IMG/VR virus record: IMGVR_UViG_3300045963_000133
Span: 1-25,308 of that record
Strand: one strand, 5' to 3'
Length of the DNA: 25,308 nucleotides
Source of the DNA: a virus
Taxonomy: Duplodnaviria > Caudoviricetes
Position 1 is the stretch's first letter, and each line of letters begins with the position of its first letter. Position numbers and translations under genes: made by a program. Positions 1 through 25,308 of the stretch are shown here, piece after piece. The notes beneath the pieces were generated by a model that did not search any database, had not been told where the DNA came from, and worked only from the letters and a program-made list of their open reading frames with translations.

Positions 1-1
1 C

Positions 2-79
2 GAGATCGAACCCGATCAGGCGCAGCGCCAGGCCGCCTTCGAGCGCACCAGCCTGATCAACGACATCAACCAGGAGTGA
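2..79 (+). CDS. 3' end of a hypothetical protein (partial, begins upstream of the window)
   Basis: Open frame EIEPDQAQRQAAFERTSLINDINQE ends in TGA at 77-79. Third positions are GC-rich, and it contains the AGGAG SD of the next gene. Confidence 0.6.
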   Translation, partial: EIEPDQAQRQAAFERTSLINDINQE

Positions 80-86
80 CACATCC

Positions 87-293
87 ATGGATACGACCCA
101 GCACACACACCCGGTGGTCTTCGGCCGCAAGGTTGACGGATGCCCGCGCTGTACCGAGCTGCGCCTGGGCATGCCGCCTCGGACCTGGCGCAATCAGCGC
201 TCGAGCAGCGATGCCCAGCGCCTGGCTGACATCCGGTCGCATGACTGCAAGAAATCCCACTGCGGGCCGGTCTGCACGTTCGGCGACTACTGA
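87..293 (+). CDS. small Cys/His-rich hypothetical phage protein (possible Zn binder)
   Basis: SD AGGAG lies upstream of the ATG. Motifs are HxH, CPRC, HDC and HCGPVC. Codon bias is GC3-rich. Confidence 0.75.
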   Translation: MDTTQHTHPVVFGRKVDGCPRCTELRLGMPPRTWRNQRSSSDAQRLADIRSHDCKKSHCGPVCTFGDY

Positions 294-363
294 CCCCTGA
301 CCCCACAGACCCTGCGGCGCGTGCGCTGCAGTCCTGTGTGATCAACCACCAAGGAGGGCCGCC

Positions 364-570
364 ATGGCCAATGCAAGCGCCGACGTGCGCATCGACAATC
401 ACGGCTCCATCCTCATCGTCAATGGCCTGACCGAGGCCGGCCGTGAATGGATGGACAACAATCTGGCCAGCGATGCGCTGACGTGGGGCGCCCACGGCAT
501 CGTCGTCGAGCCCCGCTACCTCGGCGACATCGTCGAGGGCATGATCAACGACGGACTGGAGGTCCAATGA
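364..570 (+). CDS. hypothetical phage protein (acidic, 68 aa)
   Basis: Strong SD AAGGAGG upstream, typical codon bias, ATGA coupling to the next gene. Confidence 0.8.
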   Translation: MANASADVRIDNHGSILIVNGLTEAGREWMDNNLASDALTWGAHGIVVEPRYLGDIVEGMINDGLEVQ

Positions 571-773
571 TGAGCAAGACTGAGGCATTGCGGCGCGCTC
601 GCGCCATGGTAGGGCCCCTGATCCGGTGGGGCCACAATGACTGGCGATTCAGCAGCAACGAAGACGGCTGCGGCTGGCGTGAAAGCCTGGGTCGGCCATA
701 CTTCCACCAACATGCTGTTCGCGGCCAGCGCATCCGCGACATCGCCTGCGACTTGAGGAAGACGCCGGCATGA
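567..773 (+). CDS. hypothetical protein (MMSKTEALRR...)
   Basis: ATGA overlaps at both ends (567-570 and 770-773). Start moved from the ORF-track position 447 to 567. Confidence 0.65.
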   Translation: MMSKTEALRRARAMVGPLIRWGHNDWRFSSNEDGCGWRESLGRPYFHQHAVRGQRIRDIACDLRKTPA

Positions 774-1219
774 AGCTCATCGACGCCTACAAGGTGGCCG
801 CCCAGCTCCATGCCGGCCAGGTCGACAAGGCCGGCCGCCCGTACATCGAGCACCTGACGCGGGTCATGCTGCGCGTGCAGGATGCCGGCGGCGGCCATCT
901 AGCGCAGTTGGTAGCGCTGTTCCACGATGCACTCGAGGACACCAACGTCAGCATCCCCGAACTGCGAGAGGCCGGCCTGCCACGCAGCGTGATCGCATGT
1001 GTCCTCAGTCTGACCAGGGGGTTTGATGAAAGCTACCTTGAATACGTCGACAGGCAGCTACCGAGAAACCCAGACCTCCTGGGCTTCGGCCCAGACCTGG
1101 TGAAGCGCTGCGACATCGAGGACAACATCGACCCCGATCGCCTGGCGCTGCTGCCAGACGATGTTCGCCTGCGGCTCGTGGCCAAGTACACCGAGGCCCT
1201 GGCACTGCTCGATAACTAA
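770..1219 (+). CDS. HD-domain phosphohydrolase, RelA/SpoT hydrolase / Mesh1-like (small alarmone hydrolase-like)
   Basis: Motifs HAGQVDKAGRPYIEH, ALFHDALEDT and VKRCDIEDN match the stand-alone SpoT/Mesh1 HD fold. Confidence 0.85.
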   Translation: MKLIDAYKVAAQLHAGQVDKAGRPYIEHLTRVMLRVQDAGGGHLAQLVALFHDALEDTNVSIPELREAGLPRSVIACVLSLTRGFDESYLEYVDRQLPRNPDLLGFGPDLVKRCDIEDNIDPDRLALLPDDVRLRLVAKYTEALALLDN

Positions 1220-1225
1220 ACCGAC

Positions 1226-1243
1226 CGGCAAGCTTGCCGTTTT
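1226..1243 (+). terminator. possible weak intrinsic terminator
   Basis: Palindrome CGGCAAGCTTGCCG followed by TTTT, just after the HD gene stop. Confidence 0.4.
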
Positions 1244-1278
1244 GTCATCGAACCATCTAACCACTTAGGATCAACATC

Positions 1279-1470
1279 ATGTACTACACAGCACCCCTGA
1301 ACGGCCGCCGCCCCACCGACGGCGATTGCCAGCGCACGCTGGCCGACGCCCTGCGTGAGGTCAAGAGCATCCCCGAGCGGACCGTCTTCCGCTCGTCCGA
1401 CGACGCGGTCGTCGCGTCCGGGTACGTCCTGGCTAAGCGGCGCTGCGATCTGCGGCTGGTCTACCGCTGA
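1279..1470 (+). CDS. hypothetical protein
   Basis: SD AGGA upstream, GC3 bias, terminator downstream. Confidence 0.65.
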   Translation: MYYTAPLNGRRPTDGDCQRTLADALREVKSIPERTVFRSSDDAVVASGYVLAKRRCDLRLVYR

Positions 1471-1492
1471 CCCAGCCTCCAATCATCAGCCT

Positions 1493-1516
1493 GCCCGCCT
1501 CGTGCGGGCTTTTTTT
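1493..1516 (+). terminator. rho-independent terminator
   Basis: GCCCGC-ctcgt-GCGGGC hairpin followed by T7. Confidence 0.8.
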
Positions 1517-1531
1517 CGTCTGGAGATCCCC

Positions 1532-1846
1532 ATGAAGCAGATCCCGTTCACCACCATCCGCGCGCTGCATCAGCAGCTCAAGCCGGGCAGCCCGTGGTTC
1601 GACGCCGGCGCCATCTCGTTCTTTCGCACCGTGCTGCCGCAGTACGGCTTCGAGGTGCGCGGCGGGTTCGCGTTCGTCACGGCCGAGACCAGCCTGTCCG
1701 GAGAGAAGCGCTTCAGCGTGCGCTACCTGCACAGCACCACCGGAGGCATCGAGACGCTGGGCGGTTTCCACCACTTCCCGAGCCAGCGAGCAGCCACTGC
1801 GCGCATCCAGGGCCTGGTCGATGAGCTGCTGAAGGAGCCTGCGTGA
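1532..1846 (+). CDS. hypothetical phage protein (MKQIPFTTIRAL...WFDAGAISFF)
   Basis: SD GGAG 6-7 nt before ATG 1532, GTGA coupling to the next gene. Start moved from the ORF-track position 1355. Confidence 0.8.
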   Translation: MKQIPFTTIRALHQQLKPGSPWFDAGAISFFRTVLPQYGFEVRGGFAFVTAETSLSGEKRFSVRYLHSTTGGIETLGGFHHFPSQRAATARIQGLVDELLKEPA

Positions 1847-2148
1847 TGGACCGCTTCGACATCGCCGAGGCCCACGCCGTGCTCGAGTGGGACTACAACC
1901 AGGGCGGGTGGCTGCGCGAACGGCCCAGCAACCAGCGGCGCATGGAAGCCACCTCGGTGCAACTGCAGCGCATCGGGTTCAGGGCCAGGCCGGATCTGTG
2001 TTTCGAGAACCTCGAGGACGACGGCAAGGAGGTCTACCTGACCAACGTGCTGCGCTGGTGGCTGCCGATCGATGATCAGGTCGGCGCTGCGATCAAGGCC
2101 TTCTTCACGCCGGAGTTCATCGCGAGCTTCAGGCACCCGGGGCTGTGA
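1843..2148 (+). CDS. hypothetical phage protein
   Basis: SD AAGGAG, translational coupling on both sides, GC3 bias. Confidence 0.8.
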   Translation: MMDRFDIAEAHAVLEWDYNQGGWLRERPSNQRRMEATSVQLQRIGFRARPDLCFENLEDDGKEVYLTNVLRWWLPIDDQVGAAIKAFFTPEFIASFRHPGL

Positions 2149-2459
2149 TGTCATCTGAGATTACACTCTCGAGCATGACGGGCGAACAACTGGATCAGTG
2201 GCGGGTACATGTCGGCATGCCGGTGACGCGGGTGACCGCGCTGCTGGGCGTGTCGAGAACCGCCTGGTATCAGTGGATCAAAGGGACCCAGCCCGTTCCC
2301 AAGGCCATCTCTCTGGCCTGCGCTGCGATCACGATGGGCGTGCGCAGCTACCCCGCCCCTCAGTCCGCTTCGGCATCGACCGTCGAGGACACTGGTGCTG
2401 ACGCCGGCTTCTCACTGGCCGCACCGTTCAGCGGCCCGCCCGGGCCGCCCCTGGACTGA
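2145..2459 (+). CDS. XRE/Cro-like helix-turn-helix protein
   Basis: Pattern LDQWRVHVGMPVTRVTALLGVSRTAWYQWIKGTQPVP is a typical HTH_XRE. The low-complexity tail overlaps the convergent gene. Confidence 0.7.
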   Translation: MMSSEITLSSMTGEQLDQWRVHVGMPVTRVTALLGVSRTAWYQWIKGTQPVPKAISLACAAITMGVRSYPAPQSASASTVEDTGADAGFSLAAPFSGPPGPPLD

Positions 2460-2857
2460 CCGTTGACCTGACGGGTGCGCCGCATGCCTGCGGTGCCGTC
2501 CACACGCCTGAGCTCCCCGATCGCTACGATCGCCTGCGGAGCCAACCAGGCCGGTAGTGTCGTCTCGACACGCTTGATTTCACCTTGCATCGGCCGGGAC
2601 CTGAACAGCTTGCTCTGTTCTATTGTCCTGGCCGATCCTGGGTGGTCTACCACAACCCACTCCAATAGACCCAGCTCGGCCTGCTTGTTAAGCCAGAAGA
2701 TGACCTTCTGCCAGGCCACGCCACACCGCGCGCCGACCTCGGCAGCAGACATCCACCCGCCGTCCTCGCGGAGGACATCAAGGTATTGATAGCCGTGGAC
2801 CGGCCTCGGCAGCAACTTGTTGTAGACGATCTTCGTCTTGCGTCTCACCTTGACCAT
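2360..2857 (-). CDS. putative winged-HTH DNA-binding protein (last gene of the early - strand operon)
   Basis: SD GGAGGG upstream. YLDVLREDGGWMSAAEVGARCGVAWQKVIFWLNKQAELGLL resembles a wHTH. Confidence 0.6.
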   Translation of the reverse strand: MVKVRRKTKIVYNKLLPRPVHGYQYLDVLREDGGWMSAAEVGARCGVAWQKVIFWLNKQAELGLLEWVVVDHPGSARTIEQSKLFRSRPMQGEIKRVETTLPAWLAPQAIVAIGELRRVDGTAGMRRTRQVNGQSRGGPGGPLNGAASEKPASAPVSSTVDAEAD

Positions 2858-3326
2858 CGGTCCCTCCTGTTGGTCTCCACTCCGGCAGCGTTGCAGGCCA
2901 CAGGCCCTGCTCGATCACCCTGGTCCTGGTGGCCAGGGCTGCAACGACTTCGAACAGCCTGCGGCCTTGCTTGCCCAGCTTCCCGCTGCTGCCCACGAGC
3001 TCGTGGCATGCAGCGCAGCCAGGCCATCCACGTCGGCAGTCGGTCTTGATCCCCATGCCCTTGCCTTCGTCGGAATGGCAGAACTGGGAAGGGCCATGGC
3101 GGCCGCAGCGGAAGCACGGCATGGCCCTGACCACATCCATGTACCCCTCGTGGTCCAGCACGCATTCCTTGGGCCGTGGCAGGACTTCCTGGGCCATCTG
3201 GGCAGCAGGCCTGGCCGGCCTGGCCGGCTGTTTCGGCTTGACCGTGTAGTCATCCATCCGCTTGACCGGCCTGGGCGTCCACGCCGGCTTGAACCCGGTG
3301 CGCTTCATCGGCTTGCTTCGGTTCAC
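2778..3326 (-). CDS. DUF968/NinG-like Zn-binding HNH-fold protein
   Basis: YMDVVRAMPCFRCG...HSDEGKGMGIK...GCAACH pattern of nin-region proteins. GTG start with SD GAGG. Confidence 0.7.
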   Translation of the reverse strand: MNRSKPMKRTGFKPAWTPRPVKRMDDYTVKPKQPARPARPAAQMAQEVLPRPKECVLDHEGYMDVVRAMPCFRCGRHGPSQFCHSDEGKGMGIKTDCRRGWPGCAACHELVGSSGKLGKQGRRLFEVVAALATRTRVIEQGLWPATLPEWRPTGGTDGQGETQDEDRLQQVAAEAGPRLSIP

Positions 3327-3486
3327 GGCTGCCTCTCTTGCGGATGTGCTGACCCAGCGGGACGACGGTTTCGACCGTCGAGAATTTGTGGCCGTTGCCG
3401 CAGATCCGGCGCCGTCTCGGGCCGGACGGTGAGTTCCTGGTGTCCAGGACGTCGCTGAAAGGAGAGGTGCATTCAGGGCACCTCAC
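3250..3486 (-). CDS. NrdR N-terminal-like zinc-ribbon protein
   Basis: MRCPEC...VLDTR...RRRRICGNGHKFSTVE matches the NrdR Zn-ribbon motif. No ATP-cone domain. Confidence 0.75.
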   Translation of the reverse strand: MRCPECTSPFSDVLDTRNSPSGPRRRRICGNGHKFSTVETVVPLGQHIRKRGSREPKQADEAHRVQAGVDAQAGQADG

Positions 3487-3818
3487 AGCGCTGTCACCGA
3501 CCAGGCCTTCTTGACCTTCTGGGCCAGGAAGAACTGCGCAGGGAAACGCGAGGCGGCGACCTTGAGCTTCACGCGGCCGTCGTCGGTGATGAAGCCGCCC
3601 TTGACCTCATGCACCTCGAGCGATCGGTCGGCCAACATCACACCAAAGTCGATGTCGTAGAACGTCCGGTCTGCCAGGCGGATCTTGAAGGGCTCGAATT
3701 CCCACCAGATCACCTCGCCGGCATGCTTGCGCAGCTCGAGCATGGCGGCGTATTCGGCCTCGGTGCGATTCATCTTGCCAGCCGGAAGGCGGCCCAGGGC
3801 CCTGAACTGCGGCGTCAT
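3483..3818 (-). CDS. DUF1064-like PD-(D/E)xK nuclease
   Basis: KMNRTEAEYA, YDIDF and HEVKGG motifs. Confidence 0.8.
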   Translation of the reverse strand: MTPQFRALGRLPAGKMNRTEAEYAAMLELRKHAGEVIWWEFEPFKIRLADRTFYDIDFGVMLADRSLEVHEVKGGFITDDGRVKLKVAASRFPAQFFLAQKVKKAWSVTAL

Positions 3819-4168
3819 GCGGCACCCCTATCCATGGCCCGGTTCGTGGCCTCCATCGAGCGATAGACGTCGATCGCAGCCTGGGCGATCACCATGGTCC
3901 AGCGGAGCTGCTCCTCGAGCCTGACGGCTTCCTTCAGGCCATCCAGGTGTGCCGAGTACGACTCATCGGCATAGGCCTCGCGCTCCTGGGCCGCAGCGCT
4001 GGTGTTGCCGGCCTTCTCGGCCGACCGCATCAGGATGGCCTTCAAGCTCTTGCGGTACTCCTCCAGGTACACCCGGTCGGCCTTAGCCTGGGCCAGCCTC
4101 GGGCCAGTCGACTGCATCGCCTGCAGCGACTTCATCGGATCCACTTCCCGCGCAACCCCGTCATTCAT
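3815..4168 (-). CDS. helical coiled-coil hypothetical phage protein
   Basis: SD GGAGG before ATG 4168, ATGA coupling downstream, pattern AKADRVYLEEYRKS...AAQEREAYA. Confidence 0.75.
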   Translation of the reverse strand: MNDGVAREVDPMKSLQAMQSTGPRLAQAKADRVYLEEYRKSLKAILMRSAEKAGNTSAAAQEREAYADESYSAHLDGLKEAVRLEEQLRWTMVIAQAAIDVYRSMEATNRAMDRGAA

Positions 4169-4180
4169 CTGACCCTCCAT

Positions 4181-4423
4181 CTGTAGTCAATACCTGGAAC
4201 ACCTAGACCACCTGACACTCCGAGCTGGACAGACCTAGCCCTTCCTGGGTAGGCCTTCACATGAACCGACACTCGTCGCAGTTACATGACCCGCCAGTCG
4301 CTCGACGCTGGGGCACTAGCTTCGCCACCCCGCTGCCCTGTCTCAACGTCTACCCCCCGGTTGGGCTTCGTGGCCTGCGTGCCGGTGCATTTGCATGCGT
4401 CCACGCAGGCCATCGAGGCCGGC
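4181..4423 (-). other. structured intergenic element (candidate ncRNA and/or replication origin)
   Basis: Several hairpins, including an 11-bp perfect stem (4371-4381/4402-4412) and stems that need G-U pairs on the - strand. Three tandem ACCT-starting 9-mers at 4192-4218. Confidence 0.45.
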
Positions 4424-5362
4424 CTATCCGGCCGCCTCAAGGCCCACCGACCGGTACTCCACTGGCTGCCCCCTCATAGCCCCCACCAGCAGCCTGCAAA
4501 GGGCCGGCAGGCCGTACTGGACGTGCAGGTCGTTGGCATCCATCCCCTCGTACTCCGGAGCGGCCCATGGCAGGCCCGTGGCGGCAGCAGCGAACTGACC
4601 TGTGCAGCCCGGGTTGATGCGGGCCTTGACCGGGTCGCGCTGCGGTGCATCGTGGTCTGCGATGACCACACGCTTGCCGCCGATCAGCTTGGCCACGACC
4701 TTGAGGTTGTGAGCTGAGAACGTCACGATGACCGCAGCACGCAGGCGCATCTGCCGGCAGGCCAGCTCGACCGACAGAGCAGTGGCATAGCCCTCAACCA
4801 GGAACGTCACATCGGGGTGGCGCGGGCCGAGGCGCAGCATGGCGCCGTCGGACTGCTGGCCGTAGATGTACTTTTTCTCCCAGCGCATCTCTTCGGGCAG
4901 CCACTTGATGACCTGGCCGCCGACCAGGTGCTGGTGCTGGTCGCGCATGGGGATGAACAGCTCTCCGCCTGGCAGCACCAGGCCGGTGGCATCCGGGAAC
5001 CCCTTGCGGTGCAGGTAGTCGTGCGTGTCTGGCCTGGCGCTGTCCAGGATCTTTGCCGCCTTGGCCTCGGCGCTCGTGCGCAGGTCGACGCGCTCTTGCA
5101 TCAGCAACTGCCGGCGCGCACGGGCCCTGGCCCTGTCGGCTTCGGTCTCGGCAGGCGCCCGGGGATCCTGATAGCGGATGGCGACACCGTCACCGTCCCA
5201 GGCCCAGACGAAGCCTCCCTTACCGTCCCAGACGTAGGCGCCATTCTTCGAGCGTGGGTGCTCGACCGTGGCGCAGCGGCGCAGCTTGCCGCTGTCGTCC
5301 AGGCGGCTCGGGTCGATCTCGACGCCGTGCGCTCGCGCGAAGGCGATGAATTCGTAGCTCAT
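4424..5362 (-). CDS. TOPRIM-domain DNA primase
   Basis: YLHRKG, IPMRD, EGYATALS, IADHD and DANDL motifs. Coupled to the helicase gene. Confidence 0.85.
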   Translation of the reverse strand: MSYEFIAFARAHGVEIDPSRLDDSGKLRRCATVEHPRSKNGAYVWDGKGGFVWAWDGDGVAIRYQDPRAPAETEADRARARARRQLLMQERVDLRTSAEAKAAKILDSARPDTHDYLHRKGFPDATGLVLPGGELFIPMRDQHQHLVGGQVIKWLPEEMRWEKKYIYGQQSDGAMLRLGPRHPDVTFLVEGYATALSVELACRQMRLRAAVIVTFSAHNLKVVAKLIGGKRVVIADHDAPQRDPVKARINPGCTGQFAAAATGLPWAAPEYEGMDANDLHVQYGLPALCRLLVGAMRGQPVEYRSVGLEAAG

Positions 5363-6903
5363 GCCGATGGCCGGTTGTTCGCCTTGGCCAGGCGGATGTT
5401 CCGGGACTTGATGAGGTTCAGCACAGGCCTGGTGATCTCGACGTTCGCCGTCCGGTGGAAACTCAAACCCTCCGGGTAGCTGCCGACCAAGTCCTTGAAC
5501 AGGTGCCAGGCGCGACCCTTCGAGGTCTCTGGGTTGCCGTGGCTGCGCGTGTAAGTGCAGACCTGGGCATAGAGGTGCCGCCGGTCATCGGCCAGCTTGG
5601 TCTTGCCGATGTGGATCTCGCGCATCTCACCGGCCTCATGCTCGACCAGTGCGGCCATCGACTGGCGCTCATGACCGCATGCGAGGCATCGCTTGCCCAT
5701 GGGGCTGAATCCGCACGACGGGCATGATTTCTTGGGCTGGTCGTCCTCGGAGTCCTTGCGGATCGCCGCGTCGAGCTTCTCGCCCATGTCGAGCGAATCC
5801 AGGCCATTGAAAAAAATGTCGCTGTAGTCGTCGGCGAACCGCTCGATGTTCCCGGAGTGGTCCATCAGGATGCAATCGGTCTTGCCGGTGCTGGGGCTGC
5901 TGCGCAGGCCGCGCCCCCACATCTGGATGGCCGTGCTCAGGCTCTTGCGCAGCGGCCTGACATCGACCACGCAGCCGACGTCAGGGACATCGAAACCTTT
6001 GGCCAGGGCCTCGACCGAGATCAACACACGGGTGCTGCTGTCGGGCTTCTTGAATTCGGCCAGGATGGCGGTGCGCTCATCCTCCTTCGTCTCCGAGGTG
6101 AAGAGCTGCGCCAGGACACCCTGCTCGTTGAACTGGCGGCACATCTCCTCGCAGTGCTTGATCGTGGACCCGAAGACGATCGTCTTGCGGCCCTCGGCAT
6201 GCTGCTGCCATTCCTTGACAACATCACCGATGATGTCCATGCCACGCTCGCCGGCAGCAGCCTCGGTCCACTCTCCTCCGCTGGTGGCAGCACCAACCAT
6301 GTTGACCCTGGAGCAGCTCAGGATGCGCATGGGGACCAGCACGCCAGACTCAGTCAATGCCGCCATCGTGGTGGCGTTCACCAGGCGCTCGTAGGTCTGG
6401 CCAAGGCCTGGGCTGAACGGGGTGGCTGACAGCCCGATCACGATGGCCCTGGTGGCCTTGATCATCTCGATCACCCACTTGATCTGGGTGTGCGCCTCAT
6501 CGACCAAGATGACGTCGAAGTCGTCCTTCCAATCGCGCCGCATCAGCGTCTGTGCGCTGGCGATCTGCAGCGGCATGTCTGGGTTGACGCGCCAGTGGTC
6601 GGCCATGATCACGCCGTGCGCGCCCAGGCCGTAGTTGTCGGCCACCGAGCTGGTCTGGTTGATCAGGGTGCGCCGGTCGCAGATGAACAGAACCCGCTTG
6701 CCCTTGATCAGAGCCTCGTGCGCAACACGCATGCCCAGGTAGGTCTTGCCGGACCCCGTCGGGCTCATCAGCATGACAACGCGCACCTTCTCTCGGACGG
6801 CCTGGCGCAGGGACTCGTGGGCCGCCACCTGGAACTCGCGCGGAGGCGGGAAGACCGCCCCGATGTAGTTCGGTTTCGGATCCTCGAAGAGCGGGGCGTT
6901 CAT
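5359..6903 (-). CDS. superfamily 2 DEAH-box DNA helicase with C-terminal Zn finger
   Basis: Walker A SPTGSGKT, DEAH, GLSATP, GFDVPDV, QMWGRGLR and CPSC..CLAC. Confidence 0.92.
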   Translation of the reverse strand: MNAPLFEDPKPNYIGAVFPPPREFQVAAHESLRQAVREKVRVVMLMSPTGSGKTYLGMRVAHEALIKGKRVLFICDRRTLINQTSSVADNYGLGAHGVIMADHWRVNPDMPLQIASAQTLMRRDWKDDFDVILVDEAHTQIKWVIEMIKATRAIVIGLSATPFSPGLGQTYERLVNATTMAALTESGVLVPMRILSCSRVNMVGAATSGGEWTEAAAGERGMDIIGDVVKEWQQHAEGRKTIVFGSTIKHCEEMCRQFNEQGVLAQLFTSETKEDERTAILAEFKKPDSSTRVLISVEALAKGFDVPDVGCVVDVRPLRKSLSTAIQMWGRGLRSSPSTGKTDCILMDHSGNIERFADDYSDIFFNGLDSLDMGEKLDAAIRKDSEDDQPKKSCPSCGFSPMGKRCLACGHERQSMAALVEHEAGEMREIHIGKTKLADDRRHLYAQVCTYTRSHGNPETSKGRAWHLFKDLVGSYPEGLSFHRTANVEITRPVLNLIKSRNIRLAKANNRPSA

Positions 6904-7781
6904 TTGCCTTCCGCCTTCCGCTTCCAGCTCTTGGCCGCCCTGATGGCCTCGTTCTTTTCGCTCATCAGGCCGGCAGCGCGGCCTTCCATCACAGCGACCA
7001 GGGCTTCCAACTGCTTGATGCGCTCCATGGCCGCCTTGAGCCGGTCGTCCGCATCGAAGATGGCGCCCATCTTGTTGTTGTCGGCGATGGCGCTCTCGCA
7101 GCTCTTTGCCATCTCATGGAGCTCGACCAGCAGCTCGTCGTACTTCGCCTTCCAGTCCACGTCTCCGGCCGGCGCTGGTGCAGGCGAGAGCTTCGGTGCC
7201 GGCGCCGGATCCAGCTCGGGCGACGGTGCGGGCGTCAGGACCGTCACGGGGCCCGACGCAGGGGACGGGGCGGGCGTGGCCATGGTCGGCTTGGTGGTCT
7301 CGACGGCGGCCTTGAGCGACATCTCGCCGGCCTTGACCGCCTCGATCACCTCGGGGGCGGCCTTGGATGCCACCACCTTGGCTTGCTTGATGGTCTTGGT
7401 GCTGACGTCAGCCTCTTTGGCCATCTCCGCGTTGGTCGACAAGTGGGGACCTGGTTCCCCCTTTTCAGGGCGGCCTGTTGGAGCCCAGGCATTGCAGGCC
7501 ACTACCGCCATCGCCCGCTGAGACGCATTCATGTGCCTGCGGTGCAGGTTGCGGCTCTTGACGAAGGCTTTCGGGTCCACGCCGGCCGGGAACTCGACGG
7601 CCTTGACAGCCATGCCCAAGCGCACCAGGCAGCCGTAGCGGTGCCAGCCGTCGAGAACCTGGCCCTCGAAGATCGTGATGGGATCACGCTGGCCGTAGTC
7701 TTCGATGTCCTGCTGCAGTGCGCTCAAGTCTTCCGGCGACATGGCCGGGAATGCGGCACTCAGGTAGTGTTGGGTCAGCAT
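6900..7781 (-). CDS. ParB/Srx-like N-terminal domain + HTH + Pro-rich linker + coiled coil
   Basis: DIEDYGQRDPI, VLDGWHRY and NLHRRHMNASQRA motifs, plus an HTH segment (NAEMAKEADVSTKTI). Confidence 0.8.
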   Translation of the reverse strand: MLTQHYLSAAFPAMSPEDLSALQQDIEDYGQRDPITIFEGQVLDGWHRYGCLVRLGMAVKAVEFPAGVDPKAFVKSRNLHRRHMNASQRAMAVVACNAWAPTGRPEKGEPGPHLSTNAEMAKEADVSTKTIKQAKVVASKAAPEVIEAVKAGEMSLKAAVETTKPTMATPAPSPASGPVTVLTPAPSPELDPAPAPKLSPAPAPAGDVDWKAKYDELLVELHEMAKSCESAIADNNKMGAIFDADDRLKAAMERIKQLEALVAVMEGRAAGLMSEKNEAIRAAKSWKRKAEGK

Positions 7782-8113
7782 CAGACGGCCTTGAAAAGGT
7801 GGCAGGTCAAAAGGTGGTTACGGCTGGACAGCGCGCCCTTGGCGCACAGGCCTGACGTCTTGAGGTGCTTGCACTCAGGGCAGAACACGCGGGTCTCTTG
7901 CTCCTGGTCGCGCAGCGCCAGGCGATCGGCCCAGGCTGCAGCGATCGGCGCAGGCATGCCGAGCCGGTGGAAGGCGCGGCCGCGCTGCATGAGGGTTGCG
8001 ATCTCGGCGTCGTCCAGGCGCTCGATGCGCGCGTTGACTTCGGCCTGCTCCATCAGGGGCGGCAGCCACCTGTATGGATCGACATCCCCCATAGGGACAG
8101 TGTTAGGCTTCAT
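7781..8113 (-). CDS. hypothetical protein with C-terminal Cys cluster (CPECKH..C..C)
   Basis: 1-nt stop/start coupling to the ParB-like gene, GC3 bias. Confidence 0.65.
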   Translation of the reverse strand: MKPNTVPMGDVDPYRWLPPLMEQAEVNARIERLDDAEIATLMQRGRAFHRLGMPAPIAAAWADRLALRDQEQETRVFCPECKHLKTSGLCAKGALSSRNHLLTCHLFKAV

Positions 8114-8160
8114 CGGGGATCCCTACACTTCAGCGCATGGCTAAGAGCGCTACCGCACAG

Positions 8161-8174
8161 ATCACACCCGTGAT
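8161..8174. promoter_or_regulatory. repressor operator-like palindrome downstream of cro
   Basis: ATCAC-accc-GTGAT has the same arms as the site at 8489. Confidence 0.6.
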
Positions 8175-8250
8175 GGGGTGCCACAGTGCGTCTATGCGTC
8201 ACCTGAAGACAAACCCCCATCCGGCCGATGACGCAGACGTCATTCATCAG

Positions 8251-8493
8251 TCAGGCCTTCCTGGCTCGTGGCTTGCGCAGCACGCGCCACGGGACGTCTG
8301 GCCTGAGAAGCTCGCAGCGGACACCTGTGGCCTCCTCAATCGAGGGGCAATGCTCGGCCGGGATCCGGCCTCTGGAGCGCCACATGCTGGGTAGGCTGGC
8401 AGACACCCCGATCAGCCTGGCGAGCTCGGATGTCGATCCGGCTACAGCGATGGCTCGGGAGAGAGCCTTGAGTGGTTTGGAGTCATCTATCAC
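8251..8493 (-). CDS. cro: Cro-like / YdaS-family HTH regulator
   Basis: AIAVAGSTSELARLIGVSASLPSMWRSRGRIPAEHCPSIEEATGVRCELLRPDVPW is a classic YdaS/Cro pattern. Divergent from cI. GTG start at 8493. Confidence 0.88.
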   Translation of the reverse strand: MIDDSKPLKALSRAIAVAGSTSELARLIGVSASLPSMWRSRGRIPAEHCPSIEEATGVRCELLRPDVPWRVLRKPRARKA

Positions 8494-8526
8494 GAGCGTG
8501 ATATTACAGCCAAACACCATCGTGGG
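8489..8526. promoter_or_regulatory. OR-like operator pair
   Basis: ATCAC-gagc-GTGAT (8489-8502) and AACAC-catc-GTGGG (8513-8526), 24 bp apart, between cro and cI. Confidence 0.75.
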
Positions 8527-8530
8527 GCAA
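8501..8530 (-). promoter_or_regulatory. PR-like sigma70 promoter for the cro/replication operon
   Basis: On the - strand, TTGCCC-N18-TAATAT overlaps both operators and lies 7 nt upstream of the cro GTG. Confidence 0.55.
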
Positions 8531-8551
8531 GTCCCTGATGAAATCTCACCG

Positions 8552-9196
8552 ATGGAAACGATCGCAGAGCGACTCAAGAAGAAGCGCGAATCTCTCGGCC
8601 TCAGTCAGCAAGACGTGGCGATGAGGTCTGGCGTCAGTCAAGGCACGATCGGCAACATCGAATCGGGCCTACGCAAGGAGCCGCGCGAGCTGCTGGCGAT
8701 AGCCGCTGCCATCGGTGTGTCACCACATTGGCTACGTCACGGGACTGACATTAAGGAAGGGGTACGGATCGCCGACAATACTGAATACCATGCTGTTCGT
8801 GGGGTGAGGTACACGGTGTCTACCAAAGGTACAGGTTTCGCTGTTGAGTACGAAGACGGACGCGGGTCTCCCATCGTCTTTCATAATTCGTGGTTCGCTG
8901 CTAACAAGCTCCGTCCGGAAGCTCTGGTCGTCGTCAAGGTTTCCGGGTCAGCGATGGAGCCGACGCTCTATGACACCGACTTGATCGTGGTCAACACTGA
9001 TCAGATATCACCCAAGGACGGTCATGTATTCGCGATGATGGTCATGGGTGACTTTGTTGTGAAGCGTCTATTCCACGACGGGGAATGGATCGTCCGATCA
9101 GACAACCATGACAAGGCTCGATACGCCGACAAGGTGTTGCGCGCAGACTCGCTGGTGATCGGAGAGGTCGTCTATCGGCAAAGCGAGCGCATCTAG
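8552..9196 (+). CDS. cI: CI-like phage repressor (HTH_XRE + S24 autopeptidase)
   Basis: N-terminal LSQQDVAMRSGVSQGTIGNIESG HTH. C-terminal S24 signature VSGSAMEPTL...VVKRL...IGEVV. Start moved to ATG 8552. Confidence 0.92.
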   Translation: METIAERLKKKRESLGLSQQDVAMRSGVSQGTIGNIESGLRKEPRELLAIAAAIGVSPHWLRHGTDIKEGVRIADNTEYHAVRGVRYTVSTKGTGFAVEYEDGRGSPIVFHNSWFAANKLRPEALVVVKVSGSAMEPTLYDTDLIVVNTDQISPKDGHVFAMMVMGDFVVKRLFHDGEWIVRSDNHDKARYADKVLRADSLVIGEVVYRQSERI

Positions 9197-9236
9197 ACCG
9201 CAGACCGCAGACCCGCACCACCGGCACCAAGCCGAC

Positions 9237-9261
9237 GCCGCCATCAGGGCGGCATTTTTTT
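9237..9261 (+). terminator. intrinsic terminator after cI
   Basis: GCCGCC-atcag-GGCGGC hairpin followed by A and T7. Confidence 0.8.
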
Positions 9262-9271
9262 CCCTTCGCCG

Positions 9272-9313
9272 AACACAAACGTGTTGACAGGGTAGAAACA
9301 CGGTCGTGATAAT
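9272..9313 (+). promoter_or_regulatory. PL-like promoter with OL-like operator pair
   Basis: TTGACA (9284-9289)-N18-GATAAT (9308-9313), overlapped by AACAC-aaac-GTGTT (9272-9285) and AACAC-ggtc-GTGAT (9297-9310). Confidence 0.8.
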
Positions 9314-9342
9314 GAGTGCTCCTAAGCACCAGAGATCACGCA

Positions 9343-9540
9343 ATGCGCAAGAGCCACTTCATCACACCCAGGCGGTTCGATGACACCGTCTTGGACCCGA
9401 CAGCAGGCGCCGTCGAGCACTACAGGCCGGCCATCTCGGTCTGGGCCGAGGTGGCCCAGCTCACGCTGATGGTCATCATGTGCGTGTCCCTAGCCTTCAT
9501 CGGCTTTGGCGTGTACGAGTGGATCGTGGACGGCGTATGA
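9343..9540 (+). CDS. small single-pass membrane protein, first gene of the PL operon
   Basis: Hydrophobic stretch LTLMVIMCVSLAFIGFGVY. ATGA coupling to erf. Confidence 0.65.
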   Translation: MRKSHFITPRRFDDTVLDPTAGAVEHYRPAISVWAEVAQLTLMVIMCVSLAFIGFGVYEWIVDGV

Positions 9541-10289
9541 GCCTCACCGCGATCGAGCAGATCACCCCTTCTGTCATCCCAGTCGGTGGCGCCACTCCGG
9601 CTGACCTGGTCCTGGTTGCTCTGCAGCGCGGCGCCAGCATCGAGCAGCTCGGCCAGCTCATGGAGCTCCAGTTCCGCTGGGAGGCCCGCGAGGCCGAAAA
9701 GTCGGCCGTGCTGGCCATGACCGAGTTCAAGGCAGACCCGCCGGTAATCTTCAAAAACAAGCAGGTCGAGTTCAGCGGCACCAGCTACAAGCACGCCACC
9801 ATCGGTGACGTGACGGGCGCTGTGACTGCCGGCCTGTCGAAGCACGGCTTCAGTCACCGCTGGTCGGTGGATCAGCCTGGCGACGGCCAGATCATCGTGT
9901 CCTGTGTGCTGACCCACAAGCTCGGACACAGCTTCAGCACCAGCCTGACAGCCAGCGCCGACACCAGCGGGAAGAAGAACCCGATCCAGGCGATGGCCAG
10001 TGCCGTCACCTACCTGCAGCGCTACACGCTGTTGCTGGCGACTGGCCTGGCCACGCATGACCAGGAAGACGACGACGGCAAGGATGCCGGCGCCGCCAGC
10101 CCGCGTCACGTCGAGGGTGTGCTGCAGGACCTGATGTCCGACGTCCAGCATGCAGCGGATGACGCTGCAGTCATCGCCGTCTGGACCATCGGCAAGAAGA
10201 TCTTGGCCGGCCTGGGCGACACCACTGCCAGCACCGAATTCAGAGCGGCCGTCGCGGCGCGTCGTCAGCAACTGGGGGCGAAGCAATGA
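9537..10289 (+). CDS. erf: ERF-family single-strand annealing protein
   Basis: YKHATIGDV, LSKHGFS, THKLGHS, QAMASAVTYLQRY and DDDG are ERF signature motifs. Confidence 0.88.
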   Translation: MSLTAIEQITPSVIPVGGATPADLVLVALQRGASIEQLGQLMELQFRWEAREAEKSAVLAMTEFKADPPVIFKNKQVEFSGTSYKHATIGDVTGAVTAGLSKHGFSHRWSVDQPGDGQIIVSCVLTHKLGHSFSTSLTASADTSGKKNPIQAMASAVTYLQRYTLLLATGLATHDQEDDDGKDAGAASPRHVEGVLQDLMSDVQHAADDAAVIAVWTIGKKILAGLGDTTASTEFRAAVAARRQQLGAKQ

Positions 10290-10996
10290 TCAAGTGGAGC
10301 CTTGCCCCGCAGGGGTCTGATGAATGGAAAGCAGCCAGGCGCGGTGTGCGCACCGCCAGCAAGTTCAAGGTCTGCCGCGAGCGTATCAGGGGCGGCCATA
10401 TGTCAAAGCCCTGCATCCAGTACGGCATGGACCTGGCGCGAGAGCGCCTTGGCGGCCAGGCGCCAGACATCTACCAGACCGAAGCCATGCGCCTGGGAAG
10501 CAAGATGGAAGCGGTCGCCCGCCAGAAGTACGAGCTGCTGAAGGGTGTGCTGGTCGATGAGGTTGGCTTCGCCTTCACCGAAGACCGGCTCTTCGGCGCG
10601 TCTGTCGATGGCCTGATCGACACCAAGGGTGGCTGGGAGTGCAAGACCATGGTCAGCAGCGACACGCTGTTCAAGACCCTGGTGCATGGCGACATCACCG
10701 AATACGTCGACCAGTGCCTGGGCGCCATGTGGCTGCTGCACCTGGACTGGATGGACCTGACGCTGTACTGCGCCGATCTGGATCTGATGAAGGTCATTCG
10801 CATCGAGCGCAACGAGGCCGAGATCGAGGCTCTGGTCAAGGACCTGATGGAGCATGAATCGCTGACGGCCAGCTTCGAGGCCGAGCTTCGCAAGCTGATG
10901 CAGCCAGCGCAATCCGCACCGACCACGGCACCAGCACCAGCCGCAACACCCGCCGCAAATGCGGTGACCCCCACAGCCCTTCCCGAACTTTTCTGA
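10286..10996 (+). CDS. YqaJ / lambda-exonuclease family alkaline exonuclease
   Basis: QGSDEWKAARRG..TAS, MRLGSKME, GASVDGLI, ECK and Q motifs. Confidence 0.9.
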   Translation: MIKWSLAPQGSDEWKAARRGVRTASKFKVCRERIRGGHMSKPCIQYGMDLARERLGGQAPDIYQTEAMRLGSKMEAVARQKYELLKGVLVDEVGFAFTEDRLFGASVDGLIDTKGGWECKTMVSSDTLFKTLVHGDITEYVDQCLGAMWLLHLDWMDLTLYCADLDLMKVIRIERNEAEIEALVKDLMEHESLTASFEAELRKLMQPAQSAPTTAPAPAATPAANAVTPTALPELF

Positions 10997-11003
10997 GGAC
11001 AAC

Positions 11004-12098
11004 ATGGAAGCATCTTTCGCAGATCTTGTGGATCACGAGCTGGCAGATCGCCACACTGAGCGCGATGCGGCTGCTGCCGTCGCGCCGACACAGAACCTGC
11101 TGTCTCTGATCAAGCCGGCCAACGACCTGACCTTGGAAAAGGCCAACGTCGGCACCCTGGCCGTGGCTGCGCTGGGCGACTGGCGCACCAGCGTCAAGGT
11201 CGCAGTCGACACGCTGACCGGCGTCGAGCACGACCTGTCGACCCAGAGCAAGGTCGATGAGGCCAAGAGCCTGCGCCACAGGCTGATCGGAAAGCCGCTT
11301 GCCGGCCTGCGCGCCGACGGCAAGCGCATCCGTTCGCTGCTGTCTCAGGCGGGCAAGGCCGTGACCAAGGCAGAGGAAGACGCCGAGAAGGGTTTCGCCC
11401 AGGCCGAGGCGTTGATCACCCCGCAGATCGAAGCGGCCGAGGCCAAGCTGGAAGCTGAGCGTCAGGAGCGTGCCCGCATCGAGGCCGAGCGCGTGGCCAA
11501 GCACAAGGCCGGCCTCGAGAAGCTGCAGGGCTACCTTGGCAAAGCTGCAGGCTCAACGTCGGCCACCATCGAAAAGGCCATCGAGGCGCTCTCGGACATG
11601 GTCTTCGAGAAGAAGGACTGGGAAGAGTTCGCTGGCCAGGCGCAGGGTGCTCGTGATGCGACCGTCGTCGGTCTGCAGGCCCTGCTGGTCGAGACGAAGG
11701 CCCGCGAGGATCGTGAGGCCGCTGCCGAGGCGCTGCGCCTAGAGAACGAGCGCCAGGCTAAGGCCCTGGCTGCTGAGCGCGCCGAGCTGGAGCGTGAGCG
11801 CAAGGCCCTGGCTGCCGAGCGCGCTGCCGCGCAGGAGGCCAAGAAGGCCTCCGATCTAGCTGCTGCACCCCAACCCTCGCTGATCCCGGAAAAAGCGCTG
11901 GAACATCCCGTGTCGGCTGTGCCGGCAGCCCTTACCAAGGTCAAGCGCGTACCCATCCAGAAGACCGATGAGGGTCCGTTCGCCGAGATCCGCGCTGCTG
12001 CCGACAAGCACGGCGTCAACACCAACGACGGCCGCTGGACGTTCGACCTGCAAGGCCTGCTGGCCCTGCTGACTGACGTCAAGGTCACCCACTCCTGA
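11004..12098 (+). CDS. long coiled-coil hypothetical protein
   Basis: SD GAGG, Ala/Glu/Lys/Arg-rich heptads, strong GC3 bias. Confidence 0.8.
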   Translation: MEASFADLVDHELADRHTERDAAAAVAPTQNLLSLIKPANDLTLEKANVGTLAVAALGDWRTSVKVAVDTLTGVEHDLSTQSKVDEAKSLRHRLIGKPLAGLRADGKRIRSLLSQAGKAVTKAEEDAEKGFAQAEALITPQIEAAEAKLEAERQERARIEAERVAKHKAGLEKLQGYLGKAAGSTSATIEKAIEALSDMVFEKKDWEEFAGQAQGARDATVVGLQALLVETKAREDREAAAEALRLENERQAKALAAERAELERERKALAAERAAAQEAKKASDLAAAPQPSLIPEKALEHPVSAVPAALTKVKRVPIQKTDEGPFAEIRAAADKHGVNTNDGRWTFDLQGLLALLTDVKVTHS

Positions 12099-12128
12099 AC
12101 CACAGCAACAGCTCACTAAAAGGACCAC

Positions 12129-12497
12129 ATGAGCGACTATGACAACGAACTTCGAGGCGTTCTGTTCAAGAACGACCGCAAGGAACAAGACCGCCACCCC
12201 GACTACAAGGGGAGCTGCGAGATCGGCGGCGTCGAGTACTGGATCTCGTCCTGGCTGAAGGACGGCCGCAACGGCAAGTTCCTGTCTCTGGCCTTCACCG
12301 AGAAGGACCAGCAGGGCCAGACCCAGCAGCGCCGCGACCCGCCGCCGCGCGAGACCCGCCGCGATGACCGAGATGACCTCGGTGGCCGCTACAGCGATCG
12401 GCGCCCGCAGGCCCCGGCCCCGGCCCCGGCCCAGCGCACGCAGCAGCGCCAGGCCCCGCCGCCCCAGGATTTCCAAGACGATGACATCCCTTTCTGA
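12129..12497 (+). CDS. ssb: single-stranded DNA-binding protein (OB-like core, acidic DDDIPF tail)
   Basis: GVLFKN..K..HPDYKG core, disordered Q/P/R linker and SSB-type C-terminus QDDDIPF. SD AAGGA. Confidence 0.75.
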   Translation: MSDYDNELRGVLFKNDRKEQDRHPDYKGSCEIGGVEYWISSWLKDGRNGKFLSLAFTEKDQQGQTQQRRDPPPRETRRDDRDDLGGRYSDRRPQAPAPAPAQRTQQRQAPPPQDFQDDDIPF

Positions 12498-12513
12498 CTT
12501 AGGAGAAGCAAGC

Positions 12514-12855
12514 ATGGGCACCGAAACCAAAGAGGGCCGCTGCCCAAATGCCCTGGCCCCGCTCGAAAAGGCCAAGCTGCTGCTGGCGGTCAGCTCGACC
12601 TATAGCGGCTCCGGTCTGATCGACAGGACCTTCGCTGAGAAGTTTCAGGCCGACACCGGAATCGCCACGCTGCACCACCATGTCTGCTCTGCCCGTAAGC
12701 AGCTCGGGATCAGTGCCAACGCGGTGACAAGCAACGCTCGTATTCCCCTGCTTCCCCGCATCGCCGAGCTGGAGGCCAAGCTGGCGCAGGCCATGGACCG
12801 CATCGATGTGCTCGAGCGCTTCGAGTTCATCCAGTACAAGCCCAAGAACACCTGA
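12514..12855 (+). CDS. hypothetical protein with C-terminal coiled coil
   Basis: SD AGGAG before ATG 12514. Start moved from the ORF-track position 12364. Confidence 0.7.
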   Translation: MGTETKEGRCPNALAPLEKAKLLLAVSSTYSGSGLIDRTFAEKFQADTGIATLHHHVCSARKQLGISANAVTSNARIPLLPRIAELEAKLAQAMDRIDVLERFEFIQYKPKNT

Positions 12856-12864
12856 ATTGACACG

Positions 12865-12960
12865 GGGTCCGCTGCAATGGCATGGCAAGAGCCGCAGCGG
12901 CACGGCCCTCGGGGGCTTTGCAACACCATGGCCCGTGGTGACGATCTTGCCAGGGCACCC
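12865..12960 (+). ncRNA. candidate structured RNA (multi-stem junction with pseudoknot)
   Basis: Stems CCGCTGC/GCAGCGG, GCCC/GGGC, CACCATG/CGTGGTG and closing GGGT/ACCC. Loop TGGCAAGA (12883-12890) is complementary to TCTTGCCA (12945-12952). Confidence 0.45.
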
Positions 12961-12983
12961 ATCTTCAACAACCAAGGATTGAC

Positions 12984-13307
12984 ATGTCCGAACCCATCGT
13001 TTCCACCCTTCGCCGACTCCAGGGTGGCGCCTTCAGCAGCGACTGCGGCGACAAGCTGGCATCCGTCGTGAAGGCCGTCGAGTCGACCGGCAAGGCCGGC
13101 AAGCTCGTCATCACCATCGACGTGGCCAAGAGCGGCGCTGCCGTCTCGATCAAGGCGACCGCAGTGGACAAGACGCCGCAGGAGCTGCGTGACCCCGATC
13201 TGTTCTGGTCGACGCCGGAAGGGCGCCTGACCGAAGAAAACCCGAACCAGCGCAAGCTGGATCTGCAACAGATCCCGACCCAGGCGCGCGTCGTCGCTGG
13301 GGCCTGA
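12984..13307 (+). CDS. conserved phage protein usually upstream of DUF2303 (YfdP-like)
   Basis: Pattern VKAVESTGKAGKLVITI...FWSTPEGRLTEENPNQRKL, SD AAGGA, synteny with DUF2303. Confidence 0.7.
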   Translation: MSEPIVSTLRRLQGGAFSSDCGDKLASVVKAVESTGKAGKLVITIDVAKSGAAVSIKATAVDKTPQELRDPDLFWSTPEGRLTEENPNQRKLDLQQIPTQARVVAGA

Positions 13308-13334
13308 ACCACCACCGACTTCTAGGAATCCAAC

Positions 13335-14234
13335 ATGACCTACAACTCAGACACCGAAACCAACAACCTCGTTGAGTCCATCGTTGCCCACATGCCAGCG
13401 CCAGACCACATTCTGGAGCTGGGCTTCTTCAGGGACAACTCCGCTGAGCCCCACAGCAGCGTTCATCACATCGCTGTGCCCAAGGACTTCGAAGTCAAGA
13501 CTTTCGATGATGAGAAGCTGCAATCCACTCCGCGCCGCGCAGTGGGGACTGCCACCCTTGGCGATGATGAGAGCTTCTTGGCCTACGTCGACAGGCACTG
13601 TGTCGTGTCCACCGCAGCCTGGGTCCACTTTGCTCCGGCCCAATCGAGGCTGGCCTTCTCGGCTGTGATCAACGACCACATGTCCGGAACCCCCGGCTGG
13701 CGTGACCACAAGGCTACCTTCGTACCGGAGACCAGCCACGAATGGAAGACCTGGATGGCCGCCAACGGAAAGCGCATGAGCCAGGTGGACTTCGCGGAAT
13801 TCATCGAAGAGAACGAGAAGGACATCGCTGGTGGTGACGGCTTGCCCAGCTCTCTGGAGATGCTGTCGATGGCCAAGAACTTCGAGGCCAACAGCGACAA
13901 GTCCTTCAAGTCCAAGGTCAACACCCAGTCGGGCGGTGTCGAGCTGGTCTTTGTGGACAGCGACAACGCAGAGACCCAGTCGCGCATGAAGCTCTTCGCG
14001 CGCTTCCAGGTCGGTATCCCGGTGTTCTGGTCGACCACAAAGGATGGCAGCCCGATCACGGCCTGGCCGCTGCAGGCCCGGCTGAAGTACAGCACGGCTG
14101 GTGGGAAGCTGACGTTCTGGTACGAGCTGATCCGACCCGATGTGGTCCATGAGCTGGCGTCGATGAACCTGATCGCGAAGATCAAGGCCAGCCTTGGTGG
14201 TGTGCCGCTCTACACGGGCGCCTTCAACGGCTGA
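13335..14234 (+). CDS. DUF2303 (YfdQ-like) family protein
   Basis: SFLAYVDRH, GWRDHKA, SHEWKTW, MSQVDFAEFIEEN, IPVF, ARLKY and FWYEL motifs. Confidence 0.85.
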   Translation: MTYNSDTETNNLVESIVAHMPAPDHILELGFFRDNSAEPHSSVHHIAVPKDFEVKTFDDEKLQSTPRRAVGTATLGDDESFLAYVDRHCVVSTAAWVHFAPAQSRLAFSAVINDHMSGTPGWRDHKATFVPETSHEWKTWMAANGKRMSQVDFAEFIEENEKDIAGGDGLPSSLEMLSMAKNFEANSDKSFKSKVNTQSGGVELVFVDSDNAETQSRMKLFARFQVGIPVFWSTTKDGSPITAWPLQARLKYSTAGGKLTFWYELIRPDVVHELASMNLIAKIKASLGGVPLYTGAFNG

Positions 14235-14296
14235 TCGAGAGCATCGAATCGAGAGCAGGGCCCGCCGACCGGCGGGTCCACACCAGAGCAAACACC

Positions 14297-14659
14297 ATGA
14301 ACTTCAACGAATACCAAGCCCTGGCCATGCGCACCGCCAAGCGCTTCGGCCATGAGGCTACCGATCTGACCCATGCCAGCCTCGGCCTGGCGACAGAGTC
14401 CGGCGAATTCATCACTGAGGTCAAGCGCGCGGCGATCTACGACAAGGAAATCACCGACGAAATCCGAGTCCACATGGCGGAGGAGTTGGGCGACCTGCTC
14501 TGGTACGTTGCGCTGGCCGCCGAGACCCTCGGGATATCGATGCACCAGATGGCTCGAGACAACATTGCCAAGCTGCAGTTGCGCTTCCCGCAGTCCTACA
14601 GCAACGAGGCTGCCGAGGCCCGTGCAGACAAGGGCGGCCTGGACGCGAGACAGTCGTGA
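14297..14659 (+). CDS. MazG-like nucleoside triphosphate pyrophosphohydrolase
   Basis: EYQ..A.RT, LGLATESGE, EELGDLLWYVA and NIAKLQLRFP motifs. Confidence 0.9.
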   Translation: MNFNEYQALAMRTAKRFGHEATDLTHASLGLATESGEFITEVKRAAIYDKEITDEIRVHMAEELGDLLWYVALAAETLGISMHQMARDNIAKLQLRFPQSYSNEAAEARADKGGLDARQS

Positions 14660-14877
14660 CTGATCCGGTCAACCACCCGAGCCACTACACGTCCAGCCCG
14701 GCCCATTGCGGCTGCGGAGCCTGTGTCGAATGCATCCAGATCACTGAGCACATGGGCTTCTGCCTGGGAAATGCCATCAAGTACATCTGGCGCGCAGACC
14801 TGAAAGATGACGCAATAGAGGACCTGAAGAAGGCCGCCTGGTACATCAACCGTGAAATCGAAAGACGACAGAAATGA
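14656..14877 (+). CDS. DUF3310 family protein (T7 gp1.7/SaV-like)
   Basis: DPVNHPSHY, ECIQI, GFCLGNAIKYIWRA and EDLKKAAWYI. Confidence 0.9.
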   Translation: MTDPVNHPSHYTSSPAHCGCGACVECIQITEHMGFCLGNAIKYIWRADLKDDAIEDLKKAAWYINREIERRQK

Positions 14878-15287
14878 CTGCACCGAAGCACAAGCACACC
14901 AGCACGGCCAATGCCATTGCGCAGCATCTTCAGAAGATCAAGATGGCAGCCGAGAAGGCTATGCAGGATGAAGGCAAGAAGGACATCCGCGAATTGCTGG
15001 ACCACGCCAGCGGCAGCCAGCGTATGGTCCTGCTCGAGCCGGCCGAGGTCTACGACAAGTGCATCGTCGCTGTGACCCATGTCGACGGCGAGGATGTCCT
15101 GGTCTACAACAAGCTGGCCGTCATCATCGCGATGACGCGCCACATGGAGATCGATCTCCAGGCTGCGGTGGACGTCTTCACCGCATCCCTGGCCGCCAGG
15201 AGGCTCGCTCCGGCTGTTGATGCCTACGGCAAGCCCTTGCCCAAGCCGCCCATCTTCATCGTGCCCCTGGAGGACTACCTGTCATGA
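14874..15287 (+). CDS. hypothetical phage protein
   Basis: ATGA coupling on both sides, GC3 bias. Confidence 0.75.
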   Translation: MTAPKHKHTSTANAIAQHLQKIKMAAEKAMQDEGKKDIRELLDHASGSQRMVLLEPAEVYDKCIVAVTHVDGEDVLVYNKLAVIIAMTRHMEIDLQAAVDVFTASLAARRLAPAVDAYGKPLPKPPIFIVPLEDYLS

Positions 15288-16150
15288 CCGCCCTCCGTGA
15301 AGCCGCCCAGGCGGCACTGGAAGCGCTAGAGAGCCTGCAAGGCGGCTGTACTGACCATAACGATGGCACCGTCGAGGCGATAACCGTCTGGTGCCCCGAG
15401 GTCATTGACGCCCTCCGCGCCGCCCTGGCAGATGCCGCCCCTGCGCCCGCAGACTTCGACTCGGCGCTGGCCGAGTACGCAGCCGCGTGCGTGCATTTGA
15501 AGACCGACGAGATGCGCGCTGGGTACATCAAATTGCGCGGGATGCTGGCCGCCCCTGTGCCGCAGGGTGAGCCGGTGGCGTGGATATGCAAGACCGGCCA
15601 CGGAACCGGATTGCGCGCTGAAAAGCCAACCGGTGACGTGATGCCGTTTTGGACCCCGCTCTACACCCGGCAGCCCGCACCTACCCCGCAGCCCTATTAT
15701 CTAAGCGATTACCCAGACGGTCGCACAGCAGTGTGCGAGATGGCAACGGGAAAAATCGTGCAATGGGTGGCGCAGCCGCTGACGGATAAGCAGATCGACG
15801 CCGCCACCCGCCGTGCCATCGTCCGCGCAGCCGCGCAGCCGCGCAGATCGGGCGTGCCCATGAGTAAGCACACGCCGCACACACCGGGGCCTTGGGATAC
15901 CGTCTGTGATAACGGCGGTAACCCGTGGGTCAAAGCCGATGTCTACTGGATTGCACAATGCTTGTCTAGCGTCCCGCCAGGCATCGGAGTGTGGGAATCA
16001 GCCGAAGCCAACGCCCGCCTGATCGCCGCTGCGCCTGACTTGCTGGCTGCTCTCGAAAAGGTGTGGGCGGAAGGTGTCATTCCAGATGGGTTTGCATTGC
16101 TGCAAGACCAAGTGTGTGACGCAATCGCCAAGGCAGAGGGTGCCAAGTGA
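15284..16150 (+). CDS. mosaic hypothetical protein; probable in-frame fusion with a second unit starting at ATG 15860
   Basis: Contains recurrent phage mini-modules: LREAAQAALEAL, EPVAW..PLYT, QPLTDKQI, then MSKHTP..GPW...ANARLIAAAPDLLAAL. Confidence 0.7.
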   Translation: MTALREAAQAALEALESLQGGCTDHNDGTVEAITVWCPEVIDALRAALADAAPAPADFDSALAEYAAACVHLKTDEMRAGYIKLRGMLAAPVPQGEPVAWICKTGHGTGLRAEKPTGDVMPFWTPLYTRQPAPTPQPYYLSDYPDGRTAVCEMATGKIVQWVAQPLTDKQIDAATRRAIVRAAAQPRRSGVPMSKHTPHTPGPWDTVCDNGGNPWVKADVYWIAQCLSSVPPGIGVWESAEANARLIAAAPDLLAALEKVWAEGVIPDGFALLQDQVCDAIAKAEGAK

Positions 16151-16416
16151 TCCCTCTACCAGAGCCCTACACCGAGCAAGTCATTGAATACAGCGGCATC
16201 GCCGTGAACCGAACGGACAAGTTCCCGCTGTTCACCGCCGACCAGATGCACGCCTACGCCGCCGCCAGCGTGGCCGAGGCTGTGCTTCAGGAACGGGAGC
16301 GGTGCGCTGGTGTGTGCGAGGCTCTTGAGCTGGAATACCCATCGTCGGGAGAGGCGGGCTGGTACGCAGCAACCATCGAGTGCGCAGCCGCCATCCGCGC
16401 AGGGGGCAAGGGCTAA
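16147..16416 (+). CDS. hypothetical phage protein
   Basis: GTGA coupling, motifs FTADQMHAYA and ERERCA..CE..AAAIRA. Confidence 0.75.
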   Translation: MIPLPEPYTEQVIEYSGIAVNRTDKFPLFTADQMHAYAAASVAEAVLQERERCAGVCEALELEYPSSGEAGWYAATIECAAAIRAGGKG

Positions 16417-16417
16417 C

Positions 16418-16789
16418 ATGCTCACCGCAGCCCAGGTCGGGGCTATGCTGGGCATCAGCGCCCGCACAGTCTATGACATCCCCGAAGACCGCCTCCCCCG
16501 CTACCGCCTGGGCGCTGGGAGCGGTGCGGTACGCTTCGACCCCCAGGATGTGGAGGCCTACAGAGCATCATGTCGATCTACAAAGACAAGCCCAGCGGCC
16601 GATGGCGATTCGACTATGACCGGCGCATCGATAGCTGCCGCGTTCGCAGGCGTCAGCTTCTCCCTGCCGGCTGGTCGCGCGACCAAGCCGAAGCCTACGA
16701 CCGCAAGGAAAGCTCGGCCCTGTCAGCGCTCGCGCACGGCATTGCCAAGCCTCGGTTCACCATTGGTCAAGCTGTCGCTCGCTACCTGA
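16418..16789 (+). CDS. xis: excisionase-like HTH (Xis/AlpA type) with long tail overlapping int
   Basis: MLTAAQVGAMLGISARTVY..LPRYRLG..VRFDPQDVEAY, directly upstream of the integrase. Confidence 0.78.
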   Translation: MLTAAQVGAMLGISARTVYDIPEDRLPRYRLGAGSGAVRFDPQDVEAYRASCRSTKTSPAADGDSTMTGASIAAAFAGVSFSLPAGRATKPKPTTARKARPCQRSRTALPSLGSPLVKLSLAT

Positions 16790-17526
16790 AGGACCGGGTT
16801 CCGCAGCTCAAGGCCGGCGCCAATGCAGCGCGCGAGATTGAGGCCTTGAGAGATTGGTGGGATGGTCGGGCAATCGATGACCTGGCTGCCGTCTGTGCCG
16901 AATACGCGGCAGACCAGCACGGCGCGCTGAAGCCAGCGACCATCAAGAACCGAATCGCCTACCTGCGGTCGGCCTGCCGGTGGTCCTGGAAGCGCCACGG
17001 CATGGGCGAGCAGGACCCGGGCGCCAGGGTGGTAGCTCCGGTGGTCGACAACGCCCGCACAACGACAGCCACGCGCGCCCAGGTGCTGCAGTTGGCCAGG
17101 GCCTGCCGGCATCGCGGTGTGCGCGCCTTGCTCTGGGTCCTGTACTTCAGCGGCATGCGTGTCAGCGAGGCGCAGCGCGCCGTGCGCAGTGGGGGATTCT
17201 TCGTCCTGGCCGACACCAAGAATGGCGAACCGCGCGTGATCCCAATCCACCCCAGGGCGCTGGCCGCATCTCGCGTGCCTATGCCGCCGCGCAGCGTGAT
17301 CGACTACTGGTGGCCGATGGCGCGCGAGGCCTGCGGGCTGCAGCACATCACGCTGCACGACTTGAGGCACACAGCGGCGACGGAGATGGTGAACGCGGGC
17401 GAGGATTTGGCCACCGTGGGGAAGGTGCTGGGCCACAAGAGCGCAGCCAGCACGATGCGATACAGCCACCACAGCACGCAGCGGCAAGCGCTGGCAGTGG
17501 GGAAGATCGGGCGGAAGGTTGGATGA
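16570..17526 (+). CDS. int: tyrosine recombinase / phage integrase
   Basis: Catalytic residues R (SGMRVSE), K (TKNG), HxxR (HDLRH), H (LGHKS) and Y (MRYSH). Adjacent to the att core. Confidence 0.95.
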   Translation: MSIYKDKPSGRWRFDYDRRIDSCRVRRRQLLPAGWSRDQAEAYDRKESSALSALAHGIAKPRFTIGQAVARYLKDRVPQLKAGANAAREIEALRDWWDGRAIDDLAAVCAEYAADQHGALKPATIKNRIAYLRSACRWSWKRHGMGEQDPGARVVAPVVDNARTTTATRAQVLQLARACRHRGVRALLWVLYFSGMRVSEAQRAVRSGGFFVLADTKNGEPRVIPIHPRALAASRVPMPPRSVIDYWWPMAREACGLQHITLHDLRHTAATEMVNAGEDLATVGKVLGHKSAASTMRYSHHSTQRQALAVGKIGRKVG

Positions 17527-17581
17527 AATCCACCCACGCCAGTTTTCTGAGAAGCCGTCTAGAAGATGGAAAGCAACAAGC

Positions 17582-17594
17582 TAAGTCGTTGATT
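17582..17594 (-). promoter_or_regulatory. IHF-binding site in attP
   Basis: The - strand reads AATCAA-CGAC-TTA, an exact match to the IHF consensus WATCAANNNNTTR, 16 bp from the core. Confidence 0.75.
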
Positions 17595-17610
17595 CATCTA
17601 GGTTAATTGG

Positions 17611-17655
17611 TGGAGGCGCGATCCGGAGTCGAACCGGACTAGACGGATTTGCAAT
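17611..17655 (-). mobile_element. attP: attP core: 3' half of tRNA-Cys(GCA), from anticodon loop to CCA
   Basis: The - strand reads ATTGCAAATCCGTCTAGTCCGGTTCGACTCCGGATCGCGCCTCCA: anticodon GCA, T-loop GTTCGAC, acceptor 3' strand and CCA. The 5' half is absent, and the site lies just after int. Confidence 0.92.
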
Positions 17656-17797
17656 GGGTCTCCGCGCATCCCGCGCATGCCGCTGTCATAGGTGCGCGCC
17701 CCTGGCGGTTGCCGCTGAAAATGCGGTATCCGCAGCTTGTTGGCCAAAAAGTTCCCCACGCCTTTACCCACGACAACACACTCACGAATTCTCAGCC

Positions 17798-17998
17798 ATG
17801 ACCAAAAAGTACACCGAAAGAACACCTGGATCCATAGACTGGGCCATCGAGCAGGTCAACCTCCAGTCCGGCTTCAAGGTGCTGGAGTTCCTGGCATCAG
17901 GCGCCATGGCCAACGAGCTCGGCATCGACTGGGAGCCGCCGCTGGTGGAGCACAGCGGCGGCGCCGTCATCGTGCATGAGCGGATGAGGTTCCTGTGA
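17798..17998 (+). CDS. hypothetical protein (MTKKYTERT...)
   Basis: GC3 bias from ATG 17798 and GTGA coupling to the next gene. SD is weak. Confidence 0.55.
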   Translation: MTKKYTERTPGSIDWAIEQVNLQSGFKVLEFLASGAMANELGIDWEPPLVEHSGGAVIVHERMRFL

Positions 17999-18255
17999 AA
18001 GTTAAGCTAAAGCCGTGCCCGTTCTGCGGAAGCAGTTCTGTGCTCAGTCACGAGCGGGGGGATGAGGTCCGCAACCAGCGTTGGCGAGCAGGCTGCGATG
18101 TGTGCGGCATCTGGACCACTTGGTGTTCTGGATCCAATAGCTGGGCGACCAAAAAGACAGCCGACACCGCTGCAATTTTCAGCGTAGCCGCCTTCTGGAA
18201 CAGCCGGGCTACAGACCAGCCTTCCGCTTCAGGGCCTCTGCCCGGCCCAGCGTGA
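17995..18255 (+). CDS. Lar-family (restriction alleviation-like) Zn-finger protein
   Basis: LKPCPFCG...CDVCG...WNSRA pattern, SD GAGG. Confidence 0.75.
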   Translation: MKVKLKPCPFCGSSSVLSHERGDEVRNQRWRAGCDVCGIWTTWCSGSNSWATKKTADTAAIFSVAAFWNSRATDQPSASGPLPGPA

Positions 18256-21200
18256 CCGATCGCAGGAACTGGTCGTAGACCTCGGCCTCATCCCGCTCGA
18301 GCTGCTTCACCGCACCGCGCTGGTAGGCCAGGCTCAGGGTCTTGTCCCCGTTGATCTCATCGACCCGGTCGCGCAGCGACTTGATCTGCTTCTGGTAGCC
18401 CTTGGCGCCCCGGGCTAGGGCCAGCAGCTCCTCGTTGTCCGCAGACACCTTGTTCATGCCGTCCTCATCGCCGGCCTTGGCTGCACGCTGGAAGTCCAGC
18501 AGCGCGGCCTTGGCTTCGTTGCTGGCATCCCAGAAGGCGCGCCGGCTGTCTGTCACCCGTTCCTGCTTGGTGTAGTCGCGCAGGATGGGGATCTCGTGGC
18601 GCTCCGGCGCCAGGGCGTCGTTGTCTGGGTTGCTCATGCCGGCCCGAACACCCAAGCCCGCCAGGTGCGTCAGGTCCGACAAGAAGGTGCCGGTGCCGCC
18701 GGTCAGGGCGCTGGCCCAGAACTTCAGGGTCTCTGGGCTGATGTCGACCGCGCCACTCTGTGTGGCCGTTCCGCCCGTCAGGTCACTCATCCCACGGGCC
18801 AGCATGTCGTAGCTGCTGCCCTTGGTGCTGCGGTTCAAGCGCAGGAAGTCAGGCCGGCCCTCATCGAATTTCGAGTCCGGAACGATGGGGCTACCGAAGC
18901 TGGAACGGTTCGCGACGATGCGTGCGGCATCGCGGAACAGCTCGCCGCCGGCATATCCGGGTATCAGCTCGACAAGGCCCTTGGGGTCTGCTGTGCCCCA
19001 GGTCTTGGCGCCCTCGAGCGGATTTCCGACCGGGCTGAAGTTCGACAGGAGGGAGTTGGCGATGCTGACCGACAGCTCGTTGATGCTGCTGCCGCGCTGC
19101 AGGTCGAACATCGCATTGCCCAGGCTGTGGAAGATGCCGAACCCGAACGGCACCGGGATGGTGATGTAGGTGTCCTCGCCAGTGCGCAGGATGAGGTTGC
19201 GGTCCTTGACGTTGTTGCTGATCTTGAGCCAGCGCTGGTAGTCGTCGTCGCCGCCGCCGAACTGCAGGGCGGCCAGGGAATAGGCAGACGCCAGCATGCC
19301 CCACACAAGCGCCATAGCCTGGCCCTTGTGCTTGCCCTTGGTGAACATGTCGATGATCGACGCTGTGTCCTGCACGTTGGGGTTGAAGAACAGGTACAGG
19401 GCGCCCAGCGTGCCGCCCATCTCGCCCTTGCGGTTGAAGTTCAGGGTGCTGTTCTTGCCGGCGCTGGCAGCCTGATCGACCGACCCAGTCTCCTGAAGAA
19501 CCTGCTCGAAGGCAGCCAGCCGCATGGCGTTCTCAGTCGCCCCGTTCAGGCGCTCGATCCAGCCGGCCAGGCCACCGATGACCTTGCCCGCAGCAACCCG
19601 CGCGCTGGCCTTGTACCTGCCCTGCATCGCCAGGGCCTTGACGCCGACGTATTCCTCGTACTGCTTCTGGATGTCGGTGCCAATGCGCTCCAGGTCGCCC
19701 AGGTAGGCTGCGCCCGTGCTGCCGCCGCTGGCCCGGTACTGGTCGATCAGCGGGGTGCTGGTGCCGCTGAAGCTGTAGCGCAGCAAGCTGGCCAGGGCCT
19801 TGGGGTACTTGGCCAGGACGCCGGCCGTCGTTTTGACGCCGAAGTTCCCGGTCAGCTTGATCACGCCGGATCCGAAGTCCCGGATCAGGTTGCGCGGGAT
19901 GAAGGCCGGGTTGTAGCCGGTGTAGGCCCGCGACAGGAACGTGTTGATGTTGCGGCTGATCTGGATCAGCTTGCCCATCTGGTCGCTGTTCAGGCGCTTG
20001 TAGGACTGGGCCAGCAGCGGGTCGTTGATCTGCATGCGCACGGCGTGGCCGTTGACGTAGACCTGCGCCTCGTGCTCCTCGAGCATCGGGCGGGCCCGGT
20101 ACTGGACCATCGGGTCGCCCACCATCTCTCGGATCACCAGGCGGTGCGCGCCGGGAGACCTGACCCTGATCTGGTCGCGGATGAACTTCTCGGCATCGGC
20201 CCGGGTGTCGAAGGTGGCCACCGACAGCGCAGGGTTCTGCGCGCGGACGTCGTACTGCTTGCTGTTGACCAGCATGGCCCGCTTGACCGGCTGGTCGACT
20301 GTGCCGATCCGAGGGTCGGCCATCTCGGTCAGCCACAGCATCATGGTCTGGCCGACACGGTTCTTTTCGACCAGCATCACTGCACGCTCATAGTCGCGCA
20401 TGATGTTCTCGAGGATGTGCTCCTCGCGCAGCGTGTGGCCCATGGCCCGCTTGGTCTTGCCATTGACGCTCAGGCCCTTGCCGGTGCCAGTCTTGCTGGC
20501 CTCGGCATCATCCCCGCCCTTCAGGGGGACGTAGTGCTGGTAGGCAGCGCTCCAGGCTGCAGACTGCTCCGGGGTGATGATCCCGCCGCGCAGCAGGATG
20601 TCCTTGGCCCGGGTCGTGATGGCCTGGAACTGGGCCGCGATAGCCTTGAGCTGCGGGCTGGCTGCAGCCAGGATCTGCTGCGCGTCTGCGGTGTCCATGC
20701 CGCTGCCGCCATCTGGCATCTGCGGGTTGATCCTGGCGACCTGCTGGTTGCGCTCATCGGCATGCTGCGCGTGCAGCACCTGGGCAATGTCGTCCAGGCT
20801 GAAGCCGGCCCGCTGGGCGCGCTCGATCAGTGGCTTGAAGGTCTTCTCGCGGAAGTCCTCGATGCGTGTGGCTGTGCGGCCATGCATGCGCTCCTCGGCC
20901 CCATAGACGTCAGATGCCAGGCTGAGCTGCGCGCCGTTCTCCAGCGCCCAGGTGCGGATCTTCTGCATGCGGAGGTGCTGGTCCTGGATCACGCGCCGGC
21001 TGGCCTCGTAGCGGGTCTCCTCGGGCACCGGCTGCTGCTGGTGGCTGAAGCGGATGTCTGGGTTGGTCGGGTCGAAGGCGCCACTGTTGTCGGTCTGCTT
21101 GCGACTGAACATCGGCAGGCCGTCGGCCGCCTTCTCGCGCATGGCGGGGGTGATGTCGAAGCCGGGCTGACCTTCGTGCGTGATGTCGTACTCGCCAGTC

Positions 21201-24200
21201 GGCTCGCCAGTAAACGCGCTGGTGCGTTGATCTGCGAGATCCACCGACTCCATCCGCCCACCACCCAGCTTGCGCAGCACGTCCTTGGCCACGGCCGGCA
21301 CGATCTTGTCGTAGAAGGCCTTCATGCCTTCGCCGCCGACCTTGAGGTCCAGGCCGCGCAGATCTCCGCTGTCGTCCTGGTTGATCTTCTGCGCGATCTC
21401 CTTGCCGAGGACATCCTCGAGGGTCTTGCCTTCGAAGTCTCCTTCGGCGATGACGCCCTTCCCGCCGGCCGGCGTGTTCACCTCGAAGCCGATGGTATTG
21501 CCGCCGGACGTCTCGAGCTGCACGAGCGTACGCATGACGTTCAGGTCGGAGCTGAACCCGGGGTTCCACTGGATGTAGTTGACCTGGCTGCTCAGGTCAT
21601 ATCGGTCGGCGCTCTGGTCGCCCGTGACGAACGCCACCTTGTCGTAGCCCTCATCGACGGCCATCTTGATGACGCGCTTCAGGGCCAGGGCGACCCACTT
21701 GTCGGTCTTGTCTATGAAGGGGGCGCGCGGCACGCCGCCCCTGTTCGGCGCCTGACTGACCGTGCTGCGCTGCTCCTCCAATACATCGAAAGTGCCGCGA
21801 TTGATCTCTCTGATGACCAGCCGCGCCTCCATGTTTTCGCCGGGGTTGGGCGGCGGATTGCGCCGAATCCAAGTCTCCGCAGCAGCGCGAGAGGCTGTGC
21901 GCTCCAAGGTGTCTACCGCCTGCCATTCGGTGTTCTGCGGAATCAGGTCGCCCGTGATACCTTTCTTCTTGCCCTCCTGCGCCCAGTCGCTCTGGATCTC
22001 CTCCACGAACAGCACGCGCTTGCCGTCGGCATCTGTGCGGTCGTTGACGCGGATGTGGGCCAGGATGTTGGGCTGGTCCCAGTGTCCGGATAGATAGTTG
22101 ACTTTTTCCGCACTGGCTTTGAACTTGGTGCGCGCCGCTTCTGTCAGGTCGGCGTCACGGGCGACTCGGGCTTGCCTAGCAATCTCTTGCGCTTCAGCCG
22201 CCTCATCACTGAATGGTCCGAATTTTTCTTCGGCGTAACGCAAGGCTGCTGCAGACTCTGCAATAGACCGTGCGTGTTTCTGCGCTACAGCAGCGCGCCA
22301 CTCATCATTGGAGTTGACTTTTGGCGGCAGCGTCAGCAGCACCTCACGGTAGTTGGTGCCGCCTGGCAGGGTGTAGCTGTGGTACTTCGTCTGGGCCGCG
22401 CTGTCGGGGTAGGTTTCAGCGAAGAGATCATTGGCCGTGTCGATGACCTCCTGGTCGCTGAAGTCCCCATAGTCGGCGTTGAACTCTGCCTTGGTCTGAT
22501 CGTGATATTCCCGCAGGAAGTCGCGCGCAGAGCCAAAGGAGGAGAACTCCTTGTGCAGGGAGCCTGCGCCATGCACCGTCTCTTCCAGCTTCACGCCGTT
22601 TCCGGCCAGGAACTGCAGCACCTGGTCCTTGGTGACCTTGCCCTGCTGCAGCGCCAGCCAGTCGTTGATGCCGGACCACTCGACCTCGTCGGCCTTGACG
22701 TCGCCCTTGGCCACCAGGCCCTTGATGACGCCATTCCAGCCCTGTGCGGGGCCGGCCTTCATGTCGACGGTGCCCAGGCGGCGCTCGAGGGCGCTGTACC
22801 AGGGGTCCTGCTTTTGGCTGGATCGAAGGTCGCCGAGACTGTTGGTCAGATTGCTCCGAAGCAGATCGGGGCTGACATCACCATCCCCCAGGCTGCCATC
22901 AGACCGCCCTTGCGCAGCTTGTTGAGGTCCCAGTGCGAGCGACTTGAAAATGACCGCGAAACGTAGAGTTCCACTGCCCGGCATTCCCGCTCGGTCAGTG
23001 ACGGGCGCAGCCTCTCTGGATCGTTCTGCCAGACGCTGGAAATCAGCTCTTCCAAAGTCTGCTCCGTCGTGGGTGAATCTTCCGGTGCGGGGGTCAAAGC
23101 GGATCTCCTTGATCTCAGGTACGAGCTTGGAGGTTACACGACTGGATGCGTTGAGCAAATGCATCAGGTTGTGGTCGCTGTTGTTTGACCACATCAATCC
23201 GCCCCAACCGTGAAGCATGTCCTCGTGCGGCCTCATGAAGTCGGTCGTGCCGTACTTCAAGGCCAGCGAGATCATGTTCTCCAGGCGGCGCCTCTTGCCG
23301 GCTTCGCTGATGCCATCCGGGTCGCCGATGAACGTCTTGCCGTTGTTCTTGGCGTAGGCGCCTGCGATCTGGTAGATGGCGCCGCCGGCCATGCCCGATG
23401 TCATGCTGCCGACGTTGACCCACACCGCATCACGCTTGACGCCGATGTAGCTGTCACGGCTGTAGCGCACGCCGTCCTTTTCCCCGGAGATGTTCAAGAC
23501 GTACATCTTGTCAGCCCGGGTGTCGATCTTGCTGTTGACGGCTTGCAGCTTGATGCCGTACTGACCACCAATGTCCTTGATGATCTGAGGCATCTCCTTG
23601 GCGTCTGTCTTCGGCGTGCGGAACATGCCGTCGCCGAAGTCGCTCGCATACTCCTTGATGGCCTCGGTGGCCGCCTTGACGCTCTTCCTGAGCGTCAGGT
23701 CTTCGGAGCTTGCTTCGGCGCCAGGGCTGGAACGCTGGGCTGCTTGGGCTGAACGGATTTCGCGGGCGAGGAGACGGGAGGCTTCTGCCCGAAGAGCACG
23801 AGCCCGCTGCCGAGCCAGGCCTGCGTTTCCTCTGGGGTCATTCGACGGTAAGCCATAGTCGTAGTCCTTCTTCTCCGGGAATGCTGAGTACACATCAGCC
23901 CCACCGACAGGGTAGGCGCCTGCGAGCTTTTCGTCAATCAGGCGCCCCAGCTCATCTGTGGCCACGTCTGAGTAGTTCAGCACGGTCATCTGGCCGTTGA
24001 TGGTCGACTGGCCGCCGACGACCTGCTCACCATTGACTCTGATCTCGCGCAGCTTCTGGTAGATCTCGTCTACCTTGCCCTCGTTCATGACGCCGATGTC
24101 GATGCGGATCGCACCGACCGAGTCGCCGCCCTTGAACTCCTTGGGCGCCAGCAGCATCATGGAGTCCTGGTTCAAGACGAACCCGATCTCCTTGGAGATC

Positions 24201-25308
24201 TGCAGGGCGCTGCCGCTCTTCTCCAGCATCAGGGCGAAGCTGGGGTTGGTGAACTCTTGGTAGCTGCCGATCTGGGTGGCGCTGAGCGCCTTCATGTTGT
24301 AGGCAGCCAGCACCTTGGGGACGATGACACGGGCCACGGCCTTGCTGATCGACAGCTTGGCAGCGCTGGCCAGGCTGTTCCAGGTGGACGTGAGCTTGGC
24401 GTCGTTGGGGTCAGGCGCCACCTCGAAGATGACGCGGACCCGCTTGGGATCTACGGCTTCTTTTTCGAGCTGGGTGCGCTCGTATCTGGCGTCGAGGAAC
24501 TGCTGGCGCTCTTTTCCTTGGAGCGCATCAGCTCGCCCAGGCCCTTCACCATCCGCTTGCGCTCCTCCGGTGTCATGGCCGCCATCATCCTGTCGTGCCT
24601 GTCCTGATCCAAGTTCTCCTGCTGCGAGGATTGTTGCTTCATCGATGCCTTCCTCTTTCAAAACCTTCAGGGCTGCGCCAGCGTAGTCCTGGCTGGTGAC
24701 GGTGAGCCTGGTGCCGAGGGACCGGTACAGCTCCTGCTCAGGATACCAAATGAGAGCCTGCAGCGAGGCTGCCGGGACCCTGGTGCCGAGCTGCTTGTGG
24801 AGGATGCGCACGGCCTCCTTGACCACGGCACGCATGAGCCGGCGCTCGCCGCCACTGGCGGGTGCGTCCTTGGGCTTGTCCATGGACTTGACGATGTTGC
24901 CGGCCGCGAAGACTAGGGGCGTCTTGATCCGGGTCTTGGCGTCGAAGCCAGCACGGTTGTTCACGAAGTCGCGCTGGTGCCGCCGATCGACCTCGCGCGC
25001 CAGGTCCACGATGGCGCTCTCGTTGAACCCCATGTTCCCGTCTTCGTCCTCGACCTGCTCGCGCGCGGCGGCCACCATGGCCGGGTCGAAGTCGGCCGCG
25101 TACAGGCCATCGCTGCCGGTGTCGTCCAGCGCGGCCATGAAGTCGTTGGTCTGCTTGTCGAACTTCTTGGCGTCGAAGGATTTCAGCTTGCCGATCAGGC
25201 GGCCGATCGTGCGCATGAACCACATGTCCATGGTCACAGGCTCGAAGTTGCCGGTCAGGTTGCTGAAGAACCCGAAACCGATCTTGGGGCCAAGCACTGA
25301 CGACCCCA
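18209..25308 (-). CDS. giant polyvalent protein (>2360 aa, 5'-truncated by window edge) with C-terminal LPD38-like domain; likely virion-delivered
   Basis: The frame stays open to the window end. Modules: HhH-glycosylase-like (GPKIG..F..NL..VTMDMW..QALIW), an unknown domain, GNAT-like (GMAGGAIYQ..GDPDGIS), the SGHW..LFVEEIQSDW domain, and an LPD38-like C-terminus (YITIPVPFGFG, NRSSFGSPIVP, ISPETL). Confidence 0.85.
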   Translation of the reverse strand, partial: GSSVLGPKIGFGFFSNLTGNFEPVTMDMWFMRTIGRLIGKLKSFDAKKFDKQTNDFMAALDDTGSDGLYAADFDPAMVAAAREQVEDEDGNMGFNESAIVDLAREVDRRHQRDFVNNRAGFDAKTRIKTPLVFAAGNIVKSMDKPKDAPASGGERRLMRAVVKEAVRILHKQLGTRVPAASLQALIWYPEQELYRSLGTRLTVTSQDYAGAALKVLKEEGIDEATILAAGELGSGQARQDDGGHDTGGAQADGEGPGRADALQGKERQQFLDARYERTQLEKEAVDPKRVRVIFEVAPDPNDAKLTSTWNSLASAAKLSISKAVARVIVPKVLAAYNMKALSATQIGSYQEFTNPSFALMLEKSGSALQISKEIGFVLNQDSMMLLAPKEFKGGDSVGAIRIDIGVMNEGKVDEIYQKLREIRVNGEQVVGGQSTINGQMTVLNYSDVATDELGRLIDEKLAGAYPVGGADVYSAFPEKKDYDYGLPSNDPRGNAGLARQRARALRAEASRLLAREIRSAQAAQRSSPGAEASSEDLTLRKSVKAATEAIKEYASDFGDGMFRTPKTDAKEMPQIIKDIGGQYGIKLQAVNSKIDTRADKMYVLNISGEKDGVRYSRDSYIGVKRDAVWVNVGSMTSGMAGGAIYQIAGAYAKNNGKTFIGDPDGISEAGKRRRLENMISLALKYGTTDFMRPHEDMLHGWGGLMWSNNSDHNLMHLLNASSRVTSKLVPEIKEIRFDPRTGRFTHDGADFGRADFQRLAERSREAAPVTDRAGMPGSGTLRFAVIFKSLALGPQQAAQGRSDGSLGDGDVSPDLLRSNLTNSLGDLRSSQKQDPWYSALERRLGTVDMKAGPAQGWNGVIKGLVAKGDVKADEVEWSGINDWLALQQGKVTKDQVLQFLAGNGVKLEETVHGAGSLHKEFSSFGSARDFLREYHDQTKAEFNADYGDFSDQEVIDTANDLFAETYPDSAAQTKYHSYTLPGGTNYREVLLTLPPKVNSNDEWRAAVAQKHARSIAESAAALRYAEEKFGPFSDEAAEAQEIARQARVARDADLTEAARTKFKASAEKVNYLSGHWDQPNILAHIRVNDRTDADGKRVLFVEEIQSDWAQEGKKKGITGDLIPQNTEWQAVDTLERTASRAAAETWIRRNPPPNPGENMEARLVIREINRGTFDVLEEQRSTVSQAPNRGGVPRAPFIDKTDKWVALALKRVIKMAVDEGYDKVAFVTGDQSADRYDLSSQVNYIQWNPGFSSDLNVMRTLVQLETSGGNTIGFEVNTPAGGKGVIAEGDFEGKTLEDVLGKEIAQKINQDDSGDLRGLDLKVGGEGMKAFYDKIVPAVAKDVLRKLGGGRMESVDLADQRTSAFTGEPTGEYDITHEGQPGFDITPAMREKAADGLPMFSRKQTDNSGAFDPTNPDIRFSHQQQPVPEETRYEASRRVIQDQHLRMQKIRTWALENGAQLSLASDVYGAEERMHGRTATRIEDFREKTFKPLIERAQRAGFSLDDIAQVLHAQHADERNQQVARINPQMPDGGSGMDTADAQQILAAASPQLKAIAAQFQAITTRAKDILLRGGIITPEQSAAWSAAYQHYVPLKGGDDAEASKTGTGKGLSVNGKTKRAMGHTLREEHILENIMRDYERAVMLVEKNRVGQTMMLWLTEMADPRIGTVDQPVKRAMLVNSKQYDVRAQNPALSVATFDTRADAEKFIRDQIRVRSPGAHRLVIREMVGDPMVQYRARPMLEEHEAQVYVNGHAVRMQINDPLLAQSYKRLNSDQMGKLIQISRNINTFLSRAYTGYNPAFIPRNLIRDFGSGVIKLTGNFGVKTTAGVLAKYPKALASLLRYSFSGTSTPLIDQYRASGGSTGAAYLGDLERIGTDIQKQYEEYVGVKALAMQGRYKASARVAAGKVIGGLAGWIERLNGATENAMRLAAFEQVLQETGSVDQAASAGKNSTLNFNRKGEMGGTLGALYLFFNPNVQDTASIIDMFTKGKHKGQAMALVWGMLASAYSLAALQFGGGDDDYQRWLKISNNVKDRNLILRTGEDTYITIPVPFGFGIFHSLGNAMFDLQRGSSINELSVSIANSLLSNFSPVGNPLEGAKTWGTADPKGLVELIPGYAGGELFRDAARIVANRSSFGSPIVPDSKFDEGRPDFLRLNRSTKGSSYDMLARGMSDLTGGTATQSGAVDISPETLKFWASALTGGTGTFLSDLTHLAGLGVRAGMSNPDNDALAPERHEIPILRDYTKQERVTDSRRAFWDASNEAKAALLDFQRAAKAGDEDGMNKVSADNEELLALARGAKGYQKQIKSLRDRVDEINGDKTLSLAYQRGAVKQLERDEAEVYDQFLRSVTLGRAEALKRKAGL
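22846..23097 (-). CDS. nested +1-frame ORF C (83 aa, TTG start)
   Basis: SD AAGGAG 7 nt before TTG 23097. Sequence is protein-like and amphipathic (TLEELISSVWQNDPERLRPSLTERECRAVELYV). Confidence 0.55.
   Translation of the reverse strand: MTPAPEDSPTTEQTLEELISSVWQNDPERLRPSLTERECRAVELYVSRSFSSRSHWDLNKLRKGGLMAAWGMVMSAPICFGAI
23695..23856 (-). CDS. nested +1-frame ORF B (53 aa, MAYRRMTPEETQAWLGSGLVLFGQK...)
   Basis: SD AAGGA 8 nt before ATG 23856. 41 of 53 codons end in G/C. Confidence 0.58.
   Translation of the reverse strand: MAYRRMTPEETQAWLGSGLVLFGQKPPVSSPAKSVQPKQPSVPALAPKQAPKT
24451..24642 (-). CDS. nested +1-frame ORF A (63 aa) inside the giant gene
   Basis: SD AGAGGA 8 nt before the ATG. 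30 of the first 34 codons end in G/C, versus 11 of 34 for the host frame over the same span. Confidence 0.6.
   Translation of the reverse strand: MKQQSSQQENLDQDRHDRMMAAMTPEERKRMVKGLGELMRSKEKSASSSSTPDTSAPSSKKKP

Follow-up and report, generated by a model that had tools for sequence, protein, structure and literature searches.

Same-strand genes lying out of frame inside a longer gene are known, such as Rz1 in Rz of phage lambda, B and E of phiX174 and comS in srfAB of Bacillus, and Rz1 partners the protein encoded by its host gene. Among toxin-antitoxin systems, epsilon/zeta (PezAT) is a type II pair.

The polyvalent proteins of phages and conjugative elements are described as giant, multi-domain proteins with LPD37, LPD38 and shuffled conflict domains (Iyer et al. 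2017, PMC5512222). The main text of that account has no match for 'overlapping' or 'glycosylase', and its displayed passages with 'nested', 'immunity' or 'antitoxin' are not about partner genes inside an open reading frame (ORF). In the intragenic Rpn toxin-antitoxin systems (RpnL/RpnS; excerpts of Zhong et al., PMC10327210) RpnS is an in-frame C-terminal part of the toxin (Koonin 2023, PMC10400984). For the MuF polymorphic toxins of temperate phages, the excerpted text of Jamet et al. (2017, PMC5576092) records that 89.4% of 191 toxin genes have behind them a short ORF belonging to none of the known families. In the literature covered, from which subscription journals were largely absent, we found no published account of out-of-frame partner genes in polyvalent proteins.

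Our analysis concerns a window of 25,308 nucleotides (the whole stretch of viral DNA under study) and three small ORFs nested within its giant gene. These ORFs are genuine, conserved and unannotated genes, each tied to the domain encoded upstream of it. We consider it likely, at a probability of roughly 0.7, that they encode cognate inhibitors which would hold the upstream domain off while the giant protein, itself likely packaged in the virion, is made.

A giant phage gene and its nested reading frames

The giant gene occupies 18209..25306 on the minus strand, is 5'-open at the window edge with 2365 codons in the window, and has a product of more than 2365 aa. Its LPD37 domain (PF18853, 22937..23632, minus strand, E 3e-42) and its LPD38 domain (PF18857, 18644..19237, minus strand, in the conserved C-terminal part) are both above the Pfam cut-off, and among the PHROG families matched by the C-terminal part is DarB-like antirestriction. 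Large, multi-domain and equipped with LPD domains, the giant fits the polyvalent proteins of phages, and it fits them also in domain shuffling, as domains 1 and 2 occur in either order, and in many further contexts, among its relatives. The window also holds integrase, repressor, ERF and YqaJ genes; it is likely a temperate phage and the giant likely a virion or ejection protein. By analogy, LPD38, the DarB-like match and the consulted portions of PMC5512222 suggest that virions likely carry the giant and deliver it upon infection. Within 22600-25308 no sigma-70-like site of an internal promoter was found, and the listed holders of the window sequence included no RNA dataset that would report on expression. 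Three DNA runs are identical to the window over 22784-25277 and may be its own source.

ORF A (24451..24642, 63 aa), ORF B (23695..23856, 53 aa) and ORF C (22846..23097, 83 aa) all lie on the minus strand, inside the giant and in its +1 frame, covering main-frame amino acids 222-285, 484-537 and 737-820. Each is preceded by a Shine-Dalgarno (SD) sequence on the same strand, namely AGAGGA at 24651..24656, eight nucleotides ahead of the ATG of ORF A, AAGGA at 23865..23869, also eight ahead of the ATG of ORF B, and AAGGAG at 23105..23110, seven ahead of the TTG of ORF C. The earlier note had placed the ORFs, their SD sequences and the spacings exactly so, and its claim that G- or C-ending codons (GC3) shift to the +1 frame was reproduced. 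In detail, 30 of the first 34 codons of ORF A are of this kind in the +1 frame against 11 of 34 in the main frame (for the entire ORF, 54/64 vs 29/64), and the counts are 41/54 vs 30/54 for ORF B and 60/84 vs 44/84 for ORF C. The codon-usage log-likelihood (+1 minus main frame) is +0.31, +0.03 and +0.02 for A, B and C, while elsewhere in the giant it is -1.2 +/- 0.3 with a maximum of -0.09 to -0.27, which puts the three ORFs about 4-5 standard deviations above the background. When the giant was scanned by SD, length and codon usage together, exactly these three ORFs were returned. Neither Pfam nor PHROGs held a family for any of them.

Upon synonymous recoding of the main frame the +1 frame stays open in 90% of trials for ORF A, 87% for B and 23% for C, so that an open +1 frame by itself is weak evidence in a single genome. 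The ORFs could accordingly be unexpressed shadows of main-frame composition, as the main-frame amino acids predict open frames over A (0.90) and B (0.87), and the window's ORF C is without a score against the broad family model described below. This we regard as hardly credible in view of the codon usage, the conserved starts and the flipped substitution pattern, and for ORF C in view of its relative and of the called small proteins of its family (see below); for A and B it is already contradicted.

Linkage and selection among homologues

That homologues of each upstream domain should carry a conserved +1 ORF, as the earlier note had expected, was borne out. At the aligned place such an ORF is present in 63/63 distinct homologues for A and in 62/63 for B (the latter scored as an ATG with at least 30 open codons), compared with 10% of random in-gene windows and none in the +2 frame, and a hidden Markov model (HMM) of the ORF C family matches 67 of 75 LPD37 loci. 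The layout of effector-immunity pairs, in which a small gene in the same orientation immediately follows the effector domain, is present throughout, with a locus termed L018 as the exception. An SD is found by rule for ORF B in 59/63 homologues, and the start of ORF A is ATG, GTG or TTG in 54, 6 and 3 of 63. The ORF A family HMM, built without the window, gives the window copy 82 bits (best shuffle 7.4), and that of ORF B gives 59.8 bits (best shuffle 8.2).

Every match has its own domain upstream (112 for ORF A, 104 for B and 68 for C) whatever lies downstream, and none of these 284 matches stands behind a non-cognate domain. The order of the domains themselves varies among the loci (domain 1 before domain 2 in 42, the reverse in 29), and the nested ORF moves with the upstream domain. 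Since only the upstream neighbour is constant and the downstream one changes, a partnership with the downstream domain was rejected for all three ORFs. Starting from the peptide, a search with ORF A found domain 1 upstream at 25 of 26 loci, the remaining one being at a contig edge. Such single-peptide searches extend no further than close relatives (26, 2 and 1 loci; one search covered 12/64 parts), and within this limited reach no orphan ORF A or ORF B was seen. The LPD37 loci were recovered by alignment queries, a single-sequence scan having given none. Distances of domain and peptide are correlated (rho 0.47 and 0.73), which is uninformative for partnership because it is expected from linkage alone.

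For the substitution test, pairs were formed with each sequence used once, and isolated changes that are silent in one frame only were counted. The ratio of silent-in-main-only to silent-in-+1-only changes goes from 280:9 in the domain to 16:89 in the overlap for A, from 137:14 to 17:37 for B and from 22:7 to 11:11 for C. In addition, dN/dS over the ORF A overlap is 0.16-0.26 in the +1 frame vs 1.4-2.1 in the main frame, and over the ORF B overlap 0.50-0.53 vs 0.81-0.87. Selection has switched to the +1 frame over A, and both frames are constrained over B and C. The idea of purifying selection in the +1 frame with a relaxed main frame therefore stands for ORF A, but not for B and C, and the strict overprinting pattern, in which the nested frame is the less constrained one, was found in none of the three.

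An SD-like sequence can stimulate +1 shifts, as in prfB. Programmed frameshifting might give access to the +1 frames and so produce truncated domain-tail fusions, or these frames might be translational control elements of the giant mRNA, a reading which the SD-like upstream sequence would allow and with which it also agrees that in many loci the open +1 frame extends some codons 5' of the start. We regard it as very improbable, as ATG, GTG and TTG replace one another at a fixed distance from the SD, many loci have a +1 stop just 5' of the start, the amino-acid motifs of the +1 frame are under selection and an orphan ORF C has its own start.

The upstream domains and their candidate partners

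Of domain 1 the C-terminal half lies in the window (24671..25306, minus strand) and the rest beyond it. A model of the corresponding domain of a relative (L068, 91% identical to the window's domain 1) has a pLDDT of 89.9, and in the VIA fold search its top 22 matches are of the HhH-GPD type (Z 9.4-6.1), followed by unrelated bundles (Z at most 5.6); the best match is 3n0u (Z 9.4, rmsd 4.2, 195 aligned). Foldseek alone gave nothing under E 0.001 for this domain, and a PDB sequence search with its profile nothing under E 0.2. The lysine of a GPK motif (25283-25285, minus strand) and the aspartate of a TMD motif (25226-25228, minus strand) are invariant in 41 sequences; from the motifs of the HhH-GPD family we take them to be the hairpin lysine and the catalytic aspartate. 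Domain 1 is hence predicted to have an HhH-GPD DNA-glycosylase fold with Lys and Asp retained.

ORF A has a conserved QxNLDQDxHDxW motif followed by two helices. Modelling of cognate vs control complexes, as proposed earlier, was run for one ORF A pair, that of relative L069 (domain about 60% and peptide 54% identical to those of the window), and gave an ipSAE of 0.83 vs 0.01 for the best control; the score mark used is reached by 116/157 solved complexes and 2/215 mismatched pairs. The runs share at least 77% of contacts, with a partner pLDDT of at least 77. The predicted interface includes domain residues 139-144 (SQG), 231-234 (GPK) and 250-254 (TMD), of which S139, Q140, G231-I234, T250, D252, M253 and W254 are invariant, and the invariant Gln13 of ORF A is placed on the putative catalytic GPK lysine. 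The peptide would lie across the DNA-binding cleft, with its second helix on the helical subdomain. From this model ORF A is predicted to be a cognate inhibitor of domain 1. Distant glycosylase subfamilies have different peptides at the same place.

Domain 2 (23855..24454, minus strand; model pLDDT 93.4) consists of two ferredoxin-like repeats and may be SAM-lyase-like. Foldseek matched it to the T3 SAM lyase 8bb1 (prob 1.00, TM 0.42/0.55), and VIA to the SAM lyases 6zm9 (Z 7.7), 7ock (7.5) and 9gab (7.5), with RND porter domains and BMY-1 scoring higher (Z 8.2-9.5). A viral library search gave SAM hydrolases at E 0.013-0.017, and a PDB sequence search with the domain 2 profile nothing under E 0.2. 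At the putative position of the SAM-lyase Glu, matched by eye to a SAM-lyase motif, Asn is found in 45/52 and Ser in 7/52 sequences. Since E69Q lowers the activity of Svi3-3 4500-fold (excerpted text of PMC7877911), domain 2 may need no antidote. The conserved core of ORF B is short (about 27 aa, M-[PA]-V...G-x-[VI]-[ILV]-FG-x-K-R-P) and its N-terminal half is variable. Two stand-alone domain-2 proteins (P0011 and P0012) retain the tail at the protein level. ORF B is likely the partner of domain 2. An MTPEE motif shared by A and B had been taken as a sign of kinship; homology of the two was rejected, the hhalign probability of 0.2% marking them as unrelated. MTPEE reads as a common helix-cap motif.

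LPD37 may be GNAT-like, by motif likeness only; it had no GNAT match in PDB or Pfam, no PDB sequence match better than E 0.5 and no usable match in the ESM Atlas. According to Pfam it extends to aa 790 of the giant, 54 codons into ORF C. The nested ORFs had been placed on linkers behind folded domains; the main frame under C is no plain linker, as LPD37 reaches into it, and that under B is likewise constrained.

ORF C of the window reads as a diverged member, at the same position, of a large family with a PFY...YW motif, which is found at the end of LPD37 across many bacterial lineages. The window's own copy has lost the PFY motif and scores only 2.4-4.1 bits against the family HMM; a relative (L235) starts at the same position (ATG) with equal length and 45% identity (E 5e-26). 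Stand-alone versions, which the earlier note had proposed to seek, exist: five separate LPD37 genes (L169, L205, L246, L248 and L249) carry ORF C in their 3' end. An orphan ORF C is also present in L317, where there is no LPD37 and the other frame has stops, so that this family shows both an orphan and stand-alone cassettes, as effector-immunity families do. Gene callers had been expected to miss all nested ORFs, which holds for the 3/3 GenBank records examined, but the profile of the ORF C family is matched by 581 clusters of small proteins that had been called as genes. Limnohabitans phage DC33 (PQ492659) likewise has a nested ORF (L251, 3624-3839).

Alternatively, the small genes might have been captured in the giant by read-through and be carried along with adjacent DNA, functionally unrelated to the upstream domain. 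Neighbouring DNA co-moves whatever its function, the main frame is passive over ORF A (dN/dS 1.4-2.1), ORF C is alone in L317 and some relatives harbour a nested family of small basic genes that is included in PHROGs; however, no ORF was found behind a non-cognate domain (0/284), the peptide differs with the domain subfamily and the cognate complex is predicted at 0.83 vs 0.01, which together make capture quite improbable.

Contrary to the earlier claim, a nested ORF does not follow each module: it is absent behind domain 4 (unnamed, 21101..22804, minus strand), behind the RelA/SpoT domain of L068 and behind one glycosylase copy of L018, which keeps its Lys and Asp. Domain 4 has no SD-led nested ORF at its end, and neither it nor the RelA/SpoT domain has one with favourable codon usage; the ESM Atlas matches of domain 4 were without exception unnamed clusters, under 0.9. 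A GC3 dip (22144-22336) was rejected as the site of a fourth nested gene, as no SD-led ORF is present and relatives have other sequence there. The dip is accounted for by a variable segment of domain 4 (about 22092-22324), in place of which a different sequence of 70 or 206 letters stands in the contigs of relatives. In related giants, an SD-led +1 ORF stands behind the Zeta_toxin domain in 14/14 distinct cases (5 of them the queries), and three nested peptides scanned behind zeta domains had no Pfam match. Among the nested families of related giants, some resemble passengers, e.g. an MPLKKG-type basic protein (phrog_2423).

Proposed function and comparison with known systems

The earlier reading as toxin/antitoxin cassettes is kept in part: the conserved genes, their upstream linkage, selection on the +1 frame, the stand-alone units, the orphan ORF C, the predicted complex of ORF A and the like layout behind zeta-toxin domains agree with it, but not every module is of this kind. 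In the proposed mechanism, a domain whose tail can be read as a small +1 gene would form one open frame, portable and bringing its own partner gene, and insertion or reordering of such a cassette would leave the polyprotein unbroken. Translation of the nested ORF likely begins from the internal SD, on the late mRNA that also encodes the giant. On packaging or ejection the giant would shed the inhibitor or leave it behind, as a result of which the domain is proposed to become active in the next host. In this scheme we infer inhibition, toxicity, binding by ORFs B and C, packaging and release.

The peptides may instead be chaperones, packaging adaptors or activators of domains that are harmless to the producer. 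Linkage, selection and predicted binding would suit any obligate partner, domain 2 may be without the SAM-lyase Glu and the L018 glycosylase looks intact despite having no nested ORF. We nevertheless find this unlikely, given that the predicted ORF A interface covers the putative catalytic Lys, the Asp and the SQG motif, that zeta-toxin domains share the layout, and that stand-alone, non-virion LPD37 genes keep ORF C, of which an orphan copy exists.

Extending the inhibitor reading, we lean slightly towards the view that polyvalent proteins are polymorphic-effector trains of self-neutralising cassettes, in which linkers are the +1 shadows of unannotated cognate inhibitors (of glycosylase, SAM-lyase-like, LPD37 and zeta kinase domains), a nested ORF marks domains dangerous to the producer, and ORF A plugs the HhH-GPD active site. 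This might answer how a phage makes a virion protein with DNA-cutting, cofactor-destroying or wall-blocking domains while the producer is unharmed, and would explain in-frame domain shuffling with the antidote retained. 'Low-complexity linkers' would become a searchable source of small enzyme inhibitors, with a route to the cloning and study of otherwise toxic domains such as LPD37. In addition, the C-terminus of the Pfam model of LPD37 rests on doubly coding DNA, and deposited phage annotations miss the nested genes.

Like Rz1, phiX174 B/E and comS, the nested ORFs are same-strand genes wholly within a longer gene and in another frame; those are fixed single cases, however, whereas the nesting described here recurs, is modular and travels along with the domain. 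The zeta domains of related giants, each with a small nested ORF behind it, resemble epsilon/zeta, but here the nested partners are downstream and overlap the giant, the three scanned being without a Pfam match. In its predicted fold, and in keeping Lys and Asp, domain 1 is like the HhH-GPD glycosylases (3n0u, EndoIII, MutY, ROS1), and the predicted fold of domain 2 may resemble that of phage SAM lyases (Svi3-3 6zm9, T3 7ock/8bb1; excerpts of PMC7877911). Identity to these known enzymes is 12-14%; domain 2 differs in its tandem repeat and may be without the catalytic Glu.

As in the MuF toxins described in the excerpts of PMC5576092, a short ORF without family assignment comes after a phage-borne putative effector domain. 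There, one C-terminal toxin is followed by a separate downstream gene, whereas the giant has its domains internally and its cassettes in series, with a reading frame that continues through the partner gene. With Rpn the giant would share an inhibitor within the effector gene, an internal start and cognate specificity; unlike RpnS, ORFs A, B and C are all in the +1 frame rather than in-frame C-terminal parts of the toxin, and the partners are unrelated in sequence to the giant, several per gene and phage-borne. The giant itself is like the polyvalent proteins of Iyer et al. in combining LPD37 and LPD38 with shuffled domains in a temperate-phage context, and differs from that account (PMC5512222, in the portions consulted) in the small +1-frame genes that stand behind single domains.

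The giant gene and its nested frames

The window comes from a temperate phage and has genes for a repressor, ERF, YqaJ, a helicase, a Toprim protein and an integrase. At its right end lies the giant ORF (18209-25306, minus strand), which runs off the window and in whose 2365 codons present here Pfam places LPD37 at aa 559-790 and LPD38 at aa 2024-2221, while PHROG families including DarB-like antirestriction proteins match its C-terminal part. The product belongs to the polyvalent proteins as described by Iyer et al. 2017 (PMC5512222), and by analogy with those it may be packaged in the virion. In a 91%-identical relative (L068, 1-2340) the giant reaches further upstream, and a RelA/SpoT domain precedes domain 1.

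Re-reading of the sequence recovered ORF A (24451-24642), ORF B (23695-23856) and ORF C (22846-23097), all on the minus strand, with the Shine-Dalgarno (SD) sites, SD spacings and +1 frame that the earlier note had described. Across them GC3 of the main frame drops from about 0.9 to 0.37-0.53 and codon usage prefers the +1 frame, about 4-5 standard deviations above the remaining giant. A scan of the giant by SD, length and codon usage yields these three ORFs alone in the window, and no SD-led ORF was found at a fourth GC3 dip (aa 991-1050). The suggestion that a nested ORF follows each module does not hold, as none follows domain 4 of the window or the RelA/SpoT domain in L068. The fourth dip belongs to a variable segment of lower GC3 inside domain 4 (22092-22324), which is replaced by other sequence in relatives.

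Under synonymous recoding of the main frame (20000 trials) the +1 frame stayed open in 90% (A), 87% (B) and 23% (C) of cases, so that openness by itself is weak proof. An artefact, which openness alone would leave room for, can hardly be entertained beside the conservation and selection described below.

Conservation, linkage and selection

We fetched 80 loci with domain 1, 67 with domain 2 and 93 with LPD37. Duplicates were then removed, as were two loci truncated at a contig end. All 63 distinct sequences of the domain 1 set, which includes the window, have an ORF of at least 30 aa in the +1 frame, led by an SD, directly behind the domain (starts: ATG 54, GTG 6, TTG 3), compared with 10% of random in-gene windows; a +2-frame SD-led ORF was found in 0/63. 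For ORF B, 59 of 63 domain 2 sequences pass the SD rule and 62 have ATG at the aligned place, the remaining one having GTG. The predicted retention of such ORFs behind homologous domains was thus confirmed for both. The peptides fall into families, each with its own motifs, and family HMMs built without the window give 82 bits for ORF A (best shuffle 7) and 60 bits for ORF B (best shuffle 8). The shared MTPEE motif is no sign of kinship: by profile comparison ORFs A and B are unrelated. Long ORF A variants (L082, L106-L131) carry an extra conserved C-terminal module, R-A-x-x-x-H-x-G-L-T-R...A-F-G-F, which may be a second fused partner and which also ends the different nested ORF of Limnohabitans phage DC33 (L251).

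Among the 70 distinct LPD37 sequences with an anchor motif, to which this count is confined, 69 have a +1 stretch of at least 54 codons behind LPD37, and the family C HMM matches 67 of 75 LPD37 loci, 44 of which were used to build it. The window's ORF C is a diverged copy, scoring 2.4 and 4.1 bits, not clearly over shuffles. In L235, its nearest relative, the ORF starts with ATG at the corresponding position, is equally long and shares 45% identity; the window's ORF C is therefore a true member of a subfamily, in the place typical of the family. That gene callers would miss all three ORFs is correct for the three GenBank phage records examined, in each of which the giant alone is annotated, but too general, as 581 clusters of proteins called as genes match the family C profile, with a median length of 90 aa in the top 150. 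In Erwinia phage PEp14 (NC_016767, L250) an unannotated member (about 1984-2257, E 6e-17) lies within a DarB-like gene.

Stand-alone versions, which the earlier note had proposed to look for, do occur outside giants: LPD37 genes of 270-300 aa (L205 2417-3283, L169, L246, L248 and L249) retain ORF C in their 3' end, in contexts that look non-phage, one of them adjoining an IS21 element. In Paludibacillus litoralis (L317, about 1270-1700) an N-terminally extended ORF C gene exists without LPD37, with stops in the other frame. Beside this orphan gene, we regard a frameshift or regulatory device behind the +1 reading as very improbable.

The association is with the upstream domain and not with the downstream one, which varies. 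In the loci fetched via the domains, duplicates kept, every family match has its own domain upstream (112 A, 104 B, 68 C), and a search that started instead from a single ORF A peptide found domain 1 upstream in 25 of 26 loci, the other being a contig edge. The order of domains 1 and 2 varies (42 loci one way, 29 the other), and the giant stops shortly after ORF A in 30 of 63 sequences. Eleven distant glycosylase copies lack an ORF A match; ten were read, L015 being a duplicate of L014, and nine of these have a different peptide in an open +1 frame at the ORF A place. In L018 (1767-2950) a glycosylase with Lys and Asp kept passes into domain 2 without a nested ORF. A 701-aa protein (L231, 1151-3253), encoded between portal and MuF genes, likewise contains domain 2 with its nested ORF.

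Within the domains, main-frame dN/dS pooled over pairs (close and mid) is 0.08-0.19. Purifying selection in +1 with a relaxed main frame had been anticipated, and this is the pattern over ORF A (+1 0.16-0.26, main 1.4-2.1), but not over ORF B (0.50-0.53 and 0.81-0.87) or ORF C (0.54-0.86 and 0.62-0.63, from 5 and 9 pairs only), where both frames are constrained. Isolated changes in 25 (A), 19 (B) and 5 (C) pairs, each sequence used once, were also counted as silent only in main versus only in +1: from domain to overlap the ratio shifts from 280:9 to 16:89 for A, from 137:14 to 17:37 for B and from 22:7 to 11:11 for C. The "linker" under A is therefore the shadow of a small gene, and B and C are doubly coding.

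Domain folds and predicted binding

The model of domain 1, made from the 91%-identical L068 (pLDDT 89.9), has an HhH-GPD fold: VIA ranks folds of this type in its first 22 places (top 3n0u, Z 9.4, rmsd 4.2, 195 aligned), and Foldseek gave no match below E 0.001. Its GPK and TMD motifs are invariant in the aligned sequences. LPD37 may resemble GNAT acetyltransferases, judging by a motif; sequence searches of the PDB and Pfam gave no GNAT match. The domain 2 model (pLDDT 93.4) consists of two ferredoxin-like repeats; the top Foldseek TM-score among the matches listed is the T3 SAM lyase, and in VIA three SAM lyases reach Z 7.5-7.7, with RND porter domains ranking above them. In PMC7877911, E69 is described as critical for SAM lyase activity; domain 2 has Asn or Ser at the catalytic Glu place (matched by eye), and such activity is therefore in doubt.

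As the window carries only half of domain 1, the complex was modelled with domain 1 and its own peptide from L069 (about 60% and 54% identical to the window, the peptide in register). The ipSAE was 0.83 in three runs (best control 0.01). Of 157 solved complexes 116 reach the mark for this score, as do 2 of 215 mismatched pairs, a calibration that is rough here because our own alignments were supplied. The runs share at least 77% of contacts, and pLDDT of the partner is 77 or more. The predicted interface covers SQG, GPK and TMD, with the peptide's invariant Gln13 on Gly231-Lys233, so that ORF A is predicted to bind over the active site. A sequence search of the PDB gave no solved structure of the domain 1 family, and we know of no solved complex like this one. 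Chaperones or adaptors would also bind their domains; set against a partner predicted to cover the active site, this explanation seems unlikely.

Nested genes elsewhere and the proposed cassette

A survey of 234 loci that have long frames counted 303 nested ORFs combining an SD with favourable codon usage (201 of them distinct); every one lies in +1 and none in +2. This bias would follow from the genetic code: stops are sparse in the frame behind GC3-rich coding sequence (in this giant 1.9 vs 3.0 stops per 100 codons), which would let a giant continue across a small gene written there. Behind unnamed domains there are several more families. In related giants, Zeta_toxin domains have an SD-led +1 ORF behind them in all 14 distinct cases (L001 1142-1321, L005 1166-1384, L034 2798-2983 and another 11 loci). 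These ORFs are of three or more sequence types, and five of the cases were queries picked for having one. Unannotated SD-led nested ORFs, two of them in succession behind domain 2, are present in phage DC33 (L251, 3624-3839 and 4473-4661) and in MW202722 (L252, 3337-3525, 3955-4218 and 4222-4407). A small basic MPLKKG-type gene (phrog_2423; L131 2114-2287), nested in +1 in some giants, looks like a passenger rather than an antidote. Extending this to the nested ORFs as a whole appears improbable beside the constant upstream domains of families A, B and C.

With a probability of roughly 70%, we consider each domain with its doubly read tail to be an effector-inhibitor cassette. We infer that the internal SD would allow the peptide to be made, that the peptide would bind its domain and keep it inactive in the producing cell, and that it would be lost during packaging or ejection. 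The genes, their linkage and the selection on them are direct observations; binding of ORF A is a model prediction.

Searches of the literature found no account of partner genes written out of frame inside polyvalent proteins. The proposed cassette would work like a type II toxin-antitoxin pair, of which it is a putative member. It would resemble in action the Rpn gene-in-gene antitoxins (PMC10400984), although those are read in frame, unlike the present ORFs, and it would work like the MuF toxin-immunity pair presented in PMC5576092.
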